From Candidatus Fermentibacterota bacterium (lineage in GTDB: Bacteria > Fermentibacterota > Fermentibacteria > Fermentibacterales > JCC-6), in the NCBI GenBank assembly GCA_963845085.1, contig CAWJQI010000001.1, positions 384,001 through 448,000 on the forward strand: a stretch of DNA of 64,000 nucleotides, written 5' to 3'. Below the pieces are notes generated by a model. That model had not been told where the DNA came from, did no database searches, and was given only the letters and a program-made list of their open reading frames with translations. The position numbers and the translations under genes were made by a program. This document shows, piece by piece, positions 1-64,000 of this stretch (positions are counted from its first letter, which is position 1; each line of letters opens with the position of its first letter).

Positions 1-332
1 CCGTTCAAAACCTGAGCGTCGATAAGGACACTGCTGGTGAACTTCTCTCCCCCGTGCACGACCCTGTGGCCGCAGGCCTTGATCTCGTCAAGCGATGCCA
101 GCGTACCGTAATCGGGGTGCGTGATCGTTTTGAGAAGAAGGTCAAGCCCCTGGCGGTGGTCGGGGATGGGCTGCTCCTGCCTTATACTCTGGGAATCCGC
201 CTCGAACCGGAGAACGCCCGATTCCTCGCCGATCCTCTCAAGCAGCCCCTTCCCGAGCATGGCGCCGTTTTCGCTGTCGATCACCTGGAACTTGATCGAT
301 GAACTTCCGCTGTTTATCACAAGAATTTTCAT
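1..332 (-). CDS. ackA: Acetate kinase, N-terminal part (runs off window)
   Basis: Not in the ORF track; manual translation from ATG at 332 gives MKILVINSGSSSIKFQ...ACGHRVVHGGEKFTSSV, both acetate kinase signature regions. Confidence 0.95.
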   Translation of the reverse strand, partial: MKILVINSGSSSIKFQVIDSENGAMLGKGLLERIGEESGVLRFEADSQSIRQEQPIPDHRQGLDLLLKTITHPDYGTLASLDEIKACGHRVVHGGEKFTSSVLIDAQVLN

Positions 333-391
333 TCCAATACCTTTCAGATGAAGCCGATGTATTTGGAAAAAGACCTAGAAAAATACCGGAA

Positions 392-1819
392 TCATTCCTG
401 ATCAGGCAAACCACCGGCCGCAGCCTGCCCGGGCCTTACCGCCATCATCGCGAACAAAACGCCGAAAAGAATCGTGAACCTGTAGTTCGTGACGGGTGAA
501 CCCAGCAGTGACGCGAACGCGAGCATGATGAATGAGGCGCAGGCGGCCAGAAGAACCGATTCCCGTCCCGGTTCCTTCTCACTCCTTGCAAGCCGGGCGG
601 ACTTCGCCATTCCGTGGGCGTAGAGGAACAGCAGGGAGAGCAGCCCGGGAATCCCCGCGTTCAGCAGGATCTGGAAGTAGGACCCGTCAACGAAGGGCAT
701 CGTGACGACCCGCATGTAATCGAACCGGAAGCAGGTTATCTCGAAGCCCATGCCCTTTCCAAGAAGAAGGCCCGCCGGGCTGCCGACCTGCCTGAGCACC
801 TCGATCCACGATGCGGCCCTCGCAAGGAATGAGGCGTCGGTGTAGTAACTGCCGGTCTCGGAACCCGTCCGCTGCATCACGTCCTCGATGCCGATGAACC
901 CCGTCGCCTCGAGGATGATGCCGGTGGAAAGGAAAAAGGAAACGCAGAGGATGATTATGCCGACGGTCTTCTTGATGGTCGCACCGGTGCCCCTGTTGCG
1001 GGCGTGAAGCAGGGTTGCCACGGTCCCGCCAAGCAGGATGCCGAACCAGAGCGCCCGCGTCTGGCTGAGCAGTATCGCGGCAAGCATCAGGATGGCGGAT
1101 GGAATTATGAGGAGATTGTTTGATCTCCGCGGCATGACCATGGTCCTGATGTAAAGGAACAACAGGCCGATGCCGACGGCATTGGCCTGCCTCGCCTGTA
1201 CCCGCAGCCCGGTGCTTCGGATGTAGACGAACTCGTCCGCCCTGAAATACCCTCTTAAAATGATGTTAACCGCTGCAATGACGCCGGCGACGATCAACAG
1301 GTCGGATAGATGGCCGGCGGCGGTGCGGTCGCGTGACAGGAGCCATGCTGCCGGAAAAAAGGCGAGGTAGCCGGGATAGTTCTTGAACATCGTGAGGGCC
1401 TGGCCGGCGTCGTTGCCCGAAGCGAGCCCCCAGACGAGTGATGCAAGGGTCACCCCGACCAATAACGTGATAAACCGTGATGTGGAGCCTGTTCTGACCC
1501 TCCCGCCGCCATCGGGGATACTCAAAAGCCACAGAAGCATGACCCACCAGAACAGAACATCGTCAAGCCTGGTCCTCATGGGACCCAGGTAGAAGTTGAC
1601 CAGATCGAGCTGCGTGTGCTCGAGGGAAATCTGCAGGCCGAGCAGGAGAACAAGCGCGCGTTTCGGATAGAACAGAGTGGTCAGAAGGACTGGAACGGCC
1701 GCCAACAGCAATGCAACGTACGGAAGAAGGCCGAGAAACATCCCGGCAAGGATGAGGAGAACCAGCACTCCCAGCCCGATTGAAAGCGATCTGTCCGGGT
1801 GCAGCGCCGTTTCCGTCAA
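392..1819 (-). CDS. O-antigen ligase/Wzy-like polytopic membrane protein
   Basis: Many hydrophobic segments, LLSQTRALW motif, G-x-G-x-G loop and D-x-x-Y..L..GIPG as in O-antigen ligase family proteins. Confidence 0.75.
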   Translation of the reverse strand: MTETALHPDRSLSIGLGVLVLLILAGMFLGLLPYVALLLAAVPVLLTTLFYPKRALVLLLGLQISLEHTQLDLVNFYLGPMRTRLDDVLFWWVMLLWLLSIPDGGGRVRTGSTSRFITLLVGVTLASLVWGLASGNDAGQALTMFKNYPGYLAFFPAAWLLSRDRTAAGHLSDLLIVAGVIAAVNIILRGYFRADEFVYIRSTGLRVQARQANAVGIGLLFLYIRTMVMPRRSNNLLIIPSAILMLAAILLSQTRALWFGILLGGTVATLLHARNRGTGATIKKTVGIIILCVSFFLSTGIILEATGFIGIEDVMQRTGSETGSYYTDASFLARAASWIEVLRQVGSPAGLLLGKGMGFEITCFRFDYMRVVTMPFVDGSYFQILLNAGIPGLLSLLFLYAHGMAKSARLARSEKEPGRESVLLAACASFIMLAFASLLGSPVTNYRFTILFGVLFAMMAVRPGQAAAGGLPDQE

Positions 1820-1820
1820 A

Positions 1821-3029
1821 CTAGGTCCTTATCGCCCGTGCGAGCTCGGCACCCATTCTCCTGCATTTCGCAAGATCATCAGGTGTGGGGGCGTAACGGA
1901 CCGCAACGGAGTCGGCGGCCCTGACGCACTTCCATCCTTCGAGCACCCTCTCGAGCGCGGGAACGGCCTCGCCGCTCCATCCGTGGCTGCCGAACGCTGC
2001 AGAGGCCCTTCCGTGGAACCTGAGACCCCCGAGGTATTCGATGTGATCGGCAATTACAGGGAAGAGCCCGTTGTTCAGAGTCGGCGAGCCGAGCGCCACT
2101 CCGCCCGCACCGAGCATCTCGGTGGCGACCACGCTTCTGTGAACGTTGCCGGCCTTCAGCACTTTCACCGGAATCCCTTCGCAGGCTGCCCCCTCGGCGA
2201 CCGCCCTTGCCATGATACCGGTGGAATTCCACATCGTGTCGAACAGGATAACCAGGCTGTCCCGGTTCTTCCCGAGAGCCCAGTCCTTCCAGAGAGAGAT
2301 CACCCATCCGGGCCCGGCTGCCGTCCCCTCGGTCCAGATGGGGCCGTGATCGGGCGCGATGATGGACGGGTGTATGCCGAGGCTCTCGACCCTTTCGAGA
2401 AGACCGGTCACCAGCTTCGAGAAAGGGTTGAGTATGTTGGCGTAGTACATGGCCGACTCCCTGCGGAGCAGGCAGGCATCGAGGTCGCATGCGAAAAGCC
2501 GGTCCGTCGCAAGGTGCATCCCGAAGGCGTCCTGGCTGAAGAGGATGTTGCGGTCGGGCATGAAGGTGAACATGCTGTCGGGCCAGTGAAGCATCCTGGT
2601 TTCGAGGAATGAGAACCGGTTGTCTCCGATCTCCAGGGTTCCGCCGTTCTCCACCGCCTCGGGCCGGAGCGGCAGTGAGTGGAAATAGGCCATGAGGTTT
2701 TCGACACCGGCTTTCGACGCCAGCAGACGCTTCGGCCGGAACGATTCAAGAACGGCCGGAAGGGCTCCGGTGTGATCCGGTTCGGAATGGTTGCTTATGA
2801 CAACGTCCACCCTGTCGGTAATGGATGCAATCCTCCCGAGAAGTTCGTCTTTGAAGGGAGCTTTCACCGTGTCGATCAGAATGTTCTGCTCCCCGGTGAC
2901 AAGAAACGCGTTGTAGGTAGACCCGCATGACGTTTCATAGCCGTGGAAATCCCTCACATCCCAGTCGACGGCGCCGACCCAGTGGATTCCGGGTGCTATT
3001 TCCCGGGCGCGGAAGCAGCTCTCAGGCAT
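1821..3029 (-). CDS. fprA: Flavodiiron protein (FprA, metallo-beta-lactamase + flavodoxin)
   Basis: HWVGAVDWDVRDFHGY, NHSEPDH, LHWPDSM, FSQDAFG and APDHGP motifs plus C-terminal flavodoxin (GSPT, FGSHGWSGEA). Confidence 0.93.
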   Translation of the reverse strand: MPESCFRAREIAPGIHWVGAVDWDVRDFHGYETSCGSTYNAFLVTGEQNILIDTVKAPFKDELLGRIASITDRVDVVISNHSEPDHTGALPAVLESFRPKRLLASKAGVENLMAYFHSLPLRPEAVENGGTLEIGDNRFSFLETRMLHWPDSMFTFMPDRNILFSQDAFGMHLATDRLFACDLDACLLRRESAMYYANILNPFSKLVTGLLERVESLGIHPSIIAPDHGPIWTEGTAAGPGWVISLWKDWALGKNRDSLVILFDTMWNSTGIMARAVAEGAACEGIPVKVLKAGNVHRSVVATEMLGAGGVALGSPTLNNGLFPVIADHIEYLGGLRFHGRASAAFGSHGWSGEAVPALERVLEGWKCVRAADSVAVRYAPTPDDLAKCRRMGAELARAIRT

Positions 3030-3518
3030 TCATTCCCCCCTGACAAGACCCGCCACACATGGCGATGAGACCTCGGCCACCCACTCCAGGAAACGGCGGT
3101 CATTGCTGTCGAAACCGTCCCGCATGTGGCTGTCGAGGTCGAGTTCTCCAATGAACCTGCAGCCCTGGAAAACGGGAACCACGATTTCGCTTTTTACCTT
3201 CGGGCTGCATGAGAGGTAGTTTTCCTGCGTACCCACATCACCGACGATGAAGGTCTGAAGCGACTCAGCGGCCTGGCCGCAGATCCCCTGGCCGAAGGCG
3301 ATGCTGACGTGCTCGGTGGGCTCACCGCTGAACGGGCCCAGCCTCAGTTTCCGCTCATGGGATGGATCGACCAGGTAGAAGCCGGCCCAGTCGTAACCCG
3401 GTATCGCGGCCAAAATATCGCACACCCTTTGAAGCCTGTCCCGGTCGCTTCCCTCTTCCGAAATGCCGAGGTCTATCTCGGCCATCGTGTTCCGAAGCAG
3501 CGACAGTCTTTCGTTCAT
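3030..3518 (-). CDS. msrC: GAF-domain protein, free methionine-(R)-sulfoxide reductase-like
   Basis: WAGFY..LGPFSG..I.FGQGICG..YLSC..KSEIVVP..GELDLDS pattern; start taken at MNERL. Confidence 0.75.
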   Translation of the reverse strand: MNERLSLLRNTMAEIDLGISEEGSDRDRLQRVCDILAAIPGYDWAGFYLVDPSHERKLRLGPFSGEPTEHVSIAFGQGICGQAAESLQTFIVGDVGTQENYLSCSPKVKSEIVVPVFQGCRFIGELDLDSHMRDGFDSNDRRFLEWVAEVSSPCVAGLVRGE

Positions 3519-3868
3519 TCCCCGTCTTCCTCCGAGAGCTTTTCCCAAAGGGCGGCAGCCCTTCTCAGATGGGGAACGGTGATGGTTCCGGCCACCACCG
3601 TTCCAACACCCAGGGCTTCCATCACCTCTGCGGTGGGGATTCCCAGTTCATGGCAGCGGTGAATATGCCACGAAATGCAGTCGTCGCAACGAAGCACAAG
3701 CGATGCCACAAGGCCGAGAAGCTCCTTCGTGGCCGCGGGCAGCGCACCGTCACGGTACGCGAGGGCGTCGACCGAATAGACCCTTCTGATCACCTGGTCG
3801 GCGTTTCTCAGGACAGCCTCGTTGAGGGCTTTCCTCTCCTCAAGAAAACTCCGCCCGCCGCCTTCCAT
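3515..3868 (-). CDS. Carboxymuconolactone decarboxylase/AhpD-family protein
   Basis: GALPAATKELLGLVASLVLRCDDCISWH with CxxC; start at MEGGG (3868). Confidence 0.88.
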   Translation of the reverse strand: MEGGGRSFLEERKALNEAVLRNADQVIRRVYSVDALAYRDGALPAATKELLGLVASLVLRCDDCISWHIHRCHELGIPTAEVMEALGVGTVVAGTITVPHLRRAAALWEKLSEEDGE

Positions 3869-3873
3869 GGTCG

Positions 3874-4395
3874 TTACTTCCCGGCCAGGATCGCCGCCTG
3901 GACGTAAACCCTCGCGGCGAGTTCGCGGTCCATCATGAACAGACCGCCGCCGCCGGACTTGTCGACGAGGTTGAGCTTCTGGATGAGTACCTCGGCATTG
4001 GCCTCCTCCTCCACCTGTTCGGCCACGTACCACTGAAGGAAGTTGGCCGATGCGTGGTCTTTCGCGGCCTGTGCCGTCTCGAGAAGATGGCCGATGCTCG
4101 CAGTGATGAAGCGCTCGTGCGCAAGTACCGCCTCGAAGGCCGCCAGGGGCGAAGCCCACACGCCGTCGGGTTTTGCCACGGCATCAAGGCTCACGGTGGC
4201 GCCGCGCGCAAGCATGTGGTTGAAGAGCCCCATCGCATGGTCCCTCTCCTCCTGGGCCTGAACCCTCATCCAGTTCGCAAAGCCCGAGAGCCCGAGGCCC
4301 TCGAACCATGCGGCCATGGAGAGGTAGAGGTATGCACTGAACAGCTCCCTGTTGATCTGCCCGTTCATCTCCCCCGCCACGGTTTCCTTCATCAT
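3874..4395 (-). CDS. ftnA: Non-haem ferritin
   Basis: QINRELFSAYLYLSM, QAQEERDHA, FLQWYVAEQVEEE ferroxidase residues. Confidence 0.93.
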   Translation of the reverse strand: MMKETVAGEMNGQINRELFSAYLYLSMAAWFEGLGLSGFANWMRVQAQEERDHAMGLFNHMLARGATVSLDAVAKPDGVWASPLAAFEAVLAHERFITASIGHLLETAQAAKDHASANFLQWYVAEQVEEEANAEVLIQKLNLVDKSGGGGLFMMDRELAARVYVQAAILAGK

Positions 4396-4397
4396 GA

Positions 4398-4784
4398 TTA
4401 TCGCCTCCAGAGGCCGTGGACGTTGCAGTATTCCCTGGCTGCCGTCACGTCGGCCAGTCTGATCGGGAAGAAGGCCTCGGGAGCTGCGCCGGGGGCGAGT
4501 TCGGTCCGGTAGACCCTGTTCGCGGTGTGGACCTCGACCCACTCTATGAAATGGGCCTCAACCATCGGATGCGGAACGCTTCCAACCTTGAGAAGGACCC
4601 CGCCTTCTGTCTCCACGAGTACCGGAACATGCTTCTCGGTAGTGCTGTCGGCGGTAAGCTCGGGCAAAAGCTTCATGGGCTGTCCGCAGCAGACCAGCTC
4701 GCCCGCGCCCGGATGAAGCATCTCGACGATGTTGCCGCAGAGTTCGCACCTGTAAACCTGTCTTTTCTGTGTCATTTCTGCCAC
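4398..4784 (-). CDS. dfx: Desulfoferrodoxin / superoxide reductase
   Basis: [39 protein letters not shown]. Confidence 0.95.
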
Positions 4785-4787
4785 CTC

Positions 4788-5360
4788 CTACCAGTTTGTC
4801 GGGGCAAGCTCGAAATAGTCCTGGGGATGATTGCACGCGGGGCAGAGCTTCGGCGCATCTTTGCCTGTGTGCACGTATCCGCAGTTTCTGCATCGCCACA
4901 GCGCTTTTTCGGGCCTGCTCCAGACAATGTTCTTCGCAATGTTGTCCGCGAGCTTCCTGTAGCGCTCGCCATGGAACTTCTCGGCCACGGAGATGCTCTC
5001 GAAGACCGCCGCGATCTCTGAGAAGCCTTCCTCCCTCGCGATCCGGGCAAAGTCGGGGTACATCGATCCCCATTCGTGTTCCTCGCCCTCGGCGGCCGCA
5101 GTGAGGTTGGCAAGGGTGCCGCCAATGACGCCCGCCGGGAAGGCTGCCGAAATCATGGCATCCCCGCCCTCGAGGAACTTGAAGAATCTTTTCGCGTGTT
5201 CCTTCTCCTGGTCGGCCGTTTCAAGGAAAACGGCTTCGATCTGCCTGAAGCCCTCCTTGCCGGCGGCGGATGCGAAATACGTGTACCTGTTCCTCGCCTG
5301 GGACTCACCGGCGAAAGCGGTGAGAAGGTTCCTTTCGGTCTTCGTTCCCTTCAGTGCCAT
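4788..5360 (-). CDS. rbr: Rubrerythrin
   Basis: NLLTAFAGESQARNRY, EKEHAKRF, C-terminal WRCRNCGY..CPACNHP rubredoxin-like domain. Confidence 0.96.
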   Translation of the reverse strand: MALKGTKTERNLLTAFAGESQARNRYTYFASAAGKEGFRQIEAVFLETADQEKEHAKRFFKFLEGGDAMISAAFPAGVIGGTLANLTAAAEGEEHEWGSMYPDFARIAREEGFSEIAAVFESISVAEKFHGERYRKLADNIAKNIVWSRPEKALWRCRNCGYVHTGKDAPKLCPACNHPQDYFELAPTNW

Positions 5361-5377
5361 CTTTCACTCCTTTCTTA

Positions 5378-6958
5378 TTAAGAATCATTCTTATTATTGA
5401 CAGCGAAACCCGTTTCGTCAACCCTTGAAACAACCATCATTGTGACGTCATCGGTGTGGGGTTCACCGCCGACCCAGGTATCAAGCAGGTCGGCAACGGT
5501 TGAGATCAGTTCGCCTGCACGTGCCGACCTGTGGCTGACCAGGGCGTTCCTCAGCCTTTCCGGGCCGAAGGGTTCCTCGTCGAGCGGGCTGAAGACATCG
5601 GTCACCCCGTCGGTGAATGCCACAAAGCGGCAACCCGGTTCCATCCTCACCTCTCCGCACCTGTAAGGGGCGTCCGGGTTGATCCCGAGCACCAGCCCAC
5701 CCTGATCGGGTCTTTCCACAGTGCCGTCGGAATGGAACACCATGGGCGGATCATGCCCCGCGCTGCAGTACTCGAGGCGTCCGTCGAGACTGGAGAGGAC
5801 CGCGAGGAACATTGTGATGAATGAACCTTCCGGGACCTGTGAGCAGACAAGCCGGTTCAATAGCGCGATGAGCTCGGGAAGCTCGTTCTTCCCAAGCAGC
5901 AGGCTTCTGAGGCTTGCCTGAAGCCCGGCCATCAGGATGGAGGCGGCGGCCCCCTTGCCTGCTACATCGGCGATGGCGATGGCCGTTCTGTCGTTGTCGA
6001 GGGGGATGACATCGTAATAGTCCCCGCCGACCACGCTGCACGGGATGTTCATCGCCGCTATCTCGTAGCCCGGCGGCTGGTGGATCTCCTTCGGAAACAG
6101 CTGCTGCTGAATCTCCCGCGCGAGGTCAAGTTCACGTTGAAGCCTTTCCAGTTCCAGCTTCTCGCCGAACAACCTTGCGTTGTGAAAGGCCTGTGCGATC
6201 TGTCGCGCAAAACTGTCGAAAAGCCCGCGGGTGTGGTCTATGAACCTGAAGGACTTGCTGCTCGCAGCCAGAAGGAGCCCGAGGTGCTCACCCCTGACCT
6301 CGACCTGGGAGGCCATCAGAGAGCCGATCCTGCCCTTGCCGCTGAAAAGCCTTTCGAGCGATGTGCGCCTGTAGTTGTTGAAGAGAAGACCCCTGCCGGT
6401 CGCATCCAGTCTGCCGGAGAGGAACCTGTGCCATTCCGGGGGGATCTCACTCGAAAAGTCCACCCCGTCGCCGTACCAGGCGCCGGGAAAACCTGACGAA
6501 TCGCCCTCGGGAACGATCCAGCAGCAGTCGGCGCCGGTCAGCCTCCTGCCGAGCCTGGTGGCCGCTGTTGCAAGCTGACCCGGCTCGAAACTTGAATGGA
6601 GGCTGTGGCTGAGGTCCTGCAGGGTGTTCAGTTCGCTGTACCGTTTGTCCAGAAGCCTTGCGCCCGGCATGTGAAGCAGAATGGTGAGAAAGCTGCCGTA
6701 CCCGTAGACGGTGAGGAGCAGCGCGGCAGTTCCGACAAGGGTGTTCACCGTGTCGAGCCCGTACCCGGGCATGCCTTCGGTGATGCACACCGTCATTACC
6801 CTTCGTGAGAATTCGCCGAAAAGAAGCGCTCCCGCCATTGCGAAGAGCCTGCTCCCCCGGTTGAGGTAATGGATCCACCTCTGACAGCATGCCGTCACCA
6901 GTGCCGCAAGGAAGACAAAGAGAAACGAGAGGTTCACCGGATTGTTGATCACCGTCAC
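5378..6958 (-). CDS. Membrane-anchored GAF + PP2C/SpoIIE (RsbU-like) Ser/Thr phosphatase
   Basis: VGGDYYD, IADVAGKG, AGHDPP, FTDGVTD, DDVT phosphatase motifs; GAF region and N-terminal TM helices. Confidence 0.9.
   Translation of the reverse strand: MTVINNPVNLSFLFVFLAALVTACCQRWIHYLNRGSRLFAMAGALLFGEFSRRVMTVCITEGMPGYGLDTVNTLVGTAALLLTVYGYGSFLTILLHMPGARLLDKRYSELNTLQDLSHSLHSSFEPGQLATAATRLGRRLTGADCCWIVPEGDSSGFPGAWYGDGVDFSSEIPPEWHRFLSGRLDATGRGLLFNNYRRTSLERLFSGKGRIGSLMASQVEVRGEHLGLLLAASSKSFRFIDHTRGLFDSFARQIAQAFHNARLFGEKLELERLQRELDLAREIQQQLFPKEIHQPPGYEIAAMNIPCSVVGGDYYDVIPLDNDRTAIAIADVAGKGAAASILMAGLQASLRSLLLGKNELPELIALLNRLVCSQVPEGSFITMFLAVLSSLDGRLEYCSAGHDPPMVFHSDGTVERPDQGGLVLGINPDAPYRCGEVRMEPGCRFVAFTDGVTDVFSPLDEEPFGPERLRNALVSHRSARAGELISTVADLLDTWVGGEPHTDDVTMMVVSRVDETGFAVNNKNDS
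5379..5421 (-). promoter_or_regulatory. Sigma70-like promoter overlapped by a 7-1-7 Fur/PerR-type inverted repeat, upstream of rbr
   Basis: Minus strand TTGACG (5421-5416), 17 bp spacer, AATAAT (5398-5393); perfect palindrome TAAGAAT-N-ATTCTTA at 5379-5393; RBS AAAGGAG downstream. Confidence 0.7.
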
Positions 6959-7662
6959 AAGGAACGCTGAGCCCCCCCGACGGACATCATCGCGGAATGG
7001 ATGAATACGGCCGCCACCCCGATCCAGTAGATGGCGTGGGTGGGGCCGGTCCTGTCAACCATCACAAGCCCCTCCAGAAGCGCAAGCATCGTCAACAGGG
7101 CTCCGAGCGATACGAGCATCCCGATCGAAGAGAACCTTCCCGCGCCCCTCAGGGTATCGTTCGAGAGCGGTTCCACTCGGTCTGACTCCACGGTGCTCGC
7201 ACCCGAAACAGTTCCGATGATGACTCCGAGCGTGGCTCCCGTGGCATCCCCCAGGGAGTTCAGAACAGCCCCCCCCGGACCGGGCAGCTCCAGAGAGACC
7301 ATTCCTCTCACCGACTGGGCGTTCTTCATCGCGGCCTCGGCGACCGCCTCCCTGTTCAGGGAGCGCAAAAGTCTCAGCCTGTCGCCCTCGACACCGCTGC
7401 TTCCGATGGTCCCGCTGGCAACGAGCACAACGGCGCCCCAGGCAACGCCGGACAGGGCGAGCAGCAGCCCGAGCCTGCGCGAAATGCTCAGCTCACGGGT
7501 GAAGGACCGCACCGAGAAAAGAAACACCGCGCCGGACAGGATGCAGAGACATCCTGAAACCCTTGTCAGGGTGGACCATGGCGGCAGGATCGCCGAGGGC
7601 AGGGCAAGCAGCCCGGCGAAAACAAGAAGAGCTGTGGTTGCTGGTATCCTGCCCCTGCTCAA
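6955..7662 (-). CDS. Hypothetical membrane protein (possibly the N-terminal part of the adjacent phosphatase)
   Basis: Several hydrophobic segments; overlaps both neighbours by 4 nt. Confidence 0.6.
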   Translation of the reverse strand: MSRGRIPATTALLVFAGLLALPSAILPPWSTLTRVSGCLCILSGAVFLFSVRSFTRELSISRRLGLLLALSGVAWGAVVLVASGTIGSSGVEGDRLRLLRSLNREAVAEAAMKNAQSVRGMVSLELPGPGGAVLNSLGDATGATLGVIIGTVSGASTVESDRVEPLSNDTLRGAGRFSSIGMLVSLGALLTMLALLEGLVMVDRTGPTHAIYWIGVAAVFIHSAMMSVGGAQRSL

Positions 7663-8954
7663 ACGTTCTCCCTCAGAAAGGTGGAATGTTCTTCAATGCC
7701 TCCCATGCGGGTTTCCCCGGTGAGCATGTTCTTGAGCCCGAGAACTCCCGTGGCCGCCTCGGAAGGCCCGACAACGAGCACCCAGGGGTAATTCTCCCGG
7801 GAGGCCTGCTGGAACTGCTTTGCGACCTTCCGTCCGGATATGTCCACCACGGTGGGGATGCCACAGCTTCTGAACCCTTCGCCCAGTTTCAGGGCGTGGG
7901 CAAGTTCATCCCTGGAGAAGACGGCGATGAACAGACGCGCCGGGGGAGCTTTGTCAAGATCGGGGGGCAGGCATCCGTAGGTTTCCAGAAAAAGTGTGAG
8001 GGCGAGGACTCCAAGCCCGAACCCGACACCCGAAATGGCCCTTCCCTCGAACATCCCCACGAGGTTGTCGTACCTTCCTCCGCCGCACAGGGCCCTTCTG
8101 TTCTCACCGCCGGTATCCGTAAGCTCGAACACAATCCCGGTGTAGTAGTCGAGCCCCCGCACGACGGAGGGGCAGAACTCTGCGGACTGCATGCCCGAAG
8201 CCGCAACGAGCCCGGCGAAATCCCGCACCTCGGCAAGCTCGGGACGGCCTGCGAGAAGATCGGAAAGAAACGGGTCGCCCGGGTCCTTCACTTCGCAGAG
8301 CCGTTTCACACCCTCAGCCGTCGCGGTCGAGCCGAACGCGCCAGTGAGCATGTCGAACCACTCCTCCGGCGCTGTCTTGTCCCTGCGGTCAAGCACGCCG
8401 AAGGCTCCGGCAGCATCCGTGACTCCCAGGGCTGAGAGGGCCGCAGAGGCGAACCTTCTGCTGCTCCACCTGACCCTGTACTTGTCCGACGAGACACCCA
8501 GCCGTTTCATCATGCGGTCGAGCACGAGGAAGATCTCGAGTTCGGCCCCTGGAGCATCGGCTCCGAGGATGTCGAGGTTGAACTGGAGGAACTCCCTTAC
8601 CCTGCCGCGCTGTGGTCTTTCATGGCGGTAGCAGAGGGGCATCGACATCCACCGTACCGGCAGGTGCATCTCACCGCGAGCCGCCACCATCCTTGCCAGG
8701 GTGGGAGTCAGCTCGGGTCTCATGACGACCTTGCGCCCCCCCCTGTCGGTGAACCAGTAGCTCTGCTTTTCTACAAGCTCTCCGCCGCTTTTCGCCTCGA
8801 ACAGCGAGAACGGTTCGAGAACCGGGCCGTCGTATTCCTGAAAACCCGACATCGCCCCCGCTTCGAGCAGCACTCGGCAGACGTGCCGCTCAACAAGGAG
8901 CTCCTCGGGATACCTTTGGCGCATTCCCGTGAGTGGGTTGGTGGATGGGGTCAA
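7659..8954 (-). CDS. hisS: Histidyl-tRNA synthetase
   Basis: MRPELTPTLARM, YRHERPQRGRVREFLQ, VRGLDYYTG, GGGRYDNL and anticodon-binding domain; start assumed at TTG 8954. Confidence 0.95.
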   Translation of the reverse strand: MTPSTNPLTGMRQRYPEELLVERHVCRVLLEAGAMSGFQEYDGPVLEPFSLFEAKSGGELVEKQSYWFTDRGGRKVVMRPELTPTLARMVAARGEMHLPVRWMSMPLCYRHERPQRGRVREFLQFNLDILGADAPGAELEIFLVLDRMMKRLGVSSDKYRVRWSSRRFASAALSALGVTDAAGAFGVLDRRDKTAPEEWFDMLTGAFGSTATAEGVKRLCEVKDPGDPFLSDLLAGRPELAEVRDFAGLVAASGMQSAEFCPSVVRGLDYYTGIVFELTDTGGENRRALCGGGRYDNLVGMFEGRAISGVGFGLGVLALTLFLETYGCLPPDLDKAPPARLFIAVFSRDELAHALKLGEGFRSCGIPTVVDISGRKVAKQFQQASRENYPWVLVVGPSEAATGVLGLKNMLTGETRMGGIEEHSTFLRENV

Positions 8955-8955
8955 C

Positions 8956-10245
8956 TCATTCCCTTCCTTCCCCGCGGGCAAGCGGACAACCGCCCCCGCA
9001 GACCGTTAACTCGATGCACTCCCTGCACATGGACGGAAGGAACTCCCTGTCCCTGATCCGTACAAAAAGCCTGTCGTTCCATATCTTTTCCCATGGGTCC
9101 CTGAGGAGGTTTCCCGCCCCCTGGAACCAGCTCTGGCACGGGAGCACCGTACCGTCGGGCTCCACGCAGATGTTCATGGTTGCGGCGGTGCACCTTCTGG
9201 CGCCGAGGCCAAGCTGTTCCGGATCGAGCCGGCAGTACCGCGTGGGCGAGTACCAGAGCATTCTCGTCCCAAGGGCCTCACACGCGGCCTTCAGGTCTAT
9301 GAGAAGAGCCTCGAGCCTGACGTCCGGCAGGCTTTTCTCCCCCTGGGACGTGTGGCCGCTGCAGATGACCGTGTTGAATGCCGCGGCGGCGACCCCGAGG
9401 CCCGAAACGAATGCCGGTACGCCCAGGACGGACGCTTCGTTGTCGAGACACAGGGTGGTGTTCGTCACGGTGTGAAAACCGGCGGCGACGGAGTTCCGAA
9501 TTCCCGCAACCGTATTCTCCCACGCGTCCGCCCCGACCATCGCATTGTGCACTGCCGGATCGTTCGATTCGAGAGTGATCTGCACGTAGTCAAGCCCTGC
9601 GGCTCGAAGCTTTTCCACGCGGGCGGGATCGGAGAGGCCGACCCCGTTGGTGAGCAGCCCGGTGACAAGTCCGAGGCTCTCCGCATGCCTTACAAGCTCC
9701 TCGAGGTCGGCCCTGAGGATGGACTCGCCCCCGGTGAAGACCACCTGGGGAACACCGGCATCGGCAAGGCTGTTGATGATGCCCTTCCACGAGGCCGCAT
9801 CAATTTCGGAAACCTGCCTGTCGCCCTTGTAGCAGTGGCCGCACGCCACGTTGCAGCGGTACGTGAGGGCGAGGTCGGCCCTGAAGGGGGCAGACGGGAG
9901 GGTGTCGGGCGTCTCCTCCACTTCGAGGACCACCCGTTCGCCCCTGATCACGGCCTCGAGATCGCTGCTGAAGGCGGTGAAATCAGCCAATGCTTTCTTC
10001 CTCGAAAGGCCGTACCGTCTGGCCAGCCGTTTCGAGGCCTCCTTCGCATCCAGTCCCGACAGCATCAACCAGGCGCAGTCCGCGCCTGTGGCATTCAGGC
10101 GGATGAGTGACGCCGCATTCACAACAAGCACTCCGCTTCCGTCCGGTTCAACCCGGAGGTGCATTCTGGAATCGCCCCTGCGGTAATGGTGCAGCCCGGC
10201 CGGGGCAAGCCTGCCTTTTTCAACGCCGCCGAATATCCCCATCAT
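8956..10245 (-). CDS. Radical SAM/SPASM protein with N-terminal PqqD-like (RRE) domain
   Basis: CNVACGHC (CxxxCxxC), FTGGE, SPASM cysteines CTAA..G.VLPC and CRECIELTVCGGGCP; N-terminal LNATG..W..L..RY..A.AD pattern typical of the PqqD fold. Confidence 0.9.
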   Translation of the reverse strand: MMGIFGGVEKGRLAPAGLHHYRRGDSRMHLRVEPDGSGVLVVNAASLIRLNATGADCAWLMLSGLDAKEASKRLARRYGLSRKKALADFTAFSSDLEAVIRGERVVLEVEETPDTLPSAPFRADLALTYRCNVACGHCYKGDRQVSEIDAASWKGIINSLADAGVPQVVFTGGESILRADLEELVRHAESLGLVTGLLTNGVGLSDPARVEKLRAAGLDYVQITLESNDPAVHNAMVGADAWENTVAGIRNSVAAGFHTVTNTTLCLDNEASVLGVPAFVSGLGVAAAAFNTVICSGHTSQGEKSLPDVRLEALLIDLKAACEALGTRMLWYSPTRYCRLDPEQLGLGARRCTAATMNICVEPDGTVLPCQSWFQGAGNLLRDPWEKIWNDRLFVRIRDREFLPSMCRECIELTVCGGGCPLARGEGRE

Positions 10246-11735
10246 CTACCTCCTCCGGCGCACGCGCAGGCACAGCCGGCACAGGCGCAGGCGCATGCAC
10301 ACCCGCCCCCGGAATGGGACCTGCCGCTCGAGACGGGCAGAGGGTTCACAACGCCCGCGACGCTCTGAGTAAGGCCGCGCACCGAGCTCGCCGCCGCGGA
10401 TTCTATCCTCGAGACAAGGTTTCCGCACGCAGCGGCAACATTGATCGAACTGCCGGTGCCGGCTGACGACACGGGCCATGCCGAGGAGGGGATATAGACC
10501 GGCGATGGAAGCCTCGAGAGTCTTGCCTGCGGCTTTTCCTCGGAAGCAAGGAGCCACTGGAACCTGTCCACGAACACCTCGGCCGCAGTGGTGGCGTCGG
10601 GCGCCTCCTCGAGCTGTTTCCATGCGTTCTTCATCACGCCTGTGTAGTACGCAAGCGTTGTCTTGAGGTTGAAATCCTCCATGTCCTTCGCGAGCTCGCC
10701 TATCATATCCTGGAAGAAGGTTCCGAGGTTCTTCTGCGTGAGCCCCTCCGCGCCTGCGACAAGCTCGAGAAGCTTCTTCTCGTACTCCCGCAACCCCCCC
10801 GGGACAACTCCCATTGGGGTGATCCTGGAGCCGGGTCCCTCACCCGTAACGGTCACGGCGCCCTTGCGGATAAGGCTCCAGACGATGAGCATCAGCACCC
10901 TGTCCAGGGGCTTTTCCATGAGCAGGGCGGCCATGGGGACCGTGAGCCCCCTTCTCACACCCTGCCCCCCCACCCGGATTTTGGGTGGCAGGTACTGCCT
11001 CGATCGCCGCCGGGAACTCCTGATCCCGAAGAAAAGCGGCAGGAAAACGAAGAGAAGCAGGATCAAAAAGACAGATATCGGAGCGCAGCAATCCGTGTTG
11101 AAGAACGTCCCCCCCGACGGCCTCTCAAGGAGGGAACCGGCGACAAGTCCGGCCGGGAACCCTATACCGACCTCGAAGGCCCGGTCAAGCCTGACCGACC
11201 TTTCCCATCGGTAGACGACCCTTCCCTTGTCCACCCATGCACTGTCGAACGGCGCCTCGTGATACCGCACGCTGTCGGGATTGCTGCCCTCTGGAAACAC
11301 CAGTTCGAGGACAAGGTCCGTGTCACCTGTAAGAAGTGATCCGTCGAACCAGGTCGGAGAGAAGTGGAATGATGCCCAGCCCAACTGGTCGTCGTCTTTG
11401 TAGATCCCCCCCCTGCAGATCCCCCGAAACTCGAGAACGCCGGAACCGCCGGGCGGGATGGCCGGGCTGATGGGTATCTCCACCCCGTTGTCGATGTACG
11501 AGGAAATGGATACGGTACAAGGGTTTCCGTTCAGGTCAGCCCACATGTCAACCGCGCTCCAGTCCTGGGTGGGCAGGCCGATGTCGACGACGTCGATCGG
11601 GTCGGCCCCGGGATTGCAGCTGAACCCGATCCGGTAGAACAGGGTGATGGTCTGGTCCTGATTGACCGCGGCCCTGCAGTACATCTCGGGTACGGAAAAG
11701 CTGTAGGAGGCCAGCAGCGCAAGCAGCACTACCAT
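10242..11735 (-). CDS. Signal-peptide/membrane protein (DUF2207-like architecture) with C-terminal Cys-Ala repeat tail
   Basis: N-terminal hydrophobic leader, beta-rich ectodomain, one TM helix, L.RKGAV and YEK.LL segments, ends GGGCACACACAGCACACAGGGR. Confidence 0.8.
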   Translation of the reverse strand: MVVLLALLASYSFSVPEMYCRAAVNQDQTITLFYRIGFSCNPGADPIDVVDIGLPTQDWSAVDMWADLNGNPCTVSISSYIDNGVEIPISPAIPPGGSGVLEFRGICRGGIYKDDDQLGWASFHFSPTWFDGSLLTGDTDLVLELVFPEGSNPDSVRYHEAPFDSAWVDKGRVVYRWERSVRLDRAFEVGIGFPAGLVAGSLLERPSGGTFFNTDCCAPISVFLILLLFVFLPLFFGIRSSRRRSRQYLPPKIRVGGQGVRRGLTVPMAALLMEKPLDRVLMLIVWSLIRKGAVTVTGEGPGSRITPMGVVPGGLREYEKKLLELVAGAEGLTQKNLGTFFQDMIGELAKDMEDFNLKTTLAYYTGVMKNAWKQLEEAPDATTAAEVFVDRFQWLLASEEKPQARLSRLPSPVYIPSSAWPVSSAGTGSSINVAAACGNLVSRIESAAASSVRGLTQSVAGVVNPLPVSSGRSHSGGGCACACACAGCACACAGGGR

Positions 11736-12082
11736 TTGGGAGCCTCCTCGAGCTGATAGGTGCTTCCGCAGAACGGGCAGACCACCATCGCGGTGCCCCC
11801 GATCTCCCTGAGGGCTTCAGCGGAGAGCGTTCCCCCGCAGGAGCGACATTTCAGGCTCTCCATCGAAACATCACCGGAGAGGTCGAGCTCCCGCCGCTCG
11901 ACAATCCGGTGGACCTGTTTCCTGAACCCCAGGAACAAAAGAACAGCGCCTGCCGCAAGCATGACAACACCGTTTATGATTGTTCCGGTGGCGTGGTTGT
12001 ACGACCCGCCAATGAGAAAAAGGATCCCGAGGCCGATCAGGCAAAGCCCTGCCAGCACGATGACAACCTTTATTATCTTCAT
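11729..12082 (-). CDS. Small two-TM protein with C-terminal zinc ribbon
   Basis: Two TM helices then CRSCGG...CPFCGSTYQLEEAPKW; RBS GAAGGT before ATG 12082; overlaps the next gene. Confidence 0.8.
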   Translation of the reverse strand: MKIIKVVIVLAGLCLIGLGILFLIGGSYNHATGTIINGVVMLAAGAVLLFLGFRKQVHRIVERRELDLSGDVSMESLKCRSCGGTLSAEALREIGGTAMVVCPFCGSTYQLEEAPKW

Positions 12083-12144
12083 ACCTTCTGTTCCCCCTGG
12101 AGCGCATGCGCCGTGAGTTTTTCCTAACCGAAAACCGGGAGGCA

Positions 12145-12657
12145 ATGGTGAAACATTACAATGAAATAGAGCCGGAGTCTATAGAGGGCAACCCTTTTGA
12201 AATGATCGGCAGGCGATGGTTCCTCGTTACCGCGGGCAACCTTGACAGCTACAACACAATGACGGGGGGATGGGGCGCGCTGGGGCACCTCTGGGGCAGG
12301 AACGTGGCCTTTGCCTACGTTCGCCCCGTGAGGCATACTTTCAGTTTCACCGAAGGAAACCCGCTTTTCACGCTCAGTTTCTTTCCCGATTCCGAGCGGC
12401 ACGCGCTGGAGTACTGCGGAAGCCACTCGGGCAGGGACGTGAACAAGGCGAAGGAAACCGGGCTGACGCCCTTTTCACCGGCACCCGGCTCAGTCTCGTT
12501 CAGCCAGGCCAACCTGGTTCTGGTATGCCGCAAGCTCTACGCGCACTTTCTGAAGCCCGAGGATTTCGTCGACAGCTCGGTTGACAGGGAGTGCTACCCC
12601 GCAAGGGATCACCACAGGGTCTACATTGGCGCGATCGAAAAGGTGCTCTCGAAATGA
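12145..12657 (+). CDS. Flavin reductase-like protein
   Basis: LVTAG..NTMT.GWG..G.LWG, VRP.RHT, CGSHSGRDVNK, HRVYIG.I; GGAGG RBS. Confidence 0.88.
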   Translation: MVKHYNEIEPESIEGNPFEMIGRRWFLVTAGNLDSYNTMTGGWGALGHLWGRNVAFAYVRPVRHTFSFTEGNPLFTLSFFPDSERHALEYCGSHSGRDVNKAKETGLTPFSPAPGSVSFSQANLVLVCRKLYAHFLKPEDFVDSSVDRECYPARDHHRVYIGAIEKVLSK

Positions 12658-13175
12658 CCCCGGTGATCCGGCACCTGTTCGAGAAGCCCGAGCTCACGGG
12701 AACCGTTGCCGGCTGGATCTACCGGGAGTTCTGGCAGGGACGCGGCGGCTACGACCTGGCAACACTGGAAAAACTGCTCGGAGACGCCGTTGACCCCGAC
12801 CTCATCCCCCTCTCCCTCCTGGCGGAGAAGGATGGCGTACCCGTCGGGACGGTGAACCTCATCGGTCACGACCACTCAAAACGCCCCGAACTGACGCCAT
12901 GGCTCGCGGCCCTCTTCGTCGTGAGAGAGTTCAGGGGAATGGGAATCGGGAGCGCCCTTGTTGAAAGGCTGCTCTCCGAAGCCGGAAGGCTCGGCGTGGA
13001 AAGGCTCTATCTGGGCGCGGACAACCCCGGGTTCTACACCAGGCTCGGGGCGGTTCCGCATGAAATAGTTGACGGGCTTGCCATAATGAGGTTCGAGCTC
13101 CCGCAGCATCATCGGACAGCCGCGGGCATGAGGCGGATCAGAACAGCTGTCGAGTCCGGAGGGGCATCCCGTTAA
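12654..13175 (+). CDS. GNAT N-acetyltransferase
   Basis: PWLAALFV..EFRGMGIGSALV acetyl-CoA motif A; FYTRLG. Confidence 0.88.
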   Translation: MTPVIRHLFEKPELTGTVAGWIYREFWQGRGGYDLATLEKLLGDAVDPDLIPLSLLAEKDGVPVGTVNLIGHDHSKRPELTPWLAALFVVREFRGMGIGSALVERLLSEAGRLGVERLYLGADNPGFYTRLGAVPHEIVDGLAIMRFELPQHHRTAAGMRRIRTAVESGGASR

Positions 13176-13201
13176 CGTTCAGAGATCCGGCAACGCTCAG
13201 T

Positions 13202-14914
13202 TCAGCGAAGAAGAATGAATCTTGCCGAGGCTGTTCCCGAGGGGCAGCAGAGTCGCGCAAGGTAAACACCGTTGCGGTTCGAACCGTCCGGGACCCATGT
13301 CACGCTCCCGTCCGAACCCGCGGGGAGTTCACCTACCTGCCTTCCCGTGACATCAAAGACAAAAACCGTGCCGCCGGAACCGGCAGGGACCACGAAACCG
13401 GCATCCACCTGACACGGGTTCGCAACCGGCCGCAGGAAAACGTTCGGGGGCTGCACGGGATCAACACTTTCAGAGCCCCCGGATCCGGTGAAGATGCCGG
13501 TGTTCCTCGCATCAACGCCCCGCATCGGCCAGTCCGCACCGTCCGCCACTCCCAGAGTGTTCCAGGCGTAGGCAACACCGTTCCAGGTCACGGCCACCAG
13601 CTCAAAAAGCCCGTCGCCGTCTATGTCCCCGGCCGCGACACCCGAGATCGACGGGGCGGACATGGTCTTGGGGTAGCCCACTGTCGCCGCGCCTTCACCG
13701 GAAAGCGCGTAGAGCATCCCCCCCTCGGTGACGAAGACCACATCCTGCAGACCGTCCCCATCAACATCGACAACCGTTGGAAAACCCTTCGGCCAGTCGG
13801 GCACGGGCACCGGCCAGCCCGGCAGCGGTGCGCCTGTGGCAAGGTTTACAGCGAACGCCCTGTAGTCGCTGACCAGATGGTTGTCCAGGGCGATGAGCTC
13901 CGGAAGCTGGTCACCGGTGACATCACCCAGCCCCAGGTAGAAAAGCTGGCTCTGGCTTGCAAGCTCGATGGGAAACCCGTCGACCGGGCTTCCATCGTGG
14001 TGGCGGGCCTGGACAACAGACGAAGTGCCCGCATTGTGGCCGATGATCACCTCGAGGTCACCGTCGCCATCGAGATCGGCCAGCAGCGGGGGGCCGAAGG
14101 TTGAATACCCGCCCGGGGTGATCAGTGAAACCGGGTAGCCGCTCCCGGGTTCGCCGTCGGGACCGAAAGCGAACAGCCGGTACGTTCCGTCGAGAAGTGT
14201 GACGGCCAGAAAACCATCCTGCCCGTCACCCTCAAGATCGCCGAAATACAGGCAGAGGATCTGCTCGTCCGGGTCGAGGTCCGTTGTAAAAAGGATGCCG
14301 CCCTCGTGGTCGAACCCGGAAATGCGGTAGTAGTCGCCGGTGTTGCCGAGAGTGTGGGCGCTCCATGCCTCAAGATCGCCGTCGTTGTCAGCATCGCCGA
14401 GGACAAAGGGAGATGCCAGTGCATTCGAGAACTCATCGGGTGCCTCCTGCGGAAATGCTCCGAGGTTGCCTCCGTCCGGCATTCTGCCGTTGAAGCTCCA
14501 CATGTATGCGCTTCCCGCGTACCAGTCGCGTTCCGACCACAGAACGGCTCGATCTCCGCCGCCCGTGAGGTCTGCGCATGAGGGACCCGGCATCTGATCG
14601 TTGGTGCCGTAACCCATGTAGACCATTTCGGTGACAGGCCAACCCGGCAGGAACGACCCGTCGCCGGCGAGTCCGAATGTGTGACCGCCCGTGAAGAACA
14701 CTTCGTCCGCGCCGTCGCCGTCGATGTCGAACACCGTCGGGGTGTACGGGTAACCGCCCCCCGGTGTGCCAAGGTTGACCGGCCAACCCTCGCAGAGGTC
14801 CGGGTCGAGCAGGAAGGCGGTCGGGGAACCGTCGGCAAAGGGAGTGAACGGGGTTCCGGGGGAGGGAAGGGCCAGCGGCATCAAGGCGATGAGAAACATG
14901 TGGATCATTGCCAT
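13202..14914 (-). CDS. Secreted FG-GAP/VCBS-repeat protein with C-terminal sorting-like domain
   Basis: Repeated D(I/L/V)DGDG..E Ca-binding motifs with GWP/GFP/GYP linkers; C-terminal NP..VFDVTGRQV..W..GVYL resembling T9SS/FlgD-type domains. Confidence 0.85.
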   Translation of the reverse strand: MAMIHMFLIALMPLALPSPGTPFTPFADGSPTAFLLDPDLCEGWPVNLGTPGGGYPYTPTVFDIDGDGADEVFFTGGHTFGLAGDGSFLPGWPVTEMVYMGYGTNDQMPGPSCADLTGGGDRAVLWSERDWYAGSAYMWSFNGRMPDGGNLGAFPQEAPDEFSNALASPFVLGDADNDGDLEAWSAHTLGNTGDYYRISGFDHEGGILFTTDLDPDEQILCLYFGDLEGDGQDGFLAVTLLDGTYRLFAFGPDGEPGSGYPVSLITPGGYSTFGPPLLADLDGDGDLEVIIGHNAGTSSVVQARHHDGSPVDGFPIELASQSQLFYLGLGDVTGDQLPELIALDNHLVSDYRAFAVNLATGAPLPGWPVPVPDWPKGFPTVVDVDGDGLQDVVFVTEGGMLYALSGEGAATVGYPKTMSAPSISGVAAGDIDGDGLFELVAVTWNGVAYAWNTLGVADGADWPMRGVDARNTGIFTGSGGSESVDPVQPPNVFLRPVANPCQVDAGFVVPAGSGGTVFVFDVTGRQVGELPAGSDGSVTWVPDGSNRNGVYLARLCCPSGTASARFILLR

Positions 14915-14981
14915 CTCCCTTGTTTGCTGGAACGCAACATGGCACGTATTCAAAAGTCTTGCTTGAAATTACGGCAGTTAT

Positions 14982-15536
14982 CTAATCTTCCTTAGTCCGT
15001 CCCCATTCGTCACGGAGGATGGAGAAGAAAAGGCGGTCGAGCCAGAGCCCGTCGCGGTGGCTGTGGCTGCGCATGGTGCCCTCGTACACGAAGCCGAGGC
15101 TTCGGAGCGTCCGTTCTGACGCTGTGTTGGCGGAGAGGCATGTGGCGCTTATCCGGTGCATGCCCAGCTCGTCCATTCCGAAGTTGACGAGCAGCCTTGT
15201 GGTCTCCCGGGCGATACCCCTGCCCTGGAATTCGCGGGCCAGGAAGCAGCCGAGCCTGCCGTCACCGCCGTTGCGCCCCCTCCCCCTCCAGTGGATGCTC
15301 CCGCAGCCGGCCACCCGGCCATCCCCGTCGTTGACGATGGCAAGCCGGTAGCGGGAACGGACCGGCTTCTGCCTGTCCCTGATGCAATCCGAGAGGTAGA
15401 TAAGGCTTTCCTCGATCGTGTCGGCCCCCCAGCTGAGGAATTTCATGACCTCATGGTCGCCGTGCCAGGCATGGACCGCAGAAAGGTCTTCGGGAACGTG
15501 TTCCCTGAGCGTGATTCCCCTTCCGTGGAGAAGCAT
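14982..15536 (-). CDS. RimJ/RimL-family GNAT acetyltransferase
   Basis: FQGRGIARE, LGMHRISA, N.ASER.LRSLGF.YEG.MR, W.D..FSIL.DEW. Confidence 0.88.
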   Translation of the reverse strand: MLLHGRGITLREHVPEDLSAVHAWHGDHEVMKFLSWGADTIEESLIYLSDCIRDRQKPVRSRYRLAIVNDGDGRVAGCGSIHWRGRGRNGGDGRLGCFLAREFQGRGIARETTRLLVNFGMDELGMHRISATCLSANTASERTLRSLGFVYEGTMRSHSHRDGLWLDRLFFSILRDEWGRTKED

Positions 15537-15537
15537 C

Positions 15538-16296
15538 TCAGTCTTCTCCGCCGAGGGTGTACGAAGGGGGCATGACCGGTTCGTACATCACGTGGGGCGG
15601 CACCGGGTAGAGCGGACCCTGCTTGGCGAGGGCTTCGATGTTCACGGCCATCGTGTCGCGGACGGTGTGCCAGGGCGCGGCAAAGACAAGCTCGTGGTTC
15701 TGCGTCCCGCCGAACCTCCTGTCACCCGCACATGGGAACCCGATCACGGGCCTGTCCTCACCGAGAACGAAGCCTATCGCGCTGCACACCGCTGCCTCGG
15801 CCACCGTGTCGGCTGAAACCTTCATGCCGTTGTTCCACAGCGTGCTGTGCACGAGCCTCATCACCTGGGCCGGGTTGGTGTAGAAAAGCACGACCTGAGG
15901 TTCGAAGGCGGCGTCTCCCAGCGGGGCGATCTCAATGGCGTCGTATTTCTTGCCGCCGTCGCCCAGCTTGTACGTGTTCTCGAAGAACACCCTTCCCGCC
16001 CCGGCGTCGCATGTGTACTTGCCCACGGCGGCTTCACCCGTGACAAAGGCCTGCGTGGTAGCGACAAGACCCGTGCACGAGGCACCGATCGCGCATACCA
16101 TGCGGTCCGGCACGCCCGCTGCCGACCTCCCGCCGTGCCTTGCCATGCTGATGAGCTGGCAGATGTTCAGCTTCATGGGAAAGGGCTTTCTTCCAAGCGC
16201 TTCCCGGCTGGCATGAAGGGTCACCGCAACTGGGCGTGTTTCAAGCTTCAGATGCCTTGTGAATATCTCTTCCGCTTCCCTGACATTCATCTCCAC
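15538..16296 (-). CDS. DUF169-family protein
   Basis: L.L...PVAV, CQ...AR, C..GA...G, PQVVLFY.NP.Q.MRL, C.GDR..G pattern. Confidence 0.75.
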   Translation of the reverse strand: MEMNVREAEEIFTRHLKLETRPVAVTLHASREALGRKPFPMKLNICQLISMARHGGRSAAGVPDRMVCAIGASCTGLVATTQAFVTGEAAVGKYTCDAGAGRVFFENTYKLGDGGKKYDAIEIAPLGDAAFEPQVVLFYTNPAQVMRLVHSTLWNNGMKVSADTVAEAAVCSAIGFVLGEDRPVIGFPCAGDRRFGGTQNHELVFAAPWHTVRDTMAVNIEALAKQGPLYPVPPHVMYEPVMPPSYTLGGED

Positions 16297-16373
16297 ACTC
16301 CCTTAGAAATGACGGGACTGTCCCGGAATGGCGGAAACATACAACACCCGTTCGTATCCGGTATATTGGCGGC

Positions 16374-16850
16374 ATGAACTGGAACCTGATACTCACAAGC
16401 GAGCGGCACCTGCATCCTGAAATGGATGAGACCGACGCTCTTAAGCTGTTCTATCAGGCTCTCCGCGGGGGGGATCACCTCATGGCTGATCTCGACAACT
16501 TCCGCACCGAGCTCTCAAGGGAGTGGGACGGGTTGCCCCAGAGCATCGCTCCCATGCCTCCGCTGATCCAGGTCATCAGCCCCCTGGGCGACATGGCCAG
16601 GTTCCACCTGGTGCCCGCAAAGAAGCGCGGGATATCCCTCAGGGCAGTCTCCGAGCTTCTCCTCGCGGGAGGGCTCGCGGCCACCCCGGAAAACGTGGTG
16701 CAGGATGCCCTGCCCGACTTTCTCCGGGCCGCCAGGGAACAGGGCTTCGACAAGGAGAGGATCCGGAAGGCGTTCCAGGGGGAGTACCATCATTCAACGG
16801 GCTACGGGTTCGCCGCCTACAGGGTCATCAGCCTTCGAAGTAGCTCGTAA
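16374..16850 (+). CDS. Conserved hypothetical protein
   Basis: HPEM...DALKL.YQ...GGDHL and C-terminal HHS..Y...YRV look like conserved motifs; normal codon usage. Confidence 0.65.
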   Translation: MNWNLILTSERHLHPEMDETDALKLFYQALRGGDHLMADLDNFRTELSREWDGLPQSIAPMPPLIQVISPLGDMARFHLVPAKKRGISLRAVSELLLAGGLAATPENVVQDALPDFLRAAREQGFDKERIRKAFQGEYHHSTGYGFAAYRVISLRSSS

Positions 16851-17553
16851 CCTCTCCGGGCGACGTTCCCGTCGCGGAGAAGAAAAGGTCTCTCAGTTCC
16901 TGAAGGGTTACGCTTGAGCTCGCAAGCATGCTCATGATCCTGCCCTGATGGATTATTCCGAGGTTGTCGCAGTTGCCGTGAACCTCCGACAGCGTGTGGG
17001 TGGAGATGAGCACCCCCGCCCCGGCTGCCGCGGCGGCATGGATCATGCGCCAGAAGGTTTCCGCCGACGGCGGGTCGAGGCCGACCAGGGGCTCGTCTAT
17101 CACGTACAGCCTGGGCCTTGCGGCGAATGCAGAACTGAGCACTACCCTCTGGATCATGCCGTGGCTGTACGAACCCGTCCTCTGGTCGAGCCAGCCGTCC
17201 ATCTCGAAGAGGGATGTGCAGAAGGCGATGCGCTTTTCGAGCTCACCCTGCGGAATCCCCCTCAGCTTCCCCGCGAATGCAAGGTATTCCCTTCCGGTCA
17301 GCCGTTTCCACATGACGGGCTCGTCCGGCACGTAGGCGATGAGTTCCCTCATGCGTTCCACCGGTTGCCCGTCGATCGTGATGCTGCCCGAGTCGGGCGC
17401 CACGAGCCCGGCGATCATCTTCAGCGTGGTCGACTTCCCTGCGCCGTTGGGCCCGAGAAGCCCCACAATCGAACCTTCGGGCACCGTGAGACTCAGGCGG
17501 TCGACAGCCTTTTTCCCGCCGAAGCTGCGGCTCACTTCCTCAAGAACCAGCAA
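16828..17553 (-). CDS. ABC transporter ATP-binding protein
   Basis: Walker A GPNGAGKST, signature YSHGMIQR, Walker B IDEPLVGLDP, H-loop STH; start assumed at TTG 17553. Confidence 0.92.
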   Translation of the reverse strand: MLVLEEVSRSFGGKKAVDRLSLTVPEGSIVGLLGPNGAGKSTTLKMIAGLVAPDSGSITIDGQPVERMRELIAYVPDEPVMWKRLTGREYLAFAGKLRGIPQGELEKRIAFCTSLFEMDGWLDQRTGSYSHGMIQRVVLSSAFAARPRLYVIDEPLVGLDPPSAETFWRMIHAAAAAGAGVLISTHTLSEVHGNCDNLGIIHQGRIMSMLASSSVTLQELRDLFFSATGTSPGEVTSYFEG

Positions 17554-18451
17554 TCTGCTCCCCCGGACGGCCAACCATGGCCTCGGTGAATGCCTCCGCA
17601 TCGAAGGCCGACATGTCGTCGCCGCCCTCGCCGGTCCCTATGTACCGGATCGGTATGCCAAGTTCATGGGCCATCGCGAACACTGCGCCGCCCTTTGCCG
17701 TGCCGTCGAGCTTGGTGACAACGAGGCCGTTCACGGGCACCGCGCCTGCAAAGCCGTCCGCCTGGAGAAGCGCGTTCTGCCCCACCGAGCCGTCGAGGAC
17801 GAGAAGCACGTCGTGCGGGGCGCCCTCCATTGCCTTGCCTATCACGCGGTGGATCTTTGAAAGCTCGTCGAGAAGGCCCTTCCTGTTGGGCAGCCTTCCG
17901 GCGGTATCGATGAAAACGCGGTCGAAGCCGCGCGACCTGGCGCTCGCGACCGCATCGAAGGCCACTGCCCCGGGATCGGTGCCCTCGGGCCTCGTGATCA
18001 CGGGGATGTCGAGGCGGCCGCCCCAGAGGGCGAGCTGCTCACCAGCGGCGGCACGGAAGGTGTCGGCGCAGGCCATGACCGTTTTGAACCCCATGGCCTT
18101 GTGCATCGCGGAAAGCCTTGCAACCGTTGTCGTCTTGCCCGATCCGTTGACGCCCACGAGCATGGCAACCCTGGGGCGGGGATCAAGGCCATCCTCCTCC
18201 CGCCCGGGCAGCATGGAAACGAGCATCTCCGAGAGCCCCTCGCGAAAGCCCATTCCTCTCCGGGAGCAGAGGGCCGGAAGTTCCGACACGATCTTCTCCG
18301 TTAGCTTCCAGCCGAGGTCAGCCTCGATAAGGGCCTGCTCCAGCTGCTCCATGTCTCCCGGCGCGGGCGCGCCGCCGCCGAAAAGCGCGGCGAGCTTTCC
18401 GGAAAGGGCTTCCCTGCTCTTTCTCAGCTTTTCCCTGAGGTTCAATGTCAC
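17540..18451 (-). CDS. ftsY: Signal recognition particle receptor FtsY
   Basis: GVNGSGKTTT, DTFRAAA, DTAGRL, TKLDGTAKGG. Confidence 0.96.
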   Translation of the reverse strand: MTLNLREKLRKSREALSGKLAALFGGGAPAPGDMEQLEQALIEADLGWKLTEKIVSELPALCSRRGMGFREGLSEMLVSMLPGREEDGLDPRPRVAMLVGVNGSGKTTTVARLSAMHKAMGFKTVMACADTFRAAAGEQLALWGGRLDIPVITRPEGTDPGAVAFDAVASARSRGFDRVFIDTAGRLPNRKGLLDELSKIHRVIGKAMEGAPHDVLLVLDGSVGQNALLQADGFAGAVPVNGLVVTKLDGTAKGGAVFAMAHELGIPIRYIGTGEGGDDMSAFDAEAFTEAMVGRPGEQIAGS

Positions 18452-21400
18452 GTCCTTCGCTCGAAGTCGGAGAGGTTGACCGTTGTCAGGCTGGACACCC
18501 CCTCCTCGGCCATCGTAACGCCGTAAAGGCGATCGGAGGCCTCCATCGACTTCTTGTTGTGGGTCATCACCAGGAACTGGGTGTCGGTGCTGAAGCGTCT
18601 GAGGATGCCCATGAAACTCTCTATGTTGGAGTCGTCGAGCGGCGCGTCGAGCTCGTCGAGGATGCAGAAGGGGCTCGGCTTCACCAGGTACAGGCTGAAC
18701 AGCAGCGCAACGGCGGCCAGAGCCCTCTCCCCGCCCGACAGGGATGTCACGTTCTCGAGCTTCTTTCCCCTCGGTCTGGCCACGATCTGAATGCCCCCCT
18801 CGAGCGGATCGTCAGCATCGAGCGCGATTATGTCGGCCTCGCCTCCGCCGAAAAGCTCGACGAAAACCCTTCTGAAATGGTCCCGAACCTGGGAGAAGGT
18901 TTCCCTGAAGCGAGCCTGAGCCTCCCTGTTGATCTCCGTGATCGCGGTCTCGAGCGACTCCCTCGCCTCTTCGAGGTCGCGGCTCTGTTCGGTAAGGAAG
19001 CCAAGCCTCTCCTCGACCTCGTTGAACTCGTCGACGGCCAGCATGTTCACGGGGCCTATTCCCTCGATGATGCGGTTCTGCCTCTCCTCCTCTTCGCGGA
19101 GTGCCTGGGGGGGCTGGTCCATGAAGGGGTTACCGCCGTCGTCCTCCGGTATCTCGAGACGGAGCGCCGAAACCTTCTCCTCGAGTACGGCGGACTCGTT
19201 CAGCACACTCGTGCGCCTGTCCCGGGCCTGTCCGTGAAGGCTTCTGGCGGTGGCGGACTGCTCTTCGAGGGCGGCGGTCTTCTGGAGCAGCTCGGCCCTC
19301 GCCGTGGCAGCCCTGTTGCGGTTCTCACCGGCCGCATCCCTTTCGCGCCCGAGTACAGCAACCCGCGCTGAAAGCCTTTCAAGGTCTTTCTCGAGGGTGT
19401 TCGCGCCGCGAAGAAGCTCCATGGACGTCCTGTCCAGCTCCTCCCCCGAGGCTGCGGCCGACTCGGCTTCGCCCCGCAACTGCGCTGCCCTCTCCCGAAG
19501 CGAGGCAACACGGTTCGAAGCCTCGCGAAGGTTCATCTCGGCACGTTCCTTTGCCATGAAGACGCCGGCGCTTCTCTCCTTCACCTCGTCCAGGGCTTCC
19601 CCGGCCTTCCTGGTGTTTTCGGACAGGTGATTGAGGCGTTCCTCGGCTTCCCTGATGCCCTCATCGGGGTCGGGCTGGGGCTCAGAGGTCTTGATCAGTC
19701 CGTCGAGCTCGTGCGAGGTGTCCGCGATAGAGCCTTCAAGCGCCGCGAGGCTCCTCTCCATCTCGGACTTGCGGGATACGAGGGCTGCCTCCTGCCGTGA
19801 AAGCTCCGAAAGTGATCTGCGCCTCGACTCGGTGAGTTCCTCTGCCGCGGCAACGCCTTCACCAAGGCTCCCGGCCTTCCCGGCGAGCTCCGATGCCTCG
19901 CGTGAAAGCCCGGCAAGCCTTGCCTCGGCCTGCTCGAGCCGTGCGGAAAGCTCAACGGCACCCGTCCCGCCTTCGGACATACCGAGCCGGACCGTGCCGT
20001 CGGGCATGAGCAGATGCCCCTCGCGCGTGACTATCCCCGCAGCGATCTCTTCCCTGAACCATGAAAGCGCGGTTTCAAGGTCAGGTGCCAGCACGTAGTG
20101 CCGAAGCACCGACTCGGCGACCGGGTTTGCCGTTCGAAGGAACCCGTCCATCCGCTTCGCGCCCCCGGGAAGAACGTCTACGCCGGATCTTCCGCCCACG
20201 GCGTACCTTGCGCCCCCCGCCTCGAGGCCGGGATGGATCCCGGGAACCGGCAGCGCCGACTGGACACCGTCAAGACATGCGCCCACGGCAGCGCCCATCT
20301 CGGGGACGGGGTCAGCCAGGGCGCCGAGCGATTCTCCGCTCCTCGCCTTTTCGAGCGCACTGCGAAGCTCCCCGACCTCCCGGGCGCAGGCTCCCTTGAG
20401 CACGCCGGCCTCACCTGCGAGGAGTGCGGCCGCTGTGGCGGCCTTCCGGGCTTCAGCGAGCGCTGCCAGAGCCTGGTCGAGCAAGGCTGAGGCCTGTTCC
20501 CGCCCGGTGCGGGTGTTGGCCAGGGCGCCCGCCGCCCCTTCGATCGAAGCAACGAGGTTTTCCTTCTCGCGCAGGGCATCCCTTCGCCTCTGCTCAAGCT
20601 CGGCTGTTCTCTGTTTCGCGGCCTCGAAGGCCCGCGCCTTTTCCATGTAACGGTTCCTCGCCTCGGCGAGCATGTCCGTGCATTTCTTCTCTTCGTCCCG
20701 CGCCACGCCCAGAAGGTTTCTGGCTTCCTGTATCGCGGAAGAGCACCCGTCTGCGGCCTTCCCCGCTTCGCGGGCCTCCTCGACCGCCTTCCGTGCCGTT
20801 TCCTCCCAGCGGGCGGCCTCGGCCTCGGCCTCTTCGGCATCCCGCTCGTACTTCAGGGCCCGCTCGCGTTCCCTGGCGCACCTGGCGGTGTTCTCCGACG
20901 CCGTCCGTCTCATTCCCGCCGCACGTTCGAGCGAAACGGCCCTCTCCCGCTCGAGCGAGGCGATCTCGGATTCGACCGCGGCGCACCGGGCGTGCGCTTC
21001 GTCGAGCTGTGTCTGCGCGGTCCCAAGGCGTATCCTGCCTTCGGCAAGGGCGGTCTCGAGCGAGGAGAGCGCCGCGGACTGCGAAGCCTCTTCGGCAGCG
21101 GCCCTGGCGAGCTCCTTCCGGGCAGCCGTCAGCCTCTCCTCGAGCTGCAGCAGCTCGCCCGAGGCAATGGCGGACCTTATGCGGTCTATCGTGCTGCGGG
21201 CCTTCTCGTAGCGTTTGAACGAGGCCAGCTGCTTCTTCAGCACGCCGTGATTCCGCTCGACTTCCGAGATGATGTCGGAAAGACGTTCAAGGTCTGTTCC
21301 GGCGGTTTCAAGCTTCAACCCCGCTCGGTGCCGCTGTATCTTGTACCGTCCGATTCCCGCAGCCTCGTCGAAAAGCTCGCGGCGGTCTTCGGCACGGGGG

Positions 21401-21852
21401 GAGAGGATGGTCTTCACCATCTCGGCCTCGAGTATCCAGTATCCCGCGCTCCCGAGACCACGGTCGACGATGAGGTCGGTAACGTCCATGAGGCGGCAGC
21501 GGCTGCCGTTTATCATGTACTCGCTGACGCCTGAACGGAACAGCCTCCGTGTGACCGAAACCTCGTCGAAGTCGAGTGAGAGCGACCTGTCCGAGTTGTC
21601 GAACGTTACGGTTACCTCGGCCATTCCAAGGGGTTTCCTTCCGGAACTTCCCTTGAAGATCACGTCCTCCATGACGTCGGCCCTGATCTGCTTCGCGCTC
21701 TGTGTGCCCAGGACCCAGCGGAGGGAGTCGGCGACATTGCTCTTCCCGCACCCGTTGGGACCCACCACCGCGCTGATGCCCGGCTCGAAGTCCATGATGA
21801 ACGGGTCGGCGAAAGATTTGAACCCAAGTATTTCAAGGCGTTTCAGGCGCAT
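18448..21852 (-). CDS. smc: Chromosome segregation protein SMC
   Basis: GFKSFAD, GPNGCGKSN, long coiled coils, LSGGERAL, LDELDAPLD. Confidence 0.96.
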   Translation of the reverse strand: MRLKRLEILGFKSFADPFIMDFEPGISAVVGPNGCGKSNVADSLRWVLGTQSAKQIRADVMEDVIFKGSSGRKPLGMAEVTVTFDNSDRSLSLDFDEVSVTRRLFRSGVSEYMINGSRCRLMDVTDLIVDRGLGSAGYWILEAEMVKTILSPRAEDRRELFDEAAGIGRYKIQRHRAGLKLETAGTDLERLSDIISEVERNHGVLKKQLASFKRYEKARSTIDRIRSAIASGELLQLEERLTAARKELARAAAEEASQSAALSSLETALAEGRIRLGTAQTQLDEAHARCAAVESEIASLERERAVSLERAAGMRRTASENTARCARERERALKYERDAEEAEAEAARWEETARKAVEEAREAGKAADGCSSAIQEARNLLGVARDEEKKCTDMLAEARNRYMEKARAFEAAKQRTAELEQRRRDALREKENLVASIEGAAGALANTRTGREQASALLDQALAALAEARKAATAAALLAGEAGVLKGACAREVGELRSALEKARSGESLGALADPVPEMGAAVGACLDGVQSALPVPGIHPGLEAGGARYAVGGRSGVDVLPGGAKRMDGFLRTANPVAESVLRHYVLAPDLETALSWFREEIAAGIVTREGHLLMPDGTVRLGMSEGGTGAVELSARLEQAEARLAGLSREASELAGKAGSLGEGVAAAEELTESRRRSLSELSRQEAALVSRKSEMERSLAALEGSIADTSHELDGLIKTSEPQPDPDEGIREAEERLNHLSENTRKAGEALDEVKERSAGVFMAKERAEMNLREASNRVASLRERAAQLRGEAESAAASGEELDRTSMELLRGANTLEKDLERLSARVAVLGRERDAAGENRNRAATARAELLQKTAALEEQSATARSLHGQARDRRTSVLNESAVLEEKVSALRLEIPEDDGGNPFMDQPPQALREEEERQNRIIEGIGPVNMLAVDEFNEVEERLGFLTEQSRDLEEARESLETAITEINREAQARFRETFSQVRDHFRRVFVELFGGGEADIIALDADDPLEGGIQIVARPRGKKLENVTSLSGGERALAAVALLFSLYLVKPSPFCILDELDAPLDDSNIESFMGILRRFSTDTQFLVMTHNKKSMEASDRLYGVTMAEEGVSSLTTVNLSDFERRT

Positions 21853-22409
21853 CGGCGGGACTCCGTTCGGACAAGCCCGGGAAAGGCGGTCAGGTAGTCG
21901 ACAAGGCTGAGCAGTACGGCGGCCATTGCGGCCATTCCCAGAAGGTCAGCCCCGGGCAGGAGTTCAGGTGGAAGCGCCGCTCCGGGAAGGAATGCCTGCC
22001 TCGTCAGGAACAGCGCCATCAGTACTGTCGAAATCTTCCCCGACAGGCGTGCCGAGGGGGGTTTGACCCGTCGGGCCAGGAAAAGGCCGCCCGTGCCTAT
22101 GAGCAGGTCGCGGGAGATGAGAACAACAAGTATCCAGAGTTCAAGTGCGCCAACGTGGACCAGCGCCCATGCAAAAAGCGCGAATGCTATCTTGTCGGCA
22201 AGCGGATCGAGTATCCTGCCCCAGTCGCTGACCGTCTTGGTGCGCCTTGCGACCAGGCCGTCGAGCCAGTCCGTCGCGATGGCGAGGAAGACGAACACCC
22301 CGGCGGGAAGCGGCATGCGGGCAACAAGGAAGAGCGATGCGGCGCCGCCGAGCGGGATCCTCGCGATGCTCAGGAAATTCGCACGGGTCAGGAACCTGCC
22401 CTCAGCCAT
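21843..22409 (-). CDS. pgsA: CDP-alcohol phosphatidyltransferase (PgsA-like)
   Basis: TDWLDGLVARR..SDWGRILDPLADK signature. Confidence 0.85.
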   Translation of the reverse strand: MAEGRFLTRANFLSIARIPLGGAASLFLVARMPLPAGVFVFLAIATDWLDGLVARRTKTVSDWGRILDPLADKIAFALFAWALVHVGALELWILVVLISRDLLIGTGGLFLARRVKPPSARLSGKISTVLMALFLTRQAFLPGAALPPELLPGADLLGMAAMAAVLLSLVDYLTAFPGLVRTESRRCA

Positions 22410-24027
22410 TGCGCCTCGGCACAACTATGCTCCGGGCGTGCTGAAGGGCAGCTTCGCCGCCGCCGAGCAGCCTGGCCAGCTCGCGCACCCGCTCCTCGTC
22501 ATCGGTGAGCACGCGCGTGCCCGACTCGGGCATGCCGTTCACGATCCTCTTCTCGACGACGATGTTCCGGTCGGCCCGTCCTGCAACCTGTGCCAGGTGC
22601 GTGATGACGATGACCTGTCGGCCCTCGCCCGCCCTGGCGAGTGATTCACCCAGGCTGTGCGCTGTTTCGCCGCCGGTTCCGGAATCGATCTCGTCGAACA
22701 CCAGTGTGGAAACCCCCGAAGCTCCCGCAAGCGCAAGCTCGAGCGCAAGGGCAACCCTCGAGAGCTCGCCCCCGCTCGCTATGGATGCGAGCGGACCGGG
22801 AGGCATGCCGGGATTGGCCGTGAACATGAACTCGGGTTCGGAAAGCCCGTTCGGCCCCGTCAGGAGACCGCACGCTTCGACCCCTTTGGCCGCCCTGGTG
22901 AAGCCCACGCTGAAGGCGGCGGACGGCATCCGAAGCATGGAAAGCTCGGAGTTTGCGCATTGGGCAAGTTTCACGGCAGCCTCGGTGCGGGCGCTCTCAA
23001 GTTCGCCTGCGCAGTCGGCGAGTTCCCGCTCGAGCAATGGCTTTCTGGCTTCAAGGCTGGCAAGCTCCTCCTCGAGGGCTTCCATCCCCTCGAGCTCGGC
23101 GCCGAGCCGCTCGCCTGTTCCAAGCATCTTCTCCAGGCTGCCGCCCGTTCTGCTTATCAGCCTTGCGTATGCATCCAGCCTTTCGTCCATCTCGGCGACC
23201 CTGCCTGGCGCGTCCTCGAACTCGCCGAGAAGGGCGCGACCCAGCCGGGCGGCCTCGGATGCGCAGATTCCGCTCTGGGAGAGGAGTTCGAGCAGTTCCT
23301 CCTGGCCGGGATCGGCGTTCCGGATCCCCCTCTCAAGACCCGCAAGCCTTCCGATGAAACCGCCGTCGCCCTCGAGCGCCTCGGCAAGTCCGCTGTAAAG
23401 CAGTGCAAGCTCCTGGGCCTTTTCAAGTCTGGACCTCTCCTCCCTCAGGGTCTCGTAGTCTTCGCGGGTGGGCTTGAGCTTCCTGAACAGCTCGAGCTCG
23501 TGAAGCAGTATCTCCCGGCGCGCGGCAGCGCCCGAGAGAATGCCCGAAAGTTCGGAGGTTCGGGCCGAAAGGGCCCTGAACCCGCTGTACAGCCCGGCGT
23601 AGCGTTCCGCGAGGGCGCGGCACCCGGCGAAGCCGTCGAGGATGGAAACCTGCATGGGCTGCCTGAGCAGCGCGGGGGTTGAACGCTGGGTGTGAAGGCC
23701 CATTCTCCCGGAGAGGGCATTCTGCACCTCATCGAGAGTGCTGAGGGCGTCGTCGATGAAGACCCTGCTCCGCCCCTCCGCGAAAACCTCGCGGCGTATG
23801 CAGAGCCCGCCCCGCTCATCGCTGAAGAACGCCTCGACCGAGGCGAGCCTGGCGCCGGGACGGACAAGGGACTTGTCGGCCCTGACACCCATCGCAAGAA
23901 GCAGGCCGTCGATGAGGATCGACTTGCCCGCGCCGGTCTCGCCGGTGAGCACGTTCAGCCCCGGCCCCGGCTCGAGAACGGTGTCGCTTATGGTGGCCAG
24001 GTTCGAGAGCGCGAGCCTGTTCAGCAT
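22402..24027 (-). CDS. recN: DNA repair protein RecN
   Basis: LTGETGAGKSIL, ASGGELSR, FDEIDSG, ITHLAQVA. Confidence 0.95.
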   Translation of the reverse strand: MLNRLALSNLATISDTVLEPGPGLNVLTGETGAGKSILIDGLLLAMGVRADKSLVRPGARLASVEAFFSDERGGLCIRREVFAEGRSRVFIDDALSTLDEVQNALSGRMGLHTQRSTPALLRQPMQVSILDGFAGCRALAERYAGLYSGFRALSARTSELSGILSGAAARREILLHELELFRKLKPTREDYETLREERSRLEKAQELALLYSGLAEALEGDGGFIGRLAGLERGIRNADPGQEELLELLSQSGICASEAARLGRALLGEFEDAPGRVAEMDERLDAYARLISRTGGSLEKMLGTGERLGAELEGMEALEEELASLEARKPLLERELADCAGELESARTEAAVKLAQCANSELSMLRMPSAAFSVGFTRAAKGVEACGLLTGPNGLSEPEFMFTANPGMPPGPLASIASGGELSRVALALELALAGASGVSTLVFDEIDSGTGGETAHSLGESLARAGEGRQVIVITHLAQVAGRADRNIVVEKRIVNGMPESGTRVLTDDEERVRELARLLGGGEAALQHARSIVVPRRNG

Positions 24028-24028
24028 G

Positions 24029-24808
24029 TCATCCCCTGAAGCTCCATCCCAGTTTCCTGCCGAGCCTGAGGTAGTAGCCCTCCTCGCCCGGGAGGCGGAC
24101 GATCTGCCTGTTTCCCGAGGCCCTCGACACGGTGACGCCCTCGCCGTCGGCGATGATGCATCCCGACTGCCTGCCGTCGGGGCTGACCAGGGCCTTGTCG
24201 CCCGGACCGTGGAGTGTGATGGAGACGGAGGCGGAAAGAGGTATCACGATGGGCCTGAGGGAAAGAAGATGCGGGCACACCGGGGTTATGACCATCGCGG
24301 AGAGGTTCGGATGCAAAATGGGGCCTCCGCAGGAGAGGCTGTAGGCGGTGGAGCCGGAAGGGGTGGACACCAGAACGCCGTCACCGGTCAGCGCGGCCGC
24401 CAGCTGCCCGTTCACACCCACGCCCATGTGCAGAAGGCCGTAGTCCGAGCACCTGTGAACGCAGATGTCGTTGACTGCTGTGTACTCGGTCCCGTCGGAC
24501 AGCCTTGCGGAAAGCATCGGAAGCTCCTGCAGGTGGTAGTCGCCGGTGGCAAGGCTGGCTGCCGCCGAGGCGAGCTCGCCCTCGTCGCAGGAAGAGAGAA
24601 AACCCATGTGGCCGGCGTTTACAGCCAGCACTGGAACGGAGAACTGGTTGAAGCACTTCAGGAAGGCTCCGTCGCCCCCGATGGCCACCACGATCTCGGG
24701 ATCGGTCCCGGTGACCGAAATGCCCGCGCTGGCGAGGATCTTCTCCGCAGCATCGTGCTTCCCCTCGAGAAAGGGGGCGTAGACGAGTGCGCTCGACACC
24801 GGCTTCAC
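24029..24808 (-). CDS. nadK: NAD kinase
   Basis: IGGDG, NAGHMGFL, AVND, DGVLVSTPSGSTAYSLSCGGP. Confidence 0.94.
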   Translation of the reverse strand: MKPVSSALVYAPFLEGKHDAAEKILASAGISVTGTDPEIVVAIGGDGAFLKCFNQFSVPVLAVNAGHMGFLSSCDEGELASAAASLATGDYHLQELPMLSARLSDGTEYTAVNDICVHRCSDYGLLHMGVGVNGQLAAALTGDGVLVSTPSGSTAYSLSCGGPILHPNLSAMVITPVCPHLLSLRPIVIPLSASVSITLHGPGDKALVSPDGRQSGCIIADGEGVTVSRASGNRQIVRLPGEEGYYLRLGRKLGWSFRG

Positions 24809-26649
24809 CTGAAACCTCCCGTCACGCGGACGGCCCGCGCAATACCCTCGGCATCGAGGCCGATCCTGGAAAGGATGCTCATATGGTTCCCGTGGGGCTG
24901 GAAATCGTCGGGAATGCCGAGGCTCGTCACGGTGGTCCCGTGGAGCAGCGCCTGCACTCCCTCTCCGAAGCCTCCTGCGAGGCAGCCCTCCTCGACCGTC
25001 ACGACAGCGGATACACCCCGGGCCAGCAGCTCGATCTCATCGGACGGCATCGGTTTGAGCCATACCGGGTCAAACACTGCGGCGGAAATTCCCTCGGCGG
25101 CCAGCAGGTCCGACGCCTTCACTGCGAGCGGTACCATTGTGCCCGCGGCGACGATGAGCGCATCGGAACCCGGCCTGATGAGCTGGCCGTGGCCGGGGGA
25201 CAGGTCTTCCGGAGGCGGTGCGACCCGCTCGGGCTCGAGCCCCCTCGGGTAACGCAGGGCGGTGGGCTGTGAAAGCCCGGGAAGGATATGGCGGAGGAGC
25301 GCTTCAAGGACCGCACAATCCCTCGGTGCGGCGATCTGCGTTCCAGGGACCTGGCGGAACATCGAAATGTCGTGCAGACCGTGGTGCGTTGGTCCGTCGG
25401 CCCCGACGATGCCGGCCCTGTCCAGTGCAAAGAGCACGGGCGCCTTCTGGAGTGCGGCATCGTGTATGAGCTGGTCGAACGATCTCTGGAAGAATGAGCT
25501 GTAGATGGCCACCACGGGCTTAAGCCCCCCGAAGGCGAGGCCGCAGGCGAAGGTGACGGCATGCTGCTCGGCGATCCCGACATCGAAGAAGCGCAGGGGG
25601 TACTGCCTGGCGAAGGGCGCAAGCCCGGTGCCGTCGGGCATTGCGGCCGTGATGGCAACAATGGATTCGTCGGCGCCCGCCATTTCGGAGAGCACCCTGC
25701 CGAACACCGAGGTGAAACTCTGCCCGGGGGATGCGCCGGTTGCACCGCTGATGCCGTGGAAGTCGACCGGTTCGCATTCGGCTGGTTCGTAACCCTTGCC
25801 TTTTGTAGTCACAACGTGCACCAGAACCGGGCCGCGCAGTTCCTTCACCCGTGAGAGCACGGCGGTGAGAAGCGGCAGGTCATGGCCGTCGACCGGGCCG
25901 ATGTAGCGCACGCCGAACTCGTCGAAAACGTTCACGGGGTTGATGATGGTCTTCTTCACCGCGGCGCCCGCGTACCCGGCGGCCCTTCGCACGGTTTCGC
26001 CGACCGAGGGAAGCTTGCCCAGCTTGTTCCAGACCTCGTCCTTCAGCCGGTTGTACCTCGGATCGGTGATGAGCTTCGTGAAATGCCTGCTCAGCGCCCC
26101 GACGTTGGGGGAGATGGACATCCTGTTGTCGTTCAGGATCACCGTCATGTCGGTTCGGCTCTGGCCGAGGTTGTTCAGCCCCTCGAATGCGAGGCCCGCA
26201 GTCATCGAGCCGTCGCCGATGACCGCTATCACCCGGTGCGATTCTGCGCGCAGGTCGCGCGCCAGGGCAAAGCCCAGGGCGGCGCTTATCGAAGTCGAGC
26301 TGTGGCCCGTGCCGAAGCTGTCGCACACGCTCTCGTCGCGCCTCGGGAAGCCGCTCAGCCCCCCTGCCTGCCTCACGGTGTGAAAACGGGTCCGCCTGCC
26401 GGTGAGAAGCTTCCAGGGATAGGTCTGATGGCCCACATCCCACACTATCCTGTCGATCTCGGGGTTGAAGACGGAGAGCAGTGCGATCGTGAGTTCGACG
26501 ACCCCGAGGCTCGAGGCGAGATGACCGCCCGTGCAGAACACCACATCGACGATCCTTCGGCGCACCTCCGCTGCGAGGACGGTTTTCTCCTCGGGGCTGA
26601 GCGCTGCAACGTCGGCAGGTGTGCAGATCCTGTCAAGAATGGAATCCAT
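24805..26649 (-). CDS. dxs: 1-deoxy-D-xylulose-5-phosphate synthase
   Basis: GGHLASSLG, WDVGHQ, GHSSTSISA, GDGSMTAG, GIAEQHA, DGPTHHG; start MDSIL after AGGAGG. Confidence 0.96.
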   Translation of the reverse strand: MDSILDRICTPADVAALSPEEKTVLAAEVRRRIVDVVFCTGGHLASSLGVVELTIALLSVFNPEIDRIVWDVGHQTYPWKLLTGRRTRFHTVRQAGGLSGFPRRDESVCDSFGTGHSSTSISAALGFALARDLRAESHRVIAVIGDGSMTAGLAFEGLNNLGQSRTDMTVILNDNRMSISPNVGALSRHFTKLITDPRYNRLKDEVWNKLGKLPSVGETVRRAAGYAGAAVKKTIINPVNVFDEFGVRYIGPVDGHDLPLLTAVLSRVKELRGPVLVHVVTTKGKGYEPAECEPVDFHGISGATGASPGQSFTSVFGRVLSEMAGADESIVAITAAMPDGTGLAPFARQYPLRFFDVGIAEQHAVTFACGLAFGGLKPVVAIYSSFFQRSFDQLIHDAALQKAPVLFALDRAGIVGADGPTHHGLHDISMFRQVPGTQIAAPRDCAVLEALLRHILPGLSQPTALRYPRGLEPERVAPPPEDLSPGHGQLIRPGSDALIVAAGTMVPLAVKASDLLAAEGISAAVFDPVWLKPMPSDEIELLARGVSAVVTVEEGCLAGGFGEGVQALLHGTTVTSLGIPDDFQPHGNHMSILSRIGLDAEGIARAVRVTGGFR

Positions 26650-27524
26650 CAGCTCCTCCTGCGGGGGAGGTGAAGGCAGAGCGCAGAGATCGCGTCCCAC
26701 CCGTCTCCAAGTGCCGTGAACGCCAGGGAAAGGGCCAGCGCTTCACCCGCGGCTCGTTCGACTGCGCCATCGATCCCCATGGCGGTGACGGGGTTCCACT
26801 TGCCAAGGGCGGCGTCCTTGCCCACAGCCTTGCCCATCTCGTCGGGGGAACCCGTGACGTCCAGTATGTCATCGGTGAGCTGGAAAAGGAACCCGAGCCT
26901 CTCCCCCAGCACCGAGAGCTCCTGCAGCAGCTCTGAGGACGCGCCCGCCGACAGGGCGCCGAGCTCGAGTGAAACCCTCAGCAGGGCGGCGGTCTTCCCG
27001 CCAACCATTCGTGTTATCCAGGGCTCATCGGCATCGGGCGGGGGAAACATGTCCATGAATTGCCCGCCGACGAGGCATGAAGCGCCTGCAGCCTCGGCAA
27101 GGCGCAGCACCATCACCCTGATCCTTTCGGGAGGACCCGGTGTGAGTGAAAGGGTGCGGAAAGCCTCGACGAGAAGCCTGTCGCCCGCAAGAATGGCGGC
27201 CGATTCGCCGGAATGCTTGTGAAGGGTGGGCATGCCCCTGCGCGTGTCGTCGTTGTCCATTGAGGGTAGGTCGTCGTGCACAAGGGAGTAGGTGTGAACC
27301 ATCTCAACCGCGCAGGCTGCCGGAAGGCACCGTTCGGGTTCGCCCCCGAGCGCCTGGCAGGCTTCGCGGACAAGGAAGGGCCTCAGGCGCTTCCCCCCTG
27401 TCGAGAGGGCGTACCTGCAGTGTCCGGGCAGGGAGGTTCCGTCGCCGTACATCGCAAGCGAGTCAAGGCCGTTCCCGACCCATTCGGCGGCGGTATCCAG
27501 CCGGCTTTTCAGCAGAGGATCCAT
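26649..27524 (-). CDS. ispA: Polyprenyl (farnesyl) diphosphate synthase
   Basis: GGKRLRP, YSLVHDDLPSMDNDDTRRG, FQLTDDILD. Confidence 0.93.
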   Translation of the reverse strand: MDPLLKSRLDTAAEWVGNGLDSLAMYGDGTSLPGHCRYALSTGGKRLRPFLVREACQALGGEPERCLPAACAVEMVHTYSLVHDDLPSMDNDDTRRGMPTLHKHSGESAAILAGDRLLVEAFRTLSLTPGPPERIRVMVLRLAEAAGASCLVGGQFMDMFPPPDADEPWITRMVGGKTAALLRVSLELGALSAGASSELLQELSVLGERLGFLFQLTDDILDVTGSPDEMGKAVGKDAALGKWNPVTAMGIDGAVERAAGEALALSLAFTALGDGWDAISALCLHLPRRRS

Positions 27525-27549
27525 CTCCCCTTCCCAAACCCCGACGGCC

Positions 27550-29112
27550 TCATCGGGCCGTCTCGGAAGCCCGAACCTCCCTGATCACGGTGACCTTGAT
27601 CTGGCCCGGGTACTCCATCTCGCTCTCTATCTTCCTTGCGATCTCGCGTGCAAGGTCGGAAGCGCCGGCGTCGTCGATCTGCTCAGGCTTCACGGCGATG
27701 CGGAGTTCGCGGCCGGCCTGGATGGCGTAGGACTTGCCGACGCCCTCGAACGAGTCTGCAATGGCCTCGAGCTTGTGGAGCCTTCTGATGTAGAGCTCAA
27801 GGGTTTCGCGCCTTGCGCCCGGCCTTGCGCTGCTGACCGCGTCGGCGGCCTGCACGAGCACGGCGTAAAGGCTTGTGGGCTCGATCTCCTCGTGGTGGGC
27901 GCCGATGGCGTTGCAGACAAGCATCTGTTCATCGAACCTGCGCGCGAGCTCCATCCCGACAATGGCATGCGAGCCTTCAAGTTCCTGATCCGTTGCCTTG
28001 CCGATGTCGTGCAGCAGGCCGACCCTTCTTGCAATGGCGGGGTCAAGCTTGAGCTCGCTCGCAAGAAGGCCGCATATGTGGGCGACCTCCAGCGAGTGCT
28101 GGTACATGTTCTGGCCGTAGCTGGTGCGGTACCTGAGACGGCCGAGGTGCCGGATGAGCTGGGCGTGAAGGCCCGGAACGTTCGCCTCGAGCGACAGTTC
28201 GTTGCCCAGCTTGCGGATCTTCTTCTCCATGTCGGCCTGGGCCTTCTGGACAATGCCCTCGATGCGGCCCGGGTGGATTCTGCCGTCGGTGATGAGCTTC
28301 TCGAGCGCCTGCCTGGCCACCTCGCGGCGGACCGGGTCGAAACAGGAAAGAACAACAGCCTCGGGGGTGTCGTCGATCACAACGTCCACCCCGGTGGCGC
28401 TCTCGAAGGCCCTGATGTTCCGCCCCTCCCGGCCTATGATGCGCCCCTTCAGCTCGTCGCTGGCAAGGTTCACCACCGAGACGCAGTTCTCAACGACATG
28501 GTTGGCGGCGCACCGCTGCACGGAGGTGGAGAGGATCATCGTGGCCTTCTCCTCCGCAGACCTTTCCGCCTCCTCGATTATCCCTCGGGTGATCTTGGCG
28601 GCCTCGTGACGGGCCTCTTCGCGGAGGCTCGTGAGGAGAAGGTTCCTGGCCTCGTCGCGGGTCAGCATGGATATCTCTTCAAGCCGCTGGTTGTGATCCT
28701 CAATGAGCTTGCTGGCGCGCAGATGCTTGGCGTTCAGGGCCTGTTCCTTCTCGGCGAGGACCGTTTCAAGCCCCTTCAGGGACTCGGCCCTTGCCTCGAT
28801 GGTCTCCCGGTTCCTCTGGATCTGCTCGAGCTGCCTGTTGAGGTTGTTCTCGCGCCGGTCGAGGTCGGACTGCACCTGGCGCAGCTTTTCGAGCTGCGAG
28901 GCCTTTTCACCGGCAATTACTTCCCTGCCCTCGAGAAGGGCTTCCTTTTTCAGGGTTTCGGCCTCGCGCCTGCCTTCGCTGAGAATCCGCTCCACCTCTG
29001 ACATCGCGCCCTTGCGCTCCCTGGAAACCAGGGTCTTGTGAAGCACGAACCCAAGGAAGAAGACAATAACCGCACCCAGTCCCACGATGGCGTATATCAT
29101 CGCATCCCCCAT
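27550..29112 (-). CDS. rny: Ribonuclease Y
   Basis: N-terminal TM, coiled coil, KH (KGRIIGREGRNIR), HD (LLHDIGK); start may be 29100. Confidence 0.96.
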   Translation of the reverse strand: MGDAMIYAIVGLGAVIVFFLGFVLHKTLVSRERKGAMSEVERILSEGRREAETLKKEALLEGREVIAGEKASQLEKLRQVQSDLDRRENNLNRQLEQIQRNRETIEARAESLKGLETVLAEKEQALNAKHLRASKLIEDHNQRLEEISMLTRDEARNLLLTSLREEARHEAAKITRGIIEEAERSAEEKATMILSTSVQRCAANHVVENCVSVVNLASDELKGRIIGREGRNIRAFESATGVDVVIDDTPEAVVLSCFDPVRREVARQALEKLITDGRIHPGRIEGIVQKAQADMEKKIRKLGNELSLEANVPGLHAQLIRHLGRLRYRTSYGQNMYQHSLEVAHICGLLASELKLDPAIARRVGLLHDIGKATDQELEGSHAIVGMELARRFDEQMLVCNAIGAHHEEIEPTSLYAVLVQAADAVSSARPGARRETLELYIRRLHKLEAIADSFEGVGKSYAIQAGRELRIAVKPEQIDDAGASDLAREIARKIESEMEYPGQIKVTVIREVRASETAR

Positions 29113-29141
29113 TCATCAGGCGCAGGATTATTTATAGGTAT

Positions 29142-29213
29142 CGGAAACCAGGCGGCGCTCTAAAAGCGCGTCCCAGCGGCCCTGCGCACACCGCAGCGGG
29201 CACCGGGTTTCCG
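29142..29213 (-). ncRNA. Candidate structured RNA between zapA and rny (6S RNA position)
   Basis: Closing stem cggaaaccagg (29142-29152) / ccgggtttccg (29203-29213) enclosing two internal hairpins; ssrS commonly lies right after zapA. Confidence 0.4.
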
Positions 29214-29218
29214 CAGTG

Positions 29219-29611
29219 TCAGCCGTTGCCGGCGGCTTTGCCTGAACTGGAGGGGATGGCTGCCCTTTCCACAGATGCCGCGGATTCACGAACGGTCGAC
29301 ATGTTCCGTTCATCGCCGCCGCGTGCAAGGGCGCCTTCTATCTTTTCGGCCAGGGAATCCAGAAAACGGGCCTGGTTGCTCCTGTCCTCCTCGCGGCTCT
29401 TCTCCAGCCTGAACAGCTCGTCCGTGATGTTCAGTGCTGCAAGAATGGCCACCTTTGAGGTGGAGGCCATGGTGATGTTGTCGGTCATCTCCCGCATGCG
29501 CATGTCAACAAAATGGGCGATCTCCGCCACATATGCCGGATCGCCCTCACCCCTTATGGAGTATTCCCGCCCGTAGATGTTCACCCTTGTGCTGTCCGGA
29601 CGGTCCGTCAT
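29219..29611 (-). CDS. zapA: Cell division protein ZapA
   Basis: VNIYGREYSI, YV..IA..VD..MRE, AILAALNITDEL. Confidence 0.92.
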   Translation of the reverse strand: MTDRPDSTRVNIYGREYSIRGEGDPAYVAEIAHFVDMRMREMTDNITMASTSKVAILAALNITDELFRLEKSREEDRSNQARFLDSLAEKIEGALARGGDERNMSTVRESAASVERAAIPSSSGKAAGNG

Positions 29612-29626
29612 GTGCGTCTGCGCTCC

Positions 29627-29899
29627 CTACTGCCGGTCCACTCTCTCCAGTTTCACAAGCAACGCCTCCAGCCTCGCCCTTATCTCCTGCCTCTCGCGCA
29701 GGAGCCTGGCGCTGTGAAGGCGAAGAATCCTGTATCCTTCAGGATCCCCTTCTCCACTCTTGTGTTCCAACCGACGCTCCAGCTCTGTGACCAGTGCCGC
29801 CAGCCTGTCCCTCTCCTCGGTGGTCTCGCGAAGCCTGAGAAGAAGGCGGTCGACAGCTTCGGTAAGCCGCATGGAAGCGCCGGTCGAGGACACTTCCAC
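29627..29899 (-). CDS. Small coiled-coil protein (ZapB-like)
   Basis: Heptad-rich, ends RQEIRARLEALLVKLE; directly upstream of zapA. Confidence 0.6.
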   Translation of the reverse strand: MEVSSTGASMRLTEAVDRLLLRLRETTEERDRLAALVTELERRLEHKSGEGDPEGYRILRLHSARLLRERQEIRARLEALLVKLERVDRQ

Positions 29900-30255
29900 T
29901 ACCTCAGCGCGGTTCTCGCAACTTCAACGACCTTGCCGAAGGCCTGGGGGTCTCTTACGGCCATGTCTGCAAGAACCTTGCGGTCCAGCGCCACCCCGGC
30001 CTTGGTAAGACCGTCGATGAACGTGCTGTAGGTCATACCGTTCTCGCGCACCGCGGCGTTGATCCGGGTTATCCAAAGTACCCTGAAATCACGCTTCTTG
30101 TTCCGTCTGTCGCGGTACTGGTACTGAAGGGCCTTCTTGTTGGCGTCTTCGGCAACGGTATAGAGTTTCCTCCTGCCGCCGAACTTGCCGCGGGCCTCAC
30201 TCATCACCTTCTTGTGTCTCTTGTGCCTTGCTACTGCGAATCTCACCCTGCTCAT
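29899..30255 (-). CDS. rplT: 50S ribosomal protein L20
   Basis: [32 protein letters not shown]. Confidence 0.97.
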
Positions 30256-30274
30256 GCTGTTACCTCATCCGTTC

Positions 30275-30466
30275 TCAAGGCAGAAGCCTGCAGATCCTCT
30301 TGGTGTCCGGAGCGGAGGCGATTCCGCCTTTACGGAGATTCCTCTTGCGCTTGCTGCTCTTCTTGGTCTTTATATGTCCGTTGTAGCTGTGATGCACCTT
30401 TATCTTGCCGGTGCCGGTCTTTCCGAAGCGCCGCGCGGCGCCCTTGTGGGTCTTCATCTTTGGCAT
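30275..30466 (-). CDS. rpmI: 50S ribosomal protein L35
   Basis: [19 protein letters not shown]. Confidence 0.97.
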
Positions 30467-30467
30467 G

Positions 30468-31010
30468 TCATTCCTCGGCGTTCTGTGACTTGGTCTGCTT
30501 CTCCCTCATGGGGGACAGTATCATGCTTAAAAACTTGCCCTCCATGATGGGCTCCTTCTCGACCTGTGCAAGGTCTGCAAGATCTTCCGAAAGCTTGTTC
30601 AGAAGCTTGTGACCCTGATCCTGATAGACCAGCTGCCTTCCTCTGAAGACAACCGTCGCCTTTACTTTGCAGCGGTCCTCAAGGAACTCGCGCGCATGCT
30701 TCATTTTGAACGTGTAATCATGTATGTCGGTGTTGGGCCTGAATTTGACTTCCTTGAGCCCGCCGGTTGTCTGCTTTTTCCGAACCTCTCTGGCCTTACG
30801 GTTCTGCTGGTACTTGAACTTGCCGTAATCCATGATCCGGGCGACCGGCGGCTCGCTGGTCGAACTTATCTCGACGAGGTCGAGCTCAACCTCCGAAGCC
30901 ATGTCAAGCGCCTTGGCAAGGGCGATTATTCCAACGTGATCACCGTTCTGGTCGATGAGCCTGACCTTCAGGCTTCTGATCTCACCATTGACACGCGTAG
31001 TATCCCTGAT
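30468..31010 (-). CDS. infC: Translation initiation factor IF-3 (probable ATC start)
   Basis: [39 protein letters not shown] 7 nt upstream of ATC at 31010. Confidence 0.95.
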
Positions 31011-31015
31011 AGCTG

Positions 31016-32950
31016 CTACCTCCGTTCCATGAAGGATGGCCTCGCGCAATCGTCCAACACAATCTTAAGGGCGTCTTCAAGGGGCATTGCCCCGAGGTCG
31101 CCCTTTCCATGCCTTCTCGGCGCAACCGTCCCGTCACGTTCCTCGGCCTCGCCGAGCACGAACATGAAGGGAACCTTGCGGGTTTCCGCATCGCGGATCC
31201 TGTAACCTATTGTTCCGCTGCGGAGGTCCGCACTGCACCTTATCCCCGCATCGAGCGCAGCTTTTTCCACCTTTCGGGCGTACTCATGCTGCGAGGATGC
31301 GATGGGTAAAATAACCAGCTGGACCGGAGCAAGCCAACCCGGGAAATTTCCCGCGAAATGCTCGATCAGATTTCCGATGAACCTCTCCTCGGAACCGAAC
31401 AGCGCGCGGTGCACCATGTACACCCTCTGTTCCTTCCCGTCGTCGCCCACGTAGGTGAGGTTGAACCGCGCCGGTATGTTGAAGTCGAACTGGATGGTGG
31501 GTCCCTGCCACATGCGGCCCAGGGCGTCGCGCATCTTGATGTCGACCTTGGGGCCGTAGAATGCGGCCTCCCCGAGCACGGCTTTGTACTTCTCGCCCAT
31601 CTCGGTGAGGGCCTCGGCCATCGCCTTCTCGGCCTTCTCCCACTCGTCGCGCGAACCGGCGTAGTGTTCCATGTTGTCGGGGTCGCTGAGGGAAAGCTCG
31701 ATCTCGTACCCGAAGCCGAAGAGCTTGAGGAAGAACAGGGCGAACCTGATCACCCCCTGCACCTCGCTCACCATCTGGTCGGCAGTGCAGAAAATGTGGC
31801 CGTCGTCGACGGTGAAGCCGCGCACCCGCATCAGGCCGTGGAGCACGCCGCTGCGCTCGCAGCGGTAGACGGTGCCCAGCTCGGCGAGGCGGAGCGGGAG
31901 GTCGCGGTACGACCTCTTCTCGTTCTGGTAAATGATGATGTGACCCGGGCAGTTCATGGGCTTGATGGCGTACTCGCCCTTGTCCACCTCGGTGAAGTAC
32001 ATGTTGTCGCGGTAATAGTCGTAGTGGCCCGAAGTCTTCCAGAGCTCTGCAGGGGCCATGTGCGGTGTGACTACGAGCTTGTATCCGGCCCGCTTGTGGG
32101 CTTCCTTCCAGAAGCCTTCAAGCTCCTCGCGCAGGGCGGTTCCGTTGGGGAGCCAGTAGGCGAGCCCGGGGCCGCCGGGGCCGCCGATGGTGAACAGCCC
32201 GAGTTCTGGGCCGAGCTTTCTGTGGTCGCGCCTCTTCGCCTCTTCGAGAAGCTCAAGGTGGCTTGCAAGGGCTTCGGCCGAGTCGAAGGCGGTGCCGTAA
32301 ACCCGGGTGAGCATGGGGTTCTTCTCGTCGCCGCGCCAGTAGGCGCCTGCAACGCTCAGAAGCGCAGTGTGCTTCAGGTAGCCCGAACTGGGCACATGCG
32401 GGCCGCGGCAGAGGTCGACGAACTCACCAAGGCTGTAGAGGCTGACGGTTTCGCCCTTTTCGCCGATTTCACCGAGCAGCTCGACCTTGAAGCATTCCTT
32501 TCGGTCCTGGAAGAAGCTCACCGCCTCGGCGAGGGGCATCTCGCGCCTCTCGAAGGGAAGGTTGAGCGCCACGAGGCGCTTCATCTCAGCCAAAATGGCG
32601 GGCAGCGCTGTCGAGCCGGGAAAACCCGGTATGTCCATGTCGTAGTAGAAGCCGTCCTTGATCGCGGGGCCGATGCCGAACTTGGTGCCGGGGTAAAGGT
32701 TGGTCACTGCGGCTGCAAGCAGGTGCGATGCGCTGTGCCTCAGAACCTCGATGCCGACCTCGTCTTCGAAGGTTATGATGCGGATAGCGCCGGAGACCAC
32801 CGGGGCGGAAAGATCGTACATTGCGCCGTCGATCGAGAAGGCAACGGCCTTTTTGGCAAGCCCGCGGGATATGGAGGCGGCCACCTGGGCGCCGGTAGTG
32901 CCCTGCGAATACTCCACTGAGTTGCCGTCGGGAAATACCAGCCTCACCAT
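31016..32950 (-). CDS. thrS: Threonyl-tRNA synthetase
   Basis: TGS domain, RHSASHL, DLCRGPH, RDHRKLG, KPMNCPGH, GLMRVRGF. Confidence 0.97.
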   Translation of the reverse strand: MVRLVFPDGNSVEYSQGTTGAQVAASISRGLAKKAVAFSIDGAMYDLSAPVVSGAIRIITFEDEVGIEVLRHSASHLLAAAVTNLYPGTKFGIGPAIKDGFYYDMDIPGFPGSTALPAILAEMKRLVALNLPFERREMPLAEAVSFFQDRKECFKVELLGEIGEKGETVSLYSLGEFVDLCRGPHVPSSGYLKHTALLSVAGAYWRGDEKNPMLTRVYGTAFDSAEALASHLELLEEAKRRDHRKLGPELGLFTIGGPGGPGLAYWLPNGTALREELEGFWKEAHKRAGYKLVVTPHMAPAELWKTSGHYDYYRDNMYFTEVDKGEYAIKPMNCPGHIIIYQNEKRSYRDLPLRLAELGTVYRCERSGVLHGLMRVRGFTVDDGHIFCTADQMVSEVQGVIRFALFFLKLFGFGYEIELSLSDPDNMEHYAGSRDEWEKAEKAMAEALTEMGEKYKAVLGEAAFYGPKVDIKMRDALGRMWQGPTIQFDFNIPARFNLTYVGDDGKEQRVYMVHRALFGSEERFIGNLIEHFAGNFPGWLAPVQLVILPIASSQHEYARKVEKAALDAGIRCSADLRSGTIGYRIRDAETRKVPFMFVLGEAEERDGTVAPRRHGKGDLGAMPLEDALKIVLDDCARPSFMERR

Positions 32951-32996
32951 TTCAGCCTCCCTCCAGGCCCGTCGGGCCGAAAAAAGAATAAAGAAA

Positions 32997-33073
32997 TGGT
33001 GGGCGATACTGGAATCGAACCAGTGACCTCTTGCATGTCAAGCAAGCACTCTAACCAACTGAGCTAATCGCCC
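32997..33073 (-). tRNA. tRNA-Val (GAC)
   Basis: Reverse complement GGGCGATTAGCTCAGTTGGTTAGAGTGCTTGCTTGACATGCAAGAGGTCACTGGTTCGATTCCAGTATCGCCCACCA: cloverleaf, GAC anticodon, encoded CCA. Confidence 0.97.
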
Positions 33074-33111
33074 ACCGCTGAGCTTTAAAAAAGCGCTGTC
33101 TGGCGCGCGCT

Positions 33112-33141
33112 AATATCCGCAAAAAAGGCACGTTCTGTCAA
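33112..33141 (-). promoter_or_regulatory. Sigma70-type promoter for tRNA-Val/thrS
   Basis: TTGACA (33141-33136), 18 bp spacer, GATATT (33117-33112), then GC-rich discriminator AGCGCGCGCC. Confidence 0.6.
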
Positions 33142-33152
33142 GAGACGATTTC

Positions 33153-34103
33153 TCAGGGGACTATTGTCGTCCCCGTTCCGCCCTCGAGGGCCTTGAGCAG
33201 GCTTCCCGGGCAGGTGATCACGACACGCCCGCCTCCGCGGTGCTTGAGGAATCCCAACGCAGCCTTTATCTTGGGAAGCATGCTGCCCGAGGCGAAGTGC
33301 CCCTGATCAACAAGCTCGCGGGCCTCGGATGCTGTGAGGTGCCTTAAAGCCTTCTGGGAGGGCTTCCCGAAATCCGTGTAAACCTCGCACACCCCGGTGC
33401 TGATGACGAATGTGTCGGCCTCGAGCATCGTGGCAAGAAGGGCCGAGGCATGGTCCTTGTCTATCACCGCCGCGACGCCGCGGATGCGTTTCCCCTCCCG
33501 CACTACTGGGATGCCCCCGCCGCCGGTGCAGATCACGATCTGTCCGGCTTCGACAAGGGCCTTTATGCTCGAGAGCTCGATGATCTTCTTCGGTATCGGC
33601 GACGGAACCACCCGCCTCCACCCCCGCCCAGCGTCCTCGCGCATCACGAAGCCCTCGCTGTCGGCAAGGGCGGCGGCCTCTTCGGCGCTGTAGAACGGCC
33701 CGACCGGTTTGGTCGGGTTCTGGAAGCCGGGGTCGGCCGGGTCGACCTGCACCTGCGTGACCACCCCGGCTACCGGGATGTCGCGCCCCATCTCCTCGAG
33801 AACGTCGCCGAGCACCTGCTGGAGAAGGTAGCCGATGTACCCCTGGGTCGCTGCAACGTTCACGTCCATCCCGTCGGGGGGGACGATGGATGAGGCCGAT
33901 GCGTTCCGCAGGAGCTCGAAGCCCACCTGCGGGCCGTTGCCGTGGGTGACCACGAGGCTCCCCCACTGCTCTGCGATGAGCGCGAGCTCTTCGCACACCT
34001 CGCGGGCGAGCCGGTGGGTGTCGCGGTTGCCCGTGCACGTTCCGGGGCTAGTCAGGGAGTTGCCCCCGATAGCCACCACGATGGTTCCCTTATGCTCTGT
34101 CAT
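33153..34103 (-). CDS. arcC: Carbamate kinase
   Basis: VAIGGNSL, THGNGPQVG, PTKPVGPFY, WRRVVPSP, GGGGIPV, VIDKD, GSMLPK. Confidence 0.95.
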   Translation of the reverse strand: MTEHKGTIVVAIGGNSLTSPGTCTGNRDTHRLAREVCEELALIAEQWGSLVVTHGNGPQVGFELLRNASASSIVPPDGMDVNVAATQGYIGYLLQQVLGDVLEEMGRDIPVAGVVTQVQVDPADPGFQNPTKPVGPFYSAEEAAALADSEGFVMREDAGRGWRRVVPSPIPKKIIELSSIKALVEAGQIVICTGGGGIPVVREGKRIRGVAAVIDKDHASALLATMLEADTFVISTGVCEVYTDFGKPSQKALRHLTASEARELVDQGHFASGSMLPKIKAALGFLKHRGGGRVVITCPGSLLKALEGGTGTTIVP

Positions 34104-34560
34104 CTTTACAGGCACACTTTCCTCCCGTTTTGAGAAGAAGAAGCGCTCCTCCGATCACAAGGGCCATGTCAGCCACGTTGAACACCGGCCAGCGCAGGGT
34201 GCCCACGCCGATGTCGATGAAATCCGTTACCGGCCCCTGAAGGATGCGGTCAAGCGTGTTCCCGAGGGCACCGCCAAGTATCAACCCGAGGAAGAGCATT
34301 ACCCGGGTGGATTTCATCCGGAGCATGTAGAAAATGAGGAACAGGGATGCCAGCACGTTGAACACGAGCAGCACCATGGGACCGCCCCAGCTGACGCTGA
34401 AGGCGGCGCCGGTGTTGTAGCGGATGACCAGGCGGATGAAGTCGCCGAGCACCGGCACCGGCACCTGCGAAAGGTTTGCCAGGGCGACGGCCTTGGTCAC
34501 CTGGTCCGCTGCCAGAACAAGAAGGGCAACTGCGAACGCCCTCACTTTTTCACGATTCAT
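34090..34560 (-). CDS. lspA: Lipoprotein signal peptidase II
   Basis: DQVTK, NTGAAFS, GALGNTLDR, VTDFI, FNVAD. Confidence 0.95.
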   Translation of the reverse strand: MNREKVRAFAVALLVLAADQVTKAVALANLSQVPVPVLGDFIRLVIRYNTGAAFSVSWGGPMVLLVFNVLASLFLIFYMLRMKSTRVMLFLGLILGGALGNTLDRILQGPVTDFIDIGVGTLRWPVFNVADMALVIGGALLLLKTGGKCACKDDRA

Positions 34561-37291
34561 CGAGAGCCTCCACGACGACTGAGCAGCGGGGGCACAGCCC
34601 CGTTCCGGGGTGGACCTTCCAGCACCTGGGGCACTTCTCCCCGGGCGCCCGGACGGCCGAAGCGGTAACCGACTCGGAGGGAACGACCCCAACCGAAGAG
34701 ACGATCAGAAGGTCCGCCCACGACTCCCCGAGCGCCGAAGGGGCGAACGAAGAGGGCAGCCCAAGGGTGACCGATGCTTCGAGCCCCCCGCCGATCTGGC
34801 CCGCGGCCCGCATCTCCTCCAGCACCTTCAATGCCGTGTCGCGGACTGCGAGGTAATCCTTCCAGGAGGCAAGTTCCTCCTCCTCGGCGGGGCTCAGGTC
34901 GGAGACCGTTGGAAGCAGGGCGAGGTGAACGCTCTCCACTTCGCGGAGGGCGTTTGGAAGGTGGCTCCACGCCTCCTCCGCCGTGAACGGCATTATGGGC
35001 GCAAAAAGCCTCAGAAGGCTCGACGCCATCCACCCCAGAAGCTCAACCGATGCGGTGCGAAGCGGAGAATCGGAGGCATCGCAGTAGAGCCTGTCCTTCC
35101 GGACATCGAGGTAGAGACCGGAGAGCTCCACCACGAGGAAGTTGCGAAGCTCGCGGTACACCCTGTGGAACTGGAACGCCCGGTACTCGACCATGCACAG
35201 GGAGACGAGCTTCCTGAAGCGCAGCCATATGAACCGGTCCAGCCCGATGAGCGAGGAAGGATCGGGAAGAACCCCTGCAACGCCCTCCAGGTTCCCGAGA
35301 AGGAACCGGATGGTGTTGCGGATCTTCCGATACCCCTCGCGGGCATCCTCGAGCTGCGACTTCTCCGCCCGGAAATCCGCCGTGTAGTCCACCGAGGCGA
35401 ACCAAAGCCTGAGGATGTCGGCGCCCAGTGAATTCACGATCTCAAGGGGCGACACCACGTTCCCGAGGGACTTGCTCATCTTCTTGCCCTGGGCGTCCTG
35501 TACCAGCCCGTGGGTTATGATGTTCAGAGCCGGCACTGAAAGGTTCATCCCCACGGAGGTGATAAGGCTCACGCCGAACCATCCCCGGTGCTGGTCGGTG
35601 GCTTCCAGGTAGACCGCGCAGGGCCGCTCCAGGCCGAACTCATCCGTAAGCACGTTGTAATGGCTGACCGAACTGTCGAACCAGACGTCCAGAATGTCCT
35701 CGTTCTTCCGAAGCGAGGAGGACCCGCACGCCGGACACACCGGCACGCCGCCCCAGAGGGCGTAAAGCTCATCAACCGACTTCGAGAACCAGGCGTCGGA
35801 ACCCTCGGCCTCGACAAGGGAAGCCACGCGGCTGATCATGTCAGGGTCCATCACGGTGTGGTCGCAGTCGCGGCAGATGAACACGGGGAGCCCGACCCCC
35901 CAGTTCCTCTGGCGCGAGAGGCACCAGTCCGGCCTGGCGGCCATCATGTTCTTCATCCTGTCGTAGCCCCATGAAGGGTGCCACGATATGGTATCGACGG
36001 CGGCAAGGACCCTGTCCTTCAGCCCGCCGTGCGAGAGGTCGAGGAAGAACTGCTCGGTCGCACGGAAGATCAGGGGTTCCTTGCACCGCCAGCAGTGCGG
36101 GTAACTGTGGCTCAAATTCTGGGAGGCAAGGAGCCGGCCCGAAGCCTGAAGGTCCGCAACGATCACCGGGTTCGCAGCGAACACATGGAGCCCGGCGTAC
36201 TTCCCGCCCGCAGGCCCGAACTTCCCGTTCTCAAGCACCGGGCAGAACACTTCCAGCCCGTACTCACGGCCCACGTTGAAGTCGTCCGCGCCGTGTCCCG
36301 GAGCGGTGTGAACGCATCCTGTGCCGTCCTCCATCGTCACGTGCAGGGCGTTTATCACAAGGGATGTTCTGGAAGGATCCAGGGGATGCACAAGCAGCAA
36401 CCCTTCGAGCGAAGCGCCGGTGAAAACAACCCCGTCCATCACACGGCCCGAGGGCGCGGCCGCAGCGATGAAGGAGTCGGCCAGCCGGGACGCCACGAGG
36501 AACCGCCGCCCGTCCGCCTCGACAACGCAGTAAAGCTCCCCGGGGTTCAGAGCAACGGCCAGGTTCGCCGGCAGTGTCCAGGGAGTGGTTGTCCAGATCA
36601 CAACCTCGGTGCCCGAAGGAACCCCCCTGGCCTCCCAGGAAGCGGGATCCGAAGCAGAGAACGCCACATACACCGAGGGAGAGGAGTGAACCGCGTACTC
36701 CACCTCGGCATCGGCCAGCGCGGTCGAACACGAAGTGCACCAGTGTATGGGACGAAGCCCGCGGTAGATCAGCCCGGCACGCACCAGAGCTTCGAAGGCG
36801 CGAAGCACCCCCGCCTCGTAGGAGTAGCTCATCGTAAGGTAGGGCTTCTCCCACCGGCCGAACACGCCGAGCCGCTTGAACTCGGAGCGCTGAACATCAA
36901 CGTACTTCGCAGCGTACTCGCGGCAGCGCCGGCGGATCTCAAGACGCGATATGTCCTCGCCCACGGAGGATGTAACGACCTTGTGCTCGATGGGCATGCC
37001 GTGGCAGTCCCACCCCGGCACATAGGGCGAGTAGTACCCCATCATCGTGTGGGACTTCACAATGAAATCCTTCAGGATCTTGTTCAGCGCGGTTCCGAGG
37101 TGAACATGCCCGTTGGCGTAGGGAGGCCCGTCGTGAAGTATGAAGTGCGGGCTCGAACGACGCGCAGAAGAGATCTGCCCCTCGATGTCCATCTCTTCCC
37201 ACCGGAGCAGCATCTCAGGCTCGGCCTTAATGAGGTCCCCCTTCATGGAGAAGTTGGTATGGGGTAAACGTATCGTATCCTTGTAATTCAC
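34550..37291 (-). CDS. ileS: Isoleucyl-tRNA synthetase (type 1)
   Basis: LHDGPPYANG, GWDCHGMPIE, WTTTPWTLP, KMSKSLGN, C-terminal KCPRCW..CPRC zinc finger. Confidence 0.97.
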   Translation of the reverse strand: MNYKDTIRLPHTNFSMKGDLIKAEPEMLLRWEEMDIEGQISSARRSSPHFILHDGPPYANGHVHLGTALNKILKDFIVKSHTMMGYYSPYVPGWDCHGMPIEHKVVTSSVGEDISRLEIRRRCREYAAKYVDVQRSEFKRLGVFGRWEKPYLTMSYSYEAGVLRAFEALVRAGLIYRGLRPIHWCTSCSTALADAEVEYAVHSSPSVYVAFSASDPASWEARGVPSGTEVVIWTTTPWTLPANLAVALNPGELYCVVEADGRRFLVASRLADSFIAAAAPSGRVMDGVVFTGASLEGLLLVHPLDPSRTSLVINALHVTMEDGTGCVHTAPGHGADDFNVGREYGLEVFCPVLENGKFGPAGGKYAGLHVFAANPVIVADLQASGRLLASQNLSHSYPHCWRCKEPLIFRATEQFFLDLSHGGLKDRVLAAVDTISWHPSWGYDRMKNMMAARPDWCLSRQRNWGVGLPVFICRDCDHTVMDPDMISRVASLVEAEGSDAWFSKSVDELYALWGGVPVCPACGSSSLRKNEDILDVWFDSSVSHYNVLTDEFGLERPCAVYLEATDQHRGWFGVSLITSVGMNLSVPALNIITHGLVQDAQGKKMSKSLGNVVSPLEIVNSLGADILRLWFASVDYTADFRAEKSQLEDAREGYRKIRNTIRFLLGNLEGVAGVLPDPSSLIGLDRFIWLRFRKLVSLCMVEYRAFQFHRVYRELRNFLVVELSGLYLDVRKDRLYCDASDSPLRTASVELLGWMASSLLRLFAPIMPFTAEEAWSHLPNALREVESVHLALLPTVSDLSPAEEEELASWKDYLAVRDTALKVLEEMRAAGQIGGGLEASVTLGLPSSFAPSALGESWADLLIVSSVGVVPSESVTASAVRAPGEKCPRCWKVHPGTGLCPRCSVVVEALDES

Positions 37292-37809
37292 TGCTCCTCA
37301 CCTCCCCCGGTGATACTCGAGAAGAGTTCAACAAGCGGCGCAGCCGAAGAAACCCTTTCCCCGTCCACACCGCGACAACGAACAAGCGCGCACACACGAA
37401 CCCCCGAAGCGCCGGCACGCAGTACCGGAGCAAAAGCGGAAAGATCAACAAGCGCAGAAGCGCGAAACGCACGCAGCTCCGCCCCCGTTGCGAACAGAAG
37501 CGACGGCACCCCGAGCACAACGCCCGAATCCCAGGACCCCGGAGGCACAAGGTACATGCCCCGAAGGTTCGGGAACTCTATCCGCCCCATGGACAGGTTA
37601 CGCTCCACCAGCGGATTGGTTCCGAACACACAGAGGTGATCGGACACAACAAGCCACCCCGCAGAAGCAGCAAGCCCGTCCAGACAGAACACCCCCCGAT
37701 CCCCCGCAACAAAGGAAGGGAGATCAGAGGCATCCCGAACAAGCTCAACACCCGGGGGAACCAAAACCTCCCCCCACTCTTCAGGCACATGGCAAAACAC
37801 GCATACCAT
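37288..37809 (-). CDS. Short, divergent purine nucleoside phosphorylase-like protein
   Basis: VSDHL..FGTNPL..N..G..FPNL.GMY, G V.LG, T.AE..A...GVRV match the C-terminal two-thirds of PNP/MTAP; overlaps the ileS start. Confidence 0.55.
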   Translation of the reverse strand: MVCVFCHVPEEWGEVLVPPGVELVRDASDLPSFVAGDRGVFCLDGLAASAGWLVVSDHLCVFGTNPLVERNLSMGRIEFPNLRGMYLVPPGSWDSGVVLGVPSLLFATGAELRAFRASALVDLSAFAPVLRAGASGVRVCALVRCRGVDGERVSSAAPLVELFSSITGGGEEQ

Positions 37810-38273
37810 CCCATCATGCAAAGAAAGGCAATTATGCGAAGGGGGAAGGGATTGGGCAAGGAAGGGAAGAATGGAGAAACATCTAAGAAAACGCAAACTG
37901 CCCATTTCTGGCATTGGACTTGTTTGATGAATGCCATATCACAGCTTTCAGCCGACCTTTGCGTAGTACTTATCTCTTGGCTTTCATATTGTACCAACTA
38001 CTATTTTCATACATTCACAGCATATCTAGTTAGTTTATATTCTTATATTTGTAGTGTTTATACATTTTCTCTATTAATTTCCTTCTTTTTAACTATTTTT
38101 TGTATTCTTTTCTCATCAGAAAGAGCGACTTCTGAAGTGGTTCCTCGAGTAACTAAACTATAATATTGTAGTGATGTTGTTGTCGCGATCGATGCTTGCT
38201 TTCAATGTTACTATTAGTATCTTGTTATTTAAATATAATACTGTTTTCTACGTACATGAAATGAGGATGTGAA

Positions 38274-39495
38274 ATGGCAACAAGACCGACTAAGTCAGAT
38301 AATACTAATGATTTCATTATTGAAATTGTTAATAAAGATTACAATATACATCATGTGCTAAAAGGTTTAGAGCAAATTGATAAGTTTTACAGCAAAGAAG
38401 TGCGGTTCTGGAACAGTTTTAGTGTTGGCCCACAGCTTCCTTTATCAGCAATTGTAAAAGACGTGAATCACAGACATCAGGAATTCTCACGGTGGTACGC
38501 AAACGATGCCTCGTTAGCCGATAAATCACATATTAGTGAGTGGAATAGAATTTATAAACCAATGCTTGAATCTCCTAATACGCTTGAAAGGGTTTCATAT
38601 CCTAGTTCTCAGGGGTATGGCAATAAGACCGAGTTCTTACCTATATTTTTCTCAGATTCACCAGAAGCCATCGCACTGATACAGTATCACGCTGCTGATG
38701 GAGATGTTAATAGACTTTATTGGTTCCTAGTTGGTGTAGACCTTGGACGTATTGATAAGTATACAATGGAGATTGTTGATTATGCACGCAGTTTTGGTTA
38801 ATTAGGACACCTAGGAACAAGGCGCTCTGTACAAAAGCGAGATCAGTAGTCTGTCTGAAGCTAGAAATGGCTTGCGTGATGCAATTACGGTCTGCCAAGA
38901 AGAAAAGGATGCACTGTTCAATCAGTTAAGCCAAAGAGACTAATGAGCTTAAGACAAAACTTCTGAACGAGGACAAACAAAGAAACGATAGTTACAAAGC
39001 AATGCTTTTCGCACTCGAAGAGAAGCTGAGTGTGGAAGCTCCTATTATGGAATGGCAACAACAAGCAGACTATCACAGAAATGTTGGTAAATCATGGATT
39101 GCTATTACTGGTATATCAATAATGGTATTAATTGCTCTTCTCACTTGTATCTTGCATAATCTTCCAGCATCGCTGGGAAGGAACATATTCGATGGGGATC
39201 CTGCGACAATAAAGTCACTAATCGTTTTAGCGTCAATTGTCTCCTTTGCAGCATACTTTGTACGCCTTCTCTCGTATTGCTATCAGCTCTTTTCATCTTG
39301 AACGAGATGCCGAGGGAGAGAAAGAGGATCACTCATGTATTCCTTGGTCTTATCAAAGACAGCACAATTAGCAAAGAGGAGAGATCTCTATTCATGCAGG
39401 CTGTTTTCAGTAGAGCGGATACCGGGCTGCTAAAGCGTGATTCATCACCTGAGATGCCTGGTACTACATCAATCATTGATAGAATTGCGAATTAA
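38274..39495 (+). pseudogene. Low-GC membrane/coiled-coil protein (DUF6161-like C-terminus), split by frameshifts
   Basis: ORF pieces 38274-38801, 39002-39301 and 39277-39495; two TM helices then ER..T..FL.L...EER..F.QAVF.R..TGL..D..P. Confidence 0.55.
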
Positions 39496-39911
39496 TTCGT
39501 GATGAGTTTTGAGCCATTTCACATGCCTCGTGTTATTGACCTTGGGAACTCAATTATCATTCGAACTTTGATAGGTTTTGCTCCAGTCTTCAAGAGCAGA
39601 TGCATTTAGCCTTTCTTGTCATTCCTCTGGGATAAAGAAGAGCAGAGTTTAAAGCAGCTAAACTGCAAAAGTTGGTTTATACTTTCTAAAATTACAGGCG
39701 AAATGTGCCAGTAATCCTGCGCAACTTTTTCAACCGGTTCAACAGCCCGAGGGTCTTTCCCCCGGAACAAACACAAGCGAATCCGCTTCCCATTGTATCG
39801 CAACATCTGCGGCCCTGTGAAAAGTAACCGTACTAGTCAACTTCCCGAGTTGGTAAAAGTCTCACTCTGGCAAACGCCGCATAAACAAGTCAGCCTACGG
39901 GTCCACATTAC

Positions 39912-41147
39912 TCAATAGGGCAGAGAATCGGTGAACTGAGCTGTTGTGATAACCACGTTATCTGGGATCCCGCACAAACCTACCAATCTCCTGAATAGCT
40001 CTTCTCCTCCTTCTTCGATGGGCTCGCCAAGGTTGAATGAGAGGCATTGCACGGATGTTTCATCGTCCCATTTGTGGTAGTAGGGAGCTTCCATCTGAAA
40101 AGGATAGACAAGAACTGCGCTGTTGCATCGAAGCTTTCTTGCGTAAGCTATAACTTGAAATACATCAGTACTTTGCACTGATTCTTCATCCTTGTACTTC
40201 GTGTCTGCGACAAGAATCGTATCGGAGGTGTTGCTGTCTTCAACGATCAAATCAGTAATGACCGTGATTGCTCCGGCATCCAGGTGTTTACCAATTCTGA
40301 GGGTCAGTCTTCCGTCCTTCTTCATTCTCCTGTTAAGCCATTTTGCAGCAAACTCCTCGAAAAGCTGGTGCATGTTGATTATGAAAGGAAGCATTCTTCT
40401 GTTTCTTTCCCCCTGACAGGGGCCGGTTCTTTCAAGGAAGAATCGACAGAGGCCGTGCATCGGTTCATAGTCGTCATTCATCCTGTTATAGAGTCTTCCC
40501 GCGCAATCCGTGTGGTGATACGGCGCGTGTTCTGCAAACCTCCCGAGAATCCTGTAGGCCTGCCTTATCTGGGGCAGGTATCTTGTGGTGCAAAGCCCTG
40601 ATCTGAGAATGGATGACAGGGTCCATAGGATGATCCTGTTCTCATCAACATCTGTGGTATGGTCTTCGTAAGTGCATCTGAGGAGTGGATCCCAGGGTTT
40701 TCTTGTGGCTTCCGGCACGTCAATCCTGCCCCTTATGAAGGCGAGGGAGGCAGATTCCGGGAGGTATGTTCTGAACAAACCCTTTCTGCATCTCTTCAGC
40801 ACCCTGCTCGAAAGTATTGCAGCGAGCCTTGAGTAGAAGTCGGCGAGGGAGGATGATTCGGACAGACCGGGAAGGACCTTGAAACTCTCGAGGTCATATG
40901 CAATCTCAAGCATTCCAAAAAGATTGCTAATGGAAACCTTTGGCTGGATCTCAATCACGCCACCCTGAAAGGGCAGATAGCCAACGTATCCCCTGGGCTT
41001 CAGTATCCAGGTTTTTCTGCCGAAACATGGCGTGCTGATTTCAATGTAGTCACTGTAACGCTCGTGAATCTCGTCGGCAAATGGAGCAAGAAGCTCACCT
41101 GGAAGCTCTGTCTGCTTCCACTCCTTGAGAACGAGGTTCAAACCCAA
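39912..41147 (-). CDS. mcrC: McrC-like restriction endonuclease subunit
   Basis: GYVG..IEIQPK..NLF.ML, FIRGRID, DENRI, M..LFEEF, TDL..ADTKYK, D.FQV.AYA, LVYP. Confidence 0.88.
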   Translation of the reverse strand: MGLNLVLKEWKQTELPGELLAPFADEIHERYSDYIEISTPCFGRKTWILKPRGYVGYLPFQGGVIEIQPKVSISNLFGMLEIAYDLESFKVLPGLSESSSLADFYSRLAAILSSRVLKRCRKGLFRTYLPESASLAFIRGRIDVPEATRKPWDPLLRCTYEDHTTDVDENRIILWTLSSILRSGLCTTRYLPQIRQAYRILGRFAEHAPYHHTDCAGRLYNRMNDDYEPMHGLCRFFLERTGPCQGERNRRMLPFIINMHQLFEEFAAKWLNRRMKKDGRLTLRIGKHLDAGAITVITDLIVEDSNTSDTILVADTKYKDEESVQSTDVFQVIAYARKLRCNSAVLVYPFQMEAPYYHKWDDETSVQCLSFNLGEPIEEGGEELFRRLVGLCGIPDNVVITTAQFTDSLPY

Positions 41148-44043
41148 CTATTCCTCACCGAGGATTGCAGTTCTGACGCTATTCCAGAGGAATTCCTTCA
41201 TTGTGTCCTGCCTGTCGAAGAAAAGCTCTTCTAGGTAAGGTTCGATCTCAAGCTGCCAGGTGTTCTCTATCCTGTTTTCGATATCCTCGTGCAGGAAAAA
41301 ACTCACACCTATAAAGAAGTTGCCATCCTCGATTGCCTTGTTGATCCGTTCAAGGACCTTTATCAGCCCATTCGGGTTAAAGGAGCTACCCCTGTGATAA
41401 TGGTTCAGAACCGAGTAATCGGGCTTCATTTGAATGAACGCGAACCGTCTGCGGAGGGCGTGATCAACAAGAGCAATGGAACGATCAGCCGTGTTCATCG
41501 TGCCTATCACATGGACATTGCTTGGGATGGAGAAACTGGAACCTGAGGCAAGCGGTATTGCCTTATCCCTGTACTCCAACAGGTACATAAGCTCCCCGAA
41601 CACCCTGGACAGGTTCGCTCTGTTAATCTCATCTATGATCATCACGCAGGGATCGGTCAGCTTCCCTGCCTCGGTACAGAACTTCTTGAATCTTCCGTCA
41701 ACTATCCTGTACTCTAGCCCACCCCCGGGAATGGCTTTTGGGCGAAGCCCTTCCATGAAGTCCTCGTAAGTGTAACTCGGATGGAACTGGATCATCTCTG
41801 TAAACCCTTTGCCGCCCCCAGTCAGATGAGCAGCGATCTTCTCGGCAAGGAAGGTCTTGCCCGTGCCGGGAGGACCGTACAAAACCGCCTGACGCTTGCT
41901 TCTAAGGGCAAGAACTGCCTTATTTATCCAGTTAAAATCGTAGCCGGTCTGTTCCTGGATCTGCTCGATCGTGAGGAACAGGGTTAACTTCCAGGTCTTC
42001 CTCGTCCTGGGAATCAAACATTGAGACAAGTACTTCCTCATCCTCGATAAGCAGTGGGAAGAGAACGAGAAACGCCTCGGAAACCCGAGCCTTCAACTCC
42101 TCAAAACTCATCTCAAGAACATCGTCCCTGCTTACGAATACACTCGCCTGATGCACAGTGGTATCAGGGCTCTCCATCCATCCCGAGAATTGCTGTGAGG
42201 AGGCTGGGAGAGGTGTGCCCTGAGATGAAGCATCAGGAGTGTTAAACATCAGCCCGCTTACGGATTGGAGCATCTGCTTGACCTGCTTCTCAATAGCAGG
42301 ATTTCTCTTCAGTAGGTCCTTAATGCCGCTGTAGGTTTTTGGGGAATGCTCTCCTCGGCTCAGACCGTAACGAATACCATGCCTGTCAGCAAGAACGTAG
42401 AGCTGTTCCGAGGTAACCCGATTCTCACCTTTTGGGTAGAAAGCCCCCCAGAAATAGTCCCAGGCGCCTCCCTTGCCCCAATCGTTCTTTGGTATCCTTG
42501 AAAAGAGCTTCTTCTCGGTTTCCATTTGCCTTCGAAACTCCGCCGGCATATCCGAAGCTATCGCCTCGAACAGAAGCTTCATGGGTTCTCGAAGGTAAGT
42601 GTTGAATGCTTCGGCGTTCTCAGAATAGAACTTCTTTGTGGGGTTCTCATGCAGTTGCTGCAGCAGCTGGAATGTCATCTCACTGAATGGGGAGTTTGAC
42701 GCAGGTCTCGGTTCCTTCTTCACCTCAGGCTGCTTCTCCACTTCCTGCTCTTGCCCGTTCGCTTTGCATGCAACCCATACAAGGCTCTGAACATCGATCA
42801 TGTCGGATGGATTCCAATCCTTCAGAATCTCCTTTATGACCCTGCAAAGCCTAAGGATTTCCGAATAGAGCTCCGCAGAGGGTTTGTTCTTGTAGCGCAG
42901 GGGCATCTCAAAGAAGTCAAGCAACCACTTGATCACCCCTGGTTTGACAAATATATCACTATCAGGATGAGATAAAAATAGATAATAAGTAGCCGTTGGC
43001 CATCTAAGAGGCAATCCCGCCTCGCTTATGAAGCTGTAGAACTTTTCCAGCCGTATAGGAGATTCCTCCTGACCCCAGAGAAGCTCGAAAAAAGCCCTGC
43101 ACAACCCCTCAAGGTCTGAGAAATCACTGTGAAGAACCGCAAGATCCCCGGTGCTTGGAGTTCCGAGATACAGGAGGTTGGTCTTGCTTGCAGAGGACTT
43201 GAGCAGACGAATCACTTCCGGGTAGTTGCCCGCTTCCATGAGTCGGGTGAACTCATTCTTCGAAAGTGCCGTTCGGATGTGTTCAGAAGCTTCCCTCTTG
43301 TAGTCGATCTCATCTGCCTTGAAGGCAGGATAACCCACTCCGCTGAATCCGGGGAACGCGACAAGCACTCTGGCTCTGAGCTCTGATATCTTTCTTTCTG
43401 CTCGAAACCGCAGGACCTTTTCAGCACCAGCTTCTCCCGGAATGCTCGCATAGTGCATGAAAGCATCAAGTTCGCAAACTGCAAGCTCTATTCCGAGGTT
43501 GCTGAGGTAAACCATTGCATTGCTCATTGCTTCGTATAACTCCGGACCGGAAAGCCCAGTAGGTATAAGCCCCAGTGAAAGAAGCGCGTTCTCAGTCTTC
43601 CGATTCCAGAGGAAGTACTTCTTCGGGTCATACGCCATGAAGAAAAGTGACCAGAAAGCTGTCCCCAGACCTGAAATGTAGAACCTGCCATCGCTCTCCA
43701 GGACGGCGGAGACTTTCTCCTTGATATCCGCAACAGACCCAAGAAACCTTATAGCTTCAGCAAGCTTCTCCCGGTTTTCCGGGATCGCCTTCCAGTAGAG
43801 CGGTACCTGAACTGCTGCCTTGTAGATCTCAACTGCAATTCCTGCAGTCTTTACGGAGTCGGGGGATGACTTAAAGAGGTCTTCTCTTATCCGTGATACA
43901 ATGCCTGAGAACTTCTCTATCCAGCCCGCTTCTCCCCATTTCGGGAGATCCCTCTTGAAATCCTGCAGAAGCTCAATGAGTTGATCACGGCTTATCCATG
44001 GATCATTGCCTGCCTGGGATGACTCATGCTTCAACTTATTCAA
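41148..44043 (-). CDS. mcrB: McrB-like AAA+ GTPase with long N-terminal region (one frameshift near 41990)
   Basis: GPPGTGKT, QFHPSYTYEDF, IIDEINRANLSRVFGE, MNTADRS, ALRRRF in 41148-42041; upstream ORF overlaps in another frame; GGAGG before TTG 44043. Confidence 0.85.
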
Positions 44044-44294
44044 GAGAAAGCCTCCAATACTCTTCTGAGAAAGCAATGGTTGTATGAAAAAAGAACGATA
44101 CCAGATTTGTGGTCTCTGGCAAGCTGATCAGAAAAAGTGCAAGACCGTCCATAAAACGGGAGTTGACATCTATTGCTTCGCCCCGGCTTGTTGCTTACCT
44201 TTACTGCTTGAATCAGCTGCAAGCCGGGACACCCTCTTCAACGTAACAGGAATTGAAGGGCAATGCCCGGTGGTTCCATGGAGAGGGTCGGCGC

Positions 44295-45845
44295 ATGGCG
44301 AAACAGACCAACGGTGCGAATCTCGGTTTCGAGGGTGAACTCTGGAAGGCTGCGGATGTTCTCAGGTCCAACATGGACGCCGCGGAGTACAAGCACGTCG
44401 TCCTCGGGCTGATCTTCCTCAAGTACATCTCCGACGCCTTCGAGGAGCAGCACGCCAAGCTCGAAGCCGACAGGGCTCAGGGCGCCGACCCCGAGGACCC
44501 GGACGAATACCGGGCCGACAACATCTTCTGGGTGCCCAGGAGGCCCGCTGGGCCATACCTGAAGGCCAACGCCAAGCAGCCGACCATCGGCAAGATCGTT
44601 GACGACGCCATGATGGCCATCGAGCGGGACAACCCCACCCTGAAGGGCGTCCTGCCGAAGGATTACGCCCGGCCCGCCCTCGACAAGCAGCGTCTGGGGG
44701 AGCTCATCGACCTGATCGGCAACATCGGTCTGGGCGACAAGGAGAACCGCTCCAAGGACATTCTCGGCCGGGTCTACGAGTACTTCCTCTCCCAGTTCGC
44801 CAGTGCCGAGGGCAAGAAGGGCGGGCAGTTCTACACGCCTCGGTGCGTTGTCAGGCTGCTGGTGGAGATGCTCGCGCCCTACAAGGGCCGGGTGTACGAC
44901 CCCTGCTGCGGCTCCGGCGGCATGTTCGTCCAGCCGAGAAGTTCGTCGAGGCATCACGGCGGCAAGGCTCGGCAGACATCAGCATCTACGGCCAGGAGTC
45001 CAACCACACCACCTGGCGCCTGGCCAAGATGAACCTGGCCATCCGGGGCATCGACGGCCAATCTGGGCCCAGGAGCGACAGCTTCCACAACGACCTCCAC
45101 CCTGATCTGAAGGCCGACTACATCCTGGCCAATCCGCCCTTCAACGACAGCGACTGGCGGCGGCGAGCATCTGCGCGACGACAAGCGCTGGAAGTACGGC
45201 GTGCCGCCCGCCGGCAATGCCAACTACGCCTGGGTGCAGCACTTCATCCACCACCTGCGCCCGACGGGATCGCCGGATTCGTGCTGGCCAACGGCTCCAT
45301 GTCCTCCAACCAGTCCGGGGAGGGCGAGATCCGCAAGAAACATCATCGAGGCCGACCTGGTGGACTGCATGGTGGCCCTGCCCGGGCCAGCTCTTCTACT
45401 CCACCCAGATCCCGGTCTGCCTCTGGTTCCTCGCCGGGACAAGAGGAACGGCACGTTTCCGCGACCGGCGGGGTGAAACCCTCTTCATCGATGCCCGCAA
45501 GCTGGGCACAATGATGGACCGCACCCACCGGGAACTGACCGATGAGGACATCGCCAGGATCGCCGGCACCTACCACGCCTGGCGGGGAGACAAGGACGCG
45601 GAGAGTACGAGGACATGCCGGCTTCTGCAAGAGCGCCAGCTGGAGGAGATCCGGAAGCACGGCCATGTCCTCACCCCGGGACGCTATGTGGGGGCTGAGG
45701 CTCAGGAGGACGACGGGGAACCCTTCGACGAGAAGATGAAGCGGCTCACCGCCCAGCTCCGGGAGCAGATGGCTGAAGGACGAAGCTGGATGCCGCCATC
45801 GAGGAGAACCTGAAGGGGCTGGGGTATGGGAAGCATGAACGTTGA
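44295..45845 (+). CDS. hsdM: Type I R-M methyltransferase subunit (multiple frameshifts)
   Basis: [48 protein letters not shown], distributed over several frames. Confidence 0.93.
45804..45830 (+). repeat. Direct repeat copy 1 (hsdM 3' end); copy 2 at 47563-47589
   Basis: GAGAA(C/T)CTGAAGGGGCTGGGGTATGGG, 27 nt with one mismatch. Confidence 0.9.
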
Positions 45846-45924
45846 TTATGGGGTGCATCACCCTAGTATGATATACGCAGTGTATATCAAGGAGGAAAAC
45901 CACGGTTGAACATCATCGGAAAAC

Positions 45925-46268
45925 ATGGCTTACCGTCGCTGGACGATAGATCTCTCAACCTACCGGCTATCGCGCTTTCATTCCAACACCATTGCCCCCC
46001 AATCCTCCGGTGGACTTGAGTGGTCGTTTGCGGGAACAGCTTTCAGCGAATGCTGACACGCACTGGGGCGCCTTGACGGTGCTGTACTAACACTACCAAG
46101 CCCAGACATGTTCGTTTTCATGTATGTGCGGAAAGAAGCTGTACTATCAAGCCAGATTGAAGGAACGCAAAGTTATTTACAGAACCTTCTAGCTGCAGAA
46201 GCAAGGCTCAGCGATCCAGACGAGCCAGCAGATGTTTCCGAAGTCATCAACTACGTCCGGGCCATGAA
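45925..46268 (+). pseudogene. Fic/DOC-family N-terminal fragment
   Basis: YRAFIP.PLPP.PP, ALGRLDG, KEAVLSSQIEGTQ, EVINYVRAM; no HPFxDGNGR catalytic part. Confidence 0.8.
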
Positions 46269-46890
46269 TGAAGGCCGCTGGATCGACGGGGAATCCCTGC
46301 CCGGCATACCGGTCAGACCTGTGGGAGGTTTTCCCGGACAGGATGGTAAACTCGAAACTGGGGGAGATTCAGGAGGGATGGGGGGTCAAGAGGTTGAAGA
46401 TGTCACCAGACGAGTAAGTGTCGGTAGAACGTACAATCAAAGACTGGACTGGTCCAGGGGTGATTCCAGTTTAGATCAAGGAAGGAGCGGCATCATTGCT
46501 TTCATAATGCCGAACCTGGATCTTCGCAACGGTAGATGAACCTGTCATCGTTTTCTCAAAGCCCTCAGCTGACTATATGAGACTGGTTTGGCTGCCGTTT
46601 TCCGCAATACAGAACGTGATTCCTTTTATCAGCAAAGGCGTTAGCACCATCTGGGTCTAGCTCATGCATAGTTTGAGACAACAATCCTTTATCTTGACGT
46701 GTAAAGGGGCATTGGCCAGACTTTGATAATTCATGCTGTCTAGTCCCTCAGAAGCAACTGACAGACTTACGGAATCCTTGTATCCGTTGCTATGGTAGCA
46801 TTTGGTCAATTCAAGATGAGATCGTCAAACCTGAACTCTCTCCGCGATGACTCTTCTCCCAAAGCTTATCTCAGGAGACGTTAAGGGACT
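46254..46890 (+). pseudogene. Relic C-terminal half of a second hsdS
   Basis: DNA similarity to 48182-48315 (central conserved region) and LLPKLISG end similar to 48830-48884, with unrelated sequence (TRD) between. Confidence 0.8.
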
Positions 46891-46939
46891 GATAGGCTTA
46901 GAGATGCTGTCCTTTTTCGAAAAGGAGTTGAAGAAAGAA

Positions 46940-47520
46940 GTGTGTCACGGCAATCACGAACGACTGGCATGCTGGCACTTGCGCCTGAACGGGCTCCTAT
47001 TGTTAGAAGATTTCGTTGTGCATCCTGATCGAGGTAGCTGCCAGAGAACTATAGTGGATCTCATGGGGTCCGTGCTTCAAGCTAATGGATCATAGAACTT
47101 GAAAGACCTATGAAGATGATCCTACCAGTTAGTCAATGCAACACACTATTTGACGTGATTTTGGTCGAAGTCAAACGCCGCAAAGCAAACTGAATGTTAC
47201 CCATGGACTCGTCCGGAAGACCAGAACATCAAGCGTGTATTGACTGCTGTTGGTTGTATCCCACCCTTCCTCTTGGAAGAAGCAGCCGATGCAATCTATA
47301 AAAATGGTATTCTTCGCTAGATGATGGTGTAACGGTTCGGCTACTTGCATCGGAGATCGAAAAGGCACTGTTTCTCCAGGTTCGTACCACAAATCATGTT
47401 TGTTTGAGATTATCGCGGATGTATACAACCTCTTGAAAGAGACCAGCAGAGAAATCATCCGTCGGGATTTGGCCTTGGGATGGCCAGGTGTTACGAAGAA
47501 GATATGTAGGATTGTCAACT
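46940..47520 (+). pseudogene. Degraded hypothetical gene, possibly PD-(D/E)xK nuclease-like
   Basis: Fragments ERLACWHLRLNG..FVVHPD..D and VILVEVK across frames. Confidence 0.35.
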
Positions 47521-47584
47521 TGGGGAGACCAACGCAAGTCGTGCTATTTTTCGCTTACAGGAGAGAATCTGAAGGGGCTGGGGT

Positions 47585-48916
47585 ATGGGGGGTGAGTGGG
47601 TCGAAGCTAGGCTGGACGAAGCATGTAAGTTGATTACAGACGGTGCCCACTATTCTCCAAAAGACGATCCATCAGGATTGCCGATGGCCTCTGTTAAGGA
47701 TCTTACCCGTCATGGAATCAATATCAAGGGATGCAGACGGATTTCCCGAAAGGACTTCGAAACGCTCGAACGCCAAGGTTGCGTCCCAAATCCGGGTGAT
47801 GTTCTGATGGCCAAGGAGGAAACTCAGCACTTGATACTGTCTGCGTTCATCGTTCGACTGAACAGGTTGTGTTGCTGTCATCAATCGCAATTCTACGACC
47901 AGGTTCACGAGTGATTTCGGATTACCTTCGGTATTACTTGGATGCACCACAGATTCGTGCTCTTCTGAAAAACGGATTTCGATCGGGAAGTGCAATACCC
48001 AGAGTAGTATTGGTGGATTTTCGACGAGCGCCAATCGTTCTACCTCCACTCCCCGAACAACGCGCCATCGCCCACATCCTGGGCACCCTGGACGACAAGA
48101 TCGAGCTGAACCGCCGCATGAACGAAACCCTCGAAGCCATGGCCGGGCCCTTTTCAAGTCCTGGTTCGTGGACTTCGACCCCGTCCGGGCCAAGATGGAA
48201 GGCCGCTGGAGGAAGGGGAATCCCTGCCGGCCTGCCGGCAGACCTGTGGGAGGTTTTCCCGGACAGGATGGTGGACTCGGAGCTGGGGGAGATCCCGGAG
48301 GGGTGGGAGGTGAAACCCATCGGGAACTTAGCAGAGCTTGTCGGTGGAGCACTCCAAGCACAAAACGGACCGAGTACTGGGATGGTGGTACTCATCATTG
48401 GGTCACGCCGAAGGACCTCTCCGGACTTCAATGCCGGTTTTGCTTAACACTGAGAGTAAGATCACCGACATGGGCTTGTCACAGGTCAGTTCAGGTTTGC
48501 TGCCAAGGGGATCAGTTCTTCTTTCATCACGCGCTCCTATTGGCTACTTAGCCATCACCGAGGTGCCAGTAGCAGTCAATCAGGGCTTCATCGCAATGAA
48601 GGCCCGTCAGGGTATATCAAATCTTTTCCTACTACTATGGGCAAGTGCGGCACATGATGAGATCGCGAGTCAAGCCAACGGCTCGACGTTCGTGGAGATC
48701 AGCAAGTCCAGCTTCAGACCCATTCTTACCATCGCGCCACCCGCCCCAGTCATGCACACCTTCGACCGTGTAACGCGTTCTATGTATCTCAAGATTGTCG
48801 ATCATGAACGTGAATCCCACACCCTCTCCTCCCTCCGCGACACCCTGCTACCCAAGCTCATCTCAGGGGAGATCCGGGTGAAGGACGCCGATAAGTTCGT
48901 GGAAAGGGCCGTCTGA
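47585..48916 (+). CDS. hsdS: Type I R-M specificity subunit (frameshifted)
   Basis: [72 protein letters not shown]. Confidence 0.93.
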
Positions 48917-48918
48917 TC

Positions 48919-49912
48919 ATGGCTGAAGAGAAGAACCCTGTTTTCCGAATGTCTGGTGCATCAGAGCTGAAGGGTGTGCCTACACCGAGCACTTCATCCG
49001 CGGAGGCTTCGCCGGTATTGGCTGGTCCGAAATCACCGAAGACCTGAGCACCGTCACCTCCCGGGAAGAACTCAATGCCCTGGTGAGGAAGTACAACCCT
49101 GACACTCAAAGCCCCATTGTTATCGGCAACTGGGTCGGCCAGATCGCCCGATTCCTCCTTGAGATACATGCTGGGGATTACGTCATCACCCCTGCTGTGG
49201 ACTCCGAGTGGCTGCATTGTGGTGTTGTCGAGCCTGATCCCTCCTACTTTTACTTCACAGGTGACGACGGGTGCCGCTTCCCCCACAGAAGACGGGTGAA
49301 GTGGTCTGAGAAGCGTGTCAAGCGAAGCGACTTCTCCGTTCCCTTCCAGAACACCATCCGTTCTTTGCTGTCAGTGTTCACCATCTCCCAGAAGGAGGAG
49401 TTTCTTCATGTGATAGGCAGGAAGGATCTCGCCCAGGAAAAAAAGCCGCTTCAGTACGACAGCTATAAAGTTGTCCTTGAACAGATCCTGGAGCTGGATG
49501 CCCACGAGTTCGAGATCCTGGTCGGCCATCTCCTGACTGCCCTGGGGTTCGAGGGTTCCGAGGTAGTCGGGAAGACTGGAGACGGCGGTGTGGATGCAGT
49601 CGGCGAGCTGAACGTCTCCAACCTCGCCAAGGTGAAAGTCTTCGTGCAAGCCAAGCGCTACAGCCTGGGTTCACGGATCAGCGCCAGAACTGTAAGGGAG
49701 CTTCGACAGGCCGTACCCTTTGGAGGCCAGGGAGCGTTCATCACCACCGCAGACTTCCAGGCGAAGGCAGTAGATATAGCTCTTGAACCAGGCTTCCCCA
49801 GGATCGGGCTAATCAACGGCCGACAGTTGGTGGACCTGCTCATCGAACACTGGTCCGACATCCCACAGGACTTCCAGGAGAGGCTGGGTCTGAAGCCGGG
49901 ATTGGTAAGGGG

Positions 49913-49916
<4 letters not shown>
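48919..49916 (+). CDS. Mrr-like type IV restriction endonuclease (frameshift near the 5' end)
   Basis: FEILVGHLLTALGF..GKTGDGGVD..VQAKRY..FITTADF..LINGRQLVDL Mrr_cat motifs. Confidence 0.85.
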
Positions 49917-53055
<3,139 letters not shown>

Positions 53056-53261
53056 ATACTCCAACTATCCCTCCCCCTACTGTCGCATCAAAACCGGCGT
53101 TTGTGTTGCATATAAAACCAGCGATGACACGTTCTTCGACCGCAAAGACGGAGAATAGCCCAGCCGCCAACGTCAGTCAATAAGGACTGATTACCGTTGT
53201 TCAAATGTTGATGCAATGTGTGAGATGAGGGTCTGGAGGGGCAGGTTTACGCAAACCGGCG

Positions 53262-53822
53262 TCAGACAGGTATCAGAACCGCCGGCAGGGAATCATGACT
53301 GGACAGCTTGTTGCAATGGTAACGGTGTTTTTCCCCAAGTTCGGCAATAAGGAGGTTGGCCTGCTCCAATGAGAGCCTTTCCTCGATTACCGCAAGGTTC
53401 AACAGGTCTCGGGTGGTGACAAGTCTGTCCAGAATCCCGATTCTCCTGCTGCTGTAATGAAGCACCTGTTCTTTCGTCACATGCGAGAATACACCCCTCT
53501 GTAGCTGCATAGGCAAGGCTCGAAGCCTCACCTTCGCCGAGACCGGCTTGCCTAATAGATAAGTGAAGATTCACAACATCAATTGAATCAGGGTCAACCA
53601 CCTTAAGTGCCCCTGCCTCCAGAAGAGTGTCCAGCATTGTTCTCTGAGCCGGATCCATAATCTCTTTGAGAACGCTCCGGGTGATCACCAGCCGGAAGTA
53701 CACGCTTCTGTGAGTATGGGAAAACTCTTCAGACGCAGGAAATTGATGAGAATGCAGCTGTCCGCCACCAGCAGGGGTGTTTCCCGCTGCTGCTTTGTGG
53801 GCGGTGAAGGATGGCTAACCAA
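53262..53822 (-). CDS. PIN-domain (DUF3368-like) protein, frameshifted
   Basis: LVADSCILINF, V..E, LGEGEASSLAYA..LACDE. Confidence 0.7.
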
Positions 53823-55050
53823 TGGGCTCCAGAGACGAGACTGCCTCCTCCACCTCTTCCCTGCCAATATCCGCCAAGGAAGCGATCTCGACAATTCTTC
53901 CGGTGGTCACCAACCCCCTTCGATAGGCTTCCAGTGCCAGGCCCATAAGCCTGTCCCTGAAACTTGATCCCTGGTCTTCCCTGCAGATGGAAGGTGACCG
54001 GAACATCCCATTGAAACTCTTCAAACCGCCATTTCTGAGACTACTGAGAAAGCCGTCCCTTTCCTTTTCCGAAAGAAGACGGATGTTGGCCAACCTGTAC
54101 ACAGCAGTTTCGGGGCTTACCCCGAAATGATCCGCGAGCAGAAGGATATCGTAGAGCTGAATGCTCTGCTCCACGGCAATGTTGCGTTCGTTTGCAGAAA
54201 CCTCGGAATGCTCATTAAAGGAAGAGTACTCCACCCGGGAAGGCTTCCCCTTGCCACAGGCATGAATGAAACGCATGAAGCCTTCTTCAGGCGCGAGAAA
54301 CGCTGCAGCAAATGAATTGGCTCTGACCTCACGCAACGCATCAGCATCGGAATTCTGGCTGATGACCACCCTGGAATCGTGCCTGAGATCAAGAAGAACA
54401 TGGGCGAATTCATCGCCAGGGAAAACCTTTGTCTTGCCGGAGAGTGGCTGGAATTGACAAAAACATGGAACCCGTTGTCTTGCATGATGGAGATACCCGA
54501 TATCTCCGCAGAGAGGGGTACGAGGCTCGCGCATACACCACTATCAGACAGAACGTTGACGACATTCTCTATCGGAGCGTAGCCAAGCCCAAGTCTCTGC
54601 CGTTCCTGAGCAGCAATCCTCTCCCCTTGCCGAATTGACTCTATCTTGGAGAAAGGGGTCTGCATCCTGTAGCATGGCATTGATTCGGATGCCCGGGGGA
54701 ACCGCAAGCTTCTCCTCCAACCAGGAGACTTCCTGGCCGATCCTGACGCACTTCCGAACACAGTCCTGAGCTTCTTCATTCTCCTGAAGACCCGGATCGG
54801 CCCTGAGTAGCATAACTGTTGGGTCAATACCTTCGGGACTCGCCAAAAGAGATTCCAAACCGCACCCCAACCGGTATGCCATGTTCTCGAGCACCGCGAT
54901 TCCGGGATTCCTCATACCCGACTCGTACGAAGCCAGAGCGGATCGGGACACACCAAGCCATCTGGCCAGAGTTTCCTGGGAGAGACCCTGTCTCTCCCGG
55001 AAGCCCCTCAGCCTTTGCGCAAGACTTTCTTCAGTCAACGTATCCTCCAA
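53815..55050 (-). CDS. Xre-HTH + ImmA/IrrE metallopeptidase protein, frameshifted
   Basis: LRGFRERQGLSQETLA..VSRS.LASYESG HTH; RQRFSLA(H)EFAH (one base missing) and E.RAN.FAAAFL.P. Confidence 0.85.
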
Positions 55051-55481
55051 TCACTTGCCCAGTAAAGGCAGGCTGGCTGGAGTGAGTCCATCCAAAACCT
55101 GGTGTGATAGAAAGCCGAAGAGAAAGGCCACTAGAAGACAGAGAAGAACAAACATAACTCCCTTCCTGTATTCCTCCTCCTCTCGCGAGCTGTAGAAACG
55201 GGTTTCAGTCTCGCTTTCGGCAATGCTTCGGATGCCATGCAGGCACTCCGAGACCATCACAGAAGCCCCAGTTCCTGCCGCAACGGAATGCCAGATACTG
55301 CGATGGTTTGGGCAATTGGCAGGTTCCAGTTTATCGGGTACAGCGGAACCGAGAGCAGAGGCCGCCAGCATCCCCACTTCCAGTACTGGATTGAGTGCTC
55401 GGCCAACTGCCTTCCTGCAGGCCAGTACCGCCGGAAATCCAAATAAACGCCTGCAGTGGTATGAACAACTTTTCCTGGCAT
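55051..55481 (-). CDS. Metal-dependent membrane hydrolase (YdjM/DUF457-like), frameshifted
   Basis: MPGKVVH start after AAAGGAGGTGA; S.VPD, HRSIWHS, SHQVLD.LTP..LPL motifs. Confidence 0.75.
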
Positions 55482-55506
55482 GTTTCACCTCCTTTCCTCC
55501 GAGAGG

Positions 55507-55535
55507 ATCATACAGCATGTGTCATAGTTTGTCAA
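55507..55535 (-). promoter_or_regulatory. Near-consensus sigma70 promoter
   Basis: TTGACA (55535-55530), 17 bp spacer, TATGAT (55512-55507). Confidence 0.75.
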
Positions 55536-55844
55536 TTCTTGCCATTCCCGGTCATACCTTTCACGAGCAAGCCACTGAAGGACTATGCTCGTGACGGCAA
55601 ACCCGATTTAGAATGAATTTTCAGTTGGTTTGTCTGAGAAAGGATGTCTGACTTTACCCGTTACATTCCATGGCAAATCCTGATTCCAAGCTGTTTCGTA
55701 CACTGGAACCTTGAAGTGGCGCCATTTTCGATACAGTTCGTTGGTCAGTTTTTACCAGACTCAGGCTGCTTCATGGTTTCCGATTTGCCAGCTTGAGTAT
55801 ATGCTTCTGTCTCCAAGAAATCAGAAACTTCTCTCTATACTGAA

Positions 55845-55925
55845 TCAGCCCAGTTATCTGCGTGCCCCTTCCATGTCCCTGAAACTCTTCAGGCAAACCT
55901 CCTCTCGTACTGCACCGTCCGATGT
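55845..55925 (-). mobile_element. Tiny degraded remnant resembling an IS3-family transposase C-terminus
   Basis: Reads RTVQYE/EEVCLKSFRDMEGARR*LG*F, similar to the IS3 R-T-V-K-Y-E-E-V-Y-L motif. Confidence 0.35.
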
Positions 55926-56052
55926 CTGCAAAGGGGTGCCAATTCAGGTCGGGAAGGTTGGTCTCATCTTCGGATGATGCTGCAATTGGCATTCATCCCT
56001 CAAGATGTGCTCGTCAGCAGCACTCACAACTCAGAAGCCGGAACTAGGGATC

Positions 56053-57124
56053 TCACGGAACCTCGTACAAAAGAACCTGCACAAACTCCGCTGAAGGGTC
56101 GAAGGTGAACCCCGCCATGCCCCAAGGGCTGATTCGGATGTCCAGGTATCTGCCATTCACAGGAGTTCCGTCAATCCTGACGTAAGTGATGAGATTGCCA
56201 TTCTGATCGTAAACACGAAAAAGGGGCGGATCGGATCCACCTACTCTGGCCCAGATCAGGGAGTTCCTGTCGATGCCCAGGGAAGTCACCGTAAGCCAGG
56301 ACTCCTGCGGGGTGTAGGTAATGCTCATACCCAACCGGTTGGCAAAGCTGGTGTAGTATTCCTGTTCCCTGTTGGTGTCCTCTTCAGTCAACTCTGCCAG
56401 GGGGAATTCATCCTCGATCAAATCAAGAAGCTCCCCTTCAGGTGAGCACTTCAGGATTCTGAGTTGTGATTCCGTCGACTCCGAAATGTAGACATTACCT
56501 TGAGCGTCAACGGTTGCAACAGGTTCCTCAGTACACATTCGATAAAGCTGCCTTCGGAGTGGTCAATCCTGCTGGAGTCACTCCAGAACACCACTGGAAG
56601 GGGGTTACCCGCATTGTACAACCCGTATTGTGCGGTGCGAACCGGAACCTGCCCTGCGATGAAGGCCCAACTCCTGATAGCTGTGAAAGTGCTATCGCGG
56701 TTGCCAAGCATCTTATGCAGCATCGGTCGGGTGTAACTGTCGTTGAGTCCCAGCCACTCGGCGCTTTCAGCGTTGAATGTGTTCAATCCCCTCGCGTCAG
56801 AAACAAACAGAAGTTCAGACTGGGTAAGTGCAACACCGCAGGGCTCGCTGAATTCACCCGGACCTTCGCCTTTCTTCCCATAGCACATCATCAACTCACC
56901 GGAACTTGAAAACCTTCTAACTTCAGCCCGCAAAGGATCCACAACGAAGACCGATCCGTCAGGTCCATGACAGATATCTCTAACACTCGCGAACCCGTAA
57001 TCACTGTAGAAATTCTCGTCGCCTATACCACCTGGTGAGCTATGACGAGAGTATCAGGTTGCTCATCAGTCACATAACTCTCCGGTTGATTCGCACACGA
57101 GGTAATGAGAAAAACAACCGTCAT
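56053..57124 (-). CDS. Six-bladed beta-propeller/NHL-like lipoprotein C (frameshifted)
   Basis: Lipobox-like FLITSC, DGSVFVVD, YGKKGEGPGEFSEP, VDAQGNVYI, VYDQNGN; pieces in three frames. Confidence 0.75.
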
Positions 57125-57287
57125 TGCGAAACAGCTCTCAGTTTCGAACCAACCACGCAATGCTGGGGAGATGGCATGGGCAAACCTCCACTGGTGCTGC
57201 CACCCTTCATAATACTTTCTACTACTTGTTCGCCAGCGATCTGAAACTGGGCTGCACAGGAAGAGTTACTGGGAATCTCTTCAAGAC

Positions 57288-57945
57288 TTATTCTCCACCC
57301 GTCACACCCTTATCCCTGAAATAAGCAGCCAGCCTTTGCCAAAGCCGTGAATGCACCTTCGGTCTGTTTCTTGTTATCTCGAACCATGCGGCATCAGGGT
57401 ACCGGGCGTACAACGCCTGATCTTTCTCAGAAGATGGTGACCGGTCCGCTTCCCTGATTCGATTTTCTGGATGGTGAACGGTGAGAAGTCAAAAGACTAA
57501 CCCGAACTCCCGAAGTGAAAGACCCAGGTCTTGTACGGAACTCCCTTGCCTCTTCTGCACCGAAGTTCTCCATTGCAGCCGGCCTCGAATACAAGGCAGG
57601 ATGGTCCACGCCTGCCCGATGGTTGTCAGTAGTACGAATGGATCAATCTCATAAGGACTTATCCCGGAAGCAGCGCAGTACTCCGGATAGGCAGGGTTTT
57701 CCCTTGAAGGGATCCTGTCCTCTAAAGGAGGGAAAGAGCTGTTCCAAGAAGAAGCTCTTCCGGGCGAGGGGAAGTTCCGGTCCGACAGACACTGCGTCCG
57801 GTTGCCTGAGGTAAGCGTCTTCGTATGTAAACAGGAAACCTTTCTTCCCGTCAGGATCTGTGTGCTGTTCAAGCCTGCCGGCATAGTCACGCGTCCTTCT
57901 GCCTTCCGCAAAAACATCAACGCCGGGCATTTCACGGTCGCGCAT
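57288..57945 (-). CDS. HipA N-terminal (HipS-like) domain fused to C-terminal Xre HTH, frameshifted
   Basis: AGRL..F.F.Y..YL..SVGPELPL..LFPSF/EDRIP then LGLSLREFGLVFDFSPFTIQKIESG. Confidence 0.75.
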
Positions 57946-58851
57946 TATTCAGCTCCTCCGCTCTCTTCATGATAAGCCTCTGGATCGATTTTGCTCGTTC
58001 TTCTGAAAGGAATTTCCAGCCAGTAAGCGTCATGAACCTGTCCACATCAACCCGTCGCTTGAACTCCTCTACCACGGAAGCAAAACCAAGCCTTCCGAAT
58101 TCCACGACATAGTCATTCATCTCCGGATCGGGGTTTGCGTTGGTGGCAATCCTCCCCCTCGGGCTGTGATCAGCCCGAAGGAAAGCAGCGTCCTCAATCC
58201 CGAGGTAGGAAGGATTGTCATAGAAGGGTGCCAGAGTGTACTGCCCACCCTTTTCGATAAAGCCCAGGTTCCTGCCGTGTCTGTCGTGGTTGCCTATCAG
58301 AGAATCGAAGAGGCACAGTTTGATGAAGCGCTCTATTTCAAATAGCCTGCCGGTTTTCTCGCCAATCACGCCAATCAGCGTCTCGCAATCGAATGAACCG
58401 CCCACGATGAAGTGGTGGATGTGTTGCAGCGATTCTTTCCTTCCCGTCGAATGAAGTTCCTCACCGCCAGCGCTGACACGCCGTTGAACCGGATCAGAAC
58501 GAAGTGAGGTATTCTGATCCCAAGAGAGTGCGCGATCTGGTTGCAGAGGTGCTCGGTGGCGGGAAGCTCGGGATACTCCTTCTCCTCAACCTTCAGAATG
58601 AAAGAAACGCCTTCCAGCCTGGCATCGTACTTCCTGAACTTGCCCTGAAGAAAGCTCGACACGACATCAGCGTCATTAACCGGCCGGCCGACTGAGCTCG
58701 TCCTGCGTCCGTTTGCTTACGTGCCAGGCCCGTGTAATTCGGCAAGCCCATCCACACCAAATGATTCCCGAAAACAGGCCGGATGCAGGCCGTAGTGTTC
58801 TTCCTGCCCTGCCTGCATCTCTTCACCGCAGTGAAAGCATCGCATTCTCAT
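57932..58851 (-). CDS. HipA-like kinase with N-terminal CxxC/HxxC, frameshifted
   Basis: MRMRCFHC..LHPACF, S.LQGKF.K, ILK..YPELPATEHLC, LIGNHDRHGRN, LAPFYD. Confidence 0.85.
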
Positions 58852-58868
58852 GGCTCCCTTCACAAAGG

Positions 58869-58897
58869 AATATTGAAGGAGTCAATACTGTTGTCAA
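58869..58897 (-). promoter_or_regulatory. Promoter with embedded inverted repeat upstream of the HipA-like gene
   Basis: TTGACA (58897-58892), 17 bp spacer, AATATT (58874-58869); TATTGA-N5-TCAATA palindrome at 58871-58887. Confidence 0.6.
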
Positions 58898-59047
58898 GAT
58901 AGCACAACAAATGCCTGTTGCATTATTGCTACACTAATGCGGGAAGAAACCTGGTTGCGTCTGCTTCAAGGGCCTGCTGAGAATGGCCGCTCAGTGATGT
59001 GTTTGCCTGATGGGGTGGCTTCCGGGTACGGTTCCCCCGCAGCCGCT

Positions 59048-59419
59048 CTACCCCTCCACCGGCCTGACCATCCCCACCTTCAAACCAAGCTTCCCGACTA
59101 TGGGAAGGGGTTTCACCTTTCCACCGGATGCGTTCACGAGCCCATTGATGAACAGGGTCAGAAGAGGGATGCCGATGAACAGGCAATAGATAATCATGAA
59201 GATCAGTCCGATCAGCGGGATGAAGGAGAGAATCCAGAGGAAACCGGAAAGCATCCATGCCAGCATGATCACAAGGCTCTGCTGGGCGTGGTAGAGGACG
59301 TATTTGTTATCCTTGCTCGTAAGGTAGGCGACAAGGAAGCCCGGTAACCCGAAATAGGCCACCGTTGCCATGGCCTTGCCCTCCTCGATCTCCGCGGAAG
59401 TAATTCCAAAATCGTTCAT
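59048..59419 (-). CDS. DUF4870-like small membrane protein
   Basis: K.MA..AY, YVLYHAQQSL, GLVNA..GK.KPLPIVG; GGAGG RBS. Confidence 0.8.
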   Translation of the reverse strand: MNDFGITSAEIEEGKAMATVAYFGLPGFLVAYLTSKDNKYVLYHAQQSLVIMLAWMLSGFLWILSFIPLIGLIFMIIYCLFIGIPLLTLFINGLVNASGGKVKPLPIVGKLGLKVGMVRPVEG

Positions 59420-59444
59420 AGGTTTCCTCCAGTGAGATATTCCT

Positions 59445-59912
59445 TCAGGGCGACCACTCGCTGAACCTGATCTCCGTTACCATTCCGGCTTCATCAAGCA
59501 TCAGAGTCAGGCGGCACCCAGCTCCGGATTCGGTTACGACCTCGCGGACGATTGCCTGCCCGTCCCGCGAAACAAGTTCCGGCATCTGCCCGCAGGAAAG
59601 CACTAATCCATAGTCCAGGGCTTCTTCCTCTGAGACGGGATGGCCGGGAACGATCGAAGTGACAATTCCTTCAGTGCCGAAGCCCTGTCTTGTCAGAACA
59701 GCATCTGCGAACTGATATCGTTTGATGTAGTAATCCCATGGCTCGATGCCGAAAGCTTCGGAAGCCTCTCCCCAGGTCGGGATCAGAGCGTAGTTTTCCT
59801 GCGAGAAGTCGACGTTCCTGAATGAGGTTTCGTCAGCCAGTTCGATGACATCCTGCGCAATGCAGGTGCCAGACAAGTGCAGCAGCAGTATACCAAGAAG
59901 CAGCCGTCTCAT
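59445..59912 (-). CDS. Hypothetical secreted protein
   Basis: Signal peptide MRRLLLGILLLHLSGTCIAQ and acidic mature region. Confidence 0.65.
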   Translation of the reverse strand: MRRLLLGILLLHLSGTCIAQDVIELADETSFRNVDFSQENYALIPTWGEASEAFGIEPWDYYIKRYQFADAVLTRQGFGTEGIVTSIVPGHPVSEEEALDYGLVLSCGQMPELVSRDGQAIVREVVTESGAGCRLTLMLDEAGMVTEIRFSEWSP

Positions 59913-60013
59913 GAGCCCCCCCATTGCCTTGCATTCCCGTCAACCTGCCCGGATCGAGGCGCAGCATACGCGGGAACAGCCTCAAGGTCAACGAGCAGGG
60001 GTGCCGCCGGTTC

Positions 60014-61150
60014 TTACCTGAGGAGATAGAGTTTCTGAAAGCCCTCTTCAGGGTCCAGTTCCCACGCGAGTATCCCGTTGGGTGTGATCTCGGTAGCCCA
60101 GCTCCAGCTGTCCTTTGGAAAAACGGCCTGACGAAGCGGGTTCCCATCGAGGTCGTAGATGTCGAAAAAGATGTCGGTACGGGTTCCCCGCCTTACCCAC
60201 AGGTTCCGGTCCGGTCCGACCCCGACATCGCTTATCATGTTCCTGTGCTGACAGGGATGAAAGTCAAAGCCCAGGGGCCTGCCACTGAGGCTCTGGTAAG
60301 AATAACTCGCAAAAATGCTCTCACGCTCTATCTCTTCACCGGTTTTCTCCACCGGAGCGATACTGCGCGTGATGTTGAGCACCTCCGCACCGGTTGAATC
60401 CCACCCCATGACCCGGTATTCAAACGGATCGATGGGAGCGAAGTAGACAACTCCTTCCCCATCTCCGCCGGTGATCGGCAACTCAAGGCATTCATATCGG
60501 AACCATGCGCTTGGATTGTCATTGTAGTCGGCTTCCGTCATCCTCAGGGAGTCCTTCCAGAGAAGGATCTCCCACTCCCTTTCACCCCAGGCATGCATGC
60601 CGATCGTATGGCGGATGAAGTCGTTGTTCTGATCACCGTCACACCTGCACACAGAAAGCCATGAATTCGTAATGGGAGTGATGTGGTAGGGGGCGTTTTC
60701 TATCCACAGCCCTAATTCTTCCACGAATTCGAGTGAATCATCGAAGACGATGTAGCCCATCTTGTCAATCGAATTGATGCAGACCCGTCCATCCGGCATT
60801 ATGAACAATCCAGTGACATGGTTTGATTCCCCTGGTCCGCTTCCTCGGCGGGAAACCTGCCTGATATAGTTGCCCTCAAGGTCGAAGACCTTAAGACAGG
60901 CGGCGATCTCATCAAGAACAAATATCCTTCCCTGATCGTCGATACTCGCATCGATGATCGACCCGAAAATTGATGTTGAGTCGCCCAGCTCCCGACCAAT
61001 TTCAAGGGCACATTCGAGGGTGTCAACAGGAAGCGCAGCCTGATATTCATTTGTTTCTACGGGATGGTTCCCTCCGCTGCATCCTGCCGCGAGCGCAATG
61101 CAGCAGGCGAGGACGGCTGAAATGCGTACCGTGGCAGTACCTGTTCCCAA
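60014..61150 (-). CDS. Six-bladed beta-propeller lipoprotein B
   Basis: Lipobox LAAGC, IDDQGRIFVLD, FDLEGNYIRQVSRRGSGPGE; paralog of 62159-63331; start assumed at TTG 61150. Confidence 0.85.
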   Translation of the reverse strand: MGTGTATVRISAVLACCIALAAGCSGGNHPVETNEYQAALPVDTLECALEIGRELGDSTSIFGSIIDASIDDQGRIFVLDEIAACLKVFDLEGNYIRQVSRRGSGPGESNHVTGLFIMPDGRVCINSIDKMGYIVFDDSLEFVEELGLWIENAPYHITPITNSWLSVCRCDGDQNNDFIRHTIGMHAWGEREWEILLWKDSLRMTEADYNDNPSAWFRYECLELPITGGDGEGVVYFAPIDPFEYRVMGWDSTGAEVLNITRSIAPVEKTGEEIERESIFASYSYQSLSGRPLGFDFHPCQHRNMISDVGVGPDRNLWVRRGTRTDIFFDIYDLDGNPLRQAVFPKDSWSWATEITPNGILAWELDPEEGFQKLYLLR

Positions 61151-61191
61151 TCGGTTCCTGGGGTTTTCGCTGCTGCGCTCAGGGCGAACAA

Positions 61192-61371
61192 TCAATCCAT
61201 CTCTCCCATCATGCACTGGGGAGACGGCATTGCCCCGCCGGGCCAGCACATGATGTAGTCTTCCCCACCGCTGATGCAATTGCTTTTTGGAATCACTCCA
61301 TTCTTGCAGTCCTTGATACCTCTGCCTGTACTGCCGATTTCGACAAGCTCAGGGTTGCTCCACTCCATCAT
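61192..61371 (-). CDS. Putative RiPP precursor P1 (ScmA-like, four CxxG motifs)
   Basis: MMEWSNPELVEIG leader; core CKNG, CISG, CWPG, CMMG; RBS AAAGGTGA. Confidence 0.8.
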   Translation of the reverse strand: MMEWSNPELVEIGSTGRGIKDCKNGVIPKSNCISGGEDYIMCWPGGAMPSPQCMMGEMD

Positions 61372-61567
61372 CTTCACCTTTCGTTAAGAAGTTCCTGGAT
61401 TTCTGGAATCATCAGCATTGCTGAAACAACCAAGGAATTGTTTACTCGCCAATGTCTTGGAGAAACCAGCCGTATCAGACTGGCATTTGGCTTGGCGCCT
61501 CAACTTAACGGGCGCACACCCCGAACATCCGATGGAAAACCGAACTGCTTCTTGCTGCATCTGATGG

Positions 61568-62122
61568 TCATCCACCTTCTTTCCCGGAGTTTCCCGGCAT
61601 TCTAAAACCGATGGGATCGCATTTCTTCGGCTTCGGTGACTCAATAAGGCTTTTAATGCCTTCCACCATGCCGACCAGAATGGAGTCGTGCTGTATGACC
61701 CGCTCTTCGAGTTTTTCAAGCCTGCGAGAGAGAACCTCATTGGAGAATACCAGTTCCCTCAACTTCACGAACACCCTAATTATGAACACACTCATCCTGG
61801 CGGCTTGTTCCGAGTTCAGAACATTTGCTGCCTGAAGGGCTCCGTGCTCGGTAAAAACCAGAGGGAGCTTTCTCCTTCCTCCCCAGCTCGATCTTGTTGT
61901 CGCATTTTGCGACATCAAGATCATGTGCTCTTCCCCTGTCAACTGAAACATGAAATCTTCAGGAAACTTGGAAATGTTTCTTCGTACCTGTTCATTCAAC
62001 CGTCTCGTCTCCACACCGTACAGCTTGGCAAGATCAGAATCAGAAATTACACTGACGCCGCGGACATTGATGATGCTCAATGCAATCTTCCGCTCAACGA
62101 GGGCATCAGATTCTTCGGACAA
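61568..62122 (-). CDS. ORF6N-domain DNA-binding protein
   Basis: VRGVSVISDSDLAKLYGVETRRLNEQVRRN..FPEDFMFQLT, FTEHGA, IIRVFVKLRE, PIGF. Confidence 0.9.
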   Translation of the reverse strand: MSEESDALVERKIALSIINVRGVSVISDSDLAKLYGVETRRLNEQVRRNISKFPEDFMFQLTGEEHMILMSQNATTRSSWGGRRKLPLVFTEHGALQAANVLNSEQAARMSVFIIRVFVKLRELVFSNEVLSRRLEKLEERVIQHDSILVGMVEGIKSLIESPKPKKCDPIGFRMPGNSGKEGG

Positions 62123-62158
62123 TTCTGTTGAGGTTCCCTTCGTTCATCTTGATGACAA

Positions 62159-63331
62159 TCACCTGATCAGGAAAAGTTTCTGATAGCCCTCTTCAGGGTC
62201 CAGCTCCCACGCGAGTATCCCGTGAGGGGTGATCTCGGTAGCCCAGACCCAGCTGTCCTTCGGAAATACGGCCTGACGAAGCGGGTTGCCCTCGAGGTCG
62301 TAGATGTCGAAAAAGAGATCGGTGCGAGTTCCCCGCCTTACCCACAGGTTCCGGTCCGGTCCGATCCCGACATCGCTGATCATGTTCTTATAGGGAGACG
62401 GATGGAACTCGAACATCAGGGGCCTCCCGCCCCTCAGTGGAAAGTAGTCGTTCACGTACGAGATCTCGTACTCGATCTCCGAGTCTGTCTTCAGAACGGG
62501 TGCAATGCTCCTGGTGAAGTTGAGGATCTCAGTGCCTGTCGAGTCCCAGCCGATCACCCTGTACTCAAAGGGGTCAACGGGTGCAAAAAACGTTCGCCCT
62601 GCTCCATCGCCTCCGGGAGCGTACAATTCGAACCAGCAGAAAACATAGAATTCCGATGGATCTCTGTTGAATTCGGCATCACTAATCTCCAGGGAGTCCT
62701 TCCAGAGAAGCTCGGTCATCTCGGCCTCGCCCCATCGGTAGATGCCCACAGTATGTCGCGTGACATCAGGAGTCGGGCTTCCATCATACCTGCAGGCAAG
62801 AATCCTGTCGTTCGAAATCGGGGTGACATGATAGGGCGGGTTTTCACACCAGAGCCGGACTTCCTCAAGCAGTTCGAGTGAATCGTCAAACATGACGTAA
62901 CCCCATTTGTTTGCCTCTGTGACGGCAATCCTGCCATCGGGCATGATGAAGAGTCCCTGGGGACACATAAGTTCACCCGGTCCGTCTCCGCGCCTGGACA
63001 GCTGCTGCAGGTAGTTTCCCTGCAGGTCGTACACTTTAATGCAGGCGGCTATCTCGTCCAGCACGAAAATGCGTCCCAGGTCGTCAATTCCGGCGGCGCG
63101 AATTGAGCCGAAGATCTCTGTGGAGTCGCCGATCTCCTGACCAATCTCGATAACTGCTTGAAGTGTATCGATTTGAGCGGCGATGTCGTCATCCAGACCC
63201 TTCCCGGGATCATCGGAACCACAGCCTGAAAGCGAGCAGAAAGCCAGAAAGCCGTTCAGGATATGACTAAGGGTACGGGCTGCCCCGGGAAGGCAACATG
63301 CTTGGGTGACACAAATCTGTTTCAAGGCCAT
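62159..63331 (-). CDS. Six-bladed beta-propeller lipoprotein A
   Basis: AGGAG RBS, lipobox LSGC, IDDLGRIFVLD, SRRGDGPGELMCP; paralog of 60014-61150. Confidence 0.85.
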   Translation of the reverse strand: MALKQICVTQACCLPGAARTLSHILNGFLAFCSLSGCGSDDPGKGLDDDIAAQIDTLQAVIEIGQEIGDSTEIFGSIRAAGIDDLGRIFVLDEIAACIKVYDLQGNYLQQLSRRGDGPGELMCPQGLFIMPDGRIAVTEANKWGYVMFDDSLELLEEVRLWCENPPYHVTPISNDRILACRYDGSPTPDVTRHTVGIYRWGEAEMTELLWKDSLEISDAEFNRDPSEFYVFCWFELYAPGGDGAGRTFFAPVDPFEYRVIGWDSTGTEILNFTRSIAPVLKTDSEIEYEISYVNDYFPLRGGRPLMFEFHPSPYKNMISDVGIGPDRNLWVRRGTRTDLFFDIYDLEGNPLRQAVFPKDSWVWATEITPHGILAWELDPEEGYQKLFLIR

Positions 63332-63363
63332 ACTCCTGCGTTCTTTAGCAGGTTGTTTCCAGG

Positions 63364-63548
63364 CTACCAGATACTGCTTCCCGGAGTGCAGACCGGGAAG
63401 GCAATGGCTTCGCCACCCCAGCATTCCACATAGAAGAGTGTTCCTCCGCCGACGCAATCATTTCTTCGGAGCGTTTCCATTTACACATGTTTTCTTGAGC
63501 CCTATTCTCCCCATCCAGGGTGATCAGTTCAGGGTTGGTCCAATCCAT
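63364..63548 (-). CDS. Putative RiPP precursor P2 (ScmA-like, four CxxG motifs), split by two apparent indels
   Basis: Frame 1 MDWTNPELITLDGEN, frame 2 GLKKTCVNGNAPK, frame 3 NDCVGGGTLFYVECWGGEAIAFPVCTPGSSIW*; RBS AAAGGAG. Confidence 0.75.
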
Positions 63549-63607
63549 GAAGACATCTCCTTTCCTTATTGCAGCAGCTTTAAATGCTTCCAAACGGGCG
63601 GCCAGCA

Positions 63608-64000
63608 TCAACAGCATGCTTCATAGTGATTCACTTTCAGTCTTCTGGTAGCGGGAAACAGGTTTGCCTTCTCAGCCTCTTCGCAAAACCAGAACGGTGC
63701 CCAGAGGCTCTTCGAACGGTAGTAATTCTGGGCTACGCAGCTTCCGTTGCATGCCTTTTTAACCAGGCACTCACTGCAGATGCCCTCGAGTTTTTCCGGG
63801 AGACCTTCGCGGAGCGCTTTCAACACTTCGGAATTCATCCAGACATCTTCCAAACTGTCGATGCTTGAATGCCCGAACACGAGTTCGGGAACCGACTCCC
63901 CGATGCCGCAGAGCGAGTACGAACCGTCGGCAAGAACGCCAAGGATGTTCTTGATTCCGCACACTCCGCAACCGCCGCCCTTTTCGCCAAGCATTTTCCC
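63608..64000 (-). CDS. Radical SAM/SPASM protein C-terminus, SynChlorMet ScmF-like (runs off window)
   Basis: CGIKNILGVLADGSYSLCGIG..LVFG, LREGLP..LEGICSECLVKKACNGSCVAQNYY..LWAPFWFC...LFP recalled as typical of ScmF. Confidence 0.8.
   Translation of the reverse strand, partial: GKMLGEKGGGCGVCGIKNILGVLADGSYSLCGIGESVPELVFGHSSIDSLEDVWMNSEVLKALREGLPEKLEGICSECLVKKACNGSCVAQNYYRSKSLWAPFWFCEEAEKANLFPATRRLKVNHYEACC

Follow-up and report, generated by a model that had tools for sequence, protein, structure and literature searches.

What does an RRE-radical SAM-SPASM enzyme act on when no small precursor is encoded beside it? This question is raised by a locus in a 64,000-nucleotide stretch of DNA (the window) from a Candidatus Fermentibacterota genome estimated to be 88% complete, where such an enzyme is encoded next to a membrane protein, here called the carrier, that ends in alternating Cys and Ala residues (Table 1). 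Our preferred answer, to which we give a probability of roughly 0.55 on the strength of sequence comparisons and predicted structures, is that the cytoplasmic tail of the intact membrane protein would undergo Cys-thioether, probably sactionine, cross-linking. We found precedents for such a system but no paper describing it, and no mention of it was found in the text of PMC12710340.

Table 1. Features of the locus, numbered from the first nucleotide of the window
Feature	Position	Strand	Description
Zn-ribbon accessory gene	11729..12082	-	117 aa; two TM helices; CxxC...CxxC; conserved C-terminal E-x-P-K-W
Carrier, probable substrate	10242..11735	-	497-aa single-pass type I membrane protein; apparent divergent relative of DUF2207/TIGR04222 group
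Carrier ectodomain	11136..11705	-	residues about 11-200; predicted beta-sandwich, ribophorin I/Ost1 and M1-aminopeptidase N-terminal fold
TM helix	11016..11090	-	residues about 216-240; single; followed by Arg-rich inside segment
Cytoplasmic helical domain	10401..10949	-	residues about 263-445; GOLPH3/Vps74-like in the model
T/V-N-P-x-P motif	10335..10349	-	13-27 residues ahead of first tail Cys
Cys-Ala tail	10245..10301	-	CACACACAGCACACAGGGR; C479-R497; probable substrate core; disordered in model
RRE-radical SAM-SPASM enzyme	8956..10245	-	429 aa
PqqD/RRE domain	9955..10125	-	residues 41-97; PF05402, 24.7 against cut-off of 23.4
Radical SAM CxxxCxxC	9832..9855	-	C131/C135/C138; invariant in 38/38
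SPASM domain	8986..9192	-	C352, C370, C407, C410, C416, C420, with C338 upstream

A three-gene unit with no separate precursor

The three open reading frames form the overlapping unit that a sequence-only reading of the window had described: the Zn-ribbon and carrier genes overlap by 7 nt and the carrier and enzyme genes by 4 nt (ATGA), with no intergenic room for a small precursor within the unit. The same reading had placed hisS directly after the enzyme gene. This holds at the locus, where the downstream neighbor scores 299.5 bits against TIGR00442, above the cut-off, and an in-frame TTG lies 1 nt past the enzyme stop. However, hisS can be ruled out as a member of the unit because, of 207 loci, a single one has it next to the enzyme, namely L058, the closest relative.

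The claim that no small precursor lies nearby withstood a wider search. None is present in the locus, the genome contains no other plausible CACAC-type precursor, and all 120 proteins listed, out of 302 short-protein matches to the tail, are carrier fragments. Viral contigs yielded no relative.

The carrier and its Cys-Ala tail

The seven Cys and the intervening Ala residues of the tail are specified by mixed codons (TGT/TGC; GCA/GCC/GCG). On these grounds the repeat did not arise by DNA slippage, in agreement with the earlier proposal that it is kept at the protein level. Among the 3,364 six-frame open reading frames of at least 200 aa in the genome, only the carrier has at least six Cys in its last 19 residues. 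A Cys-Ala tail with 6-8 Cys ends all 120 homologues listed (query included; most 33-42% identical), and the tail columns are conserved at 0.97, as opposed to 0.31-0.63 in the rest of the carrier. The tail is not a product of chance. It is composed solely of C, A, G and R, lacks repeated C-X-X-Q/D motifs, and is preceded by a disordered Ser/Gly linker. Among tails of this kind (type A), the number of Cys ranges from 5 to 8. Tails also differ in where the inner Gly lies, and those of three Lachnospiraceae end in SSGR instead of GGGR with an unchanged enzyme profile.

Topology prediction is consistent with a cytoplasmic tail. The TM helix is the only hydrophobic stretch of the carrier with a Kyte-Doolittle 19-mer value of at least 1.6, and the structure model places a helix at residues 214-245. 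In the AF2 model, the ectodomain has a pLDDT of 95-98 and matches Ost1 and RPN1 with VIA Z scores of 14.7 and 14.5, while the GOLPH3/Vps74-like helical domain gives middling scores (7.8 for 3kn1 and 6.1 for 2zih). No solved structure related to the carrier by sequence and no Pfam match for it were found. Ectodomain and TM helix are retained in all three carrier types that we distinguish, namely type A, Clostridial type B and the type C of a sister enzyme clade; types A and B align with an hhalign probability of 99.9% over the ectodomain, and the helical domain is replaced by other sequence in type B. Ahead of the tail, the T/V-N-P-x-P motif is strongly conserved (N464, 0.91; P465, 0.96; P467, 0.92) and is a candidate recognition site for the RRE.

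The enzyme

The radical SAM and SPASM domains of the enzyme exceed their Pfam cut-offs (PF04055, 77 bits, and PF13186, 35.8 bits), and the model of residues 17-100 shows the strands and three helices of the RRE region. Six SPASM Cys are conserved in 38/38 enzymes and C338 in 37/38; the eighth, terminal SPASM Cys is present in 12/38 and missing here. None of the best 25 NCBIfam models reaches its cut-off, the highest scores being those of the NirJ2, PqqE and AhbD models. The closest solved structure, both by sequence and by fold, is SkfB. A quick tree joins the type A and B enzymes (SH-aLRT 92) and then type C (86), both values being below the 95 mark.

The residues in catalytic proximity are Y-T-N-T-Q-S in all 26 type B enzymes; type A enzymes match at five of these positions in 38/38, the third position being mostly N and here L. 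Mapped by motif in place of the source paper's scoring, the six-residue profile is identical to that of SkfB (Y,T,F,S,Q,L) at 3/6 positions, to that of StsB at 2/6, and to those of CteB and PqqE at 0/6. The type C profile shares 4/6 positions with StsB.

Tail and enzyme occur together

In a test set beforehand, tail homologues were found not to lack the enzyme for the most part: 73 of 80 tail loci encode it within 5 kb, and for four of five apparent orphans checked it lies elsewhere in the genome. Conversely, a tail is present at 67 of 80 enzyme loci and, where each flank covers 3 kb or more, at 29 of 31; within the locus sequence covered, no tail is seen at four enzyme loci, L151, L159, L172 and L176. 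In Clostridial type B, the tail is retained at 23 of 24 enzyme loci. Within its own phylum (70 genomes, related and non-independent genomes included, as in all of these counts), 47 are tail-positive, 48 enzyme-positive and 22 neither, with the enzyme in 47/47 tail-positive genomes; one genus divides into 10 genomes with both and 16 with neither. In 151 Chloroflexota genomes, the clade A enzyme occurs in 22/22 genomes with a Cys-Ala tail, while 24/26 sister-clade genomes encode a homologue of the carrier that ends in (CHSA)n; there are no cross-pairs, and 103 genomes have neither system. The two carriers are homologous over 372 columns. Thus, tail type tracks enzyme clade.

Such co-occurrence indicates a shared pathway; it does not give the direction of the chemistry. 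That the tail is the substrate is nevertheless very probable, because type B keeps the tail and the six active-site residues without a neighboring Zn-ribbon gene. This part of the sequence-only reading thus gains support from co-occurrence, from the lack of a separate precursor and from the fit of a cytoplasmic topology.

A proposed reaction and its alternatives

We propose that the unit would be a dedicated enzyme-substrate pair. The carrier, which may derive from the DUF2207 group, is predicted to place a beta-sandwich outside the cell and, beyond its only TM helix, a helical domain and disordered tail inside, where the cytoplasmic enzyme could bind it near the tail via the RRE. As suggested by its active-site profile, the enzyme would cleave SAM, abstract a hydrogen from an Ala or Gly of the tail, with C-alpha as the most probable site, and join the resulting carbon to the sulfur of a tail Cys, several times over. 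The product would be a poly-thioether, probably sactionine, knot retained on the membrane protein, which might serve as the cytoplasmic binding or signaling end of the carrier. Given that the tail is the substrate, we regard thioether chemistry as likely, and we hold retention of the modified tail on the protein to be just as likely; the odds for substrate, thioether and retention are not independent. As to the earlier suggestion of a linkage like that of the QhpD/QhpC pair, the active-site profile leans to sactionine chemistry of the SkfB/StsB type more than to a QhpD/CteB-type ranthionine, even if it matches SkfB at only half its positions. The variable tail length and inner Gly position, together with the SSGR variants, count against a single, fixed Cys-to-Gly hairpin as in StsA.

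It is also conceivable, although unlikely, that the tail is the substrate of a different chemistry, such as epimerization of alternating residues, oxidation of Cys or a radical rearrangement of another kind, with a methyltransferase perhaps finishing the product. Strict alternation and variable repeat number would suit a processive residue-by-residue reaction, the best NCBIfam scores are not those of thioether synthases, and a class I methyltransferase is encoded in 29 of 50 type A loci. However, type B loci do not encode this methyltransferase, the present genome (88% complete) contains no orthologue of it, Cys is the constant residue in both Cys-Ala and CHSA tails, the nearest solved enzyme is a sactisynthase, and the active-site profile leans to the hairpin sactisynthases.

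In the neighborhoods, no conserved protease or peptidase family and no cassette-linked exporter were found among the neighbors common to at least four loci, and no conserved cleavage motif was found in the Ser/Gly linker. These results, the carrier fragments that make up the short tail proteins listed, and the invariant residues kept in the folded ectodomain across all carrier types speak against the rather unlikely reading in which the membrane protein would be an oversized leader or anchor, its modified tail being released to work as a small RiPP, a reading that draws on the position of the core behind a disordered linker and on the supplement of Precord et al. 2023, which catalogues three tail-bearing fragments as uncharacterized precursors and one 65-aa CHSA sequence.

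The Zn-ribbon gene is present at 41 of 50 type A loci and at 0 of 30 Clostridial type B loci, which disfavors its product as the sole substrate; 11 of 26 type B carriers have the ribbon fused into them. The Zn-ribbon protein, the methyltransferase and a dead enzyme paralogue are best read as lineage-specific accessories. A link to arsenic methylation was rejected, as no arsenite-methyltransferase NCBIfam model was found on two methyltransferases (E 1e-8). Least likely is an unmodified metal- or Fe-S-binding tail, with the enzyme acting elsewhere, on the Zn-ribbon P-K-W end or a tail-held small molecule: metals are typically bound by CxC repeats and by repeats of His and Cys, a Zn ribbon occurs either as its own gene or fused in, and the P-K-W end is near invariant (40/41), but type B enzymes have identical active-site residues with no Zn gene next to them, P-K-W is missing from the Zn protein of type C, the methyltransferase result gives no arsenic connection, and metal binding would not require so strict a constraint on the invariant Ala and the terminal G-R.

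Comparison with known systems

One precedent is CrpC of Methanococcus voltae, which puts thioethers on the Cys-rich C-terminal region of full-size CrpA (PMC13692751). Both systems have an RRE-radical SAM-SPASM enzyme with seven SPASM Cys and a protein-size substrate, but CrpA, of 29 kDa, has an N-terminal leader and carries C-X-X-Q/D motifs in repeats, and CrpC is a ranthisynthase (PMC13692751), while we propose as substrate a membrane protein whose last 19 residues form a Cys-Ala tail. The CrpC model TIGR04463 (cut-off 525) has no match at the enzyme gene, the best score in the genome being 158 bits elsewhere, and the tail motif was not found in three supplements of PMC13692751. As far as the summary in PMC13692751 goes, QhpD forms thioethers RRE-dependently on QhpC, which remains a subunit and, like the presumed substrate here, stays a protein; unlike the present tail, which has no Asp or Glu, the small dehydrogenase subunit QhpC carries Cys-Asp/Glu ranthionines.

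Mapped by motif, the enzyme agrees only in part with the group 1 catalytic-proximity residues of SkfB and StsB/BlaB (PMC10288494), and it scores below the sactipeptide model cut-offs (StsB NF045574, 82.5 against 625; SkfB TIGR04403, 71.9 against 300). Precursors of the StsA/BlaA class contain CxCxC and G-CACAC motifs, and in StsA Cys-Gly sactionines are formed from CxCxC (PMC10288494). In contrast to the carrier, these precursors are small and free, and have a GxGxG acceptor strand further downstream (PMC10288494), and a short leader-core precursor of the sactipeptide type is absent from both locus and genome here.

The TIGR04222 membrane proteins likewise have a Ser/Gly-rich, Cys-containing C-terminus and an adjoining RiPP-type enzyme, of which they are the proposed substrates (PMC12452194). 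That enzyme is an MNIO, however, the tails vary and are predicted to be periplasmic, and the association is loose, with one genome in three lacking the enzyme (PMC12452194). Against TIGR04222 (cut-off 43), the carrier has no match and type C carriers score 19-38 bits.

DUF2207 proteins (PF09972/PF20990) share with the carrier an ectodomain, a TM segment, a helical cytoplasmic domain and a Gly/Ser-rich end, and ESM Atlas neighbors of the carrier bear DUF2207; true members (L215, L220) differ in having additional TM helices and a Gly tail that contains no Cys. Neither model matches the carrier, 8/26 type B carriers match weakly, and 1/3 type C carriers passes the PF09972 cut-off, so that sequence comparison points to a remote relative of DUF2207 rather than a member. 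The models TIGR04114-04117 of the CXXX-repeat target system gave no carrier match at E 0.1 or 0.01 in scans of single carriers and the type B alignment, and are absent among the best 25 models of the enzymes.

Implications

Very few full-size proteins (QhpC and CrpA) have been shown to receive radical SAM thioethers, and we found no paper reporting such a reaction on an integral membrane protein. If our reading is correct, the modification would be made on a whole membrane protein, not on a small peptide, and would offer a first biochemical handle on DUF2207-related proteins. The system is easy to test because the proposed substrate is a 19-residue tail, and the pairing of each enzyme clade with its own tail type provides a basis for specificity swaps. 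Prediction of the complex between the enzyme and carrier residues 428-497 gave a score of 0.02, that is, no answer.

More tentatively, and with the balance of our judgement against it, the locus could represent a widespread family of transmembrane receptor-like proteins of anaerobes, in bacteria and archaea (Asgard archaea and gut Clostridia included), whose cytoplasmic ends would be rebuilt into poly-thioether knots by radical SAM enzymes dedicated to them, with at least two tail codes. Here, (CA)n-GGGR and (CHSA)n would each be read by their own enzyme clade, with the CAHS/CVHS tails of type B bridging both, the scaffold would join a ribophorin-I-like outer to a GOLPH3-like inner domain, and a RiPP-type core would have become a permanent functional module of a membrane protein, one that senses metal or redox state or docks partners. 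Carriers fall into more than 4,000 clusters, with taxa that include Chloroflexota, Bacillota, Fermentibacterota, Planctomycetota, Thermoplasmatota and Heimdallarchaeota.

The cassette and its carrier

The three-gene overlapping unit described in the sequence-only reading is present on the minus strand, with overlaps of 7 nt (zinc-ribbon gene/carrier) and 4 nt (carrier/enzyme), and hisS comes after the enzyme gene. In Pfam, the enzyme clears the thresholds for PqqD, Radical_SAM and SPASM; among its 25 top-ranked NCBIfam models, none reaches the cut-off. The carrier, the membrane protein taken to be the enzyme's substrate, has no Pfam or NCBIfam match. The carrier C-terminus is a Ser/Gly linker followed by CACACACAGCACACAGGGR, and the tail is spelled with mixed codons, as had been noted. 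Among 3,364 long six-frame ORFs of the genome, the carrier alone has at least 6 Cys in its last 19 residues.

Cassette genes in the window
Feature	Coordinates	Strand
Zinc-ribbon gene, 117 aa, two transmembrane segments and zinc ribbon	11729-12082	minus
Carrier gene, 497 aa	10242-11735	minus
Enzyme gene, 429 aa	8956-10245	minus

A protein search in which 8,000 candidates were scored returned 4,397 carrier homologues at E 0.001 or better, and the same tail terminates all 120 of those listed, query included, with 7 Cys in 105, 6 in 14 and 8 in one. The AlphaFold2 model (mean pLDDT 88.8) comprises a beta-sandwich, one transmembrane helix and a helical domain, the last 22 residues being disordered. 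Structure comparison of this model matched the sandwich to Ost1/ribophorin I (Z 14.7, rmsd 3.0, 177 aligned) and also to M1 aminopeptidase N-terminal domains, and the inner domain, weakly, to GOLPH3 (Z 7.8, rmsd 3.9, 157 aligned); window positions 10401-11705 would thus combine an outer fold resembling ribophorin I/Ost1 with an inner one resembling GOLPH3/Vps74, the latter at only that Z score.

Given a single transmembrane segment with an Arg-rich stretch after it, the tail is predicted by the positive-inside rule to be cytoplasmic, in agreement with the earlier proposal. By eye, the N-termini of more distant homologues look like ordinary signal peptides; the hydrophobic N-terminus of own-genus carriers is very short, about 10 residues (window 11706-11735) versus about 20 in other relatives. 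At its start, the carrier gene overlaps the zinc-ribbon gene's Trp and stop codons. Downstream of the cassette, on the same strand, a gene run at 3515-6958 begins with a GAF-SpoIIE phosphatase (Pfam) and continues, by eye, with rubrerythrin, desulfoferrodoxin, ferritin and a carboxymuconolactone-decarboxylase-like gene, presumably an oxidative-stress group; its linkage with the cassette is not kept in other loci.

Tail and enzyme occur together

The feature described in the sequence-only reading is real. A CACACAGGGR DNA pattern found at least 118 loci in GTDB genomes, 80 of which were obtained with flanks. In 50 (type A) the tail lies at the very end of the protein; these span Chloroflexota, Fermentibacterota, Planctomycetota, Myxococcota, Hydrogenedentota, Thermoplasmatota and Heimdallarchaeota (carriers at comparison loci L047 and L062). 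The other 30 (type B, Bacillota; two loci are one contig) have a short conserved extension after the tail. Within 5 kb of the tail, the enzyme is present at 44/50 type A and 29/30 type B loci. The anticipated pairing of tail-bearing homologues with the radical SAM enzyme is therefore borne out, and that with the zinc-ribbon gene, within the same 5 kb, extends to type A (41/50) and not to type B (0/30).

Seven of the 80 tail loci lack the enzyme, three of them being cut by contig ends. Among five whose genomes were searched, four have the same enzyme clade elsewhere, in one case adjoining a second carrier, and the fifth is a contig ending 122 nt past the tail. Conversely, 67 of 80 metagenome loci picked by enzyme alone carry the tail; of the 13 without it, nine have less than 500 nt of upstream sequence, which leaves four unexplained. 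The organism probably belongs to Candidatus Fermentibacterota, judging from the enzyme tree and from the sources of close carrier homologues. Of 70 genomes of this phylum, 47 contain the tail pattern and 48 the enzyme, and 22 contain neither; all 47 tail genomes have the enzyme, and the single extra enzyme sits at a contig edge. Across 301 genomes from the family of a Lachnospiraceae locus, the type B enzyme is found in 24, always with an adjacent carrier, whose tail is present in 23 (an SSGR variant in three) and cut off in one. Because related genomes are not independent, these counts are descriptive. Some genomes have two tail-bearing carriers per enzyme (L192:2225-5910; L119 with L050; L026).

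The sequence-only reading had found no small precursor ORF nearby. In a search for short tail-bearing proteins with 302 hits, all 120 of those listed are fragments of the carrier.

Tail types match enzyme clades

Enzyme scores are bimodal in the 151 genomes taken from the class to which a Chloroflexota locus belongs. The 22 genomes at 540-746 bits are exactly the 22 with a Cys-Ala tail; in a further 26, a sister enzyme scores 315-376 bits and the Cys-Ala tail is missing. At 18 fetched sister loci (type C), the carrier ends in a near-invariant (CHSA)n in 13 and a zinc-ribbon membrane protein is encoded in 17. The CHSA pattern matched 24 of the 151 genomes, all within these 26, and none of the 22 Cys-Ala genomes or the remaining 103. 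Of the indirect evidence that the enzyme reads the tail, this co-variation is the strongest.

Profile comparison showed type A and C carriers to be homologous through ectodomain, transmembrane segment and inner domain (99.9%, 372 columns), whereas types A and B have only the ectodomain in common. Units of the form CAHS or CVHS precede the Cys-Ala run in many type B tails. In a quick maximum-likelihood tree (63 rows), type A and B enzymes grouped with an inactive paralogue (SH-aLRT 92), type C being sister (86), both values below the 95 mark. The sister cassette (L210:1309-7460, L215:4310-9500, L222:4416-9287 and 10 more of L208-L225) further encodes a 397-aa coiled-coil protein and the zinc-ribbon membrane protein, of 163 aa. 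In three loci (L215:11579-13462, L220:450-2324, L216:9033-10940), a genuine DUF2207 protein whose Gly tail has no Cys lies a few kb from it. Neighbours in the ESM Atlas, together with weak Pfam matches among relatives, suggest that the carrier family is itself remotely tied to DUF2207, a member of which is linked to stress tolerance in the accessible text of PMC10457818, mechanism not given.

Active site and predicted chemistry

We mapped by motif the six catalytic-proximity residues defined by Precord et al. (PMC10288494, accessible parts). They are Y-T-(N/L)-T-Q-S across 38 type A enzymes, Y-T-N-T-Q-S in 26/26 of type B and Y-T-I-S-S-S in 18/18 of type C, compared with Y-T-F-S-Q-L in SkfB, S-S-I-S-H-A in PqqE and, from the same source, Y-T-I-S-K-L in StsB and F-F-T-S-H-Q in CteB. 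Among solved enzymes, SkfB is nearest by profile (E 5e-31), by single sequence and by fold. Type B has neither the second auxiliary-cluster motif (0/26) nor the neighbouring zinc-ribbon gene nor the methyltransferase, yet its residue profile is shared with type A; the tail is therefore the sole candidate substrate common to both. The shared profile favours sactionine-type cross-links as the predicted product on the tail; the ring pattern is not fixed by it, since Cys number, inner-Gly place and the final GG differ among tails. In type B (L022:2903-5597, L035:2723-5102), the carrier inner domain is replaced, a zinc ribbon is fused to the carrier in 11/26, and an extra conserved Gly-Cys lies past GGGR.

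Relation to known systems

The earlier proposal that the enzyme acts on the carrier's cytoplasmic tail is well supported by comparative evidence; the modification and its purpose are inferred. In its mode of action the cassette would resemble RiPP or QhpD/CrpC-type maturase systems, but it is a member of none of the families tested. It would represent radical SAM maturation of a membrane protein at its cytoplasmic end, with two or more tail codes, each matched to an enzyme clade.

Our search, which reached few subscription journals, found no published description of the carrier/enzyme system. The pairing is already catalogued in the spreadsheet supplement of PMC10288494, which has three tail-bearing fragments under 'Other Uncharacterized', group 40, and one CHSA sequence; the text of the paper restricts analysis to groups of >5 sequences. 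According to the available portions of PMC13692751, CrpC forms ranthionine on the 29-kDa protein CrpA; the Cys-Ala motif is absent from three supplements of that paper. The family of CrpC is a different one from that of the enzyme here. TIGR04222 membrane proteins have been proposed as MNIO substrates (PMC12452194, as far as accessible).

Accessory and other radical SAM genes

A class I methyltransferase is present at 29/50 type A and 0/30 type B loci. It lies downstream of the enzyme in type A (L079:7672-8439, L119:2842-3594) and stays with it when the cassette splits (L120-L122); no orthologue was found in the 88% complete genome studied here (best 72.7 bits versus 157-354 for members). No peptidase family recurs among cassette neighbours. 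Many Chloroflexota loci contain a second enzyme copy that keeps the PqqD domain, with CxxxCxxC in 0/26, directly after the active gene (L008:5333-6472, L063:6408-7583 and 24 further loci). This inactive paralogue, found in 63/80 metagenome loci, is probably an adaptor.

Contig C5 of the genome studied here also has a row of four radical SAM genes, three of which carry SPASM motifs, together with methyltransferases (603351-608743). Two further radical SAM/SPASM genes on it (860256-861572 and 238491-239522) score 144-158 bits with the TIGR04463 model, whose cut-off is 525; the match to the second contains an internal TGA.

Follow-up and report, generated by a model that had tools for sequence, protein, structure and literature searches.

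A propeller-paired branch of putative RiPP loci of the SynChlorMet type in Fermentibacterota, with repeated modules of four-CxxG precursor and DUF5128 lipoprotein

Results

The locus described here, from a member of the phylum Fermentibacterota, which comprises uncultured anaerobes, combines part of a SynChlorMet-type radical SAM enzyme with two modules, each made up of a small Cys-rich precursor peptide and a beta-propeller lipoprotein. We read it as a RiPP system derived from SynChlorMet, in which each module pairs a peptide with its immunity protein, a reading to which we give a probability of roughly 0.4. The broader proposition, that the peptides are polymorphic thioether products with cognate binding lipoproteins in whatever role, immunity or receptor, is probable; the choice between those two roles is one that we infer. 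The window, i.e., the whole stretch of 64,000 nucleotides that was analyzed, carries the following features at one end.

60014..61195, minus strand: lipoprotein B, paralog of A; PF17170
61192..61371, minus strand: precursor P1, 59 aa, W-x-NPEL leader, four CxxG motifs; intact
61568..62122, minus strand: ORF6N-domain protein; PF10543, E = 4e-31
62159..63331, minus strand: lipoprotein A, 390 aa; DUF5128/NHL-type six-bladed beta-propeller
62175..62387, minus strand: 3' tract of A; 92% DNA identity over 213 nt to 60030-60242 in B (blastn)
63364..63548, minus strand: precursor P2, 60 aa, W-x-NPEL leader, four CxxG motifs; frameshifted twice in the assembly
63608..64000, minus strand: C-terminal (SPASM) part of ScmF, placed by TIGR04251 and PF13186 matches, alignment with full-length relatives, and a tree

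Locus layout and state of the assembly

Re-reading of the sequence gave the minus-strand order radical SAM enzyme, P2, lipoprotein A, ORF6N, P1, lipoprotein B, as in the first-pass annotation of this DNA, and the ScmF-like identity proposed there for the enzyme is upheld by the TIGR04251 match and by its placement in the tree among full-length relatives, where it groups with six full-length proteins at an SH value of 99. The copy at the window end comprises only the C-terminal ~200 aa (TIGR04251 positions 152-352) and scores 307 bits against a cut-off of 400. Its homology runs past the window to about 64246 and then ends; from about 64250 the contig carries unrelated DNA, the upstream sequence appears foreign, and the N-terminal SAM-binding half of ScmF is absent from the assembly. 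Neither a TIGR04248 (ScmD) match nor an ortholog of the ScmE of the propeller-linked clade was found in the host assembly, which is 88% complete. The first-pass annotation had held that the lack of an RRE or partner radical SAM gene upstream would refute its proposal, and this lack is, literally, what the host assembly has. The loss of ScmD, ScmE, and the front of ScmF is probably a mis-join artefact. None of the short-read contigs of close relatives spans the ScmF junction or the DNA past it, and a search for a near-identical full-length ScmF among longer proteins returned 74% identity at best.

The ORF6N protein is probably a passenger. No ORF6N match was found at the related loci L050-L053, L128, and L130, and a role as a component of the system was rejected; the gene is not seen at the same position in related cassettes. 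ORF6N pieces do occur near one other propeller locus, L142. A scan for promoters and terminators gave nothing useful on the coding strand.

Precursor peptides

Among 13,993 small ORFs of the genome, P1 is the only one with both a WxxPxL leader and four CxxG motifs. The four motifs of P2 can be read only across two frameshifts, in three-frame translation, so that the earlier description of a leader and four CxxG motifs shared by both peptides holds for P1 as it stands and for P2 only across the breaks. The base at window position 63459 is missing in short-read contigs of close relatives from runs X1, X2, and X3 (two studies; depth 2-3), and that at 63489 in contigs from X1 and X3 (one study; depth 2-3). 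A public intact allele, P0011, agrees with P2 at 58/60 residues, the remaining two being the breaks, read as X; its source may be one of runs X1-X3. The two frameshifts look like assembly errors.

The peptide occurs in at least 18 natural variants, and an 18-member family alignment shows no substitution at the Trp or at any of the four Cys and four Gly positions. Thioether cross-links made by the radical SAM enzymes are what we infer from the invariant Cys and Gly. An AlphaFold2 model of P1 was uninformative (pLDDT 42.5), and an Atlas search with P1 gave only leads under 0.9. A wider peptide profile returned nine weak matches, one of them the P2 leader; neither a cassette nor a propeller was found at the remaining eight. 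Nine further homologs in alignment A4 lie outside the genomic-context counts given below.

Propeller lipoproteins

Lipoproteins A and B score 30.4 and 35.2 bits, respectively, with PF17170 (gathering score 22.9), and each has a lipobox-like Cys (LSGC and AAGC, read by eye against the lipobox consensus). The TTG start of B overlaps the P1 stop. The two proteins are 59% identical overall, with 88% identity across mature residues 301-350 and 44-52% across 101-200, a profile that bears out their earlier description as paralogs near-identical at the 3' end and divergent in the center. The 3' tract of A, so close to that of B, shows 58-73% identity when compared with two other pair members; it is a homogenized tract and may act as a recombination handle.

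The AlphaFold2 model of A is well determined (pLDDT 90.8). Its best fold matches are NHL propellers (Z 23.7, rmsd 3.0, 261 residues aligned), and PAL (Z 18.6, rmsd 3.4, 256 residues aligned), lactonases, and phytase are also among its neighbors; an Atlas search with A returned DUF5128 clusters. Variability among the propellers is highest at mature residues 181-200, 261-280, and 141-160, and on the model these peaks lie at or beside helical inserts and a long hairpin. In 40 homologs, the columns that never vary consist mainly of Gly, Pro, Trp, and Asp. Co-folding of the unmodified P2 core (alignment A4) with residues 12-353 of A (alignment A3), run without control folds, scored 0.01 against a mark of 0.32 and is given no weight in either direction on binding.

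Related loci and adjacency

Six full related loci (L050-L053, L128, and L131) carry ScmD-, ScmE-, and ScmF-type genes together with a peptide of the W-x-x-P-x-L/4xCxxG type and a six-bladed DUF5128 propeller lipoprotein. All of the relatives scored, namely, one ScmD (100.3 against a cut-off of 100), two ScmE (598 and 581 against 400), and four ScmF (549-580 against 400), exceed their cut-offs; the PqqD-like ScmD and the ScmE expected as partners of ScmF are present in relatives. ScmC, which the first-pass annotation had also proposed to look for nearby, was not found: the ScmC-like seed, taken from the second cassette of the host, had no match in L050-L053, L128, or L130/131. Neither an S26 peptidase nor a nucleotidyltransferase was found beside ScmF in the propeller-linked branch, and the module itself has no gene for a leader peptidase. 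The host genome does have an S26-like peptidase gene in its second Scm-like cassette, and ABC transporters lie near three of the loci.

In 70 genomes of the phylum, a propeller directly follows the peptide at all eight strong peptide-profile matches, and the same is true of both distinct metagenome loci, giving 10/10 placed peptides of this type and supporting the conserved adjacency that the first-pass annotation required. These are not 10 independent events, because all seven propeller-linked ScmF proteins fall in one clade. As controls, none of 30 ScmF loci of a Syntrophales-type class has a propeller within 1.5 kb (canonical ScmC is present in 21 of the 30), and a propeller after the peptide is likewise missing from all 35 other Scm-like loci in Fermentibacterota. 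The host genome, of 2.45 Mb, contains about 12 propeller genes, of which 4 have a Cys-rich peptide directly upstream.

A second radical SAM family with the same layout

An unrelated radical SAM family is followed by one or more Cys peptides and then by a propeller at 8/15 loci. Its best-scoring models are TIGR04463/CefB-like, at 126-153 of the 525 required, and its substrates are peptides of 34-56 aa, called by eye. True arrays, as first suggested by the window locus, are found here too: at G067:C27, three peptide-propeller modules alternate behind one enzyme. Within this family, each of two peptide types goes with a propeller clade of its own (SH 100 and 99), the two clades being about 27% identical. 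Taken together, the peptide-then-propeller order occurs with at least five different propeller lineages.

Co-variation, trees, and decay

Co-phylogeny of the peptide-propeller pairs had been proposed as a check, and core and propeller identities do co-vary (Mantel r = 0.47, p = 0.004, nine pairs), although such co-divergence is also expected from linkage alone. Leader and propeller identities show no correlation (r = 0.18, p = 0.24), and the nearest core is also the nearest propeller in only 6/9 pairs. The ScmF proteins of genomes G049 and G045 are sisters (SH 99), whereas their propellers group elsewhere, with G036 (85/68) and G057 (100/99), respectively, so the module departs from the maturase tree; the G045 core is closest to the G057 core. 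A single dedicated clade of peptide-linked propellers was rejected (AU p 2e-75), and the partner propeller at G010:C153, which is partial, belongs to another subfamily.

Several loci are decayed around an intact propeller. At G057:C76 the maturases are deleted and a ScmD stub is left; at G057:C25 the peptide is intact as well, with ScmD and ScmE reduced to stubs; and at G068:C2 the propeller stands behind a 95-aa radical SAM stub. The layout is that of a polymorphic array, with two modules at the host locus and three in G067:C27, and the propeller has outlasted the deletions at all three decayed loci. In the clade of A and B, 12/23 propellers have no upstream peptide, among them the 71%-identical copy at G062:C9, and a cassette remnant is present at only 1 of these 12.

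Discussion

In known RiPP logic, a PqqD-type protein binds a leader of the W-x-x-P-x-L kind and presents the core to radical SAM/SPASM enzymes. On this logic, ScmD would bind the leader and hand the core to ScmE and ScmF, which would cross-link each Cys, most simply by joining its sulfur to the alpha-carbon of the third residue after it, the invariant Gly. The product would carry four small, unnested thioether rings and be variable at its remaining scaffold positions, with leader removal and export presumably by genes outside the module. The downstream lipoprotein would then use its variable loops and helical inserts to bind the product, and so protect the cell. A single maturase set could serve several modules of peptide and propeller, and these would be duplicated, swapped, and deleted by recombination, with propellers kept after loss of the producer.

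The system shares with SynChlorMet (TIGR04248 ScmD, TIGR04249 ScmC, TIGR04250 ScmE, TIGR04251 ScmF, and TIGR04252 ScmA) the ScmD-E-F order and a Cys/CxxG-repeat precursor directly after ScmF with an aromatic-x-x-P-x-L leader. It differs in that the core is fixed at four CxxG motifs, whereas the canonical repeat is variable and often much longer, and in that a propeller lipoprotein follows each precursor, in modules that are repeated or stand apart. The ScmA model matches 3/9 clade peptides, at 14.5-22.5 bits against a cut-off of 35, and does not match P1; peptides of canonical loci also fall below the cut-off (best 28.1), which indicates that the model is narrow. The existence of TIGR04252 led us to reject the Scm precursor as an undiscovered class. 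The polymorphic RiPP array with cognate surface lipoproteins that was proposed from a first look at this locus is partly supported, in its adjacency, arrays, and co-variation; the precursor class had already been catalogued, and the peptide-less propellers stand against the proposal. The SynChlorMet cassette is represented by database models, and no paper on it was found in our search of largely open-access literature.

Immunity lipoproteins of the NisI/SpaI type and polymorphic toxin-immunity arrays offer a close parallel, with toxin-then-immunity order, repeated modules, orphan immunity genes, homogenized ends, and a second gene kept after the first is lost. Here, however, the variable unit is a small peptide, predicted to be modified and putatively toxic, and not a toxin domain, and homology to those systems is not expected. 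The propellers have the same fold, size, and lipobox as DUF5128/DUF4221 lipoproteins (PF17170; structures 3s9j and 4raa) and NHL propellers, except that several sub-clades here track specific RiPP precursors; no function is assigned to the DUF5128/DUF4221 family in the sources searched. Among characterized products, narrow-spectrum streptosactin (GggB) has unnested 4-residue sactionine rings (PMC9389541), and StsA carries Cys-to-Gly sactionines (PMC10288494). The ring size of the former and the Gly acceptors of the latter fit the invariant CxxG, and both of these, like the QmpB product, involve a radical SAM/SPASM enzyme acting on a Cys-rich core; the system here differs in having two radical SAM enzymes, four motifs, and a linkage that is predicted, and with the WgkB-like and StsB models its ScmE and ScmF stay far short of the cut-offs. 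A lipoprotein partner is absent from the passages on streptosactin and StsA in PMC9389541 and PMC10288494. The passages of the latter and one of its supplement files contain no Scm terms, a term search of PMC7470986 gave no matches, and the part of PMC10352776 consulted mentions neither propellers nor lipoproteins. For the second radical SAM family, the nearest likeness is to TIGR04463/CefB-like ranthipeptide maturases, including CrpC, described as installing ranthionine links (PMC13692751); they are its best-scoring models, although the scores lie far below the cut-off.

Adjacency of this kind could also arise with no cognate function, if a mobile DUF5128 lipoprotein was captured once behind an Scm precursor and then co-inherited and co-duplicated as a passenger, DUF5128 lipoproteins being, on this explanation, a large, mobile family that gathers in variable envelope islands. 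The 6-44 first-look propeller candidates per genome, the single origin of the propeller-linked ScmF clade, the 12/23 propellers without a peptide, the second propellers without their own peptide at L130 and L146, and the co-divergence that adjacency alone yields are all consistent with it. We nonetheless consider it rather unlikely, since the same order arose with an unrelated radical SAM family and at least five propeller lineages, peptides and propellers alternate in the triple array of G067:C27, and 4 of about 12 host propellers lie directly behind a Cys-rich peptide. Alternatively, the propeller could be a cognate binder that does not protect: it might sense a strain-specific signal as its receptor, or it might be a carrier by which the cross-linked peptide is held or displayed at the cell envelope. 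The pairing and co-variation speak for this as much as for immunity, the closest folds are ligand-binding NHL propellers, and orphan propellers could be eavesdropping receptors. Yet, at the loci covered, gene lengths and a Pfam scan of limited extent revealed no sensor kinase, regulator, or TonB-dependent receptor beside the modules, a lipoprotein by itself gives no output in the cytoplasm, and a carrier would not persist once its peptide was lost; this, too, we judge unlikely.

A third possibility, very unlikely in our view, is that the propeller replaces ScmC/S26 as a tailoring enzyme or folding catalyst outside the cytoplasm, e.g., as a lyase or hydrolase with the modified core as its substrate. 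It does occupy the ScmC position of canonical cassettes and has PAL, lactonases, and phytase among its fold neighbors, but these enzyme folds score below the NHL binding domains, Gly, Pro, Trp, and Asp make up most of the invariant columns, the same position is taken by very different propeller clades, and an enzyme would have no need to be duplicated with each substrate. Immunity has its own difficulties: the 35 other loci of the phylum and the canonical Scm cassettes manage with no propeller partner, the module has no leader peptidase and the host assembly lacks ScmD, ScmE, and half of ScmF, more than half of the clade propellers are peptide-less, nearest core and nearest propeller disagree in three of nine pairs, and the peptide-linked propellers are not one clade, as the G010:C153 partner illustrates.

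The propeller-linked branch is the simplest test case of SynChlorMet, with three maturation genes, a 60-residue precursor, and exactly four CxxG motifs, and its naturally occurring pairs, cognate and non-cognate, lend themselves to comparison of binding. Precursors that have been missed can be sought directly upstream of such propellers wherever they lie behind a radical SAM gene. Should the pairing prove physical, part of a large uncharacterized family of propeller lipoproteins would gain a role, and RiPPs would be shown to be capable of an organization like that of polymorphic toxin-immunity arrays. More tentatively, the DUF5128 propellers may be an all-purpose binding module, open to evolution, that several unrelated radical SAM RiPP families have taken up independently, giving polymorphic immunity arrays behind one maturase and, after producer loss, orphan immunity genes; the large number of propellers in the phylum would then reflect, in part, an immunity repertoire directed at the peptides of neighbors.

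Window locus and contig end

The minus strand of the window carries, in order, a radical SAM/SPASM fragment, peptide P2, lipoprotein A, an ORF6N protein, peptide P1 and lipoprotein B. The P1 reading frame is intact; the four CxxG motifs of P2 are recovered solely by crossing two frameshifts. The host assembly (2.45 Mb, 88% complete; the window is G000:C1:384001-448000) is indel-rich, and the P2 frameshifts are most likely assembly errors, since further window genes are also fragmented by frameshifts:

window 49913-53055, HsdR-like type I restriction gene
window 53815-55050, HTH gene and following fragment
window 56053-56942, another propeller
window 57932-58662, HipA-like gene

Both surplus P2 bases are missing from short-read contigs of close relatives, and P0011, a public intact P2 allele, is identical to P2 at all 58 residues outside the frameshift breaks. 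Lipoproteins A and B share 59% identity; between their genes a 213-nt tract toward the 3' end is 92% identical. The region downstream of B is duplicated near-identically at G000:C4:40-1622 (L003), where internal deletions leave just pieces of A, ORF6N and B; this copy may be a strain variant, a recombination product or an assembly artefact.

The radical SAM fragment aligns to ScmF positions 152-352. Upstream of it homology ends, and the final 9.6 kb of the contig are unlike the rest:

G000:C1:448280-457844, beyond the window, atypical contig end (composition, no same-genus match)

This stretch has no match in any of seven same-genus genomes, and its tetranucleotide distance lies at the 97th-100th percentile, with parts of the window itself at 91-98. 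The one protein tested from it has its best named match in Nitrospirae (71% identity). By eye, the stretch also contains a gene resembling an exosortase and a sorting tail of the MSEP type. Neither ScmD nor an ortholog of the clade's ScmE was found elsewhere in the 88%-complete host assembly. The contig end is likely a chimeric join that cuts ScmF; the truncation may instead be real decay.

Related loci with peptide and propeller

ScmF-like genes occur in 50 of the 70 phylum genomes, with four above the cut-off. All four of these loci read ScmD, ScmE, ScmF, a W-x-x-P-x-L peptide with four CxxG motifs, then a propeller (the G010 propeller, counted here, comes from a different subfamily and is truncated at the end of its contig). 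Three of 13 metagenome loci, representing two distinct ones (L128, and L130, which equals L131), have the same layout. In a quick tree the propeller-linked ScmF proteins group with the window fragment in a single clade (SH 99), which lies within canonical ScmF of mostly deltaproteobacterial type. A peptide profile gave eight strong matches in six of the 70 genomes, a wider profile gave no more, and a propeller directly follows the peptide at all eight, including G010:C104 and G057:C25; no Scm genes were found in the 6 kb covered at G010:C104. Across 18 family members the Trp, all four Cys and all four Gly are invariant. The Scm precursor class is already known as the NCBIfam model ScmA (TIGR04252), which three of nine clade peptides match below its cut-off. 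At L255:1543-3263 (G036:C42), an AlbA-like radical SAM gene, a 40-aa Cys-rich peptide and an ABC-2 transporter sit just upstream of the Scm cassette.

As controls we took the class to which a Syntrophales genome belongs, where 30 of the 72 matching loci were examined. Among these 30 loci listed, a CxxG-repeat peptide is present in 19 and ScmC in 21, and a propeller lies within 1.5 kb in none. In a further 35 Scm-like loci of Fermentibacterota, a Cys peptide adjoins ScmF or a gene of ScmC-like or S26-like type in 30, and a propeller comes after the peptide in none. The host's second Scm-like cassette is of this propeller-free type:

G000:C5:573068-576860 (L002:7069-10861), PqqD, ScmE-like, frameshifted ScmF-like, HprK-like, S26-like, two Cys/Gly peptides

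Its peptides combine a Y-x-x-P-x-L leader with a tail that is conserved at the C terminus, and the phylum's ScmF-like genes are mostly of this type plus one other. The propeller's absence from the controls thus indicates that it marks a single derived branch that has neither ScmC nor S26. At canonical loci outside the phylum (L123:4522-4908, L129, L127), the CxxG repeats reach about 12 per precursor, or the precursors reach five per locus.

A second radical SAM family with the same layout

Of the roughly 12 propeller genes in the host, four sit directly after a Cys-rich peptide and two of those behind an unrelated radical SAM type, whose nearest models (TIGR04463/CefB/FlmE) score far below cut-off. 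The host loci and the clearest array are:

G000:C5:861557-858779 (L211), radical SAM, Cys-rich peptide(s), DUF5128 propeller
G000:C5:239525-237219 (L212), same order
G067:C27 (L244:908-6321), a single enzyme with two kinds of peptide-propeller module, three modules in all: enzyme, peptide, propeller, then two peptides and a propeller, then a last peptide and propeller

The loci of this radical SAM family number 15, spread over 12 of the 70 phylum genomes. With peptides picked by eye, the propeller directly follows them in eight; the others have an intervening gene (one), an upstream propeller (one), no propeller (three, one near a contig end) or end at the enzyme (two). Two peptide types correspond to two propeller clades about 27% identical to each other, the matching type lying upstream of 3/4 propellers of the first clade and 4/5 of the second (within the phylum, all in the host's genus). 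At three loci, Scm loci among them, an intact propeller is retained behind deleted maturase genes. At L128 this system and an Scm system stand side by side in tandem. Further propellers are immediate or near neighbors of other radical SAM genes at G000:C4:732410-734906 (L213), L051:2205-4676, L253:6410-8940 and L254:5636-9124; no precursor was identified at three of these four sites.

Peptide and propeller as a possible unit

We compared nine pairs, leaving out G010:C153 (partial) and L131 (duplicate) and taking the first propeller where there were two. Pairs with more similar cores also have more similar propellers (r=0.47, p=0.004); no such correlation is seen for the leaders (r=0.18, p=0.24). 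Nearest core and nearest propeller agree in six of nine. The P2-A pair shares 56% core and 72% propeller identity with the L128 pair, compared with 27% and 63% for P1-B; the closeness to L128 is plain co-descent, because its ScmF is also sister. G049 and G045 have sister ScmF genes but modules of different affiliation; as adjacent genes swap jointly anyway, this pattern indicates a mobile module rather than binding. The reverse link, from propeller to peptide, is weak: in the 23-row clade containing A and B, nine propellers are preceded by a peptide, two come after a propeller of that kind and the other 12 lack a peptide (one with only 156 nt of upstream sequence), and the nine are not monophyletic. 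The peptide-less G062:C9 propeller groups by its body with that of L128, and its last 90 nt (L141:2601-2690) are 83-84% identical to A/B and 69% to L128, which we read as 3'-end recombination.

The model of A (pLDDT 90.8) is an NHL-like six-bladed propeller bearing helical inserts, and variability within the A/B clade is maximal at or beside these inserts. Its top fold matches are the NHL domains of Brat (Z 23.7) and Mei-P26 (Z 23.2), followed by PAL (Z 18.6) and 3s9j, a DUF4221 protein from Bacteroides (Z 18.5, 300 aligned). Such a common fold by itself says nothing of function.

Discussion

Gene identities, order, conservation, module swapping and decay are established. RRE-dependent radical SAM/SPASM enzymes form thioethers on Cys-rich cores, and aromatic-x-x-P-x-L leaders are bound by RREs. 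Judged from its sequence, the core would gain four rings, each between a Cys and a Gly; genes in trans would export the product and remove its leader, and the adjacent lipoprotein would capture the mature peptide. Excerpts of PMC10288494 offer a precedent for Cys-to-Gly sactionines, and excerpts of PMC9389541 one for unnested four-residue rings in a peptide inhibitory to close kin only.

Our favored, tentative reading (probability about 0.4) is that the propeller lipoprotein is an immunity partner. We prefer this to a receptor or carrier of the peptide, which we hold to be rather unlikely, because of the gene order, because propellers outlast the producer genes and because no signaling partner was recognized. 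That peptide and propeller are only linked is likewise rather unlikely; a tailoring enzyme seems improbable.

The SynChlorMet enzymes and precursor class are already catalogued. Our search of the open-access literature found no paper on the SynChlorMet cassette and none on DUF5128 proteins as RiPP partners. Similar propellers occur within Bacteroidales peptide clusters, so the peptide-propeller association may be known informally. The cassette singled out by the first-pass annotation is a real feature and a new form of a known, uncharacterized system.

Follow-up and report, generated by a model that had tools for sequence, protein, structure and literature searches.

A putative radical SAM precursor peptide gene spread over three reading frames in a Candidatus Fermentibacterota genome

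A 64,000-nucleotide stretch of contig C1 from a Candidatus Fermentibacterota genome (hereafter the window; the source genome is G000, and C4 and C5 are further contigs of it) carries a gene for a small peptide with four CxxG motifs, P2, directly behind scmF, which encodes a radical SAM/SPASM protein (Table 1). Taken as a whole, the locus is probably that of a precursor peptide made for radical SAM cross-linking, its gene broken by what are likely errors in the sequence.

P2 and its peptide family

From ATG to TAG the P2 span measures 185 nt on the minus strand. It is divided among three frames, of which one holds the leader, another CxxG motif 1 and the last motifs 2-4; once these are joined, the peptide has a W-x-x-P-x-L leader followed by the four motifs at a spacing of 10/11/11. 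Neither 5000 shuffles of this sequence nor 5000 random genome segments gave a four-CxxG chain at this spacing with up to two frame switches allowed, and the chain is therefore not a product of chance. A profile made from the peptides of 11 relatives, with P1 and P0006 (see below) left out, scored the in-frame P2 at 80.7 bits, P1 at 66.5 bits and the P2 ORF as called at 18.1 bits, while 200 shuffles gave a maximum of 10.2 bits. A sequence-only reading of the window had proposed that a second precursor is hidden across three frames, and on this frame analysis, shuffles and profile agree. The four CxxG motifs which it named are correct, and the homology it saw between P2 and P1 is that of true paralogues, 40% identical and with the W, the P and four C..G motifs common to both. 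That P2 is a real gene is close to certain. Scans for promoters (6 vs. 3.1 expected) and terminators (4 vs. 4.2 expected) were both uninformative.

Table 1. Features of the P2 locus (window coordinates).
Feature	Position	Strand	Remarks
Second propeller lipoprotein	60014..61120	-	Directly after P1; 62% identity to the first propeller; approximate start
P1, intact paralogous precursor	61192..61371	-	59 aa; four CxxG motifs, spacing 10/10/11
ORF6N-domain protein	61568..62122	-	PF10543, 107.5 bits; between the two peptide-propeller units
Six-bladed (DUF5128/NHL-like) propeller, predicted lipoprotein	62159..63325	-	Pfam DUF5128; lipobox LSGC; intact frame; directly after P2
P2, ScmA-like precursor peptide	63364..63548	-	60 aa once in frame; extra bases at 63489 and 63459
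Ribosome-binding site AGGAG	63557..63561	-	8 nt 5' of the P2 ATG; by reading the sequence
scmF 3' part (radical SAM/SPASM)	63608..64000	-	TIGR04251, 309 bits, profile 152-352, cut-off 400

A short-word protein search with P1 recovered P1 alone, and tblastn of P1 across the genome, which had been proposed as a means of finding more copies, returned only pieces of P2. Matches at C5:763920 and 765132 were rejected, as each falls within a long ORF (354 and 362 residues). The region C5:762979-766271 holds three tandem paralogous lipoprotein-like genes, S41 peptidase-like by eye. Scanning the whole genome for runs of four CxxG motifs gave P1 only, and the precursors on C5 described below escape it since their motifs are spaced differently. 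Across relatives, a search with the peptide profile found 8 peptides in 6 of 70 genomes. All 13 peptides that were aligned carry four cysteines and, close to the start, W-x-x-P, with CxxG spacings of 10, then 10-11, then 9-14, and their core is highly variable outside C and G.

Origin of the two extra bases

A phmmer search of 1.84 billion representative proteins with P1 as query gave nine matches, namely P1, seven further peptides 60-80 residues long and an unrelated protein of 1904 residues. One of these, P0006, comes from a single Logan contig of 1029 nt and equals the translation of the window at 80 of 80 residues once positions 63489 and 63459 are removed, an identity that takes in 20 residues upstream of the P2 start. 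Among 16,471 pairs of single-base removals tried, this pair alone gave no mismatch over the 80 residues. On the minus strand the extra bases are C at 63489 and G at 63459. The removal sites first suggested, 63503 and 63463, leave seven mismatches to P0006 and so were misplaced, and the junction residues then read as GLKKTC and PKNDC are actually RAQEKC and PKKYC.

Contigs from related strains point the same way. One from run X1 lacks both extra bases, and one from run X2, which belongs to another study, lacks 63459 and does not reach 63489. Each has a depth of 2-3, and is thus weak alone, and comes from a strain other than the source; no listed run covered half of the stretch, and there was no RNA run among those listed. 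In the coding part X1 has four substitutions, two of them synonymous and the others D2E and T4S, both of which shift towards the family consensus; the X1 strain therefore differs from that of P0006. A scan of JGI metagenomes with P0006 gave two weak matches (38%), and the ESM Atlas a top score of 0.86 to unnamed clusters, which serves as a lead only.

As an intact P2 exists in public sequence data, the two indels are most likely errors of assembly or sequencing. The sequence-only reading had left error and real inactivation undecided; the full match to P0006 and the related contigs shift that question strongly towards error. Neither extra base lengthens a homopolymer, and there is no amino-acid change beside the insertions in 80 codons compared with P0006. 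Frameshifts are also found nearby on the contig: the 998-codon alignment of hsdR (window 49928-53053, ~10 kb from P2) contains 15 frameshifts and not a single stop, and C1 430-440 kb has seven frame switches away from stops vs. 0-3 per bin in the other 42 ten-kb bins. In the interval 47869-58863 of the window this type I restriction gene is one of many in fragments, along with hsdS-like, Xre/IrrE-like and HipA-like genes and a propeller gene. Frameshifts are absent from the 3' half of scmF, both propellers (none in the first against P0132) and an RluA gene beyond scmF, so errors are not generally dense in the immediate surroundings of P2. Programmed frameshifting in P2 was considered and rejected, as relatives simply lack the extra bases.

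Could the insertions instead be real, P2 having recently become a pseudogene as the cassette decays, with the maturase truncated in the strain too? This is improbable, but several observations fit it. Homology to scmF passes the window edge and ends at C1:448246 (equivalent to 64246 of the window), ~0.7 kb upstream of P2, and the first ~165 residues are missing. With the contig breaking inside scmF, G000 gave no match for scmD and no matching copy of scmE (best 141.5 bits, elsewhere on C5), and the 5' half of the P2-linked scmF was not found in its assembly. A degraded sister locus stands at the start of C4, where C4:40-1622 copies window positions 59036-60105, 60980-61089 and 61793-62216 at 93-98% identity, while both peptides and most of both propellers are absent. 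It is either a strain variant or a decayed duplicate, and since it repeats part of the P2 locus, the end of C1 may be a thinly covered strain branch. The cassette has also decayed in relatives, as set out below, and the clean frames of the genes flanking P2 are in keeping with a genuine lesion.

Against inactivation, a pair of insertions outside homopolymers, separated by 30 nt and without any amino-acid substitution in 80 codons compared with P0006, is unlike neutral drift, in which substitutions outnumber indels. The scmF break, moreover, falls where the DNA becomes Nitrospirota-like, close to the contig end. The last ~9.6 kb of the contig (G000:C1:448246-457844) has a coding fraction of 0.34 under the genome's own model; RluA beyond the break is 71-75% identical to genes of four Nitrospirota genomes (among 5 loci found), and across the ~9.5 kb past the break 93 bp were matched, in 1 of 69 relatives only. 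This interval is probably a chimeric contig end. The assembly is 88% complete. Assembly error remains the preferred account of the two extra bases.

The cassette in relatives

Matches to scmF were found in 14 of 61 genomes searched. The four closest (G035, G024, G037, and G014), at 59-63% identity, each have an intact scmF with scmE upstream of it and, directly after scmF, an intact peptide gene with four CxxG motifs and then a propeller; the order scmD-scmE-scmF-peptide-propeller is seen in G035, G024, and G014 (scmD-like gene). All four ScmF proteins exceed the TIGR04251 cut-off of 400 bits (G024 560, G035 580, G037 549, and G014 552 bits), and ScmE is above the TIGR04250 cut-off in both genomes tested (G024 544 and G035 598 bits). 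The PqqD-like ScmD of G035 scores 122.7 bits against TIGR04248 (cut-off 100), whereas the candidates of G024 and G014 fall short of the strict threshold of E 1e-35 that was used. In G014 scmE is split over two frames (L036, G014:C30), and in G020 a truncated scmD stands directly before a propeller (L061, G020:C76); the cassette is therefore often lost or broken.

These scores link the locus to SynChlorMet, a catalogued system of ScmD, ScmC, ScmE, ScmF, and ScmA (NCBIfam TIGR04248-TIGR04252) in which, as here, a small Cys/Gly precursor adjoins the scm genes. There are differences. No ScmC exceeded the TIGR04249 cut-off (125 bits) in the 70 genomes of the order, where the best score was 57 bits, and none was seen in loci L033-L036. 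The ScmA model TIGR04252 (cut-off 35 bits) has no match in P0006 or P1 and is likewise missed by P2; it weakly matches 2 of 13 family members (best E 1e-4; the G014 peptide scores 22.3 bits). The leader is of the W-x-x-P-x-L type, a propeller lipoprotein follows each precursor and the precursor-propeller units are duplicated. Judged by these model matches, the P2 locus is a lineage-specific variant of the SynChlorMet cassette, with partial membership because P0006 and P1 miss the ScmA model and no ScmC above cut-off occurs in 70 genomes. The new part is the ScmC-less, propeller-linked and duplicated arrangement in Fermentibacterota; the system itself is not new in kind. A search of main article texts, few of them from subscription journals, found no experimental study of any Scm enzyme, and PMC13692751 was set aside as it concerns a different system.

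G000 also has a second, distant ScmE/ScmF-like pair at C5:573379-576860 (L003), scoring 141 and 153 bits. It is accompanied by a gene weakly similar to ScmC and by two Cys/Gly precursors, whose leader is Y-x-x-P-x-L. G002, G005, G011, G014, G020, G039, G041, G042, and G045 have a related cassette, the precursors of which contain 4-5 CxxG motifs.

Propeller lipoproteins and a possible maturation route

The AlphaFold model of the propeller has six blades (pLDDT 92.5). In Foldseek its closest matches are NHL domains, which are non-enzymatic, and no enzyme appears near the top. Named homologs are annotated as “6-bladed beta-propeller” and come from Ca. Aegiribacteria and Fermentibacteria. By Pfam DUF5128, NHL fold and these homologs it resembles the DUF5128/NHL propeller lipoproteins of Fermentibacterota, from which the present subgroup differs in often standing behind a CxxG precursor. 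A propeller comes after each of the 8 peptides found in genomes, also at G020:C25 and G037:C104, where the ≤1.5 kb seen upstream has no scm genes. The link is one-way: peptides precede propellers, and most propellers lack a peptide, none being found upstream at 26 of the best 30 of 50 propeller matches (one of these loci shows only 134 bp). In a tree of those 30 loci plus three added peptide-adjacent rows, all seven peptide-adjacent propellers belong to one half of 16 rows (support 99/94), with the remaining 17 rows having none, a pattern that is biased because the query is itself peptide-adjacent. Within that half 9 of 16 propellers have no peptide directly upstream, and over the whole tree the adjacency label is not clustered, since its 6 changes were matched or bettered by 219 of 500 shuffles.

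Elsewhere in G000, a radical SAM match is found no more than 3 kb away at 3 of the 9 remaining propeller loci vs. 5.2% of random segments (binomial ~0.009), counted with the P1 and P2 propellers left out, two fragments taken as one locus and two C4 remnants dropped; a shared location in variable islands could be an alternative cause of this proximity. Propeller lipoprotein genes at C4:732392-734903, C5:858782-861572, and C5:237222-239522 lie ≤1.2 kb from radical SAM matches. In G024 (L034) a similar group of radical SAM, propeller and ABC-transporter genes is found near the Scm cassette.

How might such a cassette act? PqqD-like proteins and Y/W-x-x-P-x-L leaders have a role in substrate binding. 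Here the W-x-x-P-x-L leader would be held by ScmD, itself PqqD-like, with the core offered to ScmE and ScmF. These two would link the four cysteines, which stand at regular intervals, to carbons of nearby residues, forming thioethers as in sacti- or ranthipeptides. Cleavage of the leader and export of the product would follow, through proteins encoded outside the P2 locus. The core cassette has no protease or exporter gene; ABC-transporter genes lie ~3.3 kb upstream in G035, and one lies ~0.6 kb upstream in G024. At the cell surface the lipoprotein propeller behind each precursor might bind the mature product, for immunity or capture. This is the weakest step, and a functional partnership between propeller and peptide is a tentative suggestion.

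Formation of thioethers by SPASM enzymes on Cys-bearing precursors is an established chemistry (PMC10114670). Thioether chemistry on the P2 core is fairly likely, going by the SPASM enzymes and the four invariant cysteines. The locus resembles the sactipeptide and ranthipeptide systems AlbA/subtilosin, PapB/freyrasin, and QhpD/QhpC in its SPASM radical SAM enzymes and Cys-bearing peptides (PMC10114670). It differs in its C-x-x-G motifs, its 10-11 residue period and its two enzymes with a free PqqD-like protein, and the enzymes are of other families, G024 ScmF scoring just 74 and 65 bits against AlbA and PapB (cut-offs 850 and 340).

An alternative of quite low probability is that the cross-linked peptide serves the propeller as a small subunit, either structural or carrying a cofactor, much like the thioether-cross-linked gamma subunit of quinohemoprotein amine dehydrogenase, an enzyme that has a propeller subunit. 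The constant place of the peptide before a propeller, even where scm genes are absent from the short stretch seen, and the gathering of peptide-adjacent propellers in one half of the tree fit this idea, as does the thioether chemistry of QhpD/QhpC (PMC10114670). It is opposed by the peptide-free members of that same half, by the lack of clustering over the whole tree and by structural matches that are best to non-enzymatic domains; a core so variable outside C and G, and a propeller with a lipobox beside a peptide that has no signal sequence, also argue against it. Slightly less probable still is that the peptide stays an unmodified disulfide- or metal-binding miniprotein while the radical SAM genes act elsewhere: the literature search found no biochemical work on ScmE or ScmF to set against this, but in relatives the peptide keeps a fixed place after the genes for a PqqD-like protein and two SPASM enzymes, and its leader is conserved where its core varies, which is how a modified precursor is built.

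A precursor matured by radical SAM enzymes therefore remains the preferred reading of P2. As posed, its recovery is that of a mis-assembled gene, of value to annotation and not new biology. The loci of G035 and G024 offer more, since three enzyme-side genes and a 60-residue substrate, without ScmC, make a compact set whose reconstitution could reveal the chemistry. Should the propeller indeed bind the product, a lipoprotein family that has expanded in an uncultured phylum would gain its first role. More speculatively still, and on balance doubtful, the radical SAM-modified peptides and propeller lipoproteins of Fermentibacterota might work as matched pairs, either of ligand and receptor or of toxin and immunity protein. 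Every one of the diversified CxxG precursors would then have its own propeller, one ScmDEF set would mature several precursors in trans, orphan propellers would be retained defences or receptors, and the coupling would recur with unrelated radical SAM systems.
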